In this document: positions 1-64,000 of the stretch, one piece after another
How the letters are laid out: the number at the start of each line of letters is the position of its first letter
Numbering within the stretch: position 1 is the stretch's first letter
NCBI GenBank assembly: GCA_964616775.1
Contig: CAZTRN010000002.1
Location: forward strand, 45,367-109,366
Direction of reading: 5' to 3'
DNA from: an uncultured Candidatus Bathyarchaeia archaeon
GTDB lineage: Archaea; Thermoproteota; Bathyarchaeia; Bathyarchaeales; Bathycorpusculaceae
DNA length: 64,000 bases
Notes under the pieces: model-generated
Databases searched by the model: none
What the model was told of the DNA's origin: nothing
What the model saw: only the letters and a program-made list of their open reading frames with translations
Made by a program: the position numbers and the translations under genes

Positions 1-565
1 GAGTCTTACGTTGGTTCAGCGAACCATCAACCCTTGGAGTTTGGAGGAGGTTTTGGTTTCGCCGACGGGGCTGGTGACGTTTATAGTGGGCAGTTCGCTT
101 TGGGGCTTCATCTGGAGTACCCTTGTTATCATTATCTACTTAGGGGTCGGGGTGTTGGCGTTTGGCGTCGTGTTAAGCATAAACCTTTTGGGCACAATGT
201 TGGTCGTCGCGTTGGGCATTGGAACCTTCATCGGGTTCAGCATGATTGGCGCAGGCGTCCTCATCCTCACTAAGCAAGGCGACCCCATAACCACCATCAT
301 CACCATAGCCACCAACCTGTTCGGCAACGTCCTGTTCCCAATCACCGTCATGCCCCTACAACTTCGCATAATCTCGTTTTTTGTGCCGCAATACTACTTT
401 TTCAGTTGCATCCGCCCTATGCTAACAGGCTCTTCAATTCTGGCGATTTTACCTGATTTGGCGGTTCTTGGCGTGATGTGCGCCATTATTTTGCCTTTGG
501 GCTACTTTGCGTATTCATGGTGTCTAAAGACAGCCCGCAAAAACGGCACCCTCTCATGGTTCTGA
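1..565 (+). CDS. ABC-2 type transporter permease, C-terminal part (5' end outside window)
   Basis: The frame is open to the window edge (ORF track 11..565). The product is a multi-helix hydrophobic Gly/Ile/Leu-rich protein with the look of an ABC-2 permease tail. Confidence 0.55.
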   Translation, partial: SLTLVQRTINPWSLEEVLVSPTGLVTFIVGSSLWGFIWSTLVIIIYLGVGVLAFGVVLSINLLGTMLVVALGIGTFIGFSMIGAGVLILTKQGDPITTIITIATNLFGNVLFPITVMPLQLRIISFFVPQYYFFSCIRPMLTGSSILAILPDLAVLGVMCAIILPLGYFAYSWCLKTARKNGTLSWF

Positions 566-637
566 AATGCACGATACAGAAGGGCAGGTTTGCTGCAAAA
601 CCTATATTGCCCATATCATCTAAGTTGAAGCAACAAG

Positions 638-1462
638 GTGTCCCCATTGTCGGAAGCTGAAACGCTACGCAAAGAAATCCATGAAGCCAACATTGCAGTG
701 CACCGAGTCGAAGCTTCATACTACCGGATGTTTCACCCCGAAATTTACAGCCGACAAGAACAAAAACGCGTAACCGCCGCCCTCCAACAAGCCGACCAAC
801 TGGTGACCGAGAACCGTCGACGGGCGCTTGATTTTGGGGCAGGCATCGGAAACTTGACAGATAAACTGCTGGAGTTGGGTTATACGGTGACGGCGGTGGA
901 TATTTCTGCAGAAATGTGCCAAGCCCTCCGTGGCAGGCACCCGCAAGAGGATAAAGCGGGCAGATTAATCGTGGTCAATTCACCGATTGAAGATGTGGAT
1001 TTTGAGGCAGGGCAGTTTGATTTAGTAACTTGCTATTCGGTGCTGCACCATTTGCCCGACTACGAGGCAGCCCTGCGTAAACTGTGCACGTTTGTTAAGC
1101 ATGGGGGAGTCATGTTTTTGGACCATGAGGCTTCGGCAAACTTTTGGAAACCCGAACACGGCATGCTGGCGCAGTTGGTTAAAAGCGCAAACTTCCACTC
1201 CAACCCTATGCTGAACACAATATACTTTAGTATGGTGGGCTTGAAGCTGCCTACGCTAGATTACACAGTGTCGGATTACTGGTTCAAAAGAGAACACCAC
1301 GTGAACCACACCAAAATCAAGCGCATATTTGAGGAACAGAACTTCAGCCAGTTCCAACGCACCGACTACTTCTCGCGGGAAAGCTGGATAATTAACCCAA
1401 TTTCACTGGTTTACAGGCAGTTGTGTAGACCAGACACGAGCTTGTGGATTGCCAAAAAATAG
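638..1462 (+). CDS. class I SAM-dependent methyltransferase
   Basis: SAM-binding motif I LDFGAGIGNLT, then acidic VDIS and YSVLHHL, as in the Methyltransf_11/23 fold. Confidence 0.75.
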   Translation: MSPLSEAETLRKEIHEANIAVHRVEASYYRMFHPEIYSRQEQKRVTAALQQADQLVTENRRRALDFGAGIGNLTDKLLELGYTVTAVDISAEMCQALRGRHPQEDKAGRLIVVNSPIEDVDFEAGQFDLVTCYSVLHHLPDYEAALRKLCTFVKHGGVMFLDHEASANFWKPEHGMLAQLVKSANFHSNPMLNTIYFSMVGLKLPTLDYTVSDYWFKREHHVNHTKIKRIFEEQNFSQFQRTDYFSRESWIINPISLVYRQLCRPDTSLWIAKK

Positions 1463-2284
1463 CTATGCCTGCACAGATTCGGGGGTGTTGGCAGGTTCTT
1501 GTTGCGGATAGGGTTTGATGGCGACTTTTTTAAGCAGCAACCAAACAGCGAAGACAGATCCTATAGTTAAGAATATGATTTGGGCAATTCGAGAGACTTC
1601 GGAAGTTGTTGCTACGCCTAGAAAGCCGATGGAGTTGTTTAAGCCGTGAACCACTGCCATGGCAACAAGGTTACCGCCTGAATAGTAGTAGGTAAGACAC
1701 ATGGCTAAAGAGAATGTGAACAGTTGGATGAAGAACACTGGACTGACTATGGTGTAAGTTAAGGCGTAGTAACCGTGTGCTGACGTGAAGATTAAGCTTG
1801 AAATGACTGCCATAAGCAGCCAGTGTTTGCCTTTAGAGACACTTAAAAGTCCACCAAACAGAAAGCCTCGGAAAAGGTACTCTTCCGCTGGACCGATAAC
1901 CAGCATCGAAATGGCCATCATAATCCAAGCTACATTTGGAGAAACATCAAGCACAGGGTTAGGTATGTCTAAAAGGCTAGTGGCAGAGGCGTCAAACTGC
2001 AAAATAATCATCAAAGCAACCGCACTAGCAATTACGCCCACTAAGTAAAAAGAGCTGAAAAAACCCAATCCGTATCGGAAGGCGTCTTTGTTGTTTTTTG
2101 CTGCGCGACTTAAAAGTTGGCGCCCAAAAAACAAGCTCACAACTACAATGGGGAGACCGTAGACAACCAAATAGCCCAAAACACCACTTAAGGGCACAAA
2201 GTAGGGTGCTGCCACAGCAGCAACAATCACGACTGCTCCAATGATGTACTGATAGAGGGGCAAGGGCTTTTGGCTTTCGAACAT
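1463..2284 (-). CDS. CPBP family intramembrane metalloprotease (CAAX protease-like)
   Basis: Polytopic membrane protein carrying the CPBP motifs PAEEYLFRG, FTSAHG and HGLNN. Confidence 0.8.
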   Translation of the reverse strand: MFESQKPLPLYQYIIGAVVIVAAVAAPYFVPLSGVLGYLVVYGLPIVVVSLFFGRQLLSRAAKNNKDAFRYGLGFFSSFYLVGVIASAVALMIILQFDASATSLLDIPNPVLDVSPNVAWIMMAISMLVIGPAEEYLFRGFLFGGLLSVSKGKHWLLMAVISSLIFTSAHGYYALTYTIVSPVFFIQLFTFSLAMCLTYYYSGGNLVAMAVVHGLNNSIGFLGVATTSEVSRIAQIIFLTIGSVFAVWLLLKKVAIKPYPQQEPANTPESVQA

Positions 2285-2443
2285 GGTGCTCCATCTAATG
2301 GTTAATCTTCAACCTTAAAGGTGTTAGCCAGAATTCAAGCCGGGCACGTTACTGTCGCTATTTTTTTAAGCTGTCACAACAAAATATTATTGCAGACAGG
2401 TGGGCAGGCGGTTGTTCTTTAAGCAAACAGGAGAGAGCATTCT

Positions 2444-3622
2444 TTGAAAAGAAGGACTTTGATATTGGCGGCTGTTTTGGTGCTGGTTGTTGCTTTGACG
2501 GCGGTGCTTGTTGAAGTTAACTTGCCTCGTACACAGACCCAAACGCCCTCCAGTTACTTTGGGGTAGATGTGGGATTTGGAGACGAAGATGACGTTTACA
2601 AGGTAGCTGACGCCACTCAAGGTTACGCAAATCTGATTATCATAGGCTCCACAATTGTCACCAGCGACACCCCCAAGTTGACGCGGGTCTGCAACTACCT
2701 GTATGAACGTGGATTCAGCTTCATCATATTCATAAACTATGACCCCGTGGCGCCTATTGGACCGGATAGGAATTTCTTTAGTGAAACGGCCAAACAGTGG
2801 GGCGACAAAATGTTGGGTGCATACATTTTTGATGAGCCAGGCGGAAAACAACTTGACTACGCCCCAGGCACACCCCACTACATTGACAAACCAGTAAAAC
2901 AAGCCGACAACTACACAGATGCTGCCCAAAAATTTGTCACCACCCTGTTTTGGTCACTGGTCGCGTACACGGGACCTGACTACTACAACACGCCCACACT
3001 GCCTTTGTACACTTCCGACTATGCCCTGTACTGGTTTGATAACCTGCTAGGCTACAATGTGGTGTTTGGGGAGTTTGTGGGCAACCAGAGCAGGCAGTTG
3101 GCGGTTGCACTTTGCAGGGGCGCAGCTAACGTGCAGCACCGCGACTGGGGAACCATGATCACATGGAAATACAACCAAGCCCCCTTCTTAGAAGACGCCG
3201 AGGAACTTTACAATGATATGGTTTTAGCTTACGAAAACGACGCCAAATACATCATAGTTTTCAATTCACCCGATAACCAAACAGCAACCACCGACCTAGG
3301 CATTCTTACATCTGAACATTTAGATGCTATGAAGAAGTTCTGGAATTACGCTCAAACCCACCCAGAACCCACAGAAAGCCCAGCTAACATAGCCTACGTG
3401 TTGCCACCCGACTACGGTTTTGGTTTTCGCAACCCTGCTGACACTATCTGGGGGTTATTCTCCGCCGACGAGTTGACGGCAAAAATTTGGAACGACGCGA
3501 ACAGCCTCATTGATCAGTATGGTAAAAACGTAGACATAGTGTTTGAGACATGGATTGACGAAATTCCCGCCAGATTACTTTATGATAAGTTGATTTTTTG
3601 GAATGGCACAGTCATAGGTTAA
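2444..3622 (+). CDS. N-terminally membrane-anchored extracytoplasmic protein, function unknown (possibly TIM-barrel glycosidase-like)
   Basis: Long clean ORF with an N-terminal basic and hydrophobic anchor (MKRRTLILAAVLVLVVAL). YIFDEPGG and FGEF segments vaguely recall clan GH-A hydrolases, but the function is not established. Confidence 0.55.
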   Translation: MKRRTLILAAVLVLVVALTAVLVEVNLPRTQTQTPSSYFGVDVGFGDEDDVYKVADATQGYANLIIIGSTIVTSDTPKLTRVCNYLYERGFSFIIFINYDPVAPIGPDRNFFSETAKQWGDKMLGAYIFDEPGGKQLDYAPGTPHYIDKPVKQADNYTDAAQKFVTTLFWSLVAYTGPDYYNTPTLPLYTSDYALYWFDNLLGYNVVFGEFVGNQSRQLAVALCRGAANVQHRDWGTMITWKYNQAPFLEDAEELYNDMVLAYENDAKYIIVFNSPDNQTATTDLGILTSEHLDAMKKFWNYAQTHPEPTESPANIAYVLPPDYGFGFRNPADTIWGLFSADELTAKIWNDANSLIDQYGKNVDIVFETWIDEIPARLLYDKLIFWNGTVIG

Positions 3623-5364
3623 TCTCCCCTAACACCGTCAGGAATTGGTTGGCGGGGAGCGAGAGGTAAAGTCAAGGTGATTGTTGTGCCTTTACCTTGG
3701 ATGCTTGTTGCAGAGATTGTGCCGCCATGCGCCTCCGCAATGCGTTTGCAGATAGGCAAACCAAAACCCATACCCTTAGGTTTGGTAGTGAAAAGTAACG
3801 TCCAAATGCGCCGTAACGTTTCCGCCGTCATACCCACACCAGTATCTGAGAAGCTGATTTCAAGAAAGTCTTCCGTTTGGCAGGTTTTTACGGTTAACGT
3901 GCCGCCGTTAGGCATTGCATCAAGAGCGTTTTTCAATATATTCACAAAGACGCGGCACATGTGAGAAGAGTCAACTTCAAGTGTGGTTTCGCAAGTTAAA
4001 TCCACCAAGGTGACTTCTTGAGGAACAGAAAGCAGCTCTAAGGCATTGGTTAACAAAGCTTTGGGGGTTGTCGTGGTAAGTTCTAGGCGAATTACACCTG
4101 AAAAGTCAGAGAGGTCTTTTACAATTTTATTTGAATACTGAATGCTTCGTTCGATTGTGGAGAGCATTTCTTGACCACCAGCGTCCATTTGGGGACCGTA
4201 CTTTCGTTTCAGATAGAAGGTGGCGCCTTGGATGCTGGTCAACGGATTGCGCAAATCATGCCCGACCATACCTGCTAATTCACCAATCAAAGCAAATCGT
4301 TGTGCATTCACAAGTTTCTGCTCAATTTCTTTTTGGGGAGTCAAATCGTGGATAACACAGATTACTCCTAAGGGTTTCCCTTTTTTGTTTCTAACAAAAG
4401 AACCAGAGACACTCACGATGCGCTCTTCGCCAGTTTTAGTTTTTAACGTTATTTCATGATTACGAACATCTTCAGTTCGAATAAACTCTGCTATAGCAGC
4501 ATCATACTGTTCTTCAGACGGAAACAGCATCTTGATAGGTTTGCCCTTGAGTTCTTTCTCCGTATAGCCAAGCAAATTAGTTAAGGAAGCGTTCGCTCGC
4601 AGGATGGTTCGATTGATGTCGGCTAAGATGAGTGAGTCAGGCATTGTGCGCAGGATAGTTTCAGCGGCAATTTCAGGGCCCAGCTGAAACAGGCGGTATT
4701 TCCAGATGGCATACGCCACAAAGATGCTCATAAAAGCACTAAACGTGTTGCCCAATTCTGGAACTTTCATACCAAACGCTGGAAAAAGCACTTCGGTGAC
4801 ACTGAAGGTTAAAACGGGAACAGCAAGCCCAATTGTTACAAACTTGGCTTGCTTTCGCTTCAAAGTGTCCGTTACCCGCACATAATATAGTACGCATAAC
4901 AAGATGGCGGAGTAAGCAACTACGCCTGACCAAACGTTGCAGAGTATGCTGATCCAACTCAAAGAACAGTTGTAAGTGTAGCCCCAAAACGCGTATGTTA
5001 TGGTTCCGACAATTTCCTCCGTAAACAGCCCAACTATGGAAAACACCAGTGGGGGACCATAGAGCAAGAGATAATTTCGGCGTTTTTTAAGAAAAGAGTT
5101 CTCTGTGAAGACAAGCGTAAAATGTATCAGAAAGGCAGAAAAGAACGGCCAAATGAAGGAGGCACGATTCCAAAAATAAGCCGCTTCAGTGGTTAAAGCT
5201 GTTCGGGTGAGGTATTCGGTTAGTGCCCAGTAGCCGCCTGTTAAAACCGCTAAAGCAAAAACCCGATTTAGAGTGGCTTTTCGATTAAGAGAATACACAA
5301 TCACGCCTAAAGAGAAACACACAATGCTTGCAGCTAAAGAAAGCACGGCAAAGACTGAGATCAA
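3619..5364 (-). CDS. sensor histidine kinase (multi-TM sensor + PAS + HisKA + HATPase_c)
   Basis: About 6-7 N-terminal TM helices and a PAS-like segment (LILADINRTILRAN...). H-box MVGHDLRNPL, N-box NILKNALDAM and G-boxes DTGVGM / GFGL are present. Confidence 0.85.
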   Translation of the reverse strand: MISVFAVLSLAASIVCFSLGVIVYSLNRKATLNRVFALAVLTGGYWALTEYLTRTALTTEAAYFWNRASFIWPFFSAFLIHFTLVFTENSFLKKRRNYLLLYGPPLVFSIVGLFTEEIVGTITYAFWGYTYNCSLSWISILCNVWSGVVAYSAILLCVLYYVRVTDTLKRKQAKFVTIGLAVPVLTFSVTEVLFPAFGMKVPELGNTFSAFMSIFVAYAIWKYRLFQLGPEIAAETILRTMPDSLILADINRTILRANASLTNLLGYTEKELKGKPIKMLFPSEEQYDAAIAEFIRTEDVRNHEITLKTKTGEERIVSVSGSFVRNKKGKPLGVICVIHDLTPQKEIEQKLVNAQRFALIGELAGMVGHDLRNPLTSIQGATFYLKRKYGPQMDAGGQEMLSTIERSIQYSNKIVKDLSDFSGVIRLELTTTTPKALLTNALELLSVPQEVTLVDLTCETTLEVDSSHMCRVFVNILKNALDAMPNGGTLTVKTCQTEDFLEISFSDTGVGMTAETLRRIWTLLFTTKPKGMGFGLPICKRIAEAHGGTISATSIQGKGTTITLTLPLAPRQPIPDGVRGD

Positions 5365-5480
5365 AGCCTGTTAGACCACCTGTGCGTTGCCATCTTGTAC
5401 CTAACCATAGGCAGTGTATCTTCAGAAGCATAAGTGCACGTTACACAAATAAATTAAAGGGTACGTCTTAACGTGTACAG

Positions 5481-6437
5481 TCAATTTTTAATGAAGCGCG
5501 CAAAAAGCTGCAAGCTGTCCACGTCAGGTAGGTCTGCAAAATATTGCATGAAATATGTAACGCCCAAGTCAAGGTATGGTTTCAATGTGTCGGCGTACTG
5601 CTGGGGCGTGCCTAAGAAGTGAGCTTTTCCGAAGGCAGCTCTGCTGACGCCTTTAGGTTTTAGGGTGCTGATTTTCTGTTCAAGTTCCGTTTTGTCGCGT
5701 CCAAGAATGATTTGTCCTTGAGGCCAGCAGGATCGTTCGATTTCGTTGAAGTTTCGTCCTGCAGTTTTGCAGTGTTTCTCCAGAACTGCCAGTTTATGGC
5801 GATACAACTCTATGGTGGGCAGGTAGCTGAAGTCAAAGCGGTCTGCATGTTCTGCGGTGACCTTTAACAAGTAACGTTCTCCACCCCCGCCGACAACTAT
5901 TGGCGGGTGGGGTTTCTGAAGAGGTTTAGGTTCGCACACTGCATCAACCATTTGGTAATGGGTGCCTTTGTAGGTGGTTTTCTCGCGGGTCCATAGAGAT
6001 TTTATTATTTCTATGGATTCGTTTAGCCGCTGTACCCGCATGTTAAGTGCAGGAAAAGAGAAACCGTAAGCGGTATGCTCTTGACTTTGGACGCCTGCGC
6101 CTAACCCTAACTCTAGGCGACCGCCTGAAACCAAATCTACGGTGGCAGCCATCTTTGCCAATACGGCGGGGTTTCGGAAAGCGTGGGAGGTCACCATGGT
6201 GCCCAGCCGAATCCGCGAGGTAACAGAAGCGAGAGCGGCGAGGGTGGTCCAGCACTCTAAAATCGGCATTTTCCCATACATCAAGTGGTCATCAAGCCAA
6301 ACTGAATCATAACCCAAACGTTCACATTCTAAAACGACGGTTTTGAGTTTGGTAAATAGCATTTTAGGGTCTGTTACGTCGCGATAGAGGTAGAAGGGTA
6401 GGAATACGCCGAATTTGGGTTTGTTCACGGTATCCAC
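5481..6437 (-). CDS. LLM-class (luciferase-like) F420/flavin-dependent oxidoreductase
   Basis: FGVFLPFY...GYDSVWLDDHL N-terminus, GRLELGLGAG and PPIVVGGGG are typical of luciferase-like monooxygenase family proteins. Confidence 0.75.
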   Translation of the reverse strand: MDTVNKPKFGVFLPFYLYRDVTDPKMLFTKLKTVVLECERLGYDSVWLDDHLMYGKMPILECWTTLAALASVTSRIRLGTMVTSHAFRNPAVLAKMAATVDLVSGGRLELGLGAGVQSQEHTAYGFSFPALNMRVQRLNESIEIIKSLWTREKTTYKGTHYQMVDAVCEPKPLQKPHPPIVVGGGGERYLLKVTAEHADRFDFSYLPTIELYRHKLAVLEKHCKTAGRNFNEIERSCWPQGQIILGRDKTELEQKISTLKPKGVSRAAFGKAHFLGTPQQYADTLKPYLDLGVTYFMQYFADLPDVDSLQLFARFIKN

Positions 6438-6708
6438 TTAAGAACAAATATTGTGGGTTGTCATAAAAATTTGCCGACCAGCATGAAGCAAAAAATGTGG
6501 GGAAGGCTACCTTTTGCCTTCTTGGTATAGGCGTACGCGCAGACAGCAATGACCTCATTTGGTTACGGTCTGTCTCGGCTGCTTCAATTCGTTAAATCAC
6601 AAACAAAGCCACAAGATGACGCATAACTAACACGTCAACAATTTTTGCCGCCTATTTGCAGCGGCTTCACAAGAAACAACTAAAAGCCGCCACACCGTAT
6701 CAGGCTAC

Positions 6709-7284
6709 ATGCGAGAATTCCTGCTTTACAGCCGCATGGGCAAAACTGACCCCCACTGGAACAACCTCCACGACGCAGGCAGACTAGACATCGCCTACGA
6801 ATGCATCGTAACAAGCCTGTTTCTGTCGCATGGTTTGCGTCGTAACGTGAACTTTCACGCCATACTCAATGGGGCACCTAATCCGCCACTTCACATCCAA
6901 ATCGTAGGCGCAGAACTCTACGACGTGCGCACCGACATAGCAACATGGGATACAATCCTACGCAAAGCGGTTGCTGGCAAAAGTCACCCCGGCGTCACCG
7001 CCCAAAAAACTGGCTTTGAAACGTTACTTAAAGAAAAAGCCCAAACTCACACCATTTACATCTTAGAGGAAGGCGGTGCAGACATAGCCAAAACCCAAAT
7101 TGCAGAGAACCCGCTGTTTGTGCTCGGAGACCATGTTGGGTTGCCTAAAAATGCAGAGCGATTTGCCCAGCGCTTTGGCACAAAAATCAGCTTGGGAAAA
7201 ACCCCTTACTTGGCGGCATCATGCATAACGGTTATCAATTATTTATTGGACCAAAAAGACAAAGCTGAACCTGTTAGCTTTTGA
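6709..7284 (+). CDS. trmY: tRNA (pseudouridine54-N1)-methyltransferase TrmY (SPOUT, DUF358)
   Basis: MREFLLYS...GRLDIAYECIVTSLFLSHGLRRNVNFHAILNG...PNPP closely follows the archaeal TrmY/Mj1640 N-terminal pattern. The size of about 190 aa also fits. Confidence 0.7.
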   Translation: MREFLLYSRMGKTDPHWNNLHDAGRLDIAYECIVTSLFLSHGLRRNVNFHAILNGAPNPPLHIQIVGAELYDVRTDIATWDTILRKAVAGKSHPGVTAQKTGFETLLKEKAQTHTIYILEEGGADIAKTQIAENPLFVLGDHVGLPKNAERFAQRFGTKISLGKTPYLAASCITVINYLLDQKDKAEPVSF

Positions 7285-8254
7285 AGTGTTCGTAGCCGCG
7301 GGGTTCAACTTGGTGTTCTTGTCCTTCTGAATGGTAGGTTATGTGGCGTTTGGAGGTGGCGATGCCTATGGGAAGCAGGGCGCCGCCGACAGAAGCCACC
7401 GCTGTCTGCGCCGCAAGCCACAACTGCGGTTTAACTGTTAAAACCAACTCGTATTCTTCACCACCATACAAAGCCAAACCCGCGCCAGCTATGCCGTTTA
7501 GTTGGGCAAACTGGGCTGCCTCAGCGGCTAACGGTAAATCTGAAACCTCAAACCCCACCTCACTTTGAGCCGCCAACTCATGCAGGCACCAAGCTAAACC
7601 GTCACTGGAATCCATAGCGGAAGTCACAGCACCAGTTGCTGCCAACGCTAAGCCTTCAGCGAGACGGGCTTTGGGCATAAGAACGGAATCTAGGAGCGTT
7701 TGTCCTAACGGTTCAGGGGCAGTGTCGTTTTTGAGTAGGAGGCATAGTCCGGCGGGGGGGTTGCCGAAGAAGCCGGTAACAGCTAAAATGTCGCCTGATT
7801 GGGCGCCGCTTCGCAGCATCAGTTGCTGTTTTTTTGCTGTGCCATAAAGGTGAACGGCAATTGTTAGGTTGCTAGCTTGAGCGGTGTCACCGCCCACAAT
7901 GTAGACACCGTACTCTTGGGCACCGCTGTTAAGACCCTGAGCAAGTGCTTCAAAATCGGCAGTTGTGAATCCTTCTGGAAGCCCAAGAGCAACGGTGGCA
8001 GCTATGGGTTTGGCGCCTTTGGCTGCAAAATCACTTATCGGCGCGATAGCAGCTTTTCGGGCTGCCTGCCACAACGTCATAGTTGGGGGAACATCAGTTT
8101 GGGCAACGAGCATATCCGTTTTAAGCACCGCAACTTCACCTTCACCAATTGGAACGGTGGAGACATCGTCGCCAAACGGCAAGGCATCTGGCATAGGAGT
8201 GAAGTGCTGGCGCATAAGCGTAATGATGGCATGCTCTCCAAGTTGGATAGGCAT
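7274..8254 (-). CDS. thiL: thiamine-monophosphate kinase
   Basis: AIR-synthase-related fold with GDDVSTVP...LKTDMLVAQTDVP, VALGLP, GGDT and DSSDGL motifs typical of ThiL. Confidence 0.8.
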   Translation of the reverse strand: MPIQLGEHAIITLMRQHFTPMPDALPFGDDVSTVPIGEGEVAVLKTDMLVAQTDVPPTMTLWQAARKAAIAPISDFAAKGAKPIAATVALGLPEGFTTADFEALAQGLNSGAQEYGVYIVGGDTAQASNLTIAVHLYGTAKKQQLMLRSGAQSGDILAVTGFFGNPPAGLCLLLKNDTAPEPLGQTLLDSVLMPKARLAEGLALAATGAVTSAMDSSDGLAWCLHELAAQSEVGFEVSDLPLAAEAAQFAQLNGIAGAGLALYGGEEYELVLTVKPQLWLAAQTAVASVGGALLPIGIATSKRHITYHSEGQEHQVEPRGYEHFKS

Positions 8255-8324
8255 GTTAGTTCCCTAGATGATTGTGGTGTTAAACATTTAAAAAGTTCTT
8301 TCTCATCCTTTTAGGCGGGTTTGT

Positions 8325-8401
8325 GCCTCGATAGCTCAGCCCAGCAGAGCGGCTGCCTCGTAAGCAGCAGGCCGCGGGAGCAAAGCCCGCTCGAGGCTCC
8401 A
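8325..8401 (+). tRNA. tRNA-Thr (anticodon CGT) with encoded CCA; non-canonical D-loop/T-loop
   Basis: Manual cloverleaf: acceptor GCCTCGA/TCGAGGC, D stem GCTC/GAGC, anticodon stem GCTGC/GCAGC with loop CTCGTAA, T stem GCGGG/CCCGC, discriminator T then CCA. A TATA-like CATTTAAAAAG lies about 30 nt upstream. The T-loop is AGCAAAG, not TTCRAAT, and the D-loop AGCCCAGCA lacks the GG pair. Confidence 0.75.
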
Positions 8402-8582
8402 CCCGTTCCCTTCCGTAGCCCCGCCTCAAGCTTTTAAATTTCCACGCAACTCCGTGGGCATGCAAACCAACCACTTGATACATGACTATGAGCAGCGGCT
8501 TTTTCCGCGCCACGCTACCTCAAAACGAGGCGCAACGACGAAATTGCGCAAGATTCCTAGAACTACTTAAATGCTTGAGGAC

Positions 8583-9293
8583 TCAGCCTTGCCCGCGTAG
8601 TTTTTTCCACCTAATGAGCACTGTTACAAGTACTGTTATTGTTAGAAATGTAGTTGTTAGAGTAAGTAATGGTAACTCGGGTATTGTAGGTGATAGTGTT
8701 GGCAACGGGGTTGATGTTGCCGAGGGTGTTGGGCTTGAAGTAGGCACGTAAGTGAGAGTAAGTGAAGGGGTGGGGCTAGGGGAAGTAGTTGGAGTGGTTG
8801 TTGATGAAGGCTCTGGGATCGTAGATGAAGGACTCGGGGTCAATAGTGCTGGCTCCTCAACATTGAAGTTGATTGGTCCGGTATCAACAGACTTCAGTTC
8901 CATTACATGGATGGTTTCAAAGAAGCCGTACTTGGCGTAGAAATCGCTCTGTTGCGAACCGTAAAACCGCACAGATACAGAGGCGGTTATTCTTATGCTA
9001 TGCTGACCACCTGATAATCCAGTGAGAGTATTTTCACTCGAGTTTAAGGCTATTTCATTTCCGTCTAAATAGCAAGTGAAGTTTGAGTATGTTACAGATG
9101 CCCATGGGATCAGGATTCCTGAAAAATACAATAGAACGCTGCTGGAAGTGTAAGTGTAATCGTTTTCTATTGACAATTCAATTCCTGGATACGGGTAGGG
9201 ATTGGTTGTTTGAGCTTTACAAATCTCTGTTATTTGTAAAGTAAACAAAGAAAACGACAAACCAACAAGAACCAGCACCAGTGCTGTTTTCAT
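8583..9293 (-). CDS. cell-surface protein: signal peptide, beta-sandwich domain, Thr/Ser/Pro linker, C-terminal TM anchor
   Basis: N-terminal signal (MKTALVLVLVGLSF), CYLDGNEIAL...GGQHSIRITA Ig-like segment, long PSPSSTIPEPSSTTTPTTSPSPTPS linker, and a TM helix plus basic tail. It overlaps the upstream gene by ATGA. Confidence 0.6.
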   Translation of the reverse strand: MKTALVLVLVGLSFSLFTLQITEICKAQTTNPYPYPGIELSIENDYTYTSSSVLLYFSGILIPWASVTYSNFTCYLDGNEIALNSSENTLTGLSGGQHSIRITASVSVRFYGSQQSDFYAKYGFFETIHVMELKSVDTGPINFNVEEPALLTPSPSSTIPEPSSTTTPTTSPSPTPSLTLTYVPTSSPTPSATSTPLPTLSPTIPELPLLTLTTTFLTITVLVTVLIRWKKLRGQG

Positions 9294-10282
9294 CTTCTCT
9301 TCCTCTTAAAGTAAAAAATCAAACCTAAAATTACAAGTAGACACACAATTCCAACTAATATTGGCAGCGTGCAATTTGCTCCGAGATTACCTGCCGGGCT
9401 ATTGGTAGATGATGGTTCTAAAGTCGACGTTAGAGAGGGATAAAGCGAAGACGAAGAAGAAGCAGCAGGTGTCGGAAGCACTACATTAAACATAACGGTA
9501 TCCGATTTGCCCACGTTGCCCGCAGGGTCTTTTGCATAGATAACAAGACTATGCGACCCCTCAACTAATCCAGACAGAGTTATGTTTCCCGCCAATGAAA
9601 CGTTACCAGCGCCGTCCAGACTATAAACACACGACGCAGGCCGATCAAGCTCAAAAGTTACTGGAACCGAAACCTCACTATATGTCGCATCTTGAGGAGA
9701 TATCACTGATATTTGAGGGCTAGTATACCATACCGAAAAAGATGTTGTAACTGAACAATTTACAATCTGTCGAGTTCTATAAGGATCAGAAGAGAAGCGG
9801 TCAGGATAGAAACTGCCAAATGCGGTAATTTTAAGCAAATGTCTTCCCTCAGCAACACTTAGGGTTTGAGAAAAGCGCAGCTTGGTGCTCAATTGATTTT
9901 TGTAGAAAACATGAGGGGTACAATCATCTATCGGGAATGTCTGGTTTATTTTTCCGTCCAAGATGCATTCGATATAATCTATTCGTCCATAGCAGCCATA
10001 CCCCCTTATGTAATCCGTTTTGGGATTAGGGGGCCATGACCCCAATGGGTTCCAAGTCCAGTAGTCACTGTAAAACCAAGAGCTTGGCTTAACTATTTCT
10101 AAGCTTAAATTTATAATGCTTGAATTATAAACTTGGATGGGGGTCGGAGAATGAAGAATTATTCGTGGTTGGTTAAGGTCAAGGCTATCTGCTCGTGAAA
10201 TTTCTGCCGATTGCATGCCCACAGATAGCAAAATCAAAATAGCTACTATTGCTGTTAGGGTTGCTTTCTTCATTTTCCTCAT
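9290..10282 (-). CDS. cell-surface protein paralog (Ig-like domains, ST-rich linker, C-terminal TM anchor)
   Basis: Signal peptide. The shared family segment LSGLVEGSHSLVIYAKDPAGNVGKSDTVMFNV also occurs in 11566..12603 and 58562..59566. The C-terminal TM ends in KRKRR. Confidence 0.65.
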   Translation of the reverse strand: MRKMKKATLTAIVAILILLSVGMQSAEISRADSLDLNQPRIILHSPTPIQVYNSSIINLSLEIVKPSSWFYSDYWTWNPLGSWPPNPKTDYIRGYGCYGRIDYIECILDGKINQTFPIDDCTPHVFYKNQLSTKLRFSQTLSVAEGRHLLKITAFGSFYPDRFSSDPYRTRQIVNCSVTTSFSVWYTSPQISVISPQDATYSEVSVPVTFELDRPASCVYSLDGAGNVSLAGNITLSGLVEGSHSLVIYAKDPAGNVGKSDTVMFNVVLPTPAASSSSSLYPSLTSTLEPSSTNSPAGNLGANCTLPILVGIVCLLVILGLIFYFKRKRR

Positions 10283-10445
10283 AATTATTATCCAAAAGTA
10301 ATTCTTAACGCTGCCTGCGGAACATCACCGTTCCGCCAAAAGAACAACCAGCTTTAGTGCAGCCGGGTTGTACGGTAAGCATACTGCACGACAAAATGCC
10401 TTTGTGCCAAGTTTTGCAATGCCTACTCAACGCCGCCGATGAACA

Positions 10446-11255
10446 CTACAGACAGTTCATGGGGACGTTTTGAGGTTTAGCATTGCTGCCTTGGGTCTTT
10501 TTGTAAAGTGTAGCGACAATTAGCAGAACAATTGATATCACAGCAATGACGGCAGGGGAAAATTCTGGGACAGAGGGAGACGGAACAGGCGATTGCGATG
10601 CTACAGGTGACTCTGATGCAGATATGGTAAAAAGATTGGTTTCAGCCAGTTTTAGGGTTATTGACCAGCTAGTTGATGTATCCCCAGTTTGGCTGCTGTA
10701 GGCATATTCTACCTGTGTGAGCACACCTGTAGCTTGGTCCCAGTATGCATTTGTGGAAACGTCCGAGTAGCCTTCGACGGCTAAAACAATTGAGAGATGA
10801 AGTAAAGTTCTAGATTGAGAACCAAACGTTTGAGTAGTGGTGTCGTTGACGTAACAGACATCTGCAGGGGCACCTTCTTGACCACTGTTTGGAACTACAT
10901 CACCTACGCCCAGATTTGCAGGGATAAAGAAGGGCAAATAACCGCCGTAGTAATCTATTGTGGCTATTTCCATATAGACCCCGTTACTGTAAAAGTAGCT
11001 GGAATTAGCAGTAACCGCTATTCCATCCACACTCAGTATAATAGCCCCAATGTATGTCAAGTCATATTGACCTTGCAGGGAAGTGGGAAGTTCGGCGCCC
11101 GTTTGGTTAGATTGATAGAATCCAGTGAAGCCATAGATGAAGTCGTCGCCTGCCTTGATTCCTAAAGAGGAACTTTCCGCAGACGCCGCTGAAATAAAAA
11201 CAGAGAAAACCAAAAGAGAAAGCAGGAAAGCTACAGCCAGAACAGGTTTAGCCAT
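10446..11255 (-). CDS. secreted protein with C-terminal TM anchor, function unknown
   Basis: Signal peptide MAKPVLAVAFLLSLLVFSVFISAASA, SP-rich linker (SESPVASQSPVPSPSVPE) and a C-terminal hydrophobic helix. Confidence 0.6.
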   Translation of the reverse strand: MAKPVLAVAFLLSLLVFSVFISAASAESSSLGIKAGDDFIYGFTGFYQSNQTGAELPTSLQGQYDLTYIGAIILSVDGIAVTANSSYFYSNGVYMEIATIDYYGGYLPFFIPANLGVGDVVPNSGQEGAPADVCYVNDTTTQTFGSQSRTLLHLSIVLAVEGYSDVSTNAYWDQATGVLTQVEYAYSSQTGDTSTSWSITLKLAETNLFTISASESPVASQSPVPSPSVPEFSPAVIAVISIVLLIVATLYKKTQGSNAKPQNVPMNCL

Positions 11256-11398
11256 GTTGCATCGGTTGTAGTACGCTGGGAGCTATTTTTATGGCTTGCG
11301 GTAAGAGAGGTAAATTTGGCTGCAAACAATTTTGAGGAGGATTGGCTAAGGTTTTTATGGTTCATGATAAATTATTGTTGTCCTAGCTTCCAATGAGT

Positions 11399-11476
11399 GG
11401 GGCTGTCGGCTAGCATGGTCCAGGCTTGTAGACTTGGGCTCTATAGACCCCGGTTCAAATCCGGGCAGCCCCACCA
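11399..11476 (+). tRNA. tRNA-Pro (anticodon TGG) with encoded CCA
   Basis: Manual cloverleaf: acceptor GGGGCTG/CAGCCCC, D arm GGCT-AGCATGGTCCA-GGCT, anticodon stem GTAGA/TCTAT with loop CTTGGGC, canonical T arm CCCGG-TTCAAAT-CCGGG, discriminator A plus CCA. An AT-rich TATA-like box lies about 25 nt upstream. Confidence 0.85.
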
Positions 11477-11565
11477 CAAAACGGTTGTTTGAGTATAAGC
11501 AGATTTTTCTACACAAGAAACTTTGACAAGAACCCTCTTAAGTAAAAACAATCAATATACCAGTT

Positions 11566-12603
11566 GTGGTAATAAAGAAGGCTGTTACGCTGCTTTGCCT
11601 GCTAGTAACGTCTTTTATAGGGTTTGGACTTGTTAACTTAATTCAAGCCAACCCCTATTCTGCTGTTGATGTCCCACCAATATATGACCGCCCCGCCATA
11701 AGTTTCGTTTCTCCAATTAATGGAACAGCCCAAAAAAACCAAATTATAATTTTTAATTTGGAAATGCCTGAAACATGGAAATATACTAAATCTTTTTCGA
11801 CAGGTGAGCGTTATGAATTCTACGTGGGTACGATAAGAAATGTCACATGCACCTTAGATAACAACATAGTAATGGTCAATAACACAGTCTATGGCAGAGA
11901 TGCAAATTTACCCTACGAAAGCGTGAAGGGACATTTTCCCAGCAGCTCAAACATTACCTATTTCCAAGATGTAGGCGTTCTTTCGTCTGGACTACATAAT
12001 ATCACTGTTTTGGTTAGAGCAGACACTTGGTCAATTATAATAAGCAGCCCGTCTGATGCCTATTCTGGTTACTTTGATGTTTCTACGACTTCTACATATT
12101 CCTTTGTAGTCAGTTCCACTCCAACAATAGCTATATGTGTGAATGCAACCTATGAGCAATCTACTGTTCCATTATTGGTTAATATTAAGGAAACTGGATT
12201 AGAATTGGAACCTTGCTGGATTGGATACAGCATAGATAACCAAAGTAATCAAACAATAAGTGGCAATTCAACATTAACAGGACTAACAAAGGGCACCCAC
12301 AGCTTGGTTGTTTACGCCAATGACTCTTTTGGGAATATGGGTAAATCAGACACAGTCTTCTTTAATATAGCACAACAAACACCATCATCTACAATTTCTT
12401 CAGACCTTAACCGTACAATAACTCCAACTACCTCAAAGGACACATCACTTTCTCCATTTCAAACTTTGGAACCCACATTAAAACCCAGCACATCGGCAGA
12501 AAACATGCAAACACAAGACTACACTCTGCTAATAGCCCTGTCCGGGGTTGCTTTGGTTGCTGTAGCTATTGGTTTAATAATCTACCTAAAGAAACGTAAG
12601 TAG
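11566..12603 (+). CDS. cell-surface protein paralog (Ig-like domains, ST-rich linker, C-terminal TM anchor)
   Basis: Signal anchor, family segment LTGLTKGTHSLVVYANDSFGNMGKSDTVFFNI, ST-rich linker, and a TM helix ending KKRK. The gene is visibly AT-rich. Confidence 0.65.
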   Translation: MVIKKAVTLLCLLVTSFIGFGLVNLIQANPYSAVDVPPIYDRPAISFVSPINGTAQKNQIIIFNLEMPETWKYTKSFSTGERYEFYVGTIRNVTCTLDNNIVMVNNTVYGRDANLPYESVKGHFPSSSNITYFQDVGVLSSGLHNITVLVRADTWSIIISSPSDAYSGYFDVSTTSTYSFVVSSTPTIAICVNATYEQSTVPLLVNIKETGLELEPCWIGYSIDNQSNQTISGNSTLTGLTKGTHSLVVYANDSFGNMGKSDTVFFNIAQQTPSSTISSDLNRTITPTTSKDTSLSPFQTLEPTLKPSTSAENMQTQDYTLLIALSGVALVAVAIGLIIYLKKRK

Positions 12604-12657
12604 AATTAAGAGAGCGCAAAGAGACACTATTTTTGGCACATCTCTTAATCGTCTTAC

Positions 12658-12867
12658 CTAATGACTGCGGGTCTGCTTTAAGTAATAAGCTAGAAATGTA
12701 CTCTTACCAATACGTCCCTGCAATAAGTCTATCTCCTCAGAAAGCAAGCCATATTGTCTCATGGTTGTTGCATAGTAGCTTCTTAACTTCTTTATCTTCA
12801 TGTGTAAGCCTGCTCTGACTATTTTCTTATTGATTGCGTTGTAGGAAACTTTGCTAGAATAAGCCAT
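12658..12867 (-). pseudogene. tyrosine recombinase (integrase) C-terminal remnant
   Basis: The 69-aa ORF carries the C-terminal catalytic region pattern KLRSYYATTMRQYGLLSEEIDLLQGR...FLAYYL (R, Q/H-x-x-R, Y). It starts only 23 nt after the stop of the upstream gene, so the roughly 200+ aa N-terminal part is absent. Confidence 0.55.
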
Positions 12868-12890
12868 CTGGAGTAAGAAAAGTTAAGGAG

Positions 12891-14099
12891 TTAAGATGCT
12901 TCGTAAATGCCTGCTCCGATAAGCCAATCCTGATTTACCATAACGACATAGCTGACTTTAGGTTTAACAGTGAAGCCATCTGCAGGGTCCACATACGAAT
13001 AACGCACGAAACCGCCACCAGACTGCGCCGTTTGAATTATTTGCTGAATAAATGCGGTTCCATTCGCATCTGTTGCGTTCCAGCGGTTTGTCCCAATAAG
13101 GTCTGGTTGAAAGGGAAGAGCTAACGTGTTACCTGACATGCCATAGGCAAAGATGTAAAGTTCGCCGTCAACAAACGCACCAGTCTGGTTATTAAATACA
13201 CTTAAAGCCGCTTCTTGACCATTTTGTTGTGCATAATCGTAGGCATCCTGAACGAATTCAACGAGTTCTTCGGGAGAGGTAGTGGTTCCTTGTGTTGGAA
13301 CATAGCGTCTTAGAATTTTTTCATAAGTAGATATGCCAGAGGCGTCTTTTTCTTGTTTAAGAGAATCGATTGCCTGCTGGAAAGAGGCAACTGTTGAGTC
13401 TGGAATGTCTTTGCTGAACGCATAATAGTAGTCGTAATAGCTTAGGGTGAAGGCGTTTTTGAAGGCGTAGTAATTGCCAGTTATCTGCTCGGTGAGGGTT
13501 CGTCCCACTATTTGAGCATAGCACCAAAAGTCTATGTCGCCACTTGAGAGGTTATCTATGATAACCGAGGCATTTGTGAAGTACACCAGTTGGCTCTCAT
13601 ACACGCCTGCATTTGTGAGCTTTGTGATGGCAGCTGAATCTTGGATTACACCAATTCTGTATTCGTTAAGGTCGCTGGCATTTTGGATTGTAACATTGTT
13701 ATCCCATCGGGTGAAGAGGGCGTATGTATCCATAAACAAAGGACCTGCCCACTTGAAAGAATCCTCTCGCACAGGCAACCGTGCGGTTGAAAAAAGAACA
13801 GTGTTCTCGCCAGTTAAAGTTGCTTGGTAGGCTTCTGTCCAAGGAACTAGCTGAATTTGGTCAGGCGATATTTTGCTGCCCATTTTATCAGCAATTTCGG
13901 TTAAGAGGTCAACTGCTATACCTGTCACTGTGCCATTTTCTTGGTAGTTACAGGGAGGAAACTGTTCGGTATAGTAAGTAAAAGTGCTTATGGAGCTTGC
14001 AGGTTGTTGGTCATTAAAAACATACACAGATACTGCTGCTGCCGACAACGAGACTACGAGAACGATAATCAAAAAGTAACAAACGCTACGTCGGAACAT
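12891..14099 (-). CDS. membrane-anchored extracellular sensor-type protein: solute-binding (SBP_bac_3-like) + single Cache (sCache_2-like) domains
   Basis: N-terminal TM. YTEQFPPCNYQENGTVTGIAVDLL is typical of family-3 solute-binding proteins. The C-terminal LVEFVQDAYDYAQQNG...ELYIFAYGMSGNTLALPF...GGGFVRYSYVDP...KVSYV...DWLIGAGIY matches the Cache_2 pattern. Confidence 0.7.
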   Translation of the reverse strand: MFRRSVCYFLIIVLVVSLSAAAVSVYVFNDQQPASSISTFTYYTEQFPPCNYQENGTVTGIAVDLLTEIADKMGSKISPDQIQLVPWTEAYQATLTGENTVLFSTARLPVREDSFKWAGPLFMDTYALFTRWDNNVTIQNASDLNEYRIGVIQDSAAITKLTNAGVYESQLVYFTNASVIIDNLSSGDIDFWCYAQIVGRTLTEQITGNYYAFKNAFTLSYYDYYYAFSKDIPDSTVASFQQAIDSLKQEKDASGISTYEKILRRYVPTQGTTTSPEELVEFVQDAYDYAQQNGQEAALSVFNNQTGAFVDGELYIFAYGMSGNTLALPFQPDLIGTNRWNATDANGTAFIQQIIQTAQSGGGFVRYSYVDPADGFTVKPKVSYVVMVNQDWLIGAGIYEAS

Positions 14100-14123
14100 A
14101 CCAATAAGGTCGAATATTTATAT

Positions 14124-14891
14124 TTAAAACTTTTTTCTACGCTTTACTGACAGAATTCGATAATTCATTAAACGGCCTCCCAGAAGCATTTCGACTACAC
14201 GTTGATTTATCTGCCCAAGTGGCTGCTTTGCCTCTTTACGGGTTCCTTTGTCTGTTTCTTGGAGTGCAAGCGCGGGTTCTTTTACGGAATGGAGGATAAC
14301 CATGCTGACGCCTACGCCCAAAGAGACAGCGACAATCATAGGAGGGATACTGGTGGACACTATGTCAAGTGCCACAGAATAAGGCTGCACAATCAACAAG
14401 GCTAGCCCACCATGCATCAACTCCACAGCAACAGCAAACAGCATAGCAGGCACCGCGCCCAATAGTTTACCTTTATTCGCGCGGAAAATGAGCCCAGCCA
14501 GCAAACCCGCCAAAACAGTGGCTATCGAGCAGGGAACACAACTTACTCCTCCAACAAAAAACCGATGCAGACCCCCAACCAGTCCAACTGCAGTTCCCAC
14601 CAAAGGACCTGCCACAAACCCAGCGATTATCGGCGCCAAGTCTCGAATGTTAGTGATGGCACCAGAGTTTTCGGTTGTTCCAATGTAGGTGCCAAATATG
14701 GAAAATAACCCGAAAAGGGCGATGAAAACGGCGTAGTTTTTTAGGGTTGCTTGCTGGAAGATGACGCCTCGAATGATTCCAATTCGGGAAGAGATTTCCA
14801 TGAAAACGAAGATAAAGATTTCAGTGTTGGCAAAAAGCTCCAAGTAGTGACCCAAGGTTGTGGAGGACAGAGACATGGCAAGTAGCGACAT
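14124..14891 (-). CDS. stand-alone LytS-type 5TM receptor domain (5TMR-LYT) membrane protein
   Basis: NIRDLAPIIAGFVAGPLVGTAVGLVGGLHRFFVGG matches the conserved NxR...GGP.vG...G...R...GG core of the LytS membrane sensor domain. No GAF, kinase or other output domain follows. Confidence 0.65.
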   Translation of the reverse strand: MSLLAMSLSSTTLGHYLELFANTEIFIFVFMEISSRIGIIRGVIFQQATLKNYAVFIALFGLFSIFGTYIGTTENSGAITNIRDLAPIIAGFVAGPLVGTAVGLVGGLHRFFVGGVSCVPCSIATVLAGLLAGLIFRANKGKLLGAVPAMLFAVAVELMHGGLALLIVQPYSVALDIVSTSIPPMIVAVSLGVGVSMVILHSVKEPALALQETDKGTRKEAKQPLGQINQRVVEMLLGGRLMNYRILSVKRRKKF

Positions 14892-15093
14892 AAGCCTCCA
14901 TAATTTGTTACATCAAAGAGCAGATAATATTTTCTATAAGAAAAGATGTATCAGAAAAATTTCGTTTGAAAACTATTACAGAATAAGTTAACGATGCTCT
15001 ATACGGAACTAAAAAACAGGCACTGTTCGTGTAGGTGGATAAGATAAACACTTGAGTTAGTTAAATAAAAAAAGAAAAAAGAAAGAGGGAGGG

Positions 15094-18000
15094 TTACTGA
15101 CTCTTTTTGGTTCGCTTGTTGTATACGTATGCACCGATGCCAATTACGACTAAAACTACGACTGCGACAGCTAAGTAGATGTATTCAACAGGTATGCCGC
15201 TAGCTGTATTTGCGTCAGTTGGTTGTTGTGTGGTTCCGTCAGGTGTTGATTCAGGAGTTGCGGTAACTTGAGGTTCTGAAGAACCACCACTAGGAGCAGA
15301 GACGACACTTATCGTATTCCATTCGCTGTAGACTTCATTGTAAGTTATACCTGTTCTGTTGCTGCCTTCATAGTAAGCTACCCAGCCCCATGCACCGAGT
15401 TCGGTTGGACTGCAGGAAATCGTGAAGTAGCCATTGTTGTCAGTTGTAGCAGTTAAATCCATGTTTTCTTGCGCAGGTGTCGTAAATGATACGTGAACTG
15501 TTGCGTTCGGAAGACCAGGATGCATACTGCTTGCAACAGCTACGTATTGACCTTCACTCCAAGTGAGTTCGTTTGGATTCGCATTTAGGTATCCAGAGAT
15601 TGTTATGGTTTCGTTGTTCCACATTTCAGAGCTTTTGCTAGATTCTGCGTGAAGAGTGAAACCAACTGCGGGAGAGTCATCGAAACAATATACATTACCG
15701 TCGCCTGAGCCAACGTAGAGTTTTCCTTCCCAAACTGCTGGAGAAGAATCAACATTTCCTTTAGTCTGATATGCCGATAGTGGTTTTCCTGTTTCAGCAT
15801 CAAGACAAGTAACGCTGCCAACGTCGCTAGTCACGTAAACTTTTGGACCACTTACGTCATCAACGTACAAAATTGACGAAAGTATCTGATAGCCAATCCA
15901 CTGTGTCCAAGTTCTGTTTCCAGGTTGATCACCGCCAAATCCAACGATGCTTACGGAGCCAGAACGTGGACTTGTAGCATTCATTGCAGTCACATGCATA
16001 AACTCAGAGATGTATAGTGTGCCGTCATGGTAGGTGGGGATAAAGAACGCCTGAGAGTTACCTGTCAAAGACTGGTTCCATATGCTTGCACCAGTTGCGG
16101 CATTGAAAGCGAACATCAGAATACCACCGCCCATAGCACCGTTAGGTCTAGTCTGGTCTTTGCCAGTATAGTCGTACCCACTGACAGCAATTCCATAAAT
16201 GGAGCCACCGCCAACGAAAACTTTGCCATCAGCGATATTTGGTGTTCCAGCACACCACATGTCACAGTACGTTGGAATGCCGACACCAGGATTAAGTGGG
16301 AAGCTCTTCCAAACAAGTTGACCGTTGTTAGCATTGAGAGCATACAGGTAGGAGTCGGTAGAAGTGATGTAGATTACGCCGTTGGAATATGCAGGTGAAC
16401 CACCGATAGGTCCGCTGGTAGTGTAAGTCCACGCTTCGCTGCCATCGTCAATGTTTAGGCAATAAACTTTGCCATCTAAAGCACCAACATAGAGTTTATC
16501 GCCAACGATAATTGGTGAAGAACGAGGCTGCCACTCAACAGGGAAGATGACGTTTTCAATCAGTCCACCAGCGTAGTGCTCCCAAATCTTTGTACCTGAA
16601 GCAGCGTCCAAACAGTAAACATAACCGTCATCAGCACCAGTGTAAACTCTACCATCAACAACTGCAGCAGAAGACATTACCCTAAAATCGACAGGAAAGC
16701 TCCAGATTTCTTCGCCAGTGTAAGCATCGAGACAGTACCAGTTTTGGTCATGAGAACCAACATAAACTCTGCCATCAACAACTGCAGGTGAACTAGTCAC
16801 TTCGCCGCCAGTCTTGAAGCTCCATTTAGGATAGGACAGATCTGATGGACCTGACTGACCAGTTGCTACTCGTTGGTTTTCGAGGTTTCCAGCAAAGCCA
16901 AAGTTCCAATCTTGTACTTCATCGCCGATGCAATACAGATAACCGCCAGTGATGAAGTAAACATTTCCATATGCAATTGTAGGATTGGCAACGCTTACGC
17001 CTTCAATTGTCCATAGTTGTTCACCAGTGAATGCGTCAAAGCAAGTGAAAGCATATCCAGGCATCTCTAAACCTGCAGTAGCACTTCCGGGTGCTTGGTC
17101 ACATTTGCTGGCGTACACTTTTCCGTCTGCTATGGCAACGGTGTTGTATGCGATGTTGTAGTATGCAGGTTGTTTCCACAGTAAGTCACCAGTTTCTGCG
17201 TCCCAACAGACAACCCAACCGCTAGGATAAGTGGAGATACAGCAGTCGTAGACTCGACCGTATGCCGCGGCGCCCTTATAGGCGTAGTATGCGCGGGTAC
17301 CCAGACTGCTTGAGTCAAATTCCCATTCGACTTCGCCAGTTTCGGTATCAATACAGGTCATAACCTGAGATACGGCAGCACTGTACAGTTTACCATTATA
17401 GTAAAGGGCAGATTGCTGCGGCAAGCCGCTTTTTTCTGTTCGCCACAAAAAGGTTCCGTCTTCACCATCCAAAGCGTAAACGGCTGCCTGTGTGGTACCT
17501 AAAAAGACTTTGCCCCCACCAGTGCTAATAATTTCGGAAGCCTCGTTAGCAACATATTCCCATGCAACTACTGGATTTGTAGGGTCTGCTAAACTAATTG
17601 CTATAACCTTACCTTCACTTGTTGAGCCATCATAAGCCGTTATGTACTCCATCATTAAGTCGCTAGAATATCCACCATAGAAGTATTGTCCACTACCAGG
17701 CATACGACTGTAATCATTCAGAGTCAAGTTAGAAACATATGACCCATCTGAGATTCTATGAACTTCTGGACCTGCAGTGTTCACAAAGAAGTAAGTATCG
17801 TCAATCTTTGCAACGGAGGTAGTTCCGAATCCTGATGCACTCTGCTTTAAGGTTGTGTTCCATACGCTTGCGCCAGTATATGCATTGTAGGCGTATATGG
17901 TTGCACCTGAAACTACGAAGGCTAAGCCATTGAAGACTTCAACTTGCCCAGAGCCAGAAGCAGCGACTTTGAAAAGCACATTATTAGTGTCTGGAGCTGC

Positions 18001-18132
18001 GCCTGGATTAAAGCCTGTTTGACCGTCGTCGCAGCCATATTGGGGCCATTCATATCCGTTTGAGTTTGTCTGCGCTTGAGCCGTAGAAAGGGTCTGGTTT
18101 AGGGCTATGCCAGCAACAGTAGAGACTATCAA
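15094..18132 (-). CDS. large PQQ-like beta-propeller repeat surface protein with C-terminal beta-sandwich, ST-rich linker and TM anchor
   Basis: Many repeats of the G.VYVGS.DG.VYCLDA.TG...W type, a C-terminal Ig/CarboxypepD_reg-like segment and a TM helix ending KRTKKSQ. The true start is probably upstream of the TTG at 18132 (see findings). Confidence 0.8.
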   Translation of the reverse strand: MIVSTVAGIALNQTLSTAQAQTNSNGYEWPQYGCDDGQTGFNPGAAPDTNNVLFKVAASGSGQVEVFNGLAFVVSGATIYAYNAYTGASVWNTTLKQSASGFGTTSVAKIDDTYFFVNTAGPEVHRISDGSYVSNLTLNDYSRMPGSGQYFYGGYSSDLMMEYITAYDGSTSEGKVIAISLADPTNPVVAWEYVANEASEIISTGGGKVFLGTTQAAVYALDGEDGTFLWRTEKSGLPQQSALYYNGKLYSAAVSQVMTCIDTETGEVEWEFDSSSLGTRAYYAYKGAAAYGRVYDCCISTYPSGWVVCWDAETGDLLWKQPAYYNIAYNTVAIADGKVYASKCDQAPGSATAGLEMPGYAFTCFDAFTGEQLWTIEGVSVANPTIAYGNVYFITGGYLYCIGDEVQDWNFGFAGNLENQRVATGQSGPSDLSYPKWSFKTGGEVTSSPAVVDGRVYVGSHDQNWYCLDAYTGEEIWSFPVDFRVMSSAAVVDGRVYTGADDGYVYCLDAASGTKIWEHYAGGLIENVIFPVEWQPRSSPIIVGDKLYVGALDGKVYCLNIDDGSEAWTYTTSGPIGGSPAYSNGVIYITSTDSYLYALNANNGQLVWKSFPLNPGVGIPTYCDMWCAGTPNIADGKVFVGGGSIYGIAVSGYDYTGKDQTRPNGAMGGGILMFAFNAATGASIWNQSLTGNSQAFFIPTYHDGTLYISEFMHVTAMNATSPRSGSVSIVGFGGDQPGNRTWTQWIGYQILSSILYVDDVSGPKVYVTSDVGSVTCLDAETGKPLSAYQTKGNVDSSPAVWEGKLYVGSGDGNVYCFDDSPAVGFTLHAESSKSSEMWNNETITISGYLNANPNELTWSEGQYVAVASSMHPGLPNATVHVSFTTPAQENMDLTATTDNNGYFTISCSPTELGAWGWVAYYEGSNRTGITYNEVYSEWNTISVVSAPSGGSSEPQVTATPESTPDGTTQQPTDANTASGIPVEYIYLAVAVVVLVVIGIGAYVYNKRTKKSQ

Positions 18133-18388
18133 TACAACAAGTAGGGGTATAGCTTTGTTGAAAGGTATTTTGTTTATTTTTCTTGCCTCCTTTATAATAT
18201 TGGTAGTCGTCAGTTACCCCATTGTGAGTTTATAACAACTGGTGAGTGAAAGATGTCGCCAGCAACAGCATAACATGACGTGCTCAAAATTGCACTAATA
18301 ACAGAACAGGTGACGCCCAATAAGTCGCAACCACAAAACAATACGCCGAGTGAAAAACTGTTAGCGTCCAAAAAACAAAACGGGAAGG

Positions 18389-19174
18389 TTACAGCCGAGT
18401 ATTCCAATTCTTATCAAAAATATTTCGGGCTATAGCTACAAAAATGGGGTCTTTTGACCAATAAGCTGGAACATCACAAGTCCATGTTTCTTTATCTGAC
18501 GAAATTAGAACGCCTGTGTTGTCATATATGCACATATAAGTAGGAATCTGGCTGTATACAAACTTCATTTTGAAGTTTGAATCATATTGAAGCTCATCTA
18601 ACGGTTCTAACGAAAGCTCTTTATCTTCAAGATTTTCAACCAGAAAACGAACCTTAACCCCCCGAGCCAAAAGATGCTTACAGTCCTCATAATAGGATTC
18701 TATGTAACGAACAAATTCACCCAGACACGTGATGACATCGAAGCTCTTTTTGACATTAAAAAATATTTTTGCCTGTAAATTGTTCAAATGACCCCCTGAA
18801 GGAATCAAGAACGTTTTGGAGCAATCCTCTTCGAAAGACTTCTTGCGAGCGATTATATTACAATCGTTGATTATGCGTTGCGCTTGTTTTTGGATTTCCA
18901 GTGTTTCACGTTTTTTCCGCTCAAGTAAGATAGAAAAGCCTTCTGAAATCGGAATTGGTTTGAACCTGATTGGGGAATCTATAATTTTCTCTATTAAACC
19001 AAGTTCAAAAAGTTTAGCCACTACTCTGTAAGTTTCTCCGCGGTCCATTTCTGCTGCTTTTGAAATTGTTTTTACTGGAGCATCTCTTAATGTTAGGATA
19101 GTGACATAAATTTTTGCTTGGGAAGAACTTAAACCAGCCTTCACTAAAGTATTCGTTACCTTATCAGTGATCAT
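18389..19174 (-). CDS. TrmB family transcriptional regulator
   Basis: N-terminal wHTH LVKAGLSSSQAKIYVTILTLRDAPVKTISKAAEMDRGETYRVVAKLFELGLIEK followed by a TrmB-type C-terminal domain. Confidence 0.8.
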   Translation of the reverse strand: MITDKVTNTLVKAGLSSSQAKIYVTILTLRDAPVKTISKAAEMDRGETYRVVAKLFELGLIEKIIDSPIRFKPIPISEGFSILLERKKRETLEIQKQAQRIINDCNIIARKKSFEEDCSKTFLIPSGGHLNNLQAKIFFNVKKSFDVITCLGEFVRYIESYYEDCKHLLARGVKVRFLVENLEDKELSLEPLDELQYDSNFKMKFVYSQIPTYMCIYDNTGVLISSDKETWTCDVPAYWSKDPIFVAIARNIFDKNWNTRL

Positions 19175-19456
19175 AAAAATGACCTCCTTCTAAAGATTTA
19201 GTCATGAAAACGATAGCGGGGTCAAGTGTTTGAATACTCACGGTCAATTGAGGAATAACAAATGCATAGTTCACCAAATCAATACCGCTATACAATATAA
19301 CCACATTTATTTCGCTTTAAAGCTAAATATGCGATATAATAATAAAAAATTATTCTATATTCCCCCCGAATTGACAAAAAATAAAATGAAAAACAGCATT
19401 CAAAAAAGGGGTAGGCTTTCATTATACACCTGTACTATACATCAACAGTCTATGCA

Positions 19457-19999
19457 TCAGTCTTGTGTGAGTTTGCTTTGGTTTTTGAGTTCTTTGGCTT
19501 TTTCAGTGTAAGGATTCTTTAAAACTTCGTTTTCCAGTTTATTGCCTTCACTAAAGAAGTCGTCTATGCCTTTACCCATCGCTTTTCCCCGCGCTGTGTG
19601 CATATCAAGGGCAAAGTCAGGTATAGGCAAAAACTTGCCATGGTCTCTTTCGGCGTAAACAATGTTTAACAGGTCGTCGGTTATTCTGCTTTTTTGGCTG
19701 CGGCACAAACAAACAACCGCATTGATTAGAAAGAGTTTGGAGGCGCTTTCGGCAAGTTTTGATTTCTCCGCAAAATACTGTTTCTGCAAGCAATCAATCA
19801 AAAGGGGAATGACCGGGTTGGCGGGTCCGATATCTTCGCAAGCGATAATTTTCAGGCGGTTCCAAAGCATAGTGGGGTTAAATTCTTCCAGTTCCACAGC
19901 GAAATGGGCTGCTTCGTATTCCATGCCTCGTCGGATGCATTTCTGCAGCGCACTTAGCAATTCATAGTGGTCGTATCCATGTTTTGTGTTAGCCACCAA
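19457..19999 (-). CDS. stand-alone MgsA/RarA C-terminal-domain-like protein (no AAA+ module)
   Basis: YDHYELLSALQKCIRRG...EAAHFAVEL...RLKIIACEDIGPANP...IPDFALDMHTARGKAMGKG parallels the MgsA_C pattern (SA..KS.RGSD.DAAL.WL..M...GED....RRL...A.EDIG.A.P ... vP.hLr......k.lG.G). Confidence 0.55.
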   Translation of the reverse strand: MVANTKHGYDHYELLSALQKCIRRGMEYEAAHFAVELEEFNPTMLWNRLKIIACEDIGPANPVIPLLIDCLQKQYFAEKSKLAESASKLFLINAVVCLCRSQKSRITDDLLNIVYAERDHGKFLPIPDFALDMHTARGKAMGKGIDDFFSEGNKLENEVLKNPYTEKAKELKNQSKLTQD

Positions 20000-20133
20000 G
20001 TTTCCCTCCCACTCAAAACCTCTTAAAATGGCAGATAAGCTTTTGGTTTGCCATTACGGCAATAGCGCGCTCAAAACTGGAACCCACCAAAACCCACAAA
20101 TATTTTTTTTAAAAAAAGTAAGGGGGTGGTTGT

Positions 20134-23100
20134 TTATTTTTTGCGTTTGGTGTAAACGTATGCACCTACAGCAACGATAACAATGATGACAACTACGATG
20201 ATAGCATACAAATATTCCATCGGAATAGAATCAGCTGACGCTGTTACTGTGGAAGTGGATGCTTGAGTTTCTTCAGAAGTTGGCATTGTCGTCGGTGTTC
20301 CACTATCTGGCGCTGCAATCACGTTCACAGGAGTCCATTCGGAGTATGATTCTGCATATGTAATCCAAGGTTTTTCTTGACCGTCATACCAGACTACCCA
20401 GCCAGAACTTCCCGCAGCAGTAGGGGTATAGGACACCATGAAGCTACCTGTTTCGTCCGTGGTTGCTGTAAAGTCCTCAGTGGTCGAGTCAGGTTTAGTG
20501 AAGGATATGTAGACTGTGGCGTTTTGCAAAGGAGAATAGAACACTTGAGGCTCTTGTATGGGGTAGAGCGGCGTAAAGGTTGTCACTGCAAAGAGTTGAC
20601 CGCTTATTTCCAAATTCTCGTTTACGAACATTTCAGAGCCTTTGTTAGTCCAGCCACGAATCTCTGTGTAAGCCATGGGTTCGTCTCGGAAGGCGTACAG
20701 GTGACCGTCTTGGCTTCCAACGTAGACTGTGCCATCATAGATAGCTGCTGTGGAAAATACTTGTGCTCTAGTCACAAAAGTGGAAAGCACTGAACCATCA
20801 GTGAGGTTAAAGCAGGTAAAGCCGTAGGCATCGTTGCCGACATAGCCTTTAGGTTGGCCAAGTGTGTCAGCCACTACTAGAGATGCAAAGATTTGGTGAC
20901 CTACCCATTGTTCCCAGATGCGTACTACGCCAGTGGTGTTTGCGATGAAGGGCGCATTTGTTGTGCCCAGATTTGTTCCCGCTTTTATGATTGCATAGGC
21001 TGAAACGTGCATACCTTCACTGAGGTATAGCATATCTAAGGTTCGGGTGGTGCTGCCATTGAGAATGTAGGGTGTTCCGCTTGGGTTAAGGTTGGTTCCA
21101 TTGGGGACAACCACCGAGCTGGCGGCGCGGTATGAAGGCGTCCACATCATTGGAGTTGAACCAGTTGCACGTGTTAAGCTGCCTTCCCATAGCATTGAAC
21201 CATCGGCAGTACTAAAGCCACGTATGCGCATGTTGCCCATAAAGGTGCCTGCAGTAGTGCCCAGTATTACGGTGTCATCAACCACGATGGGTGTAGAAGC
21301 AACGTGACGATACCTGTCCACGGGGTCAGTTGAACGTATATGCCATATCTGTGAACCATCGGAAGTTCTTAAAGCACTAAGCCAGCCATCAAGAGCAGCG
21401 ATGTAAAGTACCCCATTGGAGACCGTAGGAGAACCTGCAATTCCAAAGGAACTATTTGTGAGCTGAGTTCGCCATCGTAACTGTCCATTTTCAGTGTTTA
21501 ATGCATAAACATAGCCATCCATTCCGCCCACGTACAATGTTTGACCAACGACTTGTGGGGATGAGCGAATCTGGAAAGCTGGGTCAATGTGTGCACCGCC
21601 TGCTCTTCCAGCTGCAACGCTCCATATTTTTTCGCCTGTTGCGGCATTCAAGCAGTAAACGTTGCCGTCGTCAGCACCTGTGTAGAGTCTTCCTCCAGTC
21701 ACAGTGGGTGTTGATGCAATTCGGTAAGTTGTTGAGAAGGTCCAGATTTCTGTGCCAGTTTTAGAGTTAATGCAGTAGTATTTTCCATTGTATGCACCAA
21801 AGTATACTTTGCCCTCTACTGCTACAGGGGAACCACATATGGGACCACCTGCAGTGAAGGCCCAGACTGGGTTGTTGATGTCGGATGGCGCGTATTGACC
21901 TACTGCCACACCGGTGGTTGGACGGTTTTGCCACTCCGACCAATCTTTGTTGTCACCTATGCAGTATAATGTACCGCTTTGGACGAAGTACAAGTTACCG
22001 TAGGCAACTATAGGTGTGGAGGGGTTAATTCCAGGAAGTTCCCAGATCAACGTGCCAGAAAATGCGTCTAAGCAGACAAAACTTGCACCAGGACTTGGGT
22101 ATCCTGCTACTTGTGAGCCTGCGCCTTGGTCAGAAGCGCGTGCATAGACTTTGCCGTCAGCCACTATAACGGTGTCATAGCTGATAGTGTAGTGTGCGGG
22201 GTATTTCCATCGTTGTGCGCCTGTTTCAGCATCCCATGCGCCGATGTAGCCTGCGCCAGGAAGCATGCTTTGGTCGAAGTACATTCCATAGGCATACGCA
22301 CCACCGTAAGCGAAGAAGGAACGGTCACCTGTGTCGGTGTCAAAGATTATGTCGCCGTTTGTTGCGTTGTAGCAGGTAATTCTTGTAGATGATGCTGAAT
22401 GGTAAAGTTTGCCGTCACTGTAGGTTGCAGCATAGCCTGCGTTACCAACCTTGAAGCTGCGCCATACCAGATCGCCAGTTGTTGCGTTCAACGCGTAGAT
22501 TTCGCCTTCACCGTATCCGCCAAAGTAAGCTAGTCCACCACCAGAGCCTAAATGCTCAAGGCCTGTAGGAGCAACCCATGTCCAGGCGATCGATGCGCCA
22601 GCTGTTGGGTTTGAAAGGTCAAAAGCGATACATAGCGGTTCGTTAGTTCCGTATTTTTGTCCAATTGAGTACTTCATTTTGTTTTCGCTGTCGTAGAAGC
22701 CACCCCAGTACATGCATGGAAAGCCGCCTAGAGAAGCTATGCCGTCAGTTGCTGCATCTATGACGTTTTTGGCTATGAATTGACCGTCGCTTATTCGGTA
22801 AACGACTTGACCGTCAGTTGCTTCGTAGCCTATGTAGGTGTCATCAATTTGGTATACTGCACCAGTTCCAAAGCCTCGGAAGCCACCCTTCATTTCTGTT
22901 TGCCATATAAGTGCACCTGTTTGGGCGTTAAAGGCCCAAAGTTGGTTTCCACCATAACCGATGATTTTGCCGTCTATGGCGATTGGAGGTGCTCCAGATA
23001 TGGATTCGCCAGTGTCAGGGCGCCTAGTAGACCAAAGTACGTTAGGTGTGTCGGGTGCAGGTCCAGGGTTAAAGTTGGTGTTATGTGAGTCTCGCATGTG

Positions 23101-23193
23101 CATTGGCCAGTCGTATTGAAGGATGTCGCCGTAAGAGGTTGTTTCGTCGGTGGATTGTGCAAAAGCAAACATTGCAAAGCAAGAAGACAACAA
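20134..23193 (-). CDS. large PQQ-like beta-propeller repeat surface protein (paralog of 15094..18132)
   Basis: Same architecture and collinear similarity to 15094..18132 (for example YCIGDNKDW...GSPVAVEGKVYFGAYNGKYYCINSKTGTEIW). C-terminal ST linker and TM ending KRKK. The start is probably upstream of the TTG at 23193. Confidence 0.8.
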   Translation of the reverse strand: MLSSCFAMFAFAQSTDETTSYGDILQYDWPMHMRDSHNTNFNPGPAPDTPNVLWSTRRPDTGESISGAPPIAIDGKIIGYGGNQLWAFNAQTGALIWQTEMKGGFRGFGTGAVYQIDDTYIGYEATDGQVVYRISDGQFIAKNVIDAATDGIASLGGFPCMYWGGFYDSENKMKYSIGQKYGTNEPLCIAFDLSNPTAGASIAWTWVAPTGLEHLGSGGGLAYFGGYGEGEIYALNATTGDLVWRSFKVGNAGYAATYSDGKLYHSASSTRITCYNATNGDIIFDTDTGDRSFFAYGGAYAYGMYFDQSMLPGAGYIGAWDAETGAQRWKYPAHYTISYDTVIVADGKVYARASDQGAGSQVAGYPSPGASFVCLDAFSGTLIWELPGINPSTPIVAYGNLYFVQSGTLYCIGDNKDWSEWQNRPTTGVAVGQYAPSDINNPVWAFTAGGPICGSPVAVEGKVYFGAYNGKYYCINSKTGTEIWTFSTTYRIASTPTVTGGRLYTGADDGNVYCLNAATGEKIWSVAAGRAGGAHIDPAFQIRSSPQVVGQTLYVGGMDGYVYALNTENGQLRWRTQLTNSSFGIAGSPTVSNGVLYIAALDGWLSALRTSDGSQIWHIRSTDPVDRYRHVASTPIVVDDTVILGTTAGTFMGNMRIRGFSTADGSMLWEGSLTRATGSTPMMWTPSYRAASSVVVPNGTNLNPSGTPYILNGSTTRTLDMLYLSEGMHVSAYAIIKAGTNLGTTNAPFIANTTGVVRIWEQWVGHQIFASLVVADTLGQPKGYVGNDAYGFTCFNLTDGSVLSTFVTRAQVFSTAAIYDGTVYVGSQDGHLYAFRDEPMAYTEIRGWTNKGSEMFVNENLEISGQLFAVTTFTPLYPIQEPQVFYSPLQNATVYISFTKPDSTTEDFTATTDETGSFMVSYTPTAAGSSGWVVWYDGQEKPWITYAESYSEWTPVNVIAAPDSGTPTTMPTSEETQASTSTVTASADSIPMEYLYAIIVVVIIVIVAVGAYVYTKRKK

Positions 23194-23502
23194 TAGAACC
23201 GTTAGGATCGCAGTTATTGATTTTTTAAAAGGAAATGGATTTACTCTTTTTCCCTCCCTGTTAACTTTTTTTGTGGAAAAACCCTTTTATAATTTTTGTA
23301 TAAAACGCCACATTTGTTACCAATATTAATTATATTTGAAGCAAAACCAATTCTTTAATTCTCAAAAACACTTAATCAACACCACAATTATTTCTTTTGA
23401 AAATGCAAAAAAACTCCACATTCACTAGTTTAATTCGTTAAAAAATAAAGAAGCCATGCAGCTTTAGAAAAAGAGGAAGTCTGGTAAACAGCCAGATTGT
23501 CC

Positions 23503-24498
23503 TTAACTGGTGGAGTTGAACAGTTCAGGATGGATTGCTTTTGCGATGCTTTCTAAGCCGTTGATGATGTTCGGGCTGCCGACGGTAATTGAGTTTTCGT
23601 TGACTAAGTAGATTTGGTTGTTTTTAACCGCGTTAGTTTCGCTCCATCCGGGTCTGTCAGCAATTACACTGGGAGTTAAGCCTGCAAGCGAAGACATGAC
23701 ACCATCACTAATGATTATAACGTCAGGGTTTGCTTTGAGCACTTCTTCGCTGCTAGTGGTTACGTATTGACCTGAGAAACCGGCAAATACGTTTACGCCT
23801 CCAGCTATGGATATGAGGTCGTTTACGTAGCTGGAGCTGCCATAGCTGCCAAAACCTTCAGAGCTAAAGTAGTATTCAACGTAAATACGGGGTTTGCTTA
23901 GACCGCTGGTTTGGTCCATGATTGCTTGAGCACGGCTGTTTAGGTCAGTGACAATAGTTTCCTGTTGGCTTATGCGCCCAGTCAGGTTCCCAACTAAAGC
24001 GATGTCGTTCAGTACGCCTGCAAAGCTGGTGGGTGAAAGGCTGAAAACTGGGATATTCAGCTCTGTAAGCTGTTGGGAGGTGGGATCTTGGTAGCCGCCT
24101 GTTCCAATCACTAGGTCAGGCTCCAATGATACCACTGCTTCCACACTAACCCGCGAAAAGCTGCCCACCACTGTCACGCCAGATGCATTCATCCAATCCT
24201 TGACAGATTGAGTGTAGCCAGAATAAGAGACCACACCTACCGTCTGATTCTCTAACCCTAAAGCAACCAAAATTTCAGTACAACTAGGAGCCAAAGACAC
24301 GATGCGCGTTGGGTAACTATCTAACGTCACTGTTCTGCCGACGTCATCCATGAGCGCTGTAGGTACACTTGGAGTCACCGAAGAGACAGGGGGTTGTTGT
24401 AGCACAAAAAACGCCGCGACCACAACCACCAAAATCAGGAGAACACCTGCTAAAGCCATTATCAACTGTTTCATAGTTCCACTGGACGGATTATCCAT
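23503..24498 (-). CDS. ABC transporter substrate-binding protein (iron-siderophore/cobalamin type, Peripla_BP_2)
   Basis: N-terminal TM anchor. RIVSLAPSCTEILVALGL, PDLVIGTGG and NPDVIII are typical of BtuF/FepB-like binding proteins. No permease or ATPase gene is adjacent. Confidence 0.8.
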   Translation of the reverse strand: MDNPSSGTMKQLIMALAGVLLILVVVVAAFFVLQQPPVSSVTPSVPTALMDDVGRTVTLDSYPTRIVSLAPSCTEILVALGLENQTVGVVSYSGYTQSVKDWMNASGVTVVGSFSRVSVEAVVSLEPDLVIGTGGYQDPTSQQLTELNIPVFSLSPTSFAGVLNDIALVGNLTGRISQQETIVTDLNSRAQAIMDQTSGLSKPRIYVEYYFSSEGFGSYGSSSYVNDLISIAGGVNVFAGFSGQYVTTSSEEVLKANPDVIIISDGVMSSLAGLTPSVIADRPGWSETNAVKNNQIYLVNENSITVGSPNIINGLESIAKAIHPELFNSTS

Positions 24499-24540
24499 CT
24501 ATAAATTATAAATGCTTCGCCGACAAGCTCACGTAGAAGG

Positions 24541-24861
24541 TTATGGGGTGCAGCAGGTTGCCAAAACGGGAATTACAAGGCGGAGTTGTGTAGAGTTTTC
24601 CCAGAGGAGTTTTCGTCCGTGGTGTGTGATGTTGTATTTACGGCGTGCTTTGCCGGCTACGACTTCTAGGGTTGAGTGGATTAAGCCGTTTTGTTCTAGT
24701 TGTTGGAGTTCGGGGTAAAGGGTGGAGGCACCTAGTCGGATGCCGAATCGTTTTTGCATTGCTGTGGATATGGCGTAGCCGTGTACACCGTGGGGTGAGT
24801 CGTTGATGTATCCTAGTAGGATTGTTTGGAGCAGTGCTCCGCGGAAGAGTTTTCGATTCAC
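24541..24861 (-). CDS. PadR family transcriptional regulator
   Basis: LLGYINDSPHGVHGYAISTAMQKRFG...STLYPELQQLEQNGLIHS is the PadR wHTH signature. Confidence 0.8.
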   Translation of the reverse strand: MNRKLFRGALLQTILLGYINDSPHGVHGYAISTAMQKRFGIRLGASTLYPELQQLEQNGLIHSTLEVVAGKARRKYNITHHGRKLLWENSTQLRLVIPVLATCCTP

Positions 24862-24960
24862 AAAGCTTCCTCCAGAAAAACAAGCAGAAAAACAAACGCT
24901 ATCTTAATACTGCCTACATAAGGTAATTAAAAACATGTTGTAACGCAGACACAACCACAA

Positions 24961-25284
24961 TCAGTCCGTAATCTGCTTCAGTACGCGGCGTTTAAGGGCA
25001 GCCATGAACTCGCTATCCACTGTGTCAATGACTTCAAAAATTTGTGCATCTGCAATGGCATACATCCGTCTTGTTCCATCCTTGCGGTAACTTACAAGAC
25101 CTATGTCTTTGAGGATTTTTAGGTGCCGTGAAACCACTGGCTGAATCTGGTTAAGGTGGGGAACAATCTCGCAAACGCATCGCTCGCCATCACGCAAAAA
25201 AATCAGTATCTTCAGTCGCTCAGGAGCGGCTATTGCGTGAAAAATTTTAGCCTTAAACTTTACGTCTTCATATAAGGGGGGCAT
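24961..25284 (-). CDS. ArsR/SmtB family transcriptional regulator
   Basis: RLKILIFLRDGERCVCEIVPHLNQIQPVVSRHLKILKDIGLV is the ArsR HTH with the CVC metal-site motif. Confidence 0.85.
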   Translation of the reverse strand: MPPLYEDVKFKAKIFHAIAAPERLKILIFLRDGERCVCEIVPHLNQIQPVVSRHLKILKDIGLVSYRKDGTRRMYAIADAQIFEVIDTVDSEFMAALKRRVLKQITD

Positions 25285-25351
25285 ACTTAAGCAGTGAATA
25301 TAACAATATTAAAATATTAACACGCTTGCCAATTAGTTTGAAGGGACAAGT

Positions 25352-26716
25352 GTGCGTGGGATACGGGGGATAACGAAGGGGAAGAAACAGCGAGTTGTTC
25401 GCTGCATCGTACTTTTGATTTTGATGTTTTTTGTTTTGAGCATTTCCGTTGTTTCAGCGACATCTTCGGATGATTGGTCCACGTTTAGGCATAATTTAAC
25501 TCGAACAGGTGCCTCAGACACTCAGGCACCAACAACGGCGGTGGTGCAGATTTGGGCGTTTCCAACTGGAAGCGTAATTTGGTCGTCTCCTTCGGTTGCT
25601 GGGGGCAACGTGTACATCGGTTCAGACGACAGAAATGTGTACTGCTTAGACGCACAAACGGGGCAAAAAATATGGAACTACACGACGCACGGCGCAGCAG
25701 GTTCGCCTCCAACGATTGTAGGCGACTTTGTTTATGTAGGGTCTTATGACGGTAACGTTTACTGTTTGGATGCGGCAACAGGCAACAAAATTTGGAATTA
25801 CACTACTGACGGGTATGTGGAGTCTTCGCCAGCAGTGGTTGGGGACTATGTGTATGTGGGGTCGTATGATGGGAATGTTTATTGTTTAGACGCTGTGAGC
25901 GGAAATAAAGTGTGGAACTTCACAACAGGAAGCTTGGTGGAATCCTCACCCGCAGTGGTGGAAAACTATCTTTATGTCGGTTCTTGTGATGGTAACATTT
26001 ACTGCTTAGACGCTACGACCGGTGAGCGGATTTGGAATTTTACCACCGGCAACGTGGTGGAGTCCTCTCCAGCAGTTGTTGAGGGTTACTTGTATTCGGG
26101 GTCAGAAGATGGAAACGTTTACTGTCTCAACGCATACACAGGCTATAAAATATGGAACTACACCACGTTAGATCGCATATACGCTTCCCCAGCAGTCATG
26201 AATGGCTACGTTTACATTGGATCGTATGACAAGCATGTTTACTGTTTGGACGCTGCCTCAGGAGACCAAATCTGGAATTACACCACACAAGGTTTGGTTT
26301 CATCGTCGCCTGCTGTAGCAAGTGGTTGTGTATATACAGGCTCATACGACGGCAACTTGTACTGTCTTAACGCCACTAATGGCGATCAACTTTGGAGCCA
26401 CCGCATCGGGTCAGCGATTGCATGTTCACCAGCCGTGTCTGACGGCAAAATCTTTGTGGGCGCATGGAACAAGGTGATTTACGCGTTTGCCGCCGAAATG
26501 CCAACACCATCACCCACAACTACCCCCACAGATACTCCAACTGCCACACCGTCAGCAAGCCCATCAACTACAGCTTCAGACCAAACGTCACCTTCGCCTT
26601 CAGCCACGCCGCAGGACACGCTTGAAATTTCAATGAGTAATATGCTTGTGATTGCGGGTGTGGTTGTTGTGATACTTGTTATAGTGGTGTTTTTGGTGAA
26701 GGGCAAAAAAGTGTAA
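25352..26716 (+). CDS. PQQ-like beta-propeller repeat surface protein with PT-rich linker and C-terminal TM anchor
   Basis: Eight near-regular repeats of SSPAVV.(D/G)YVYVGSYDGNVYCLDA.(T/S)G.KIWN(Y/F)TT, then PTPSPTTTPTDTPTATPSASPS and a TM helix. Confidence 0.8.
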   Translation: MRGIRGITKGKKQRVVRCIVLLILMFFVLSISVVSATSSDDWSTFRHNLTRTGASDTQAPTTAVVQIWAFPTGSVIWSSPSVAGGNVYIGSDDRNVYCLDAQTGQKIWNYTTHGAAGSPPTIVGDFVYVGSYDGNVYCLDAATGNKIWNYTTDGYVESSPAVVGDYVYVGSYDGNVYCLDAVSGNKVWNFTTGSLVESSPAVVENYLYVGSCDGNIYCLDATTGERIWNFTTGNVVESSPAVVEGYLYSGSEDGNVYCLNAYTGYKIWNYTTLDRIYASPAVMNGYVYIGSYDKHVYCLDAASGDQIWNYTTQGLVSSSPAVASGCVYTGSYDGNLYCLNATNGDQLWSHRIGSAIACSPAVSDGKIFVGAWNKVIYAFAAEMPTPSPTTTPTDTPTATPSASPSTTASDQTSPSPSATPQDTLEISMSNMLVIAGVVVVILVIVVFLVKGKKV

Positions 26717-26811
26717 TTTCTGCTTGCTGGCATGAATAGCTGACAGGTTTCAAAAGTGTTTAATAGCAATAATTAAATATTCGCATAAACAATAGGGGAG
26801 TTGGTGCAAAC

Positions 26812-27426
26812 ATGTCCAAAGGCTTAAAGGACTTAAAACTGAAAGACATCCTATTCGCCGTAATACTTCCCACTATCGTCTGTTTGATTATAATCTGGTT
26901 CCCTCTTAACGAGCGAACTCTTGCAAGAATTAATGAAGCCTTTCAAGGCATCTTCGTTTTTGGCGTCCAAGAAGTCATAATGATTGTTGCAGTCCCTATG
27001 CTGTTGGGGCTACTTTGGAACAAATGGGCAGGTGGAGCCAGCGGGTTTCTCCTTGGCAGTATATACGCCCTATGGTATGGACTCTACGGTTCCATGTCAC
27101 CAGCATGGATACACAACATAAGCCTTCTAGGTTACTTGCTTAGTGCCATGCTCATTGGCTACATGGCTGGCGCGTTGAACCAAAAATCCACCAAACTATC
27201 AAGACTACTATTCTCTGGGTTAATATCTGGACTCGTTGGCGGTTTATTCCTCTTCTTCACCGAACAGCAAGCACAAGTGAACTTAGTTTATGGTTGGTAT
27301 GGCTTCTTCATAACCATGACACCACGACTAGTTTTCGGTATCGTAATGCCTTTGGTTGCTAAAGCAGTTATTCGACATCAAGAAAAAGCAGCCAAAGCCA
27401 TGCCCATCGAGCAAGCACACCTTTAA
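26812..27426 (+). CDS. integral membrane protein, function unknown
   Basis: Clean ORF with about 6 hydrophobic helices. AGGGGAG lies about 13 nt upstream of the ATG. Confidence 0.55.
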   Translation: MSKGLKDLKLKDILFAVILPTIVCLIIIWFPLNERTLARINEAFQGIFVFGVQEVIMIVAVPMLLGLLWNKWAGGASGFLLGSIYALWYGLYGSMSPAWIHNISLLGYLLSAMLIGYMAGALNQKSTKLSRLLFSGLISGLVGGLFLFFTEQQAQVNLVYGWYGFFITMTPRLVFGIVMPLVAKAVIRHQEKAAKAMPIEQAHL

Positions 27427-27449
27427 CGCCCATACCCCTAAACTTAAAT

Positions 27450-27767
27450 GTGAAAATCATGGCGAAAGCAAACCAAGAAACTTATCGTGGAGTGCCCCGA
27501 GACAAAATTCCTTGGGGACCAACCATAAACTACGAGAAATGCATAAGCTGCGGCAAATGCGCCACTTACTGCCACAACAAGGTGTTTACCTTGCAGAAAA
27601 AAGACGGCAAACAACAACCCATTGTCACTAACCCAAACGGGTGCGTCGTGTTCTGCACTGGATGCGAGGACATTTGTCCAGCAGGTGCCATAACGCATCC
27701 GTCAAAAGAAGAAACTCGGAAGCTTATCCGTAAACTCCAAAAAGAGCAGAAAAAAGGCTGCTCTTAG
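27450..27767 (+). CDS. 4Fe-4S ferredoxin-domain protein
   Basis: Two cluster motifs, CISCGKCATYC and CVVFCTGCEDICP. Confidence 0.7.
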   Translation: MKIMAKANQETYRGVPRDKIPWGPTINYEKCISCGKCATYCHNKVFTLQKKDGKQQPIVTNPNGCVVFCTGCEDICPAGAITHPSKEETRKLIRKLQKEQKKGCS

Positions 27768-28927
27768 AGGGTTGCGGCTGGGCGAGTGCCCAAAGTCAAG
27801 GTAACCTGTTTAGTTGCATTATCTCGCACGAAGGTCACAACTAGGTTGTCGTTGGGAAGAGTTTTTTCTTCTAAGTAGCTGGCTAAGTTGTCGTTGCTTT
27901 GGATTTTTGTGCCATTTAACGCGATGATTAAGTCGCCGTCTGCCAGTTTGCCATCTGAAGGGCCATCAGGCTCAATTAGGGTCTGTCCTGTTCCGCTGGG
28001 AATCCAAACGCCGTAAGTGATGTTGAAATTTTGCTGTTGAGCTAATTCGTAAGTCATGTCAACCACATGAATACCTAAGTAGGAGTGGCCAGAGTAACCG
28101 CCCGTGGCAATTAGAGACCCGATTTCTTTAAGAATTGTATTTGAGGGGACAGCGAAAACCAAACCTTGGGAGTTGGTGATTCTGGAGTTGGTTATCCCGA
28201 CTACGTTACCCAGAGAGTTAAGCAGGGGTCCTCCAGAACTGCCAGGGTTAATTGGGGTGCTAGTTTGAATCATGTTTGCTATCGAGAACTGGGAAGTGAA
28301 GTCAGCGGTTTCTGAGCGCCCAAGAGCACTTACCACACCAGTGGTTAAAGAACCCACAAGACCATAGGGGTTCCCGATGGCGATAACTTGGTCGCCTACT
28401 TGCAAACTTGAAGAACTAACAATGGTTAAGGGTTTCAATTCGTCTACAGGAGCATCAACTAAAAGAACAGCCAAATCTGCATACGGATCGGTGCCCAAAA
28501 CAGTTGCTAAATAGCCATTTCCGTTTGAAAAAGTTACGCTTAAACTAGTCATGTCTTCTACAACATGATAATTAGTCAATACAACCAGAGTACCAGTGTG
28601 GTTGTAGACGAAACCAGAAGCTTGCACTGTGCCGAGGTCGTTGCTTCCGTGAACCAAAACAACGGATTGGCTCACTTCCGTGTATATGTCAGTGAGAGAA
28701 GTGTTGTTTTGGTAGATGATTATGGTTTGGTTAGCTATAGTTTGGTTTTGGGCGTTAGATAATAGAGAGACACGGTTTTGCAGGTCCGTGATTTGGTCGG
28801 TTAAGTTGGCGGTTTGGCGAGTGCTTAGATAATAGATGCCTAATCCACCCACAATTAAGCCCATAACAAATAGTAAAGCAAAGAGAGTTGCAGAGGCTTT
28901 TCGCGCCTTGTTGGTTGACACGAGCAT
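27764..28927 (-). CDS. HtrA/DegP-like trypsin-type serine protease with PDZ domain, membrane anchored
   Basis: N-terminal TM. Catalytic triad contexts LTNYHVV, DLAVL and NPGSSGGPLLN. C-terminal PDZ-like segment (GDLIIALNGTKI). Confidence 0.85.
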   Translation of the reverse strand: MLVSTNKARKASATLFALLFVMGLIVGGLGIYYLSTRQTANLTDQITDLQNRVSLLSNAQNQTIANQTIIIYQNNTSLTDIYTEVSQSVVLVHGSNDLGTVQASGFVYNHTGTLVVLTNYHVVEDMTSLSVTFSNGNGYLATVLGTDPYADLAVLLVDAPVDELKPLTIVSSSSLQVGDQVIAIGNPYGLVGSLTTGVVSALGRSETADFTSQFSIANMIQTSTPINPGSSGGPLLNSLGNVVGITNSRITNSQGLVFAVPSNTILKEIGSLIATGGYSGHSYLGIHVVDMTYELAQQQNFNITYGVWIPSGTGQTLIEPDGPSDGKLADGDLIIALNGTKIQSNDNLASYLEEKTLPNDNLVVTFVRDNATKQVTLTLGTRPAATL

Positions 28928-29002
28928 TATATGTTACCTTAAGCAAGAGTGGCTAACTGGGAATAGATAAGATTATTCCCAGTTCTCTTCAAAAACAAGA
29001 AA

Positions 29003-30007
29003 TTAACAGGACCTGCGGTCGATAAGGTCTAATGCATCAGGTCCAGTTCCAATCATCACAACAGGTATACCCGTTCGAGATTCGACTTCTTTAACAAACT
29101 GTTTAGCATCTGCAGGTAAATCATCAAATTTGCGTTTACCTTGGCAACTGGGGAAAATGCAGTCAAGTTTAGTTAAGGCAGCTTGGGTAGCGCCATTTAT
29201 TCGGGCGTTTTGTTTAGCTAAATCAAAGTCAAAGGGAGCGCTACGTCGGTCGCGGCCAGTGCCTGCGGCGACTTCGAACCAGCCACGTTTTTGGGCTTCT
29301 TCTTTGGTGATTTCGCCTGGCAGAGGCCCTGCACCTACACGGGTCATGAAGCTCTTGTAAACGATAATCACGTCATCTACGCGGGTTGGACCCACACCAG
29401 CTTCGGAGGCGATTGCTGATGCACCAGTGTCGCGTCCTGTAACATAGGGATATCCACCACCTAAGAAAAGAGACAACATGAAGCCTTGGGTGCCTTCTAG
29501 GATGACTTTTTTGCCGGCATCTAAGCCGTCGTTAATTTCGGTTACGCTGTCGGCTAAGTAGGGTTTGAGTTCGGGGAGGTCTTTGGCGAGTTTTGCGGTT
29601 CGGCGTACACGTTCTTCTAAGGCAGGTCCCACACCCCAACCAGTGGTGCCTATGCCTTTGTTTACTGCGCTGGTTTTGTCGGCTATGCTGTGTTTTTCTT
29701 CAATGATGGAGGCTGCTTGGTCTACGCCTAGTCGGGTGCCGACTTGGGTTAATTCAAGTTCTTTGAACATTTGACCGACATGCACGTTTGCACCTGCAGC
29801 AATAAGCAGGCGGGTTTTTGGGTTAATGAACGCAGCTGGAACCATGTGCAGAGCGAATTTTTTGCCTTCGTGCAACACGGTGTGTGCAGCGTTAACGGAG
29901 CCAGTTCGGACACAAAAATCGATATTGTCTTTGAGGGCGAGGTAGCTGATGATTTTGCCTTTACCTTCGTCGCCCCAGAATGCGCCAACTATAACAGTGC
30001 AGGGCAT
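29003..30007 (-). CDS. purA: adenylosuccinate synthetase (short archaeal form)
   Basis: P-loop-like GAFWGDEGKGKI, GIGTTGWGVGPA and TQGFMLSL motifs. Confidence 0.9.
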   Translation of the reverse strand: MPCTVIVGAFWGDEGKGKIISYLALKDNIDFCVRTGSVNAAHTVLHEGKKFALHMVPAAFINPKTRLLIAAGANVHVGQMFKELELTQVGTRLGVDQAASIIEEKHSIADKTSAVNKGIGTTGWGVGPALEERVRRTAKLAKDLPELKPYLADSVTEINDGLDAGKKVILEGTQGFMLSLFLGGGYPYVTGRDTGASAIASEAGVGPTRVDDVIIVYKSFMTRVGAGPLPGEITKEEAQKRGWFEVAAGTGRDRRSAPFDFDLAKQNARINGATQAALTKLDCIFPSCQGKRKFDDLPADAKQFVKEVESRTGIPVVMIGTGPDALDLIDRRSC

Positions 30008-30113
30008 AACGGTTCACCCTTGTAAGGGTCAGGCAGGAATTATTTAAAACTGTTGGCAATCCATCGCGTTATGAAGTCATTATTTTGAATAAAAAGCAAG
30101 AAAAAAATAATTG

Positions 30114-30332
30114 TTATTTGAGTTGTTTTTTGTCTTCGCTCATTAGTTCAGATAGTCGGTAGGTGACGTAGGCTGAGAAGCTGCGTATGCCTTTTTTGAT
30201 TGTGTATTCGTCTTTGACTTTTAGCCATTCGTTGAAGAAGTAGTCGTAGATTTCCGACTTGACAGTGATGCTTTTGAAGCCAGGTTTTGGCGTTGATGTC
30301 CCCTCGTCCAAACGTATGTACGGAACCTTCAC
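30114..30332 (-). CDS. small ribbon-helix-helix-like protein, function unknown
   Basis: 72-aa ORF. KPGFKSITVKSEIYDYF followed by helical segments looks like an RHH strand-helix. It is paralogous in pattern to the divergent ORF ending at 30600. Confidence 0.45.
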   Translation of the reverse strand: MKVPYIRLDEGTSTPKPGFKSITVKSEIYDYFFNEWLKVKDEYTIKKGIRSFSAYVTYRLSELMSEDKKQLK

Positions 30333-30420
30333 TATTTAAGTTTTGACGTTAGTCTTGAAGCGTAAAGCGAATTTTTTTGGAATGACATGTTTGTGCGTAT
30401 CGATTGTGACGCAATAAACG

Positions 30421-30448
30421 TTTATATTACCAAAGTACCGTAAAGTAC
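30421..30448 (+). promoter_or_regulatory. TATA-like box plus phased direct repeat (candidate promoter/operator of the RHH-like ORF)
   Basis: TTTATATTA at 30421-30429 is followed by AAAGTAC twice (30432-30438, 30442-30448; 10-nt period). These lie just upstream of AAGGAGATAAAGGAGG. Confidence 0.35.
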
Positions 30449-30474
30449 GGCAAGGAGATAAAGGAGGCCCAGCT

Positions 30475-30600
30475 ACGCCCAGAAAAGGATACCGCACGAT
30501 ATGCGTAACTGACGCGGTCTACGTTTGCATCCAACAAAAAGCCAAAGCAACCAACCGCACAATACCTGAATATATTAAGTATCTTCTGGAAAAAGAATGA
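30475..30600 (+). CDS. RHH-like small ORF lacking a canonical start codon (coordinates provisional)
   Basis: The frame is open from 30418 to TGA at 30598-30600 and encodes ...PRKGYRTICVTDAVYVCIQQKAKATNRTIPEYIKYLLEKE, a strand-helix-helix pattern. GGAGG at 30463-30467 precedes it, but the frame contains no ATG/GTG/TTG. ACG at 30475 is only a guess. Confidence 0.3.
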   Translation, partial: TPRKGYRTICVTDAVYVCIQQKAKATNRTIPEYIKYLLEKE

Positions 30601-30682
30601 TAATTCAAAATAAGAAAGCCTAAGTAGCTGGTATGGATGCAGTTAGTAAAAACTAGCTTGTAAATGAACATGTCTCGAATAA

Positions 30683-30862
30683 ATGGAGAAGACGCCAGTG
30701 CCAGTAGAAGTTATCCAATCTAATGGACGGGTTTCAGAGGTCCGGCTGATATGCGATCAATGTGGAAAACTTATTGGTACCTGTGTTATGCCAAATGCCC
30801 AAGTGAAAGCTCAAAAGGTCGTAGTTTGTCAAAACTGTCGTCAAACCACAGATACACGCTAA
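30683..30862 (+). CDS. small zinc-ribbon protein (59 aa, below ORF-track cutoff)
   Basis: The ATG at 30683 opens MEKTPVPVEVIQSNGRVSEVRLICDQCGKLIGTCVMPNAQVKAQKVVVCQNCRQTTDTR, with CxxC...CxxC. It ends back-to-back with the convergent gene at 30863. Confidence 0.4.
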   Translation: MEKTPVPVEVIQSNGRVSEVRLICDQCGKLIGTCVMPNAQVKAQKVVVCQNCRQTTDTR

Positions 30863-31246
30863 CTATTGGGGTTTTCGTGTTTTTGCTTCTCGGTCAATTG
30901 TTTCTAAGATTTTAGTCACGTCTTTGCCTTTTCTGCTTTTTTCCTCGGCGGTGATTGTGGCTTGGGCACAACAAATAGAATCCACCACAATGCCAGCTTC
31001 TTCATCAAGAATAACAGGGTAAACGTGGCAGCCCACAGGTCGGAAAACGTAAATTTCGCAGCACTTCTCGGTGGGGTTGTAGAAAACGCAGTGACCCTGG
31101 CGATTGCGCAGCAAAGCGTAACCTTCGGGGTCAAACCGCACAAAACTTTCTCGGTGGTGCCCCTGCTTTTCTATGCGGGCAATGTCTGCCTCGGAAAGCA
31201 GCATATCGGTTTGTTGGCAACAAACCCCACAACGCATACAACGCAT
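30863..31246 (-). CDS. YkgJ family cysteine-cluster protein (CxxCxxCC, UPF0153)
   Basis: MRCMRCGVCCQQ N-terminus, then GHCVFY...CCEIY..RP.GCHVYP. Confidence 0.75.
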   Translation of the reverse strand: MRCMRCGVCCQQTDMLLSEADIARIEKQGHHRESFVRFDPEGYALLRNRQGHCVFYNPTEKCCEIYVFRPVGCHVYPVILDEEAGIVVDSICCAQATITAEEKSRKGKDVTKILETIDREAKTRKPQ

Positions 31247-31276
31247 AATAAAACTATTTTTTGCCCATATATCAGG

Positions 31277-31948
31277 CTATTTGCCACTATTCGGGTTCTT
31301 TACGTTGTAGGTTAGCCAAACGTAGTCGCCGCTAAAAACTTGGGTCTGCCGCAGTTCTAAAGTAACAGAGCGAGGCAAGCCACTAAATATGGTATAAGCA
31401 TTGACACCGACAATTACGGGGTGGACAAGCAAACTAACTTCGGAAACCAAGTTCTGCTGCAGTAAAACGTTGCTAAGAATTCGACCTGTATCCGCTAATA
31501 TGGTGGGGGTGGAATATTTTTCGGAGAGCAGTTTGAACGCTTGAGGCAAATCCACTTCGGTTTCGCCGACAAGGTAGTGGTCGTAGTTTCTTTCGTTTAG
31601 GTAGTTTAGGTAGTCTTGGGGTGTTTGTTTAGATACAAGTACGATTGGGTCTTTGCAGAATTCGCTTCTTCGGCAATAGTGAAGTTTTCCTTTTAGAGAG
31701 CCTTTGGTGTCAGGTATTACCCAGTAGGAAAGGGCAGCAGATTTAGTTGGTTTGTTAAAGTCGGCGTTGGTTTCTGCAGGGATGTCGCCGAACATTTCGA
31801 GTCCTGTTTTCACGGTGTTTGAGCCCACTAAGTAGAGTTGGGGCTGATATTTGCCGACGATTTCGTAATGCAATGGCAAGTTTGGTTGAAAGCCTGTTAA
31901 GGAACCATCCAAACTGATGGAGTTGTGTACAATCACCGAATACAACAA
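31277..31948 (-). CDS. RibD C-terminal domain / dihydrofolate reductase-like family reductase
   Basis: VIVHNSISLDGSLTGF...YLVGSNT...LLVHPVIVG follows the RibD_C reductase pattern. Confidence 0.65.
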   Translation of the reverse strand: MLYSVIVHNSISLDGSLTGFQPNLPLHYEIVGKYQPQLYLVGSNTVKTGLEMFGDIPAETNADFNKPTKSAALSYWVIPDTKGSLKGKLHYCRRSEFCKDPIVLVSKQTPQDYLNYLNERNYDHYLVGETEVDLPQAFKLLSEKYSTPTILADTGRILSNVLLQQNLVSEVSLLVHPVIVGVNAYTIFSGLPRSVTLELRQTQVFSGDYVWLTYNVKNPNSGK

Positions 31949-31963
31949 AACACCACTAGGCGG

Positions 31964-32209
31964 TTAAGCTAGAAGGGTCATGAGGTTTAGGAGTTCTGCC
32001 CATGCAACGTTGCGCAGGGGAATTTTGGCGGTTCTGCGGTTGCCATATGGTTTGTATTCTACGAGGTTGCTTTTACCGAAATCATTTTTGCAGATGTTGA
32101 CGAGATGAACGTTGACGATTACTGAGCCGTCTTTGAGGTGTAGGTTCACGTTTTTGCCGATGAATGATTTAGCGCTGTTTAAGCTAAAGCTTTCCATTAA
32201 AATCACCAT
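31964..32209 (-). CDS. small hypothetical protein (possibly Sm-fold-like)
   Basis: 81-aa ORF. IGKNVNLHLKDGSVIVNVHLV recalls Sm1-type strands. It is translationally coupled to the upstream 45-aa ORF by an ATGGTGA overlap. Confidence 0.45.
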   Translation of the reverse strand: MVILMESFSLNSAKSFIGKNVNLHLKDGSVIVNVHLVNICKNDFGKSNLVEYKPYGNRRTAKIPLRNVAWAELLNLMTLLA

Positions 32210-32340
32210 TCGACTTCTGATTCAGCAAGACTTGTCCAGCATTGCTTGCAAATCGGGCGGACTTCGCCGTGGACCATAATATAGAGTTTGATGTTTTCGC
32301 TGTGGCAGGTTTCTTTCCAGGGGTTTTGGCAACTTTCCAT
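32203..32340 (-). CDS. small Cys-rich (zinc-binding-like) protein, 45 aa, below ORF-track cutoff
   Basis: AAGGAGG lies 7 nt upstream of the ATG at 32340. Product: MESCQNPWKETCHSENIKLYIMVHGEVRPICKQCWTSLAESEVEW. The stop overlaps the start of 31964..32209. Confidence 0.45.
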   Translation of the reverse strand: MESCQNPWKETCHSENIKLYIMVHGEVRPICKQCWTSLAESEVEW

Positions 32341-32462
32341 TTTGGTGCCTCCTTATTCTGGTTGGGTGTTGGTGGAAGTTGCTTTTAAGCCCCGTTAACA
32401 AGCGGATACTGGAGGCAGGGGGGAGGGATCTGTTAAAGTGAACAGGGTCCACCGAAAAGTGG

Positions 32463-33107
32463 TTAGAGTTCGATGATTTCGGGCTTAATTTCTTCTTTTG
32501 TCACCTTGAGCAAGGCTACGGAGGGCTTGCAAAGAAACGGCGGTTGGGGACAAGTTGGGCTGCCGGGGTTCACAAAAAGAGTTTTACCCACCCAAACAAT
32601 GGAAGCAGTATGCGTGTGCCCATAAACAAGGACGTCAAAGCCGTTTTCAGTGGCGATTTGTTGCAGGCGACTCAAATCGGTTAAGCTGCCAGGGTCATGT
32701 ACGAGGCCGATTTTCCAAGCAAACAGCTTCAACACGTTAACTTCAGGCAGTAACTCGCCGATTTTGCCTGTGTCCATGTTTCCGCGGACCGCCAAAACGG
32801 GGGCAACTTGCTCTAACTCGTCAATAACTGACAAATTCACCAAGTCGCCGGCATGCAAAATGAAGTCGGCTTTTTCGAAGGCAGTCAACACGCCGTTAGG
32901 CAGGGTGTGGGCGCGGGTTGGAACGTGGGTATCGCTGATTAAGCCTATAATTTTGGCGGGTTCGTTTTTCGGGATTTTTGTGGGAAGCAACGTTTGGCTA
33001 TGTTCCAAATGTGGGGCCTCGGTTGCTTTCACTTGCAGGTTTGATTTTATAAAGTTTCGGTGAATTAAGCGTCCATTTGCAGACCGCGCTGCATTTTTAT
33101 CTGTCAA
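32463..33107 (-). CDS. YfcE/MJ0936-type metallophosphoesterase
   Basis: LISDTHVP, HAGDL, RGNMD, GHTH and NPGS motifs. The start is uncertain: the TTG at 33107 leaves only 29 nt to the divergent gene, and an internal GTG (33032) or TTG (32990) is equally plausible. Confidence 0.8.
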   Translation of the reverse strand: MTDKNAARSANGRLIHRNFIKSNLQVKATEAPHLEHSQTLLPTKIPKNEPAKIIGLISDTHVPTRAHTLPNGVLTAFEKADFILHAGDLVNLSVIDELEQVAPVLAVRGNMDTGKIGELLPEVNVLKLFAWKIGLVHDPGSLTDLSRLQQIATENGFDVLVYGHTHTASIVWVGKTLFVNPGSPTCPQPPFLCKPSVALLKVTKEEIKPEIIEL

Positions 33108-33136
33108 ATGTCTAAGTTACGGCGGGAAGGTTGGTC

Positions 33137-33718
33137 ATGAAAGTTGTTGCATTTAACGGGAGCGCCCGAAAAGACGGAAACACCGCTACGTATCTTAAAC
33201 GTGTCCTTGATGTTTTGGAGCAGGAGGGCATCGAAACAGAGTTAGTTCAGCTGGCGGGACAGCAAATTCAAGGTTGCACTGCTTGCCGAGTGTGCATTGA
33301 AAAGAAAAACCAACGTTGCACCAACGAAAAAGACAACGTGAACCTCTACATCCAAAAGATGGCGGAGGCAGACGGGGTTTTGTTGGGTTCGCCGACGTAT
33401 TTTGGGACGTTAACGCCTGAGTTGAAGGCGCTCATTGACAGGGCAGGCTACGTTGCCCGTGGACAGCCTGAAATGCTCCGATACAAGGTTGGTGCGGCGG
33501 TGGTTTCTGTGCGCAGAGCAGGCGGCATGACCACTTTTGATGACATAAATCACTTTTTCCTGATTAGCCAAATGATTGTTCCTGGTTCCTCGTATTGGAA
33601 CATTGGGGTGGCTCACAAGTTGGGTGATGCAGAAAAAGATGAAGAAGGGATAAAGACTATGGAGGATTTAGGTCGCAACATGGCGTGGCTTTTAAAGAAA
33701 ATAAAAGCTAACCCCTAA
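33137..33718 (+). CDS. NADPH-dependent FMN reductase / iron-sulfur flavoprotein-like
   Basis: MKVVAFNGSARKDGNT flavodoxin-like start, compact Cys motif CTACRVC...C, and GSPTYFG. Confidence 0.75.
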   Translation: MKVVAFNGSARKDGNTATYLKRVLDVLEQEGIETELVQLAGQQIQGCTACRVCIEKKNQRCTNEKDNVNLYIQKMAEADGVLLGSPTYFGTLTPELKALIDRAGYVARGQPEMLRYKVGAAVVSVRRAGGMTTFDDINHFFLISQMIVPGSSYWNIGVAHKLGDAEKDEEGIKTMEDLGRNMAWLLKKIKANP

Positions 33719-33723
33719 AGGGT

Positions 33724-35364
33724 TTAGCCGAGGATTGCTTTGAGGTCTTCGTCTGCTGTTTTTATAGGCATGATGTTGAAATTGTCAACGAGTACCTTGA
33801 GCATGTTGGGCGTCACGAACGCGGGTAGGCTTGGTCCTAGTCGGATGTTGCGTACGCCAAGATAAAGCAGCGACAACAAAATTGCCACGGCTTTTTGCTC
33901 ATACCAAGACAGAATCATCGACAGCGGCAACTCGTTTAAGTTTACGTTGAAGGCTTTTGCTAATGCCTGTGCAATCGCCACTGCAGAGTACGCGTCGTTG
34001 CATTGTCCCACATCCAGTAGTCGGGGGATTCCGCCTATATCACCGAGGTCTTTGTCAAAGAAGCGGTATTTGCCACACGCCAACGTCAAAATAACGGTGT
34101 CTTGGGGAGCTTTCTCGACAAATTCAGTGTAGTAGCTGCGTCCAGGTTTTGCACCGTCACATCCGCCAACGAGGAAGAAGTGTTTGATTTTGCCCTGTTT
34201 TACAGCATCCACCACGGCGCCAGCAACGTTTAACACGGCGTTTCGTGCAAAGCCAACCATGACGGTTTTGCCTTCAACATCGTCGGAAAAGCCAGGCATA
34301 GAGAGGGCTTTTTCGATTACGGGGGAGAAGTCTTCGTTGGGTATGTGTTTTACGCCTGGCCAACCGACTGGTCCAGAGGTGAAGATGTTGTCTTTGTAGG
34401 TTTCAGTGGGTTTTTGGATGCAGTTGGTGGTCATGAGGATGGTACCGGGAAAGTTGGGGAATTCGCGGACTTGGTTTTGCCATGCGGTGCCATAGTTGCC
34501 GTAGAGGTTGGGGTACTTTTTGAGTTCAGGGTAGCCGTGCGCGGGCAGCATTTCGCCGTGGGTGTAGATGGTTATGCCTGTGCCTTGGGTTTGTTTGAGG
34601 AGTTCTTCGAGGTCTTTTAGGTCGTGTCCGCTGACAAGGATTGCTTTACCTTTTTTGTGTCCCAGCGGAACTTTTGTGGGGGTAGGGTGACCAAAAGTTT
34701 GGGTGTTGCCTGCATCAAGCAGTTCCATGGCGCGAATGTTAACTTTCCCGCACTTCAAACAGAGCCCGATAAATGCGTTGAGGTCTAGGGCGGGGTTTTG
34801 GGTGGCGGCGAGACCTTCTTCGATGAATTGGAAAACGGAGTCATCTTTCTGGTTTAGTTTGTAAGCGTGGTATGTGTAGGCTGCAACGCCTTTGAGACCG
34901 TAAGTAAGCAGCCATTGGGCACCTTTCAAATCGGTGTCAGGTGCATCTGCGGCGTCTATGCCGTACAGTTTGCCCTGTTTCGCCATCCCATCAAGGCTGG
35001 GCTCCAACGCCAAATTCGCTGCCGCTTCCCAGTTGGTTTTTCCGCCTGCCGCTGCCACTTTGCGTTTGAGGGCTTCACGGGTTTCCATAACGGATGTGAG
35101 GTAGCGGGCTAGGTCTTCGGGGTCGAAGTTGACGTTTGTTAGGGTGGCGAAGAGGGCTTCGCTTATGAGTAGGTCGGTTTTTTCGTCTTTTACGCCGACT
35201 TTACGGGCGTCCAACATGACTTGGGATAAGCCGCGAAGCGCGTAAACAAGTAGGTCTTGAAGACGAGCGGTTTGGGGGGATTTGCCGCAAACGCCAAAAG
35301 TGGTGCAGCCTGTGCCTTTGGCGGTTTGCTCGCATTGCCAACAAAACATTTCGGTTTGACTCAT
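33724..35364 (-). CDS. hcp: hybrid-cluster protein / hydroxylamine reductase
   Basis: N-terminal MFCWQCEQTAKGTGCT..GVCGK cluster motif, and the length and downstream motifs of Hcp. Confidence 0.9.
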   Translation of the reverse strand: MSQTEMFCWQCEQTAKGTGCTTFGVCGKSPQTARLQDLLVYALRGLSQVMLDARKVGVKDEKTDLLISEALFATLTNVNFDPEDLARYLTSVMETREALKRKVAAAGGKTNWEAAANLALEPSLDGMAKQGKLYGIDAADAPDTDLKGAQWLLTYGLKGVAAYTYHAYKLNQKDDSVFQFIEEGLAATQNPALDLNAFIGLCLKCGKVNIRAMELLDAGNTQTFGHPTPTKVPLGHKKGKAILVSGHDLKDLEELLKQTQGTGITIYTHGEMLPAHGYPELKKYPNLYGNYGTAWQNQVREFPNFPGTILMTTNCIQKPTETYKDNIFTSGPVGWPGVKHIPNEDFSPVIEKALSMPGFSDDVEGKTVMVGFARNAVLNVAGAVVDAVKQGKIKHFFLVGGCDGAKPGRSYYTEFVEKAPQDTVILTLACGKYRFFDKDLGDIGGIPRLLDVGQCNDAYSAVAIAQALAKAFNVNLNELPLSMILSWYEQKAVAILLSLLYLGVRNIRLGPSLPAFVTPNMLKVLVDNFNIMPIKTADEDLKAILG

Positions 35365-35729
35365 TTAGCTCACCTTGGTTGATTATGATTGGGGTTGGGC
35401 ACAGATAGTGGTTGTCCCGTATAGGTAAGGGGTTTACAGAAACACGTTGAGACAACTACAAGAAAAAGCAGCCGCAGATAATTTAACAGTTTTGTTTAGG
35501 TCTGTCATCTGAGGTAGACCCCCCTCTATAGTTTGTGGTTGTGGTTTGGGTTGCTTTTTTGGTTCAGGTTGTGAAATGGTTTTTTCTTGCGTGCCAAAAA
35601 GGGTTTAAACGTGCAGAAAAGGGTCAAAAAGGGTCAAGTAGCATGTGTTAAGGCAAAACACAGCTACCCACACAGGGCGCTTGCCAGTTTGGGGCAAATA
35701 AGAAATAGCTGCAAGACGCATCTCTGGTT

Positions 35730-36443
35730 ATGAAACGTCTAGGCGTTATTGTTCCCTCATCAAACACCACCGTTGAAACCGAATTCTCGGCTGCCCTGCG
35801 TGGTTCCCGCATCAGCCTGCACACCGCCCGCATCCCCCTCCAAGACGTCACCGTCGAAGGACTCTCCGCCATGGAAAAAGAAACAGAAGCCGCCGCATCC
35901 TTACTTAAAGATGCCGACGTAAGTGCCGTCGTGTTCGCCTGCACCTCAGGCAGCCTCATCAAAGGCATCGGACATGACAAGGCTATCGCAGAGAAAATCG
36001 GCAAAATAGTGGAGCGCCCTGTTGTTGTCACCGCAAGCGCCGTTGTTCAGGCATTAAACGAAGTGGGGGCACACAACGTTAGCTTGGCAACGCCGTATGT
36101 GGAAGAAGTTAACAAGAAAGAAGTCAAGTTTTTGGAAGAAAGCGGCTTTGACGTAGTTAGCATGCGAGCATACAACCTAAAACGTAACCTAGACATCGGA
36201 CAGCTAACCCTAAACGACACATCGGTGCTGGCTCGAAGCGCCAACTCCACCTTCGCGGATGCCCTGTTCATCAGCTGCACCAACCTAAACACCTTCGGAG
36301 TAATCCCCGCCTTAGAAAAAGAACTGCAAAAACCAGTCATAAGCAGCAACTCCGCAACACTTTGGGCAAGCCTAAACGTGCTTAAAAGCAAATTCCGTCC
36401 CCACCTAGGCAGACTGTTTGAGGTTTTTAGGTTTCACTCTTAA
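35730..36443 (+). CDS. maleate cis-trans isomerase / Asp-Glu-hydantoin racemase family protein
   Basis: RLGVIVPSSNTTVETEF, FACTSGS and ISCTNL match the two catalytic Cys contexts of the maleate isomerase family. Confidence 0.75.
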   Translation: MKRLGVIVPSSNTTVETEFSAALRGSRISLHTARIPLQDVTVEGLSAMEKETEAAASLLKDADVSAVVFACTSGSLIKGIGHDKAIAEKIGKIVERPVVVTASAVVQALNEVGAHNVSLATPYVEEVNKKEVKFLEESGFDVVSMRAYNLKRNLDIGQLTLNDTSVLARSANSTFADALFISCTNLNTFGVIPALEKELQKPVISSNSATLWASLNVLKSKFRPHLGRLFEVFRFHS

Positions 36444-37170
36444 AATAGTTCTCCAAAAGCCGCCGCATCCCCCGCCGCGTAATCTCCGACAACGTCGAAG
36501 GACTAATCCCAAGCCGCTTCGCCAACGCAGCAGTTTCAATCCTTCGGGGATAATCAAAAAAGCCACCTTTCAGCGCCAACCAAAAAATGCGTTCCTGTTT
36601 TTCCGTAAGCACCCCTGCTTGTGGCTCAAATTTACCCATCTTCAAAACCTTAACTTCAAGCCCCATGGATTTCATGGCGGAAACGATTTTTTGGAAGGCT
36701 TCAAAGCTGGGAACCATAAAGCTGTACATAATCGTGTAGCCTGTGAGGCTTTTGCCCGAAACCAAAAAAGCATCACAAGACAAAATGGTGTGGCAGACGC
36801 CACAGCCTTCACTTTCCATCCACAACGAAGCTTTGTCCTCAGTTTTACCTTGGAGGGCAGCTTTGAGTTCAGGCGGCGGATTTTTAATTTGACGCAACTC
36901 AGCAGGGTCAAGCTCGATAAGGTGTTTAACAGAATTCGGATTAGAACTGCGGATGTCAGCAACTTTGACATGCTTTAGCCCAAAGGGGGCAAGCCGCTTA
37001 GCTATGGTACATTGACGATTTTCAACTTCTAAAACAACATGGTAAGGCTTGCTCCACTGCTCAGTCATAGAACCACACCAGAAACATCCGCTTCGCAATA
37101 TAAGATTATTACCGGACCTGCCAGCCACAAAGGCTAATTTTGTGGGATTTCTCAGAACTTCCAACTGCAC
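36427..37170 (-). CDS. HTH_10 (bacterio-opsin activator-type) transcriptional regulator
   Basis: C-terminal LTEKQERIFWLALKGGFFDYPRRIETAALAKRLGISPSTLSEITRRGMRRLLENYF. The start may be the ATG at 37068 rather than the GTG at 37170. Confidence 0.7.
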   Translation of the reverse strand: MQLEVLRNPTKLAFVAGRSGNNLILRSGCFWCGSMTEQWSKPYHVVLEVENRQCTIAKRLAPFGLKHVKVADIRSSNPNSVKHLIELDPAELRQIKNPPPELKAALQGKTEDKASLWMESEGCGVCHTILSCDAFLVSGKSLTGYTIMYSFMVPSFEAFQKIVSAMKSMGLEVKVLKMGKFEPQAGVLTEKQERIFWLALKGGFFDYPRRIETAALAKRLGISPSTLSEITRRGMRRLLENYFKSET

Positions 37171-37260
37171 TTTTCAAACGTTTCCCGTCATTTTCCAACT
37201 GGACTTCGCAATCCACCAAAACGCATTTCACAAAATGGCATAAAAAACCCCAAAGCTCCC

Positions 37261-37551
37261 TTGAGAAACGAGAAGGCAAAAAAACGCATGCATAAAAAGA
37301 CACATTGGCAGAAGGTTTTAGGATTTACGATAGTCACAGTTTGTGTGATGGCAACTTTTTTTGTGGGCAGCGTGCAAGCAGCAACTTCGCAGTCAACAAC
37401 AACCACGTCACCACAGCAGCTAAACAGTAGCTTTTCAGCCATACCGCTGGTGTTTCTTTTGTTACCCATCGCCGCGGCAGCAGCATACATTCTGGAATGG
37501 GGAACCGCCAAAACCCACAAACCAGAAAAACAAAAAGACCCCGCAGACTAA
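37261..37551 (+). CDS. small hypothetical membrane/secreted protein
   Basis: Basic N-terminus with a hydrophobic stretch, a Ser/Thr-rich middle and a second hydrophobic helix. No family was recognised, and the ORF overlaps antisense ORFs. Confidence 0.3.
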   Translation: MRNEKAKKRMHKKTHWQKVLGFTIVTVCVMATFFVGSVQAATSQSTTTTSPQQLNSSFSAIPLVFLLLPIAAAAAYILEWGTAKTHKPEKQKDPAD

Positions 37552-37647
37552 AGCGCCGCCATGGCGCGTTAATTCCCACTGTTCCAGTAAGGGCTAAATA
37601 CCCCCAAAGCATTCTCCGTTCAACAACTACCTTCAGGACTGTTAACC

Positions 37648-38982
37648 ATGGAAGACTTCAACGAGATAGTCCTCAAACTTTTGCAAGCCACAAAAGCCCA
37701 CGAACAATACCGCGACCAAGAATGCATAAACATGATTGCCAGCGAAGGCATCAAAAGCCCCGCTGTCCGCGAAATGCAAACACTCTGCAGCGATCTGGAA
37801 GGACGCTACGCCGAAGGCGACAACGACATGCAAGGCCACGTCAAAAGACGCTACTACCAAGGTCAAAAGTACATTTCACCAATTGAGGACTACGCCACCG
37901 ACCTCATGAAGCAACTCTTCAAATGTAACTGGGCAGATTCTCGTCTGGTTAGCGGCACCCACGCCAACCTCGCCACCTTCAAAGGCTTGGCGATGGCAAC
38001 ACACACCTGCAAAATGGTCGTAACTCCCCTAAGTTGTGGCGCCCACATCAGCCACGACTACACTGGCCTCTCAGGCGCAGTGCTGGGTATCGCAAACATC
38101 AACCACGTTTACAACATTAACGAAATGAACATAGACCCCGACCGAAGCGCAGACGTTATCCGCGCAGCCAAACCGGGGATTGTCACTTTTGGCGGCAGCC
38201 TATTTTTGTTCCCGCACCCCATTAAAGAACTTAAAGAGGTCTGCGACGAAGTGGGCGCATTTGTCGCCTACGACGCCAGCCACGTACTGGGCTTAATTGC
38301 GGGCGGTCAATTCCAAGACCCCCTGCGTGAAGGCGCAGACTTCATTTCTGCATCCACGCACAAAACATTCCCGGGCCCTCAAGGCGGCATCATCATGGGC
38401 GACTGCACGCCACGAACAGAAGAAGCCATCAAAAAGATTCAGTACGCCGTTTTCCCCCTAAGCGCCTCAAGCACCCACCTTGGTCGTTTACCTGCACTTG
38501 GGGTGGCAGCGCTTGAAATGAAAGTGTTCGGTCAAGACTTAGCAAAACAAATCGTCAAAAACGCCCAAACAGCCGGCCAATACCTCTACGAAAACGGCGT
38601 CAAGGTGCTTTGCGAACACAAAGGCTTCACCAAGAGCCACCAAATCGCTGTTGACATCCGAGCCTTTGGTGGCGGTAACAAAATCGCCCAAGCCCTCGAA
38701 GACGCCAACATTATCTGCAACAAGAACCTGTTGCCTTATGATGACCAAGGCAGCAAAGGTGACCCCTCAGGCTTGCGCATAGGTTTCCAAGATGTGACAC
38801 GACGCGGTTTTCGCGAAGGTGACATAAAGCACCTTTGTGACCTCATACTTGACGTTGTCAAAGCCAAACGTACCCCCGCGGAAGTCCAAAAAGATGTCAT
38901 TGCCCTCAAGAAAGAGTTTGGCAAAGTTAAGTTCGGGTTCCAAAGCGCCGAAGAAGCCTTAGCTTACGTTGGCAAGGCATAA
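37648..38982 (+). CDS. glyA: serine hydroxymethyltransferase
   Basis: SGTHANL and the PLP-lysine context STHKTFPGPQGG, with archaeal SHMT length. Confidence 0.9.
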   Translation: MEDFNEIVLKLLQATKAHEQYRDQECINMIASEGIKSPAVREMQTLCSDLEGRYAEGDNDMQGHVKRRYYQGQKYISPIEDYATDLMKQLFKCNWADSRLVSGTHANLATFKGLAMATHTCKMVVTPLSCGAHISHDYTGLSGAVLGIANINHVYNINEMNIDPDRSADVIRAAKPGIVTFGGSLFLFPHPIKELKEVCDEVGAFVAYDASHVLGLIAGGQFQDPLREGADFISASTHKTFPGPQGGIIMGDCTPRTEEAIKKIQYAVFPLSASSTHLGRLPALGVAALEMKVFGQDLAKQIVKNAQTAGQYLYENGVKVLCEHKGFTKSHQIAVDIRAFGGGNKIAQALEDANIICNKNLLPYDDQGSKGDPSGLRIGFQDVTRRGFREGDIKHLCDLILDVVKAKRTPAEVQKDVIALKKEFGKVKFGFQSAEEALAYVGKA

Positions 38983-38990
38983 CCGCTTCA

Positions 38991-39019
38991 TCTTTTCTTT
39001 CTTTTGTTTCTTTCTTTTC
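38991..39019 (+). terminator. oligo-T tracts downstream of glyA (candidate archaeal terminator)
   Basis: TCTTTTCTTTCTTTTGTTTCTTTCTTTTC lies immediately after the glyA stop. Confidence 0.35.
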
Positions 39020-39066
39020 AGCTAAAGCTTAATAGCAAACCGTGACTCTTTCGGTCTGGAGTACCT

Positions 39067-39330
39067 ATGGACATCTTACTGCTAATGGTGCCACTCATAA
39101 TCGTCATGTTCACCATCATATTCGTCTTGCTGCCTCGATATGGTCCGCATTATACGTCGCGGCTTACGTGTCCACGGTGCAAACGGAACTTTAACTATCA
39201 CTGGGTGCCAGGCGGCTCGTTTTTAGCGTTGCGCTATGGGAACCACCGAAAGCTCAAGTGCCCGTATTGTCAGACGGTGTCGATGTTTGATATTGCACAT
39301 ACGCGTGTAAGCCAAACCAAACGCCGCTAA
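39067..39330 (+). CDS. small membrane-anchored zinc-ribbon protein
   Basis: N-terminal TM helix, then CPRC...CPYC. Confidence 0.45.
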   Translation: MDILLLMVPLIIVMFTIIFVLLPRYGPHYTSRLTCPRCKRNFNYHWVPGGSFLALRYGNHRKLKCPYCQTVSMFDIAHTRVSQTKRR

Positions 39331-39461
39331 ACAGACTTCTTGAGCAGCCGCACACAAACCAAAAAAGGCTAAACAGTGGGGCTGCATTGCAATCAATTTA
39401 TAATTCACTTCCCCAATGTACTTAACTTCGAAAGAACCACACTATAACAGGGGTCTGCCAA

Positions 39462-40646
39462 GTGAAAGTACTACTAAATGATGGTTTAGAAAAAGAAGGC
39501 TTACAACTCTTCCAAGAAATGGGCATAGAAACCGACACCAAAAAACGTGACCCACAAGCGCTCGTCGCCGAAATCGGACAATTCGACGCATTAGTTGTCC
39601 GAAGCGCCACCAAGGTCACCCGCCAAGTCATCGAAGCAGGAGCCAAAGGCAAACTCAAAATCATCGGACGCAGCGGCGTCGGCTACGACAACATTGACGC
39701 AGAAGCCGCCTCCGAATTCGGCATCGTCGTTAAAATTGCGCCGTACGGAAGCACCAACGCAGTTGCCGAGTTAGCCATCGGCTTAATGTTAGGCGTCTCA
39801 CGCAACATTCCACAAGCCCACGCCACACTCAAAAAAGGAGTGTGGGAAAAGAAAGCCCTCAAAGGCAACGAACTTTACAAGAAAAAGCTGGGTCTGTTGG
39901 GCTGTGGCAGAATTGGGCAACGCGTCGCCGAGCTAGCGCACCGCGGCTTTGACATGGAAGTCATCGGCTACGACATCAAACCATGCCCCGATTCAGGCAT
40001 CAACTTCTTAACCAAAGAAGAAGTGCTCTGCCAATCAGACTACATCAGCATCCACACAGGCGGCAAAGCCGTCATTGTGGGCGCTAACGAATTAGCTATG
40101 ATGAAGCCAACGGCGTTTCTCATTAACACGAGCCGAGGCGGAAACGTCGACCAAGAAGCCCTCTACAACGCCTTGAAAGAAAAGAAAATTGCAGGTGCCG
40201 CCGTGGATGTTTATGTGAATGAGCCTAAAGGGGAAGGCGAACCCTTCGCTGACAAGCTGGGGGACCTGAACAACGTGGTTTTATGTGCACATTTGGGTGC
40301 ATCCACTGAGGAGGGGCAACGAGAAACCAGCACCGAAATCGCTCGTGTCGTGTCAGGCTACTTGCTAGGCGGCGACTTCACCAACGCAGTGAACGCTGGC
40401 GAAAGCATCGAACTCGAAGAAAAAGCCGTGTACACACTGTTCATCCACCACAAAGACGTGCCCGGAGTGTTCGCAAACATCGACAAGGTCTTAGCTGACA
40501 ATGACATCAACATCCGCGCGAACTATTCGCGGCAAATCGGCAAAGGCGGCTACGCCGTGTCAGTTTACGTGGTGCACAAGCCAGTGGGCGCAGCAATCAT
40601 TGAGACCCTAAAGAAGATACCCAACGTAAGCGACATAAAAGTCTAA
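39462..40646 (+). CDS. serA: D-3-phosphoglycerate dehydrogenase-type 2-hydroxyacid dehydrogenase with C-terminal ACT-like domain
   Basis: NAD-binding GLLGCGRIGQRV, the catalytic region (INTSRGG, HLGAST) and a C-terminal ACT-like segment. It is adjacent to glyA. Confidence 0.8.
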   Translation: MKVLLNDGLEKEGLQLFQEMGIETDTKKRDPQALVAEIGQFDALVVRSATKVTRQVIEAGAKGKLKIIGRSGVGYDNIDAEAASEFGIVVKIAPYGSTNAVAELAIGLMLGVSRNIPQAHATLKKGVWEKKALKGNELYKKKLGLLGCGRIGQRVAELAHRGFDMEVIGYDIKPCPDSGINFLTKEEVLCQSDYISIHTGGKAVIVGANELAMMKPTAFLINTSRGGNVDQEALYNALKEKKIAGAAVDVYVNEPKGEGEPFADKLGDLNNVVLCAHLGASTEEGQRETSTEIARVVSGYLLGGDFTNAVNAGESIELEEKAVYTLFIHHKDVPGVFANIDKVLADNDINIRANYSRQIGKGGYAVSVYVVHKPVGAAIIETLKKIPNVSDIKV

Positions 40647-42853
40647 TTTTTCTTTTCTTTTTGTTTTTCGTGCCCAGAGTTTTGTAGTTTAGCAAGTAGC
40701 GGTAGCACGTCACGTTGAGAGGTCAAGTTGTAGCGGGCTTTGCTTGGACCCAACCCAACTTTAATGGAGTACGCCATCGGAGGAAGCGCCCCAAAAAGGT
40801 CTTCGTCGGTTTTGTCGTCGCCCAACGCCAAAATGAAGCCCCAACCCTTGGAGAGCCAGTGGCTTGCTGCGCGTCCTTTGTTGACGATGGCGTTTTTGAT
40901 TTCAATCACCTTCTTGCCTTCCACAACCACTAACCCAAAATTAGAAGTCAAATGAACCAAATCATCTTTGAGTTCTTTAGCACGCAGCGACCCTAGCACG
41001 GGGTCGGTTTTGCGGTAGTGCCAAACCAATGAATCGGGTTTTTCTTCAATGAACGAGCCAGGGGTGCGGTCAGTGCAGAGCTCTACTAAGGGCAGAATTT
41101 CTTTTTTCCATTCATCTGACAAAAGGCGGGGGGCATGCATTTTGCCAGAACGTTCCCGTATCCAAGCGCCATGCTCAGCGATTAAGCCTATGTCCAAGTT
41201 TCCGAACCATTCAAGCAGGGTGTTTCGGTTTCTGCCGCTGGTTATGACCACTTCGTTTTGGGGAGACGCAGCGAGGGCTTTTAGGAGACTTCGCACTTCC
41301 TGCGTAGGTGGGGCATGTTCGGGTTTGTCGGCAAACGAAACCAGCGTGCCGTCGTAGTCAAGCAAGAACAGCCGCCGATTGCTGTCAGCGTAATCTGCGA
41401 CCAGTTGTTTTTGGACGGCTGAGGTGAGGAGGCTTTGGGTGTTTGTTTGTTGCATACTCCAAGCATCGTCAAGGCGAGTGAGGAAGTCAGCCACCCAGCG
41501 GTTAATGTCGTAGCGCATGAGGCGCTTTTGCATTATACGGTTAAGGCGTTGTTGTTCTTCGGGGGGCATTTTTAGGGCTTTGTCGATGGCGTTGACCAGT
41601 TCGTCTTGGCTGTTGGGGTTAACGATTATGGCTTCGCCTAGTTCCTGCGCGGCGCCCGCCATCTCCGAAAGAACCAACGTGCCTAAAGCGTTAACTTTGC
41701 TTGCCAGAAACTCTTTCGCCATCAAGTTCATGCCGTCCCGCAACGGCGTAACCACAGCCACATCTGCAATGTTGTAAAATGCAATCAACGTGTCAAACGG
41801 TAAAACGTGACTGAAATAGTGTACGGGCGTCCAGTCGGTGGTGGCGTATTTGCCGTTTATGCGTCCCACTAACTCGTCAATTTGTTTTTTCAACAACTGA
41901 TACTGCTTAACGTTGGTGCGTGAAGGAACCGCAACAACCACCAAAGAAACTTTCCCACGGTATTCGGGTTTTTTGCTCAGCAAAACGTCAAACGCTTCAA
42001 GGCGTAGAGGGATGCCTTTGGTGTAGTCTAGGCGGTCGAAGGAGAGGATGATTTTTTGGGTTCCGAATTTGCGGCGGGTGCGTTCTACGTCTCGACGGAC
42101 GACGTTGCTGGATGCGTGAGTTAAGAAGCGTTGGTAGTCTATGCCCATGGGGAAGAGGTCTACGCGTACAAGTTGGGTTCCTGTTTGAACCTCGTTCATG
42201 GTGTGTTCGTGTCCCAAGATGCGGCGTACGCTGGAAAGAAAGTGCCGCACATAATCGTAAGTGTGAAAGCCCACCAAGTCAGAGCCAAGCAACCCCTCCA
42301 GTAACTCGGCGCGCCAAGGCAAAAGCCGAAACAGCTCATACGACGGAAACGGAATGTGCAAGAAGAAGCCGATTTTGGCGTTAGGCAGTCGTTCCCGAAT
42401 CATCTGGGGCAGCAACATGAGGTGGTAGTCGTGTATCCAGAAGGTGTCGTCGGGTTGGGCAATGGCAACCAAGGCATCACAGAATTTCTGGTTAACCGTG
42501 CAGTAGCTGTCCCACCATTTCTGGTCATATTTTGCGTAGAGGAAAAAGTAGTGGAATAGCGGCCAGAGGGTGTTGTTGCAAAAGCCGCCGTAGTACTGTT
42601 TGACTTCGTTGGGGGTGAGGTTGACGGGGTAGCATTTGTGTTTGGCAAGCATATCCATGACTTGTTGGTGTTCGTCAGGTGGCAGGTTTTGGATATTGAA
42701 GCCTGACCATCCGACCCAGAGGCTTTCTTGGTTTTTGTAAAATGAGCCAATGCCTGTTGCTAATCCGCCCACGCTGTGTTCCACTCGGAGTTTACCGTCA
42801 CGTTTTGAAATGTTAACGGGCAAGCGATTAGAAACAATCAATAAACGACCCAT
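40643..42853 (-). CDS. bifunctional trehalose-6-phosphate synthase / phosphatase (OtsA-OtsB fusion)
   Basis: N-terminal GT20 pattern (RLLIVSNRLPV, WVGW, IHDYHL) and a C-terminal HAD-type TPP module (LFLLDYDGTL, GDDKTDEDLF). Confidence 0.85.
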   Translation of the reverse strand: MGRLLIVSNRLPVNISKRDGKLRVEHSVGGLATGIGSFYKNQESLWVGWSGFNIQNLPPDEHQQVMDMLAKHKCYPVNLTPNEVKQYYGGFCNNTLWPLFHYFFLYAKYDQKWWDSYCTVNQKFCDALVAIAQPDDTFWIHDYHLMLLPQMIRERLPNAKIGFFLHIPFPSYELFRLLPWRAELLEGLLGSDLVGFHTYDYVRHFLSSVRRILGHEHTMNEVQTGTQLVRVDLFPMGIDYQRFLTHASSNVVRRDVERTRRKFGTQKIILSFDRLDYTKGIPLRLEAFDVLLSKKPEYRGKVSLVVVAVPSRTNVKQYQLLKKQIDELVGRINGKYATTDWTPVHYFSHVLPFDTLIAFYNIADVAVVTPLRDGMNLMAKEFLASKVNALGTLVLSEMAGAAQELGEAIIVNPNSQDELVNAIDKALKMPPEEQQRLNRIMQKRLMRYDINRWVADFLTRLDDAWSMQQTNTQSLLTSAVQKQLVADYADSNRRLFLLDYDGTLVSFADKPEHAPPTQEVRSLLKALAASPQNEVVITSGRNRNTLLEWFGNLDIGLIAEHGAWIRERSGKMHAPRLLSDEWKKEILPLVELCTDRTPGSFIEEKPDSLVWHYRKTDPVLGSLRAKELKDDLVHLTSNFGLVVVEGKKVIEIKNAIVNKGRAASHWLSKGWGFILALGDDKTDEDLFGALPPMAYSIKVGLGPSKARYNLTSQRDVLPLLAKLQNSGHEKQKEKKN

Positions 42854-42972
42854 TGCGCGCGCTACAACCGTACAATTAAACTAAGAACAGAGTTTCGGCT
42901 TGACAAATTAATTTTACGGAACAAAAACAGCGAAAGATCCGTTCAACCACAAAATGGTTTTTAAAAAAGGAG

Positions 42973-43470
42973 TTAGGGTTGTTGTTTTTCTTGGAACAGC
43001 TTGCGAACTGCAGCCATACGAGACTTCTGCGCCAACACATCACTAGTAACCACCGACAACGCTTTTTCGGGGCATTCCTGCACGCATTGAGGCCCTGAGG
43101 GGTTATCTTTGCAGAGGTCACAGACGTAGACAATTTTTGTTTCGGGGTTCAGCATAATGGCACCGTAATCACAGGCTTCAATGCACCAGCCACACCCATT
43201 GCACTTGTCCTTGTCTACGGTGATTACGCCTGTGTCTTTGTCTTGCGTTAAGGCATCTCGGGGACATGCCGCTATACAAGCAGGGTCCTCACAGAGCCGA
43301 CAGGTCACAGCCATGTTCACAATCTGGTTTTGGCGAACTACGCGGATGCGGCTTTTGATGGGGTTGAAGGCTTTTTCTTTGGTGAAGCTGCAGGTGTATT
43401 CGCAGATTTGGCAGCCTACGCATCGGTCAGGGTCGCAAGAAACGAATTTGCGTTCATGAAGTTTAACCAT
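42973..43470 (-). CDS. 4Fe-4S dicluster polyferredoxin (AOR electron-transfer subunit-like)
   Basis: Four Cys-cluster motifs (CVGCQICEYTC, CRLCEDPACIAACP, CNGCGWCIEAC, CDLC...C). It lies directly downstream of the AOR gene. Confidence 0.8.
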   Translation of the reverse strand: MVKLHERKFVSCDPDRCVGCQICEYTCSFTKEKAFNPIKSRIRVVRQNQIVNMAVTCRLCEDPACIAACPRDALTQDKDTGVITVDKDKCNGCGWCIEACDYGAIMLNPETKIVYVCDLCKDNPSGPQCVQECPEKALSVVTSDVLAQKSRMAAVRKLFQEKQQP

Positions 43471-43472
43471 GC

Positions 43473-45323
43473 TTAAGCCTCCACCTTCGCATTTGCTGTG
43501 TTGTCTAGGTTTAGCCGTTTGAGAGTTTCAGGGGTGGGGACGCCCTGTTTGTCCCATCCACGTTCAGCGTAATAGTCGTCTAAGAGCAAGTCTAATTCAC
43601 GTTCAGTCACCACAGCCCCTTTGACAGGTCCCTCGTCGGGGATGGGTTCATGCAGAACCTTCCACGGCAAGGCATCATCTTGGCGGGTTAAGCCTTCACG
43701 CAGGTTTATGAGGCGAGCTAACGTGTTGATGCGTTCCGCCGCCACAGACATGTACTGGGCGGTTACGTCAGTTCCCGTGACAACGCTGTAGAGTTTTGCT
43801 AGGTCATCTGTGTCTTTTTGGAATAAGCCGCGGGCATTCTTGCAAACAATCAACGAATCCACCAACGCATAAACGTCCTCAAGGGTCTTGACTATGCGTC
43901 CTCGTCCACGCTCAGCTTTCAGACGGTTCACGGAGCCTTTCAAGTCTACTGCGTAGGCGCCACTTCGGTTCTGGTCCGCACCACGAAAAGAAACCGCCGC
44001 AGCCAACGCTGCCGTCTTCAAACACCGCAAATCATACCCCGTAACCTCCAAGCCCTTGATGTGTTGGGCAAGTTGGGGGGCACCTTTGCCGATTTTCTCT
44101 GCCGCTGCCTTAACGCCGTCCGCTAATATGTCGCCGATGCCTTCGCGTTTGCCCATCTCTTCGATAAGCTGTAGCATGGCTTCTGCGTTGCCAAAGTGAG
44201 CGTCTACGCCGCCGAGGTCATCGTGGGTTAGGATGCCTTTTTCGTGGCAATCCATCGCGAAGCCGACGGTTACGCCGACACTTTGGGCATCCATACCGTA
44301 CTGGGTGCAGAGTGCGGCGGCTTTGATGATGGCGTCAGGTCGATTCACGCCCGTGTAGGGTCCAAGTGCCCAGACGGATTCGTATTCGATGCGTGCCATG
44401 GTGCCCTTGTAGGGTCCGTCACGAACTACGGCTTCGTGTTCGCATCGCATGGGGCAGGTGCTGCAGGCGATTATTTTTGCGACGTATTTGTCGTTGAGGA
44501 CTTCGCCGCTGACTTTTTCGGCGTCCTCAAAGTGGGCGTTACGGTAGTTGCGAGTCGGCATACAATACGCCGTGTTATTAATGAGAATGGATTCGACTGT
44601 GCCTAAGCCACGGTACTTTTCGGTGGCGGGTCCCAAGGCACGTTCGCGGTACTCTTTCACCAACGCCATGAACGCTTCGGGGTTTGCGGGAACGATGTCG
44701 TGGGTGCCGCGCACGGCGATGGCTTTGAGGTTTTTAGAGCCCATGACGGCGCCTAAGCCGGTGCGTCCTGCTGCGCGGGTCTTCTCGTTGAGGATGCAGG
44801 CGAGTTTGCTTTGTTTTTCTCCTGCCAACCCGATGGAGGCGACGCGGACATAGTAGTCGCCAAGGTCGTCTTTGATGGCTTCTTCGGTTTCGCTTGGCGA
44901 TTTGCCCCACAAGTGGGCAGCATCAAGAAGCTGGATGGATTCGTTGTCTATCCAGAGGTAAACGGGCTTCTCCGCCTTACCCGAAATAACTATGGCGTCG
45001 TAGCCAGCGCGCTTCAGTTCCGCGCCAAATGCGCCGTGCGAAACTGCCTCGCCCAAGCTGCCAGTGGCAGGAGACTTAGAAATAAACGCGTGACCATTTC
45101 CGCCCGTGGGGAAAACTGTGCCAGCAACGGGACCCAACGCCAAAACCAGCGGGTTCTCTGGGCTCAGAGCGTCGGTACGTGGCGTAGAGTGGTCCATCCA
45201 AAGCCGCATACCCAACCCGATGCCGCCGATGTACTGTTTGGCGGTTTCTTCATCGAGGTCTTCGGTGCTGGTTTTGGATGCGGTCAAGTCGACGTAGAGA
45301 ATTTTGCCTGCGTAACCAAACAA
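43473..45323 (-). CDS. aor: aldehyde:ferredoxin oxidoreductase family (tungstopterin) enzyme
   Basis: MFGYAGKILYVDLT start and AOR_N/AOR_C collinearity (for example GLGAVMGSKNLKAI and CSTCPMRC). Confidence 0.9.
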   Translation of the reverse strand: MFGYAGKILYVDLTASKTSTEDLDEETAKQYIGGIGLGMRLWMDHSTPRTDALSPENPLVLALGPVAGTVFPTGGNGHAFISKSPATGSLGEAVSHGAFGAELKRAGYDAIVISGKAEKPVYLWIDNESIQLLDAAHLWGKSPSETEEAIKDDLGDYYVRVASIGLAGEKQSKLACILNEKTRAAGRTGLGAVMGSKNLKAIAVRGTHDIVPANPEAFMALVKEYRERALGPATEKYRGLGTVESILINNTAYCMPTRNYRNAHFEDAEKVSGEVLNDKYVAKIIACSTCPMRCEHEAVVRDGPYKGTMARIEYESVWALGPYTGVNRPDAIIKAAALCTQYGMDAQSVGVTVGFAMDCHEKGILTHDDLGGVDAHFGNAEAMLQLIEEMGKREGIGDILADGVKAAAEKIGKGAPQLAQHIKGLEVTGYDLRCLKTAALAAAVSFRGADQNRSGAYAVDLKGSVNRLKAERGRGRIVKTLEDVYALVDSLIVCKNARGLFQKDTDDLAKLYSVVTGTDVTAQYMSVAAERINTLARLINLREGLTRQDDALPWKVLHEPIPDEGPVKGAVVTERELDLLLDDYYAERGWDKQGVPTPETLKRLNLDNTANAKVEA

Positions 45324-45456
45324 AGCAGTGTACCTTCGAGGTGTTTGAAAAGGTATGCCTTTGAAAACTATATTAATTTACTGGCGTTCATGGAAAAATA
45401 GTCCCGTGGATAAACGGCTGGGCGGTTTTTAGTTTAAAAACAAAATCCGAGCTGCA

Positions 45457-45963
45457 CTATTTTTTCTCAACGGACTGAAACAGCCCTTTAACCGCTTTCA
45501 CTCTGCGCTTCTGCGCCAACTTTTCTGCCGTCACAAACTCCAACGCGTTTTCGGGGCAGCATTTGACGCATTGGGGTTCTTTTTCAGGCGTGTCAGCGCA
45601 GTTGTTGCAGGTGAACACTTTCTTCTTTTCGGGGTGCAGGTTCATGGCGCCAAATTGGCAGGCGGGGATGCACCAGCCGCAACCGTTGCAGGCAGATTCG
45701 TCCACTATTATGTTGCCTGTGACTGGGTCCTGCTTTAGGGCATCTCGGGGACACGCAGCCACGCAGTCTGGAGTTTCGCAGTGACGACAAGCAACCGCCA
45801 TACTATCAAGCGGACCTAGCCGAACAACGCGAATCCGCGACTTAGTGGGATTAAAGGTTTTCTCGTTAACCATTGAGCAGGTGTACTCGCACACAGCGCA
45901 GCCTGTGCATTTTGCAGGATCTGCGGCAACGAATTTTCGGTCTTGAGGACGCCCCATGGTCAA
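45457..45963 (-). CDS. 4Fe-4S dicluster polyferredoxin (paralog of 42973..43470)
   Basis: Same four-cluster layout (CTGCAVCEYTC, CRHCETPDCVAACP, CNGCGWCIPAC, CNNC...C). It overlaps the upstream AOR gene by 4 nt. Confidence 0.8.
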   Translation of the reverse strand: MTMGRPQDRKFVAADPAKCTGCAVCEYTCSMVNEKTFNPTKSRIRVVRLGPLDSMAVACRHCETPDCVAACPRDALKQDPVTGNIIVDESACNGCGWCIPACQFGAMNLHPEKKKVFTCNNCADTPEKEPQCVKCCPENALEFVTAEKLAQKRRVKAVKGLFQSVEKK

Positions 45964-47789
45964 TTAGCCCCCTTGATTATAGGTTCGTATTGGGTGAGGT
46001 GGAGTTCGGCAAGTTTTTGGGCAGTCGGAATGCCTTTTTTGTTCCAGCCGCAGGCAGCGTAATAGCCGTCTAAGCCTTGCTGAAGTTCGGAGCCACTTAC
46101 AACGGCGCCTTTGGCAACTCCCGCATCAACGACGGGCACGTTCAGGATTTTGTAGGGCAACGTGTCGTTTTGGCGGGTGCCTTTGCCTTCGCGGATAGCA
46201 AAGAGGCGAGCCAAATTCTCAACCCGTTCCCCAATGCGCAGTAGGTCGTCTGCCGTTACAGAGACGCCTGTTGCGAGAGCGTAATATTTTACCAATTCAG
46301 CCAAGCCGCCAGTGAAAACTTCAGGGCTGTACTTGCAGACGATAAGGGAGTTGGCGACGTTGCAGAGGTCGGCATTTTCGGCTACGGTTTTGCCGCTATC
46401 CTGCCCCAACTTAAACCGCTTCGATGCACCTGATAAATCAGAAGAAGCACTCAAACTACAAGACCCCTCAAACGCCACAGCCGCAGCTAAAGCGGCAGTT
46501 TTAAGGCTACGCAAATCGTACCCCGCAAGCTCCAACCCCTTGACATGCACTGCATACTTGGGGGCTTCGCCGCCGACAAGTTCAGCAGCTTTCAAGACGC
46601 CGTCAGCTAAGGTGTTGCCCAGCCAGCCTTCGCGTTTGCCAATCTTGTGAATAACGGCGAGGAGCGCTTGGGCGTTTCCGAAAGAAAGGTCAATGCCTTC
46701 GGCTTGTTTTTTAGACAAAACACCCTGCCCATAAAGGTCCATGGCAAACGCGACCGCGGCGCCTGTGGATACGGGGTCAAGTCCATATTCGTTGGCAAGG
46801 CGGGTGGCTTCGATTATGGCGTCAGGTTGGTCTACGCCGCAGAGTGGACCAAAACTGGACAGCGCGGCGAAGTTGAGGCGTGCCACGGCGCCTTTGTAGG
46901 GTCCGTTTTCGACGGCAGCTATGCTTTCGCAGTGTAAACCGCATGCTGCACATGAGGCAGCTTTCTTTAGGTAAGTTTGCTTCAACGACACGCCGCTGAC
47001 TTTGCTGATGCCACCAAAGGTGCTGTGGTTCCAGTTTTGGGTGGCTAAAGCTGACTGGGAATTCAACGCATCCACATCCCACACAGCCGACTCGCCCAGT
47101 GCAGGGGTGCGTTGATTGATTAGGTTGACGAATTCGCGAAAGCCCGCTAAATCCGCCACGTTAACGTCTTGGGTTCCCCGAACCGCCACTGCCTTAAGAT
47201 TCTTAGACCCCATGATGGCACCGAAGCCTCCGCGCCCAAAGCTACACAACTCGTCATCGACAACTGCAGCAAAGCGGCACAGGTTTTCGCCTGCCTGCCC
47301 AATGCTTAAGACGCGAATGTAAAAGTCGCCGAGTTCTTCGCGGATGGCGTTTTGGGTTCGACTGGCAGATGCGCCTTTGAGGTGCGTGGCGGAGAGAAGT
47401 TCAGTTTTGTCGTCATCAATCCAGAGGGAAGACAGTTTGGGCGCTTTGCCCGTGATTACGATGGCGTCGTAGCCGGCGCGTTTGAGTTCGGGACCCCAAA
47501 AGCTGTGCCCTGTGGCTTGGGCGGCGGTGCCTGTTGCAGGCGACTTCGATATCAAAGCGTAACCGTTTCCTGCTGTGGGACCTAATGTGCCAGTCAAAGG
47601 GCCCAAAGCACAAACAAGAGGATTTTGAGGGTCAAACGCGTCAGTTTTAGGCACAGAATGCTCCATTAACAGATGCATCCCCAAACCAACGCCGCCAAGA
47701 AACGCTTTTGCGGACTCGTCGGTGAGGGGGTGGGTTTTGGTTTCGCCGGTGGCTAAGTTTATGTGCAGAATTTTTCCCGCATAAGAATT
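45960..47789 (-). CDS. aor: aldehyde:ferredoxin oxidoreductase family enzyme (second copy)
   Basis: MNSYAGKILHINLATGE matches the AOR N-terminus. The ORF-track extension to 47858 is probably not translated. Confidence 0.9.
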   Translation of the reverse strand, partial: NSYAGKILHINLATGETKTHPLTDESAKAFLGGVGLGMHLLMEHSVPKTDAFDPQNPLVCALGPLTGTLGPTAGNGYALISKSPATGTAAQATGHSFWGPELKRAGYDAIVITGKAPKLSSLWIDDDKTELLSATHLKGASASRTQNAIREELGDFYIRVLSIGQAGENLCRFAAVVDDELCSFGRGGFGAIMGSKNLKAVAVRGTQDVNVADLAGFREFVNLINQRTPALGESAVWDVDALNSQSALATQNWNHSTFGGISKVSGVSLKQTYLKKAASCAACGLHCESIAAVENGPYKGAVARLNFAALSSFGPLCGVDQPDAIIEATRLANEYGLDPVSTGAAVAFAMDLYGQGVLSKKQAEGIDLSFGNAQALLAVIHKIGKREGWLGNTLADGVLKAAELVGGEAPKYAVHVKGLELAGYDLRSLKTAALAAAVAFEGSCSLSASSDLSGASKRFKLGQDSGKTVAENADLCNVANSLIVCKYSPEVFTGGLAELVKYYALATGVSVTADDLLRIGERVENLARLFAIREGKGTRQNDTLPYKILNVPVVDAGVAKGAVVSGSELQQGLDGYYAACGWNKKGIPTAQKLAELHLTQYEPIIKGAN

Positions 47790-47888
47790 CATTGCTGTGC
47801 CTCCAAGCGCGCCTGCGGTATTTGCATTGTTTAGCGGATATAAACATAATGGGGTCAAAAAACTGATGCCTACGACAAACCCCGCAAC

Positions 47889-48401
47889 TTACGGAAGAAG
47901 AGAAAGCAACACTGAAGCGACCTGTTTAGCAGATTGGGCAACCGCTTCCGAAAGCCCTTCGCCGAAATCGGTGTTTTCAGGCTCAATCAGCAACAGCGCG
48001 ATTTTAGTTTGGGTTAGCTTGGTGAGGTAGTCGCAGAAGACCCGAATGGGCAATGTGTGGGTGCTGATGCTGGGCATGTTGGCGACTTTTTCAGCGTCAT
48101 AAAGCCGCGCCTCGCCAGATTTCAACCCAAGCAACGCTGCGTCCACAAGCAAAACATGCGAAGGCTGCAACTCCACGATTTCGTCCATGAAGCTTTCAGG
48201 CACCGTCTCGCACTCAATTAAATGCACTTTGCTGGAGACTTTGTCTGTGAGGTCTTGGACGATTTTGACGCCGACGAAGTCGTCTTGGCGAATTGCGTTG
48301 CCGATGCCCGCTACGACTACGCGGGAGGCACCTTTGAGCCAGTCTTGAAGCTGCGTTTCATAGCCTTGCGAGTTAACCATCGCACACACCTGTAAACTCA
48401 A
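47889..48401 (-). CDS. [NiFe] hydrogenase maturation endopeptidase (HycI/HyaD family)
   Basis: VVVAGIGNAIRQDDFVGVKIVQDL and LLVDAA motifs. It lies downstream of the large subunit gene. Confidence 0.8.
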   Translation of the reverse strand: MSLQVCAMVNSQGYETQLQDWLKGASRVVVAGIGNAIRQDDFVGVKIVQDLTDKVSSKVHLIECETVPESFMDEIVELQPSHVLLVDAALLGLKSGEARLYDAEKVANMPSISTHTLPIRVFCDYLTKLTQTKIALLLIEPENTDFGEGLSEAVAQSAKQVASVLLSLLP

Positions 48402-48492
48402 TATCGGTATTACTGAAGGTTCTAGAAATTATCAATTTGCCTTCCAAAAGACAAGCACTCAAGAAAAGACAAGAAAGAAAGGGATGGGACGC

Positions 48493-49944
48493 TTATCGCG
48501 TCAAAGTTTGAACTACGTGCTTTTGACTGTCATACACCGTGACAGTCATAGGCATTTGTCCGACCGCAAAGTGGGTGGCGCATCCAAAGCAGGGGTCGTA
48601 GGCACGGAAAGCCATTTCGACTTTGTTGAGGATGCCTTGGTCGCATTTGCCGTCTTTGATTAAGCCTTTGGCGGCGTCGCGGATGCTCATGCAAATCGCA
48701 GGGTAATTGTTGGTGGTTGCGACAATCATGTTCACGTCTTTAACCAGCGCATCTTGGTCGAGCACGTAGTGGTGGATGAGTGTGCCTCTGGCGGCTTCAA
48801 CCACGCCGACCCCTTCCGTTGGGGCGCCGGGTTTGTTGCGCACGTTTGTGCTGGTGATTTCGGGGTCTTTAGCCAACTCTACCGCATGTTCAGAAGCGTA
48901 AAGCAACTCAATTAGTCGCGCCCAGTGGAACGCTAAAGTTCCATGTACGGGTCGACCTAGCGTCTGGAACATCGCGTCGTACTCTTTTTGAGCCAACGGA
49001 GTCGCTACACCCTCAGAAGCATTCAAACGCCCCAAAGGACCTACACGGTACACGCCACTGCCTGCACCATCAGCAAGACCTTTCCAGCCGGCTTTCTTGA
49101 GGTAGGGGAACTTACTGTAAGTCCATTCTTCTACGTGTTCACCGATGTGGGAGAGGTAGTCTTTGCCTTCGAATTTCTCAAATTCTTTGCCAGACGGATC
49201 TACGACGCGGATTTTGCCGTCATAAAAGTTCACCTTGTTCTGGGCGTCCACGGTGCCCATATAGTAGGTTTTCATGGTGTAAGCGTCGCTTTTTATCATA
49301 TCCAAGTAAGAAGAGTTGTCCAGCACCATCTTGTGGAAAAGCCCAAGCGAAAACTGGGCAAACTTGACACAACTATTAGCCATGTCTAAGATGCTTTGAC
49401 GGTTTTCTTCACTCAAAGACTTAGAAAGGCCCCCAGGCAAACCACTGACAGGGTGAGTTGCTTTGCCGCCGATGATTTCGGTAATTTTCTGACCATACGC
49501 ACGGTGCTTAATGACATCTTTAGCTACATCTAAGCCTGCTTTTTCAATAACGCCCAAGATGTTGCGTTTCTCTGCAGGAGCATCAGGACCAACAATGAAG
49601 TCAGGACCCCCCAGATAATAGAAGTGCAAAATGTGATCATAGATGAAGTAGCCCATGTATTGGAGTTCACGCAGTTTCTTAGCAGCAGAAGGAGGCTCCA
49701 CACTGAAAGCTTGGTCTAACGCTTTAACCGCCGCATAGTGATGCGCCACAGGACAAACCCCACAAATGCGGGTGGTAAGCTGAGGCATAAGTTCAGCGCG
49801 TCGCCCAATGCAAAACTTTTCAAAACCACGCAACTCAGGAATTTTCAAATACGCATTCTCAACGTCACCTTGGTCGTTAAGGAATATAGATACGTTACCG
49901 TGGCCTTCAAGCCGCGTAATTGGGTCAATTATTACTTCTTTCAT
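48493..49944 (-). CDS. mvhA: [NiFe] hydrogenase large subunit (MvhA-like, group 3-type)
   Basis: ITRLEGHG, N-terminal RICGVCPVAH and C-terminal DPCFGCATH, followed by a cleavable extension. Confidence 0.9.
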   Translation of the reverse strand: MKEVIIDPITRLEGHGNVSIFLNDQGDVENAYLKIPELRGFEKFCIGRRAELMPQLTTRICGVCPVAHHYAAVKALDQAFSVEPPSAAKKLRELQYMGYFIYDHILHFYYLGGPDFIVGPDAPAEKRNILGVIEKAGLDVAKDVIKHRAYGQKITEIIGGKATHPVSGLPGGLSKSLSEENRQSILDMANSCVKFAQFSLGLFHKMVLDNSSYLDMIKSDAYTMKTYYMGTVDAQNKVNFYDGKIRVVDPSGKEFEKFEGKDYLSHIGEHVEEWTYSKFPYLKKAGWKGLADGAGSGVYRVGPLGRLNASEGVATPLAQKEYDAMFQTLGRPVHGTLAFHWARLIELLYASEHAVELAKDPEITSTNVRNKPGAPTEGVGVVEAARGTLIHHYVLDQDALVKDVNMIVATTNNYPAICMSIRDAAKGLIKDGKCDQGILNKVEMAFRAYDPCFGCATHFAVGQMPMTVTVYDSQKHVVQTLTR

Positions 49945-50921
49945 TGTTTCTTCACCTTTCGGTTTAAAATTGAACAGGGCAAACTGTACATGTAAAATGT
50001 GCCCACAGGGTCTTTAATTTGAGCCATCAACTTAGCCACATCCTCATCGGTGTATTGGCTGGGGTCTTTGTCTATGCCCAAAACGGACGCCAACGCCGTA
50101 ATCATGCCAGCGCCAACTTCAGGCTGATTCGGAACCGCACCGCCACAACCCGTACAAGGCATATCCACCTTCAAACATTGAGCACCACAGCCACTACGCG
50201 TAGCCATACCCATACAAATTATGCCTTGCTCCATCAAACAACGCTCAGGGTCAGGCTCTTTTTCATAGACGCGATAAATTTGGCTAATTTTCTTGTTTTC
50301 CCGTTTCTTTTTGCACTCATCACAAACAGCCTTCGGGGGAGCAAGAACCGAGCCTTTAGGCGGCAACTTACCTGCAGCAATAGCGTCAATAGCATTGACA
50401 ATTAAGCTTACTGGCGGGGGGCAACCAGGCAAGAAATAGTCAACATCCACCGTTTGAGCCAAAGTGCGAACAGTATCGAAGAACTCGGGAATCTTGAGCG
50501 TACCTTCTTTAACGCGGGATTCAGTTTTCGGCAGAACCTGGTCGGGATTAACGTTTGATTTATCTTTGACATAGACTTGTTCAAAGATTTCGGCTTTGTC
50601 ATTGAGGTTTGCTAAGCCAGGAACGCAGCCTTCATGGGCACATGAACCAAACGCCACCAACGTCTTAGACTTAGCCCGCAACAGCTTCGCCATGTGTTCT
50701 TGTTCACTGTTGCGTATGGAGCCGTTAAAGAACGTGATGTCGATGTACTTGTCAGGCATCGCGTCTACGTCCTTGTATTTGACGTCCAAAGCTACAGGCC
50801 AAAATACTATGTCGGCTATGTTCACTACTTCAAGGATTTTTTCGTTGATATCTAACACGGCGATTTCGCAGCCGCCGCAACTTGCAGCCCAATAGAAGGC
50901 TATTTTCAGTTTATTGGTCAT
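49941..50921 (-). CDS. mvhG: [NiFe] hydrogenase small subunit (MvhG-like)
   Basis: KIAFYWAASCGGCEIAVLD, GSCAHEGC and distal Cys clusters. A 4-nt overlap couples it to the large subunit gene. Confidence 0.85.
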   Translation of the reverse strand: MTNKLKIAFYWAASCGGCEIAVLDINEKILEVVNIADIVFWPVALDVKYKDVDAMPDKYIDITFFNGSIRNSEQEHMAKLLRAKSKTLVAFGSCAHEGCVPGLANLNDKAEIFEQVYVKDKSNVNPDQVLPKTESRVKEGTLKIPEFFDTVRTLAQTVDVDYFLPGCPPPVSLIVNAIDAIAAGKLPPKGSVLAPPKAVCDECKKKRENKKISQIYRVYEKEPDPERCLMEQGIICMGMATRSGCGAQCLKVDMPCTGCGGAVPNQPEVGAGMITALASVLGIDKDPSQYTDEDVAKLMAQIKDPVGTFYMYSLPCSILNRKVKKQ

Positions 50922-51819
50922 TTTGTTTTTCCCCTTCGCTGACTTGTTTTATTAAATTTGATGTGTTAACTTTGAGTTCGTTAAACGCAAGCTCCTGCGG
51001 GGTCATGCCCAACGCCAACCCCAACAACTGCGGGTAATGAAGCACCGGTATGCCGTAGGTTTCGCTGAACAGTTTTTCGATGCGCAACTCGTTGGTGTCA
51101 TACATAATGTGGCAGAACGGACAAATCGTAATTAAAGCCTGCGCCTCAACTTGCTTCACATGATTCAATTTATCGCGGGCTAACTGCAAAGCCACCTTGT
51201 CACTAACTCCAACACTGGGCGCGCCGCAGCACTCCGTTTCATCCATGTAATCTAAACAGGTAGCGCCCGTTGCCTCCACCAAGGTCTTAAGCATCTGGGG
51301 GTCTTCAGGGTCATCAAACCCGATGTACTCTTTGGGGCGAAGAATATGACACCCGTTATGTTCAGCAACTTTGAGCATCGTTAACGGCTTAACGACGGCT
51401 TTTTTGATGTTATCTATGCCCACATCTTCAGTTAAGACCTGCATCAAGTGCTTAACGGTGGTTGTGCCCTTGAATTCTAAGCCAGACTCTTGCAAATGCG
51501 CATTGATTTGCTGTTTCAAAGCGGGGTCACGATTCAGAATGGTGTTGACTTTTTTGAGAGTGCCCGCACACCCCGGACATAAAGCCACGACAGGAAGATT
51601 CTGCTGCTCAGCCAACGCTAAATTCCGCGCCGCCAAAATCAACATCGCCTCATGACTCACAGGGTCAAGAGGCAACCCACAGCAGTTAAACTCAGGCATC
51701 TCCACCAACTCCACGCCCAACTTAGCCAACACCTTGCGTGCCGAAATCTCGTAAGCCGAAGCCCGATAGGGCACAGCACAGCCAAGGAAAATCAGGTACT
51801 TACTGGGCATGGCTTTCAC
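50911..51819 (-). CDS. hdrB: heterodisulfide reductase subunit B-like protein (two CCG domains)
   Basis: Two CCG-domain signatures (FNCCGLP...CPGC and ECCGAP...CPFC). Confidence 0.85.
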   Translation of the reverse strand: MKAMPSKYLIFLGCAVPYRASAYEISARKVLAKLGVELVEMPEFNCCGLPLDPVSHEAMLILAARNLALAEQQNLPVVALCPGCAGTLKKVNTILNRDPALKQQINAHLQESGLEFKGTTTVKHLMQVLTEDVGIDNIKKAVVKPLTMLKVAEHNGCHILRPKEYIGFDDPEDPQMLKTLVEATGATCLDYMDETECCGAPSVGVSDKVALQLARDKLNHVKQVEAQALITICPFCHIMYDTNELRIEKLFSETYGIPVLHYPQLLGLALGMTPQELAFNELKVNTSNLIKQVSEGEKQNDQ

Positions 51820-52360
51820 CTTTATTTTCGATGTGCTTTAAGATTCTAAGACCTTTGAGGCTCTTTTTTACACTTTCAGGGTTGCCTTTGGGTAACGGTG
51901 GCAAACCTTGGCTAGCTCGCTTCTTTAAACGTAAATCAGGAATCTTGAACGCGTAACCAGACTCGAGAACACTGGCAAACTGATCTTTGAAAACCTGTGG
52001 AAACAGACCTTCTTCGGCTGCCAAGTTGCGAAATACGCGGATTACGCTGGCAACCTCCACATCCTGCGGACAACGATCCGTACAGGTGAAACAGGCAGCG
52101 CAAAGCCAAAGCGTGTCACTTTTCAACACACGGTCCTTAAGACCCATAGAAGCCATACGGATGAGAGTCCGCGGCCTGTAAGAGTCGCTGTAGCGGGCTA
52201 CAGGGCAGTCGCTGGTACAGGTTCCACATTGGAAGCATTTGAGAATTTTTTCGCCACCATGCAGTTTGACGAGTTCGTATTTGAATTTGGGATCGAACTC
52301 GGCAGCCTTAATTGGCTCTTTTGTTTGGTCATTTCTTTGGGTGGCGGCGTTTTCTGCCAT
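51800..52360 (-). CDS. hdrC: heterodisulfide reductase subunit C-like 4Fe-4S protein
   Basis: CFQCGTCTSDCP and CAACFTCTDRCP motifs. It overlaps the hdrB-like start. Confidence 0.8.
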   Translation of the reverse strand: MAENAATQRNDQTKEPIKAAEFDPKFKYELVKLHGGEKILKCFQCGTCTSDCPVARYSDSYRPRTLIRMASMGLKDRVLKSDTLWLCAACFTCTDRCPQDVEVASVIRVFRNLAAEEGLFPQVFKDQFASVLESGYAFKIPDLRLKKRASQGLPPLPKGNPESVKKSLKGLRILKHIENKGESHAQ

Positions 52361-52563
52361 TAAATTTTAACCCCCGCAGTCGCGCACAAGGTACACTCGC
52401 CTAAGATAGGCACAAAGCATACACCCTACGCGCGTATGGAGATTTCAAGAGCGGGTTTCCACTACATAAGGATTAAGCCAACTTTTCTTAAAAAACCTCA
52501 ACAAAAATCCAAAAAACTAGCAAACAAACAGACAAAAAGAAAGCCAGCAAAAGCTGGGGGAAT

Positions 52564-55434
52564 TTAAGCGGGAGAGGCTACTTCCGACTTTTTGGATTTA
52601 GGAGTAACAACTTCAACTTCCGCTTTTGGTGCAGGTTCCTTTGGCGCTGGAGCCGCTTGCTTTTCCTTAGCAGGAGCAGCCTCGCAGACAACGGGCTTTT
52701 CGGGTTCAGGTGCCGCAGGGGGAACAGCACAGATTTCTGCTGGAAACTCGTCTTTGAGGTCCACTGTGCCTTTGATGGTGCCGTCAGAAAGGCATTCGAT
52801 GTCAAAACCCATTTTCTTAGTTAAGCTTAAGGCACGGTAGTTATCTGGCAACATGATGGAGTAGACGCTTTCAACACCTTTGCGAGCCGCGATGTCTAAA
52901 ACGTAATCCACCAACTGAGTGCCCAGACCCATGTTTTGCCAACGGTCACCCACAATGAAGGCTAACTCACCGCTTTTACCATCTGGTTCAGCACTTAAAC
53001 GAGCAACACCTAAAATTTTGCGTCTGCCTTCCTCAGTGGATTCAGCAACCATAGCGATTTCGCGGTCATAGTCAATGTTACAGTAACGAACGCGAACAGC
53101 GTGCGGAGTATCTTTTAGCATTTGGAAGAAGCGGTAGCGGATGGATTCTTCGGAAAGACTCTGGAACCACTCTAGCCACATCGGTTCATCTTCAGGTTTT
53201 ACGGGGCGAAGAAGAACCGTGCGCCCGTTTTTTAGGGTCCAAATTTTTTCGCTCTTTTTAGGATAAGGGCTGATTACAAGGTGTTCGTGAGGCTTGAATT
53301 TCTTGCAGAGACTTTTTTTGTCGATGACTATGCGTGCATCAAGGATGACGGCTTGGCGTTCGTTGATGAGCATGGGGTTTATGTCGATTTCTTTGATTTG
53401 CGGGAAGTCCATGAGCAGTTGGCTAAAGAGCTGTAGGGTTTCTTCTAAGCGTTTGATGTCAGCAGGTGTGGAGCCGCGGTAGCCTTTGAGGAGCTTGTAG
53501 ATTTTGGTTTCCTCCATCATCCGACGAATCAAAGTCGAGTTCAGAGGAGGCAACCCCATCGCGTAGTCCTTGAACAGTTCTACACCGACACCGCCCATGC
53601 CGAAAAGAATAACTGGACCGAAAATGGGGTCAGTTTTTCCGCCTATGATGACTTCGTAGCCTTTCTGCTGGACCATAGGCTGCACGGTTACGCCGATTAT
53701 TTGCGCATTAGGATTGTATGCCGTTGCCCGCTGAATTAGGGTTTCAAAGGCTTTGCGAACTTCATCGACGTTGTGAATGTTAAGGATAACACCGCCTGCA
53801 TCGCTTTTGTGGATGATTTGGGGAGACAGAATCTTCATGACAACGGGGAAGCCCATTTGCTGCGCGTAAGCGATTGCTTCGTCGACATTGTTGGCAACTT
53901 CAGTTCGAACAACAGGGAAGTTGTAGTATTTGAGAATCTTTTTCGCTTCATCTTCAGTGAGAACTTCACGGTCTTCCAGAGCAGCGTTCTTGATTATGAC
54001 ACTAACGGGACGTCTTGGTGGCGCATCAACTTGGATTTCTTCAGGCGTCTCGTACAAGAGGTCAACATTGCGTTGGTACTGGTACATGGTCATGTAGGTT
54101 TTGACGGCTTGTTCAGGCGTAGAGTAAGTGGGGATGTTGTTGGCATTCAAGATGCTGTTGGCTTCCAAAACTGCGCCATAACCCATGAAGCTTGTTAGGA
54201 TGGTCTTGTTCTGGTAAGACTTGTTTCGAACCAACTCCACGATGCTCTTGGCGATGCCAACGGCATCTGAAACTGCTTGCTGAGTGAAAATAACCAAAAT
54301 ACCGTCAATATTTTCGTCGTTAAGACAAGCCTCCACAGCCGCACGGTAACGGTCTGCTTTAGCATCACCTAAAACGTCAATGGGGTTACCATGACTCCAA
54401 AACGGCGGCAAAACCGCATTCAAAGATTCAATGGTTTCTTTGCTGATTTTAGCGAGTTTTCCTCCGCGTCCAATCAACGCATCAGTGGTCATAACGCCGG
54501 GACCGCCAGCGTTGGTGATGATGGCTAAGTTGGGGCCTTTAGGCAGGGGTTGAGTGCCAAGCACTTCAGCGGAGTTAAACAGGTCGGCGATTTCGTCCAC
54601 ACGGACCACGCCGGCGCGTTTGAATGCAGCATCATAAATTGAATCTTCACCTGAGAGCGAGCCAGTGTGCGACGCTGCAGCTTTGGCGCTTTCTGTGAAC
54701 TTGCCAGATTTAACCACAATTATGGGTTTTGTTCGGGCAAAATGTCGGGCTGCACTCATAAATTTGCGTGCTTCAGTGATGCCTTCAACGTACATAAGAA
54801 TGCTTTTGGTTTTGGGATCACTGCCAAAATAGTCAATGAGGTCACCGAAGTCAACATCAATCATGCTACCAACGGAGACAAAGTTGCTAAAGCCAATGTT
54901 TTCGTGAATCGCCCAGTCCAGTATGGCTGAACCTAAGGCGCCACTTTGGCTCAAGAAGGCGATATTGCCTGCCTTGGGAACCTTGTCAAGGAAAGTAGCG
55001 TTGAAGTTAATTCGGGGACGAATAACACCGATGCAGTTTGGACCCACAATGCGGATTTTGTATTTTTTGGCAACTTCCAGAACCTTTTCCTCAAGAGCTT
55101 TGCCTTCAGGACCGATTTCTTTGAAGCCAGCCGAGACAATGATGGCGCTTTTAACGCCTGCCTTGCCGCAGTCTTCAATTACGTCTGGAACCGTTTTAGC
55201 CGGTGTTGCAATCATGGCTAAATCGATTGGTTCAGGAATTGATTCAACATTGGGGTAGGTTTTCGTTCCCAAAATTTCGGGTTTTCTTTGATTAACAAAA
55301 TAAACTTTGCCAGCATAGCCAATTCGTGTGAAGTTCTTCACAATGGCGTTTCCAACAGAGCCTTCCACATCACTCGCGCCAACGATTGCTACACTTTGCG
55401 GATTGAAGATTTTGTCGAGGTTTAATGTACCCAT
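52564..55434 (-). CDS. ADP-forming acetyl-CoA synthetase (alpha+beta) fused to a C-terminal GNAT domain (Pat-like architecture)
   Basis: N-terminal CoA-binding segment (PQSVAIVGAS), succinyl-CoA-synthetase-like and ATP-grasp segments, then a GNAT core (RYRFF...IAMVAE...VGDRWQNMGLGTQLV). The tail is Pro/Ala/Lys/Glu-rich. Confidence 0.85.
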   Translation of the reverse strand: MGTLNLDKIFNPQSVAIVGASDVEGSVGNAIVKNFTRIGYAGKVYFVNQRKPEILGTKTYPNVESIPEPIDLAMIATPAKTVPDVIEDCGKAGVKSAIIVSAGFKEIGPEGKALEEKVLEVAKKYKIRIVGPNCIGVIRPRINFNATFLDKVPKAGNIAFLSQSGALGSAILDWAIHENIGFSNFVSVGSMIDVDFGDLIDYFGSDPKTKSILMYVEGITEARKFMSAARHFARTKPIIVVKSGKFTESAKAAASHTGSLSGEDSIYDAAFKRAGVVRVDEIADLFNSAEVLGTQPLPKGPNLAIITNAGGPGVMTTDALIGRGGKLAKISKETIESLNAVLPPFWSHGNPIDVLGDAKADRYRAAVEACLNDENIDGILVIFTQQAVSDAVGIAKSIVELVRNKSYQNKTILTSFMGYGAVLEANSILNANNIPTYSTPEQAVKTYMTMYQYQRNVDLLYETPEEIQVDAPPRRPVSVIIKNAALEDREVLTEDEAKKILKYYNFPVVRTEVANNVDEAIAYAQQMGFPVVMKILSPQIIHKSDAGGVILNIHNVDEVRKAFETLIQRATAYNPNAQIIGVTVQPMVQQKGYEVIIGGKTDPIFGPVILFGMGGVGVELFKDYAMGLPPLNSTLIRRMMEETKIYKLLKGYRGSTPADIKRLEETLQLFSQLLMDFPQIKEIDINPMLINERQAVILDARIVIDKKSLCKKFKPHEHLVISPYPKKSEKIWTLKNGRTVLLRPVKPEDEPMWLEWFQSLSEESIRYRFFQMLKDTPHAVRVRYCNIDYDREIAMVAESTEEGRRKILGVARLSAEPDGKSGELAFIVGDRWQNMGLGTQLVDYVLDIAARKGVESVYSIMLPDNYRALSLTKKMGFDIECLSDGTIKGTVDLKDEFPAEICAVPPAAPEPEKPVVCEAAPAKEKQAAPAPKEPAPKAEVEVVTPKSKKSEVASPA

Positions 55435-55722
55435 GTGGCGTTTCCTCTACGGATATTTAAGGCTCCCCAGTTTCACAGATTAAAAGCTTATGCATACACA
55501 ATCACCCTATCATTGGAAATTAGACCTTAGCAGCAAGATAAAGCTGTATAGTAAGCATGATTTTTGCGGCGCATACGGTGTCCTAACATTTTGAGTAATT
55601 GTTTGCTGATGGATATCTACAGTCGCAGGCGCTTTTGCACTTTTGTTCAGTTAAACCACCGCAAAGTATATCTCTAATCCGCAAATTGCTTAAGCCAACT
55701 TCAGAAACCAGAGGGAAACAGT

Positions 55723-56406
55723 ATGGTCATTAAAGCCGTTATATTCGATTTAGACGGAACCATCGCAGCCTTCAACCTAGATTACAAGACTGTTCGTGGC
55801 GAGATTCGAGCGTACTTGATGCGGGTCGGCGTACCAGAATCAATCATCAACCTCAAAGACAACGTATTTGAAATGGTGACCAAAGCGCGAATATTCCTGA
55901 TTCACGCAGATAAACCAGCGGCTTTGGTGGAGGAAGTTCAAAGAGAAGCTTTGAAGATGGCTGAGAAATACGAGTTAGAAGCCGCCACACGAACAAGTCT
56001 TTTGCCAGGTGTGATGGAAACCCTCAAAGAAGTAAAAAAAGCAGGCATGAAAACGGCTTTGTGCACCATAAACAGCGCTAATTCCACGGAACATATTTTG
56101 CAAAGATTCAAAATTGCTCAATACTTCGATGTGGTGGTGCCACGAAACAAGGTAACACAGTTTAAGCCAAATCCAGAACACTTTGGCGCTGCCTTGAAAG
56201 TTTTAGGGGTTCCACCGTCAGAAACTTTGGTTATTGGAGACAGCATTACGGACGTGAAAGCGGCACAAGAAGTGAAAGCCATTTCTGCGGGGTTACCCAC
56301 AGGCATCTCCACACAAGAACAACTGGTTGCACAAGGAGTCAACTACATTTTGACTTCAATTACAGACCTACCAGCCCTAATCCTACGAATAAACAGCCAA
56401 AAATAA
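55723..56406 (+). CDS. HAD-superfamily hydrolase (phosphoglycolate phosphatase-like)
   Basis: AVIFDLDGTI motif I, CTINS motif II and VIGDSITDV motif IV. Confidence 0.8.
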   Translation: MVIKAVIFDLDGTIAAFNLDYKTVRGEIRAYLMRVGVPESIINLKDNVFEMVTKARIFLIHADKPAALVEEVQREALKMAEKYELEAATRTSLLPGVMETLKEVKKAGMKTALCTINSANSTEHILQRFKIAQYFDVVVPRNKVTQFKPNPEHFGAALKVLGVPPSETLVIGDSITDVKAAQEVKAISAGLPTGISTQEQLVAQGVNYILTSITDLPALILRINSQK

Positions 56407-56501
56407 ACACTATTGTGAACACAATTTTCTGCTGCTTAAAACAAGACACAACAATTTCAACCTATGTAAAGCCGCAAAAGCCCAATTTGGGGATGGGGAG
56501 C

Positions 56502-56570
56502 GGCGTGCATCCATTTTAACTCAAAGAGGAGAGAGGGGAGGAAGAGGAATCACAAAACTGGATGCACGCC
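56502..56570. other. 12-bp perfect inverted repeat with purine-rich 45-nt spacer between convergent genes
   Basis: GGCGTGCATCCA (56502-56513) and TGGATGCACGCC (56559-56570) flank TTTTAACTCAAAGAGGAGAGAGGGGAGGAAGAGGAATCACAAAAC. Confidence 0.3.
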
Positions 56571-56580
56571 ACACAAGTGT

Positions 56581-56826
56581 CTAATGGTTGTCGAATTTGA
56601 GAACGGTGACAAGGCGGGTTTTCATTTTTTGGCAAACGGGGTCGGTCGGGTTTATCTTCTCGGCAGCTTTGCTTGTTATGAACACAGATTCACCTTGCTC
56701 AAGATGCCGCTGCACAGCAAAGTAGTCAATTTGGCCGACCTCATGCACTTCAACGTTTTGACTTGGGTCGTCATGTAAAAAGAGCACTTGAAAACTTTTA
56801 GGTTTTATTTTTTCAATATCTAGCAA
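56581..56826 (-). CDS. small hypothetical protein
   Basis: 81-aa ORF with balanced composition. No family was recognised. Confidence 0.4.
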   Translation of the reverse strand: MLDIEKIKPKSFQVLFLHDDPSQNVEVHEVGQIDYFAVQRHLEQGESVFITSKAAEKINPTDPVCQKMKTRLVTVLKFDNH

Positions 56827-56954
56827 AGTAAACAGCCTTCTCTCTGTTTATGAATAAAGCTTCAAAAGACCGACTGAATTTCAAATGTACTTTCTTTGGA
56901 GAATTCTTAAACATATGTGACTGTTAGCCCACAGCTACAGCGACAAAAAAGGCG

Positions 56955-57620
56955 CTATCCAAAAATAAACCGAGATATAGCGTCTTTTTCGCTTAGTGAA
57001 GGGACAATGAGGTCAGGTTGGGCTTTTGCCAACTCTGAAGCTGTATAGGCGCCCTGCGTAACCGCGATGCATTTCATTTTACCAGCTTTAGCAGCTTGTA
57101 CACCAAAAATGGAATCCTCCAAAACCACGCAGTCCACAGGGTTTTGCTCAAGTTTGTGGGCAGTTGTGAGAAAAATCTCAGGGTCAGGTTTGGTTTTGAC
57201 AACTTCATCAACAGTTATGACTGCATCAAAATACTTGGCAACATCCAGAGTTTGAGTCAAGCAGTCTATAACTTGGCGATTATTCATAGACGCCAATCCT
57301 ACGGGAAGTTTTCCGTGCAGCATCTGGAGCAGTTCGCGGGCGCCAGAAAACAGTTCCACTTGACCAGCGTTTTCTATCGCCACACGAATTTTAACCTCAA
57401 CCATGCGTTTAATGAGGTCGGTGTCGATGGGCAAGTTTTTGGCTTGAAGAATCTCGCGAAAAGTCCACGCCGCACCCACGCCAATGCGACGTTCAATAAA
57501 CTCGTCTGAAACATCTAGCCCCGCAACCTCCTGCAAAGCATCATGAAAAGAAGTTAAAATGGCAGCTTTGGTGTCTGCTAAGGTTCCATCCCAATCGAAT
57601 ATGACCGCCCCAAACATCAC
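56955..57620 (-). CDS. HAD-superfamily hydrolase (beta-phosphoglucomutase-like subfamily IA)
   Basis: AVIFDWDGTLADT motif I and the VLEDSIFGVQAAKAAG-type motif IV (VLEDSIFGVQAAKAGKM). Confidence 0.8.
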   Translation of the reverse strand: MMFGAVIFDWDGTLADTKAAILTSFHDALQEVAGLDVSDEFIERRIGVGAAWTFREILQAKNLPIDTDLIKRMVEVKIRVAIENAGQVELFSGARELLQMLHGKLPVGLASMNNRQVIDCLTQTLDVAKYFDAVITVDEVVKTKPDPEIFLTTAHKLEQNPVDCVVLEDSIFGVQAAKAGKMKCIAVTQGAYTASELAKAQPDLIVPSLSEKDAISRFIFG

Positions 57621-57626
57621 GAACGC

Positions 57627-58436
57627 CTATGGTTTTTTGTTGAGCTTTTCGCGAATTGCAGCACTTTTCAAGGTGGCTTGTTCGACGGCGTTCATGATTG
57701 CTTGGCGAACTTGGCTGCTTTCTAAAGCATAGATGGCTTCGATGGTTGTGCCGCCAGGTGTGGTGACCATGTCTCGGATTCGGGCGGGATGCTCGGGCAA
57801 ATCCAAAATCAGCTTGGCAGTGCCTAGCATGTTTTGGGCTGCCGCTTTCTCGGCGATGTTGCGGGGTAATCCAACCTTTAAGCCCGCGTAAATAAGCGCT
57901 TCGGCAATGATGGAGAGGTAGCCAGGTCCACTGCCGCTTAATCCAGTGATGGCATCCATGTATTTTTCGTCCATTTCTTCGCAGCTACCCATCAGGTTCA
58001 GGATGGTTTTGACTTTTTGTTTGTCTTCTTCAGTGACGTTACTATCACAGCAAAACGCTGTGTAGGAAGCTTGAACCAACGCAGCAACGTTAGGCATGAT
58101 ACGTACAACACGGGCGCCAGTGGCATTACGAGTCAAGTAGGACAGAGGCACAGTGGCGGCTGTGGAAATAAGCAGTTTACCTGCCACATCTTTGCTGAGT
58201 TCGTTGAGAACTTTTTCTAGGTCGCCAGGTTTAACTGCGATAAGAACGATGTTGGCTTCTGCAGCGGCTTTATGGTTGTCAGCGGTGGTTGCTGCACCTA
58301 ACGCGGAAAGCTGCGCTAGTTTATCTGCCATGAAGTCGGCTGCTATGATTTTGCCAGGGTATTTGCCTTTGAGGAGGCTTTGGACGATGGCGCCGCCCAT
58401 CATGCCGGTGCCAATAACCGCGATTGTGTCAGCCAT
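57627..58436 (-). CDS. proC: pyrroline-5-carboxylate reductase
   Basis: N-terminal Rossmann IAVIGTGMMGGAI and the C-terminal dimerisation-domain pattern TTPGGTTIEA. Confidence 0.85.
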   Translation of the reverse strand: MADTIAVIGTGMMGGAIVQSLLKGKYPGKIIAADFMADKLAQLSALGAATTADNHKAAAEANIVLIAVKPGDLEKVLNELSKDVAGKLLISTAATVPLSYLTRNATGARVVRIMPNVAALVQASYTAFCCDSNVTEEDKQKVKTILNLMGSCEEMDEKYMDAITGLSGSGPGYLSIIAEALIYAGLKVGLPRNIAEKAAAQNMLGTAKLILDLPEHPARIRDMVTTPGGTTIEAIYALESSQVRQAIMNAVEQATLKSAAIREKLNKKP

Positions 58437-58561
58437 GCTTGGATTCTCCTGTTTGCTTGTACTTTCTGCGGTTTTGGCTCTTAAACTTTTATTTGAACTA
58501 TCTAATCGTTAACCAGCCACTTTGTGGGTTAGTCAAATTTTCCTTACAAAAAGGTTATATT

Positions 58562-59566
58562 ATGAGTAGAACTAACCCAATTTGGCGATATGTGATGAAA
58601 AAAAGTTCACTTGTCGCTCTTTCAATTGTGGCATTTATCATGACTACTAGTTTCTGTAGTTGTTCGAGAGCAAATCCTGTAGGCATTGTAGCATCCACGC
58701 CCAGAATCTCTGTAATTTCTCCGAACGAAGAAGTTTACGGACAAAACAGTGTATCACTATCTTTTAGTGGTCAAGCTGTTACATGGCTGTCAGTAGAATA
58801 TTCCAACGTAAAATACTGGTTAGACGGTAACCTGCGAGGGCAAATCGATAGCCTAGAGGAATCAAAGACTTTTTCCACAGAACTAAGTGGTTTAGCCGAC
58901 GGAGTACATTACATCGAAGTAACCGCAGTTGTTATCGAGTTACAGCGAGCCTACCCTTATGTTGAGGTCCCTTGGGGACCATCACTATTCATAACGTCTG
59001 AAAAAATGAGTTTCACCGTAGACACTACTAAACCCCAAATCACAATTTTACCGCTATCCATTAACTATTTTGAGGACAGAGGCATTGTCAATTTTACTGT
59101 AAATGAACCAGTGGTTTGGGTCAGTTATAGCCTAAACGAAAACAATAATGCCACCATAACAGACACAATTTTAACTCGGTCTTACGGTCAATACAACTAT
59201 CAATTTGCCATAAGTAATCTGACTGAAGGAGCAAACAGCCTGACAGTTTACGCCAAAGATGCAGCAGGAAACGAAGCCTCATCCAAGATAGTCTATTTCA
59301 CGCATTCATCAATATCACCAAGTCTATCGCCTAAGCCGTCTCTGAATCTAACTGAAGTCCCAACGTCGTCTCCTTCGAACTATCTTGATACACAAACTAC
59401 TTCGGCAGAGCAATCTACACCACTGTCCCCTCAAACAGACGAGCAAGCAACAAACGAAGTTAATACAGAAACCTACTTTCTAATAATAGGACTGTTCAGC
59501 ATAATAGCGGTCAGTATCATGATGGGCGCTTCAGTTTACCTAAAAATGAGAAACAATAAAAAATAA
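58562..59566 (+). CDS. cell-surface protein paralog (Ig-like domains, ST-rich linker, C-terminal TM anchor)
   Basis: The start is taken at the ATG at 58562; the ATG at 58595 (MKKSSLVALSIV) is also possible. YWLDGNLRG and ISNLTEGANSLTVYAKDAAGNEASSKIVYF match the 8583-12603 family. The TM ends in RNNKK. Confidence 0.6.
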   Translation: MSRTNPIWRYVMKKSSLVALSIVAFIMTTSFCSCSRANPVGIVASTPRISVISPNEEVYGQNSVSLSFSGQAVTWLSVEYSNVKYWLDGNLRGQIDSLEESKTFSTELSGLADGVHYIEVTAVVIELQRAYPYVEVPWGPSLFITSEKMSFTVDTTKPQITILPLSINYFEDRGIVNFTVNEPVVWVSYSLNENNNATITDTILTRSYGQYNYQFAISNLTEGANSLTVYAKDAAGNEASSKIVYFTHSSISPSLSPKPSLNLTEVPTSSPSNYLDTQTTSAEQSTPLSPQTDEQATNEVNTETYFLIIGLFSIIAVSIMMGASVYLKMRNNKK

Positions 59567-59585
59567 CCTCGATAGGTTATTAGAC

Positions 59586-60797
59586 TTATTGAGTCAAAGT
59601 CTTCAAGATTTTCTGCATCGTCAAAGCAGGGGCATCAGTTCGGACCCCTCGAGTGTTAAAGTGCGTTGCCACAGCTTGAAAACCAGATTCTTTTAAAGCC
59701 TTGAAAAATAGAGCCCCCGCCGGCGCAGACAAACCCAGTTTTCCACTCAACTTATCCAACACATAATAGGTTGCGGGCGCTTCCGACTCAGCTTTAACTT
59801 GACCCAAAAGCTTGCTGATTTTAACGCAGTTACGAAACGCGAAATGAACATTCTCCTGTTGTATGCGTTCAATGAACGCTGTGTCAAAGATGCTACCTAT
59901 CCACAGTGGACCTGCATAGTCCATTTTTGCGCCGCATTCGGGGCATTTTAAGCCGTTGTCAGGGAAGGGTTTGTGGGCGATTTCGCGGTGTTGACAGGCG
60001 TAGCAGTGCAAGATGTAGCCGACGTTTTTGAGGGATTCATCGGCTTTTTGGGCACCATAGCCTATTTGGGTATAGACGCGGATGTAGTGGTCGCTGCAGT
60101 GGCTAAAGAGCACTTTGATGCCGATGTCGTGTTTAGCTGCGGCGTATGCAACAGCGGAAGTTAAGAGGCGGATGGCAAGTTCGTGGCAGTACTCGGTGCG
60201 CAGAGGTCTGCCGCCGTATTTGCGGACACATGCTTTGGCATGAACCCCGCAAAGCGGTGCCATGTCAGTGGCGGTAACTGCCAACAATCCACGGTTTCGC
60301 AACGCCTGAACCGCAGCATCCAAATGCGGCACGGGGGTCCCAAACGGGTCAATGTCAACAACATCAAAGCGTTGCTTAGGGGCGCTGTGCTCACAAAGCA
60401 GTCGGTTAGCGTCTTTGTGCTCAATTTTCACTTTCACGTCTAACCCGTTAAGCTTAACGTTGTGGGCGGCAAGTTGGGCAGCGTGAAAGTTTATGTCACC
60501 ACTGACTACCTCGGATACGCCGTGAAGCTCAGCAGCAAACCGAAGCCCCCGGATACCCGTTGCCGTCAGGGGTTCACAGATGTTTATTTCGTGGTCAACC
60601 ATATGCTGGTAAGCTTGAAACGCTAAAATCGTCAAGTCCCGATTAAACTCCATGACAGGATTGTAGAATACGGGAGCTTTGCTGGGCGCGTAGTCGGAGG
60701 GGCAGACGCCGTACGCTTTCAGGTCAGGAACAAGAAGCTGAATTTTGCCTTCCGTCACGGTTACGGCGGGAAAGGTGGGTGTGTAAGTTTCTGTCAT
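59586..60797 (-). CDS. trm1: tRNA (guanine26-N2)-dimethyltransferase
   Basis: FYNPVMEFNRDL, DIDPFGTP and the Cys4 insert CYACQHRE...CPECG are typical of archaeal Trm1. Confidence 0.85.
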   Translation of the reverse strand: MTETYTPTFPAVTVTEGKIQLLVPDLKAYGVCPSDYAPSKAPVFYNPVMEFNRDLTILAFQAYQHMVDHEINICEPLTATGIRGLRFAAELHGVSEVVSGDINFHAAQLAAHNVKLNGLDVKVKIEHKDANRLLCEHSAPKQRFDVVDIDPFGTPVPHLDAAVQALRNRGLLAVTATDMAPLCGVHAKACVRKYGGRPLRTEYCHELAIRLLTSAVAYAAAKHDIGIKVLFSHCSDHYIRVYTQIGYGAQKADESLKNVGYILHCYACQHREIAHKPFPDNGLKCPECGAKMDYAGPLWIGSIFDTAFIERIQQENVHFAFRNCVKISKLLGQVKAESEAPATYYVLDKLSGKLGLSAPAGALFFKALKESGFQAVATHFNTRGVRTDAPALTMQKILKTLTQ

Positions 60798-60914
60798 TGA
60801 TTACGCCAGTATGGATGGAAGAAGCAGGTTATTGAGATATTAGAGTTCTGGTTGGGGTTGAGGAAACGATGTGTGTCGAGTAGAAATTGTAGTTTGTTGT
60901 AGTGTACACACAGT

Positions 60915-60929
60915 CACAAGTTTTTATTA
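60915..60929 (+). promoter_or_regulatory. BRE + TATA box (copy 1)
   Basis: CACAAGT|TTTTATTA fits the archaeal BRE (cRnaAnt) and TATA consensus, 27 nt upstream of the conserved block starting at 60956. Confidence 0.5.
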
Positions 60930-60955
60930 GCAATTCCAAGGGTAAGGAGTACTTA

Positions 60956-61099
60956 GTGTCCTGAAGCCATCAAGCGTTGCATCAAGTTTGGCGGATCAGG
61001 ATTTAACAAAACGCGGAAGTGTCCCCTCATTCCCCAGTACAGTGTCCTTTTTCCAGCCGCGTGGAGTTAACAAGCCGAGATCCGCCAAACGATAATTTT
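60956..61099 (+). ncRNA. candidate structured small RNA, paralog 1 (family not recognised)
   Basis: It runs from about 27 nt downstream of the TATA to T4 at 61096-61099. A 12-bp closing helix is 60986-60997/61079-61090, and inner helices are TTAAC/GTTAA and CGCGG/CCGCG. The apical segment 61021-61051 is invariant and C-rich. No start codon or consistent frame is present. Confidence 0.5.
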
Positions 61100-61108
61100 G
61101 GAAATCAG

Positions 61109-61495
61109 CTATAGCAGGAAACGAAGTTCATTAAGCCGTGTTTGAATAACCTCAACCAGTCGAAGCTTCAAATCCGAATCAGAAAGTCCCGAGTCAATAT
61201 GGTTAATGCGATGGACAAGTTCCTTGTCACCAAGCGTTTGTCCAATCCAGTTTTGGAAGTCTTTTCGGTTAAAATGAAAACGTACGGTTTGAGGCTCTGC
61301 CTTCTTCAGTTGTTCACAGAAATTTGGCAGGTTTATGGCGGTTTCTCCCGTATATAGACCAATATCGCTGAAAAAATGAAAACCACGCTCATAGGGAACC
61401 GAAGTCAAAATATTGTTAACAGAGGCGGTTTCAAGCGGTTTTTTGGTAGTCTTAAACAAACACAACTCACCCATAGTAATTCGTGAAAAATCCAT
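61109..61495 (-). CDS. small DUF5752-like protein
   Basis: FHFFSDIGLYTGETAINLPNFCEQL...VRFHFNRKDFQNWIGQTLGDKELV resembles the DUF5752 pattern as I recall it. The start is taken at the ATG at 61495 because the longer ORF-track version runs into the promoter and repeat region. Confidence 0.5.
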   Translation of the reverse strand: MDFSRITMGELCLFKTTKKPLETASVNNILTSVPYERGFHFFSDIGLYTGETAINLPNFCEQLKKAEPQTVRFHFNRKDFQNWIGQTLGDKELVHRINHIDSGLSDSDLKLRLVEVIQTRLNELRFLL

Positions 61496-61582
61496 TAAAT
61501 CCGTTTGTGGTTGTGGGAAAACTGTTACATCAAGGAATACAAAGATTATTTTGAGACTGATTTGTTGCTGTAAACAAGCAGT

Positions 61583-61597
61583 CACAAATTTATATTA
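61583..61597 (+). promoter_or_regulatory. BRE + TATA box (copy 2)
   Basis: CACAAAT|TTATATTA lies 25 nt upstream of the conserved block starting at 61622. Confidence 0.5.
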
Positions 61598-61621
61598 ATT
61601 TTTTTAGGGTAACGTGTATTT

Positions 61622-61768
61622 GTGTCCTGAAGCCATCAAGCGTTGCATCAAGTTTGGCGGATCAGATGTTGGCGACAACGCAGATCATTTGTCCCCTCAT
61701 TCCCCAGTACAGTGTCCTTTTCCACTCTGCGCCCAACCAACAATCGAGATCCGCCAAACGATAATTTT
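61622..61768 (+). ncRNA. candidate structured small RNA, paralog 2 (family not recognised)
   Basis: Same architecture as copy 1. The closing helix is 61652-61663/61748-61759, and inner helices are TGTTGG/CCAACA and CGCAGA/TCTGCG. The invariant apical segment is 61691-61721, with T4 at 61765-61768. Confidence 0.5.
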
Positions 61769-61940
61769 GGCTAAACCGAAACTGAGTTGATAAAGCAAGC
61801 TCGAAGGTTATTTTACCAAAAGGGCGCACAAACAAGAAACGAAAAAGCAGATTCTCAGAACCCCCTAAAGGGGCTAAACCGTGGGCGGCTTGTGGTATAG
61901 GCTTAAATAATTTCTACAGGCTACTTGTTTGGGAAACAGC

Positions 61941-63362
61941 ATGACCAAGGAACCCAGCAACCTTCGACTCTTTAACACACTGACTCGTCAGAAGGACAAG
62001 TTTGTTCCCATTGAAGCAGGCAAAGTTGGGCTGTACACATGTGGACCAACCGTTTATGATTACGCGCACATAGGCAACTTTCGCGCCTTCATTTTTGAAG
62101 ACCTGCTGAAACGTTGGCTGGAGTACCGAGGCTTCAAAGTTAATCACGTCATGAACCTCACCGACGTGGATGATAAAACCATCAAAGGCAGCCAAAAACA
62201 GCAAAAACCTCTACGCCAATACACCAACTTCTATGCAAACGCCTTTTTTGAAGATATAAAAATTCTCAACATCCAACCTGCCACCGTTTATCCTCGAGCC
62301 ACTGACCACATTCCCGAAATGGTGAAACTCGTTCAAACCCTAATTCAGAAGGGTTACGCGTACAAAGGTGAAGACGGCAGCATCTATTTTGCCATCAACA
62401 AGTTTCCAGCGTATGGTCAACTTAGCCACATAAAAGTCGCGGAACTTAAAGCGGGTGCCCGCGTCAGCCAAGACGAATACGCCAAAGAAGAAGCTCAAGA
62501 CTTCGCGCTCTGGAAAGCCTACACACCAGAAGATGGCGACGTATTCTGGGAGACTGAACTGGGCAAAGGACGTCCCGGCTGGCACATCGAATGCAGTGCC
62601 ATGAGTATGCAGTATCTTGGCAAGACATTTGACATTCACTGCGGCGGCGTCGACAACATGTTTCCCCATCATGAGAACGAGATTGCTCAAAGTGAAGCCG
62701 CCACAGACAAGCCATTTGTTCACTACTGGATGCACAACGAACACCTGCAGGTAGAAGGCAAAAAGATGGCTAAGCGGTTGGGCAACTTTTACACTCTCCG
62801 CGACCTGCTGGCAAAAGGCTTGGACCCATTGGCGATTCGTTACTTGCTTATGAGCACGCATTATCGGCAGCAATTCAACTTCACCTTTGAGGGGCTGGAA
62901 GCTGCAAAGGGTGCCATTGAACGGCTAGCAAATCTGCAGCGGCGACTTCAAGATGCTAACGGCACAGCAAGATGTGAGAACCTGCCAAGCATTGTTGCAA
63001 GCGTGCAGAGACGTTTCGATGCAGCCATGGACGACGACTTAGACATCAGCACTGCGTTAGCATCGATGTTTGATTTTGTGCGGGAAATAAACAACCTGCT
63101 AGATGCAAATGCGTTAACCAAGCAAGACGCCTCAAAAGTCTCCGCAGTTATAGCCGAATTTGACAGCGTTTTAGGTGTGATTCCTAAGCCGCAAGAAGAA
63201 GCCTTGCCAAAAGAAGCGGAAGAGCTCATCCAGAAACGTCAAGAAGCCCGCAAAGCCAAAGACTGGAAAACCGCTGATGCTGTCCGCGACCAGTTGAAGG
63301 CGATGGGAATTGTAGTGGAGGACACCGCGCAGGGCATAAGGTGGAAACAAGAAAAAACCTAA
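61941..63362 (+). CDS. cysS: cysteine--tRNA ligase
   Basis: The HIGH region is CGPTVYDYAHIGNFR, with zinc ligand contexts and the KMSKS variant KMAKRLGN. The ATG at 61941 is preferred over the TTG at 61929. Confidence 0.9.
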   Translation: MTKEPSNLRLFNTLTRQKDKFVPIEAGKVGLYTCGPTVYDYAHIGNFRAFIFEDLLKRWLEYRGFKVNHVMNLTDVDDKTIKGSQKQQKPLRQYTNFYANAFFEDIKILNIQPATVYPRATDHIPEMVKLVQTLIQKGYAYKGEDGSIYFAINKFPAYGQLSHIKVAELKAGARVSQDEYAKEEAQDFALWKAYTPEDGDVFWETELGKGRPGWHIECSAMSMQYLGKTFDIHCGGVDNMFPHHENEIAQSEAATDKPFVHYWMHNEHLQVEGKKMAKRLGNFYTLRDLLAKGLDPLAIRYLLMSTHYRQQFNFTFEGLEAAKGAIERLANLQRRLQDANGTARCENLPSIVASVQRRFDAAMDDDLDISTALASMFDFVREINNLLDANALTKQDASKVSAVIAEFDSVLGVIPKPQEEALPKEAEELIQKRQEARKAKDWKTADAVRDQLKAMGIVVEDTAQGIRWKQEKT

Positions 63363-63396
63363 AACCAAATGCACTTTTGAAAAAGAGAGTTCGATA

Positions 63397-64000
63397 CTAC
63401 TCTGCAGTTGTGCCGCTAACATTCCAGTTTGCTGTTGTGTATTTTTCTTTGTAAAGCTTTTGGGCAAGCTCTTGCTCGTGCACAGTCAAATCATGACCAA
63501 CCGTTTGCACATTCTCTATTACCTGAATGTTCAACGCCACCGCAAACCCATGAGCAATAGTGTTAGCCACCGTTTCAGGCGTTACCGAATGCCCCAACTC
63601 ACCCGCCAGACTGGTAATTTTGTCTTTAGCCACATTCACAGCGTCCGTATAACTGTTTGCCCAAGGCACGCGAAGAATCGAAAACATACGCGACAAATCC
63701 ACATCCAATAGCAATGTACCATGTTGAAGAACCACACTTCCTTTGTTTGCTTGGGCGCTTCCACTGATTTTTTTCCCATGAACCGTAAGGTTAGGGCAAT
63801 TTTTAGCAGTGCCAGGACTGTAATCGGTTTGGATGCCAAACATGCCTAGTGCCTGACTTATGGCGGCGTAGATGCGGCTGTAGACATCGGTTATGTCTTT
63901 AGCGCCAAGACCCTCAGTTTTTGCTATGACACTATACGTTAATTCATGGTCTGCATCATGGAAAACGGTGCCGCCGCCGCTTATTCTTCGCACAACGTCT
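63397..64000 (-). CDS. lplA: lipoate-protein ligase (BPL/LplA/LipB catalytic domain), N-terminus outside window
   Basis: RR.SGGG.V.HD pattern (RRISGGGTVFHD) and the lipoyl-AMP lysine context GKKISGSAQ. The frame is open to the window edge. Confidence 0.75.
   Translation of the reverse strand, partial: DVVRRISGGGTVFHDADHELTYSVIAKTEGLGAKDITDVYSRIYAAISQALGMFGIQTDYSPGTAKNCPNLTVHGKKISGSAQANKGSVVLQHGTLLLDVDLSRMFSILRVPWANSYTDAVNVAKDKITSLAGELGHSVTPETVANTIAHGFAVALNIQVIENVQTVGHDLTVHEQELAQKLYKEKYTTANWNVSGTTAE

Follow-up and report, generated by a model that had tools for sequence, protein, structure and literature searches.

Among the known RNAs closest to those considered here, by functional analogy only, are the C-rich trans-acting sRNAs, RsaE/RoxS of Bacillales (RF01820) and sRNA41 of Methanosarcina. 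As in those RNAs, the gene is small and stands alone, its promoter is its own and regulated, a U-run lies at the end, and several unpaired C-rich motifs (CCCC, UCCC) show unusual conservation from genus to genus. A second resemblance is to the Hfq-dependent 5′-seed sRNAs of enterobacteria (RybB, OmrA/B), which are modular: the extreme 5′ single-stranded end is most conserved, and behind it come a structured body, a U-rich stretch within the RNA, and oligo-U at the 3′ end. Bathyarchaeia are among the most abundant uncultured archaea of sediments and soils. To our knowledge, very few archaea-specific structured ncRNAs have been described, and none from Bathyarchaeia; a search of the literature on non-coding RNA in Bathyarchaeota/Bathyarchaeia found nothing relevant.

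The window (the whole stretch of DNA analysed, 64 kb of a Bathyarchaeia genome) contains two direct copies of an element on the + strand, at 60950-61104 and 61616-61773, spaced by 666-670 bp and with a long irregular hairpin as common fold (Table 1). An earlier note on this DNA had described a direct duplication of ~210 bp with three shared blocks, and a repeat search of the window bears this out: the blocks comprise 47 nt (60953-60999/61619-61665, 98% identical), 32 nt (61020-61051/61690-61721, 100%), and 26 nt (61076-61101/61745-61770, 100%), with an upstream block (60893-60929/61561-61597) at 78% identity between the copies. Each of the two longest blocks occurs twice in the 64-kb window (vs. 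0 expected by chance). The segments between the blocks (V1 and V2) had been said to share no sequence, which is wrong: the copies align there in register, with two helices common to both and three compensatory pairs plus loop changes as the differences. We identify the two repeats as paralogous genes of an undescribed family of structured RNAs of ~150 nt, putatively transcribed independently.

Table 1. Features of the two RNA copies and of the intervening gene (window coordinates)
Feature	Position	Strand	Remarks
Upstream promoter element, copy 1	60884..60919	+	AAATTGTAGTTTGTTGTAGTGT-N-ACAGTCACAA; imperfect dyad/direct repeat abutting BRE
BRE/TATA-like promoter, copy 1	60915..60929	+	CACAAGT TTTTATTA; from sequence reading
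RNA copy 1	60956..61099	+	Canonical family form; R1 192.9 bits, R2 165 bits; predicted 5′ end 60953-60956, predicted 3′ end within T run 61096-61099
Single-stranded 5′ arm	60956..60985	+	GUGUCCUGAAGCCAUCAAGCGUUGCAUCAA; no covariation-supported pairing found
P1, 5′ strand	60986..60997	+	Pairs with 61079-61090; 12 bp; MFE fold
H2, 5′ strand	61003..61007	+	Pairs with 61066-61070
H3, 5′ strand (CGCGG)	61012..61016	+	Pairs with 61057-61061 (CCGCG)
Apical loop	61017..61056	+	C/U-rich core UGUCCCCUCAUUCCCCAGUA and U-tract
P1, 3′ strand	61079..61090	+	GATCCGCCAAAC
3′ tail	61091..61099	+	Ends in T4; putative archaeal terminator/3′ oligo-U
Small OrfY-like (DUF5752) gene	61109..61474	-	Between the two RNA copies; Pfam PF19027, E=2.4e-7
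Upstream element and BRE/TATA, copy 2	61561..61597	+	TTTGTTGCTGT..CAGTCACAAAT TTATATTA
RNA copy 2	61622..61768	+	Diverged paralogue; R1 198.7 bits, R2 159.9 bits
P1, copy 2	61652-61663/61748-61759		
H2, copy 2	61667-61672/61737-61742		
H3, copy 2	61679-61684/61726-61731		
Loop, copy 2	61685-61725	+	
T4, copy 2	61765-61768	+	

The 12-bp closing helix P1 noticed earlier is present in both copies, and the inner helices read from the sequence (TTAAC/GTTAA and CGCGG/CCGCG in copy 1, TGTTGG/CCAACA and CGCAGA/TCTGCG in copy 2) are found in the MFE folds (z about -2.1 and -2.2). In addition, RNAalifold pairs GG with CC, in copy 1 G60999-G61000 with C61075-C61076. Across the family, P1 has 12 bp, the GG/CC step 2 bp, H2 5-6 bp, and H3 4-6 bp. 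The proposal of a structured RNA with compensatory stem changes is upheld by covariation over 36 sequences (34 distinct homologues besides the window copies), and the complementarity of the stems, set as a test, is kept in the homologues. In the 36-sequence alignment, 97.2% of the paired cells are complementary, vs. 30-49% with the partners slid, and 13 of the 24 pairs show compensatory changes on both sides; in none of 500 shuffles were the observed values matched on any of five measures. P1 is 95-99% paired across the family, with compensatory changes, and all six family pairs of H2 have changed on both sides. The helices contain 65 G-U/U-G cells vs. 7 A-C/C-A cells, and the RNA is therefore on the + strand. 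Outside these helices, a predicted hairpin within the 5′ arm is without covariation, being not kept in one homologue (L043) and deleted in another (L015). An all-against-all column scan for extra helices or pseudoknots returned only noise from single outlier sequences, RNAalifold predicts no pairing inside the apical loop, and a loop-E pairing (AGUA/GAA) of the loop with the 5′ arm is inconsistent across the homologues on reading the alignment.

The covariance model R1, built from the two window copies, found a homologue of 150 bits in a relative with a Trm1 72% identical. A 20-mer probe from the loop matches in nine of 185,579 species-representative genomes, all Bathyarchaeia and with one match each, and a probe from the 5′ block matches in 27 metagenome contigs; neither probe matches any of 2.9 million viral contigs. 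Together, the covariance model and the two collection scans give 36 distinct sequences with 72-167 bits, and the named carriers among the homologues are all Bathyarchaeia MAGs. As far as sampled, the family is confined to one clade of uncultured soil and sediment Bathyarchaeia. Sources of the MAGs include soil, wetland, and peat, for example the bioprojects of SRR10178537/8 and JGI 3300038673 and 3300045917. The locus shows synteny, with Trm1 and CysRS or ArsB/KARI nearby, and in most genomes a single copy occupies the syntenic site. In most loci, the RNA is the lone + strand gene amid - strand neighbours, with immediate neighbours that vary. In three relatives (Trm1 66-73% identical) no copy lies closer than 10 kb to Trm1, so that either the RNA has moved there or it does not occur throughout the class.

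Between the two copies of the window lies a gene for a small OrfY-like protein. The protein matches OrfY of Thermoproteus tenax (PDB 4cso) by sequence (E=2.3e-6) and by fold (TM 0.55, prob 1.00, E=0.038; model pLDDT 89.9), and 4cso is the sole match in a PDB fold search, which gives no functional clue. A literature search on DUF5752 found nothing relevant, and the trehalose papers found do not discuss OrfY. The repeats D6/D7 made the flanking ORFs look like candidate paralogues, but they are unrelated in this sense, Trm1 being the upstream gene and DUF5752 the middle one. The OrfY-like gene is flanked by two RNA copies also in L035 and L051, and in the RNA/OrfY-like/RNA module of L051 the promoters and stems are orthologous copy by copy: the ortholog of copy 2 (L051:472-629) has CGCAGA/UCUGCG and the flanking loop sequences in common with it. 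The stems of copy 1 (GUUAAC-type, CGCGG/CCGCG) are, in the alignment, those of most family members. Copy 1 is the canonical form of the family and copy 2 an old diverged paralogue; the two are not equivalent variants. An old duplication in the sublineage of the window left two long-lived sister copies around the OrfY-like gene, with H2 and H3 of copy 2 rewritten through compensatory substitutions. The identical blocks between the copies reflect very strong purifying selection, and short-tract gene conversion, sparing the stems, probably added to that identity in the window's lineage.

Each copy had been credited with its own BRE/TATA promoter and an oligo-T end, and both attributions hold in the family. 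The BRE/TATA (CACAAGTTTTTATTA at 60915-60929 for copy 1, CACAAATTTATATTA at 61583-61597 for copy 2) and the upstream element are kept in every homologue with enough upstream DNA. GTGTCC begins 26 nt (copy 1) or 24 nt (copy 2) past the BRE/TATA, and in the homologues a TTATAW-like box precedes GUGUCC by ~24-27 nt. The upstream element of copy 1, a dyad that can also be written TTGTTGTAGTGT..ACAGTCACAA, has a near-identical counterpart at the orthologous L051 copy, and the promoter type of copy 2 is found also in the orthologous second copy there. Elsewhere in the window, the promoter motif was considered in the 26646 region, which is coding, and at the two tRNA promoters, which differ; there is therefore no regulon evidence. 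The conserved promoter dyad suggests conditional rather than housekeeping expression. At the 3′ end, the T4 runs (61096-61099 and 61765-61768) have counterparts in nearly all homologues, where T4-5 follows P1 after a tail that varies; one homologue (L030) has T3 only. T4 is short for a terminator, and the run is a plausible archaeal terminator only. A scan for bacterial-type signals found no hairpin terminators, no hairpin directly abuts the U-run in the style of an intrinsic terminator, and the sigma-70-like matches of that scan are irrelevant in an archaeal host. In the 3′ tail, a conserved Sm site does not hold: the window tail AAUUUUGG fits RAU4GR, but the family keeps the U-run only.

Two conserved regions of the RNA lie outside the helices. 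In the family, an invariant and apparently single-stranded 5′ arm of 28-30 nt precedes P1, with a mean column identity of 0.93 among homologues ascertained by the loop probe and not by the 5′ block. Its first 10 nt, GU[G/U]UCCUGAA, are kept in the most divergent members; L043 retains the first ~25 nt of the arm and L015 only ~16. The apical loop (40-55 nt) has a near-invariant C/U-rich core GUCCCCUCAUUCCCCAGUA and a U-tract, with a mean column identity of 0.88 among homologues ascertained by the 5′ block only. Some 50 unpaired nucleotides of this RNA have a tRNA-like constancy of sequence.

The combination that best explains these data, a novel structured-RNA gene family whose members act as trans-acting riboregulators, has in our estimate an even chance of being right. 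The helices would serve as scaffold, and the RNA would act in trans through its unpaired invariant 5′ end and its C/U-rich loop, in the manner of the 5′-seed, chaperone-dependent sRNAs with GU(G/U)UCCUGAA as seed. Candidate target-pairing sequences are GUGUCCUGAA or the loop; the repeated UCC(U/C) motifs could pair with purine-rich sites of the AGGA/GGAG type, an Sm-like protein could bind to the U-tracts inside the RNA and at its 3′ end, and expression would be controlled through the promoter dyad. In this genome, the sequences upstream of starts are enriched in GGAGG, AGGTG, and GGTGA, and purine-rich target sites therefore exist. As read from the sequence, the complementarity of the loop with a consensus GGAGG Shine-Dalgarno extends over only ~4 bp. 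A search of the 64-kb window for mRNA targets with RNAduplex, using the loop and the 5′ arm, gave nothing better than shuffled queries. The only 12-nt complement matches, at 44871 and 38422, were rejected: the complementary DNA is antisense to the genes there, and the mRNAs therefore carry the same sense as the RNA.

Rated almost as likely as the riboregulator, though tentative in itself, is a role as RNA subunit or scaffold of an RNP, or as a protein-sequestering RNA, in which 5′ arm and C/U-rich loop would bind a conserved protein instead of pairing with mRNAs. Five UCC(U/C)-type motifs occur in loop and arm; where a genome has two paralogues, stems and junctions that differ between them would set partner specificity, and the OrfY-like protein is a candidate partner or regulator. 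The unpaired segments are near-invariant across lineages in which Trm1 is only 65-73% identical; 28 contiguous invariant nucleotides exceed a typical seed and suit a protein or RNP interface at least equally; and GUCC/UUCC motifs recur in the unpaired regions of the alignment. Three lineages have the OrfY-like gene between RNA copies, and ~24 of the 26 closer OrfY-like homologues lie on contigs <3.6 kb, as would be seen with flanking repeats that break assemblies; the lack of an mRNA target in the 64-kb window also favours an RNP. Against it, there is no K-turn, ACA box, or further known protein-binding motif, the adjacent OrfY-like gene is missing in most RNA-bearing genomes, distant OrfY-like homologues occur without a nearby RNA, the promoter dyad suggests conditional and not housekeeping expression, and some relatives lack the RNA near Trm1. 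A bolder version, which we consider rather improbable, makes the RNA the core of a new RNP or regulatory circuit of this Bathyarchaeia clade, its 5′ arm and loop engaging a conserved machine such as the ribosome, the translation-initiation apparatus, or the OrfY-like partner; the stems would then be kept distinct, and the rest identical, because the inner helices encode partner specificity.

The fold had not been recognised earlier, and no Rfam 15 family covers the RNA at E <= 10 in the window or in six other loci; the gathering-level Rfam matches in the window are two tRNAs elsewhere and nothing else, and ARAGORN finds there only tRNA-Thr (8325) and tRNA-Pro (11399), none over the RNA. An atypical archaeal guide RNA of the H/ACA or C/D box type could account for a long hairpin with internal loops, for the single CUGA near the 5′ end, and for the AUA in the 3′ single-stranded tail of the window copies. 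It is very improbable, since the RNA has no RUGAUGA and no second CUGA (neither UGAUGA nor UGAUG occurs on the + strand in 60956-61101 and in the family alignment), no K-turn or K-loop, no tandem G-A motif in the upper part, and no Rfam snoRNA/sRNA match over it. Further, the AUA/ANA box is not conserved (the tails after P1 vary: GAUAAUUUU, CCCUAAUUUU, CUUCAGUUUU), and the internal loops vary in size and sequence with no pocket-like pattern. Equally improbable is a cis-acting leader, riboswitch- or T-box-like, for a downstream gene such as cysS. The RNA does lie upstream of a co-oriented cysS in the window (170-nt gap), in L031, and in L043; however, in at least 10 other loci an opposite-strand ArsB/CitMHS or KARI is downstream and the RNA is equally conserved. 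The genes downstream lie for the most part on the opposite strand and come from different families, the gene after copy 1 is convergent, nearly every copy ends in a T-run, a separate TATA-like box (TTAAATAA) precedes the ATG of cysS by ~30 nt, and there is no Rfam riboswitch or leader match.

The weakest candidates can be dismissed briefly. A mobile or selfish repeat (MITE, SINE-like), or an assembly or duplication artefact, is hardly credible: the two copies are 666-670 bp apart and the short-read contigs L001, L002, and L004 terminate exactly within the element (because of the local tandem pair), but a check for MITEs shows no dispersed multi-copy pattern, with one probe match per genome in the nine species representatives, the chromosomal neighbourhood is kept across loci, the element in the window is flanked by neither terminal inverted repeats nor target-site duplications, and the viral contigs lack matches to either probe. 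A small peptide gene (e.g., ...SPHSPV... in the conserved loop) is just as implausible, in keeping with the earlier argument against a peptide: an ORF of 58 aa with a GTG start (61614-61790) spans copy 2, and ATG or GTG stands right before GUCCCC in many homologues, but conservation of that candidate start fails (several homologues have AAG or AGG instead), indels of 1 nt and of other non-triplet lengths break the frame within the conserved core, copy 1 has no ORF >=40 aa, and the substitutions follow a paired-helix pattern (G-U tolerated, compensatory changes).

The family offers unusually clean evidence for an orphan RNA, with a conserved promoter and end and strong helix covariation. Two old paralogues around a small OrfY-like gene, with differences in their helices only, constitute a natural experiment, and the covariance model R2 with the 36-sequence alignment gives experimenters a defined target. 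The breaks of short-read assemblies of these genomes at the locus are explained by the duplicated RNA family.

Compared with known systems, the RNA resembles archaeal H/ACA guide sRNAs in that it forms one long hairpin interrupted by internal loops and has a short tail at the 3′ end, but it has no K-turn/K-loop, no conserved ANA box, and no pocket geometry and, at ~150 nt with the 5′ arm, is twice their usual size. With Y RNAs and bacterial Y-like RNAs it shares a long stem, a large pyrimidine-rich loop, and a 3′ oligo-U, and Y RNAs, too, often have several paralogues per genome. Unlike in Y RNAs, 30 nt precede the closing stem, so that the 5′ end lies outside it; a conserved Ro-binding helix with a bulged C is lacking, Rfam gives no Y_RNA match, and the neighbourhood contains no TROVE/Ro protein. 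The difference from RybB and OmrA/B is in the archaeal host (the putative chaperone would be SmAP/Lsm), in the invariant arm of ~28 nt vs. 8-16 nt, and in the lack of a hairpin abutting the U-run. From RsaE/RoxS, it differs in that no G-rich target was found in the 64-kb window and local GGAGG complementarity is weak. There is no sequence or covariance-model similarity to RsaE/RoxS/sRNA41 (Rfam, E <= 10) and, unlike these, the window RNA is built as one long irregular hairpin with a 40-55-nt loop and a 30-nt 5′ arm.

The two RNA copies lie in a direct repeat, described in the earlier note and borne out here, with three blocks that are 98%–100% identical. Within the 64-kb window, each of the long blocks has exactly two occurrences (zero expected by chance), and a 37-nt block upstream of each copy shows 78% identity. 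Both copies fold into one shape, a 12-bp closing helix (P1) around two shorter helices (H2 and H3) and a large apical loop, with ~30 unpaired nucleotides before P1 (z about −2.1 and −2.2). The intervening segments V1 and V2, said to share no sequence between copies, do align in register (MAFFT) and their stems are homologous. H3 is CGCGG/CCGCG in copy 1 and CGCAG(A)/(U)CUGCG in copy 2, a single G-C to A-U exchange; H2 is UUAAC/GUUAA in copy 1 and (UG)UUGG/CCAA(CA) in copy 2, with two A-U to G-C exchanges. The overall interpretation of the note holds, refined to one canonical and one diverged paralogue with homologous stems. We are highly confident that the two copies are old paralogues of a new family of structured small RNA genes. 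A 58-aa ORF with a GTG start runs through copy 2; copy 1 has no equivalent ORF, and the homologues do not conserve it.

Features of the window and of homologous loci (handles in L denote contigs or loci examined for homologues; other coordinates refer to the window)
Feature	Position	Strand	Remarks
RNA copy 1	60956-61099	+	
RNA copy 2	61622-61768	+	
Block 1	60953-60999 / 61619-61665	+	47 nt, 98% identity between copies
Block 2	61020-61051 / 61690-61721	+	32 nt, 100% identity between copies
Block 3	61076-61101 / 61745-61770	+	26 nt, 100% identity between copies
Element upstream of BRE/TATA	60884-60919 and 61561-61587; same position in L006-L043 and L051	+	strongly conserved
Trm1	59586-60797	-	PF02005, E=4.5e-116; upstream of copy 1
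DUF5752/OrfY-like protein	61109-61474	-	121 aa; Pfam; between copies
CysRS	61941-63362	+	downstream of copy 2
OrfY-like gene between two RNA copies	61109-61474 (-); L035 about 13770-14100; L051 769-1137		three lineages
MazE/PIN pair	L006 8776-9385; L043 9296-9911; cluster 1 in 14 loci		between Trm1 and RNA
Contig-end RNA pieces	L001:1-188; L002:1-188; L004:1-219		independent short-read assemblies (Logan, JGI); ends in 5′ block/promoter
GTG ORF	61614-61790	+	58 aa
tRNA-Thr(CGU)	8325-8401	+	
tRNA-Pro(UGG)	11399-11476	+	
ORF, probable surface protein	58424-59566	+	up to 380 aa
12-mer sites	44871-44882 (+); 38422-38433 (-)		TTTGATGGCTTC

R1, a covariance model derived from both copies as the note had suggested, gave a 150-bit match on a 1.49-Mb contig of a relative with a 72% identical Trm1. 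A loop 20-mer, scanned against a collection of 185,579 species, each represented by a single genome, matched nine loci, all in Bathyarchaeia MAGs and with one match each; a 5′-block probe matched 27 contigs in a metagenome scan; and synteny-guided look-ups recovered the L043 and L051/L052 homologues. All searches together give 36 distinct sequences, scoring 72–167 bits with an improved model (R2). Neither probe has a match among 2.9 million viral contigs. In line with the note, which could not recognize the fold, a search of Rfam 15 gave no family match to the RNA at E ≤ 10, either in the window or at six other loci; ARAGORN finds nothing over it in the window, and full-text literature searches turned up no account of such an RNA. 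Rfam and ARAGORN hits in the window are limited to tRNA-Thr and tRNA-Pro. Stand-alone structured small RNA genes are already known as a kind; this family is new with respect to Rfam 15 and the searchable literature and cannot be placed in any functional class. Its interest lies in the clean evidence and the importance of the lineage.

Standard pairs fill 97.2% of the cells in the 36-sequence alignment, which is fitted to the covariance model and thus biased toward the structure; when partners are slid by 1–3 columns, the paired share falls to 30%–49%. Stem complementarity is kept in homologues. Both sides have changed in 13 of 24 pairs, including all six of H2, and none of 500 column shuffles attains the observed value for any of five measures, in agreement with the compensatory changes first noticed between the copies. 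RNAalifold independently gave the same helices with an extra 2-bp GG/CC step. The folded strand is the plus strand, since G-U/U-G cells exceed A-C/C-A cells 65 to 7; the promoter and the T-run are on that strand too.

Upstream, every homologue with enough DNA presents the same order, (A)TTGTAG-TTTGTTGYWGTG, N4-6, ACAGTCACAA(R)TT, a TTATAW-type box, ~24–27 nt, and an invariant GUGUCC, as anticipated from the promoter predicted for each copy (CACAAGT/CACAAAT, which fits the archaeal BRE). The far-upstream element is an imperfect dyad, perfect in L006 (TTGTTGTA-N7-TACAACAA), and looks like a putative transcription-factor site or operator. It was not found before other genes or tRNAs in the window, the promoters of tRNA-Thr and tRNA-Pro included. 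The oligo-T end recurs as a T4-5 run, 8–12 variable nucleotides after P1, in nearly every homologue.

Helices and junctions vary between homologues, as do the distal part of the loop and the 3′ tail. Almost no variation is seen in the 5′ arm GUGUCCUGAAGCCAUCAAACGUUGCAUC (column identity 0.93 among sequences found with the loop probe), and the loop core GUCCCCUCAUUCCCCAGUA has a column identity of 0.88 among those found with the 5′ probe. The two most divergent members, L043 and L015, retain the first 10 nt (GU[G/U]UCCUGAA); L043 keeps the first ~25 nt, and L015 diverges after ~16 nt and misses the next 12. No covariation-supported pairing of the 5′ arm or loop core was found in the family alignment, and both are best read as exposed recognition surfaces. 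The analysis establishes a stand-alone RNA gene, conserved and structured, whose invariant segments are exposed. The 28 invariant nucleotides suit a protein interface as well as they do base pairing, which counts against the riboregulator reading discussed below; the RNA could instead be part of an RNP or act as a protein sponge, a role that we consider almost as likely.

The Trm1 homologues carry names that assign the organism to Bathyarchaeia. Typically, the RNA gene stands alone on the plus strand amid minus-strand genes, with Trm1, a MazE/PIN pair, or an ABC transporter upstream and ArsB/CitMHS and KARI, or CysRS, downstream; no adjacent gene is constant across loci. Most downstream genes are convergent with the RNA, which excludes a cis-acting leader; a separate TATA-like box stands ~30 nt upstream of the cysS ATG. 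A MITE, the dispersal envisaged in the note, is excluded by the conserved neighborhood of the homologues, with one loop-probe match per genome in nine loci. The MazE/PIN toxin–antitoxin pair of many relatives is not present in the window. The ORF at 58424-59566 (334 aa as called in L001) shows a weak Big_13 (bacterial Ig-like) domain and a hydrophobic C-terminal segment and probably encodes a surface protein.

The OrfY-like protein matches Pfam DUF5752 and, in sequence, PDB 4cso (“OrfY protein, transcription factor,” Thermoproteus tenax; E=2.3e-6), also the sole structural match of its AlphaFold model (pLDDT 89.9; TM 0.55, prob 1.00, E=0.038). The tandem RNA pair fragments assemblies: short-read contigs with an identical or 85% identical Trm1 stop inside the RNA or its promoter, because the local repeat breaks the assembly. 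Distant OrfY-like homologues (45%–50% identity) have no RNA nearby. About 24 of 26 closer ones sit on contigs below 3.6 kb (0.7–3.5 kb), the length expected from assembly-breaking flanking repeats, and the RNA/OrfY-like/RNA module may therefore be common.

Copy 1 has the canonical stems of the family (GUUAAC-type H2, CGCGG/CCGCG H3) and copy 2 is deviant. The L051/L052 module is the same, with a canonical RNA, a convergent OrfY-like gene (protein 68% identical to that of the window), and a variant RNA; in L035, the variant stems occupy the other position. In a four-way alignment, window copy 1 and the first L051 copy have in common the promoter AAATTGTAGTTTGTTGTAGTGTA..ACAGTCACAAGTTTTTATTAGCAA and canonical stems, and window copy 2 and the second L051 copy have in common TTTGTTGCTGT..AGTCACAAATT.ATATTA, GGCGACAACGCAGA, UCAUUUGUCCCC, and CCACUCUGCGCCCA. 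The alignment shows copy-by-copy orthology, so that the duplication is older than the split of the two lineages, with both paralogues kept. The window paralogues agree with each other at positions where the two L051 paralogues disagree, and there they also depart from the rest of the family (G in CAUCAAGCG, ACAGUGUCC at the loop end, a P1 pair that is A-U, and the entire 3′ tail), which suggests short-tract gene conversion in the window lineage, with the stems spared. A conversion tract that took in one strand alone of a diverged helix would disrupt the pairing, and this may explain how perfect blocks and diverged stems have come to persist side by side as a mosaic.

A base-pairing riboregulator is a tentative reading. 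Five UCC(U/C)-type motifs in unpaired regions could pair with AGGA/GGAG-type purine-rich sites, and the genome uses GGAGG/GGTGA-type ribosome-binding sites. Complementarity to GGAGG is only ~4 bp, which counts against such a mechanism, and the 64-kb window holds no outstanding target. The 12-mer TTTGATGGCTTC, the complement of GAAGCCAUCAAA in the RNA, occurs there twice. At both sites, the 12-mer lies antisense to the gene, and the mRNAs therefore bear the sense sequence (coding ..EEAIK..); these sites probably reflect coding bias and are not targets. Judging by its layout, such a riboregulator would act in trans with an Sm-like chaperone. As in trans-acting riboregulators, the most conserved element is at the extreme 5′ end and is followed by a structured body, with an internal U-tract, a 3′ oligo-U, and a promoter of regulated look.
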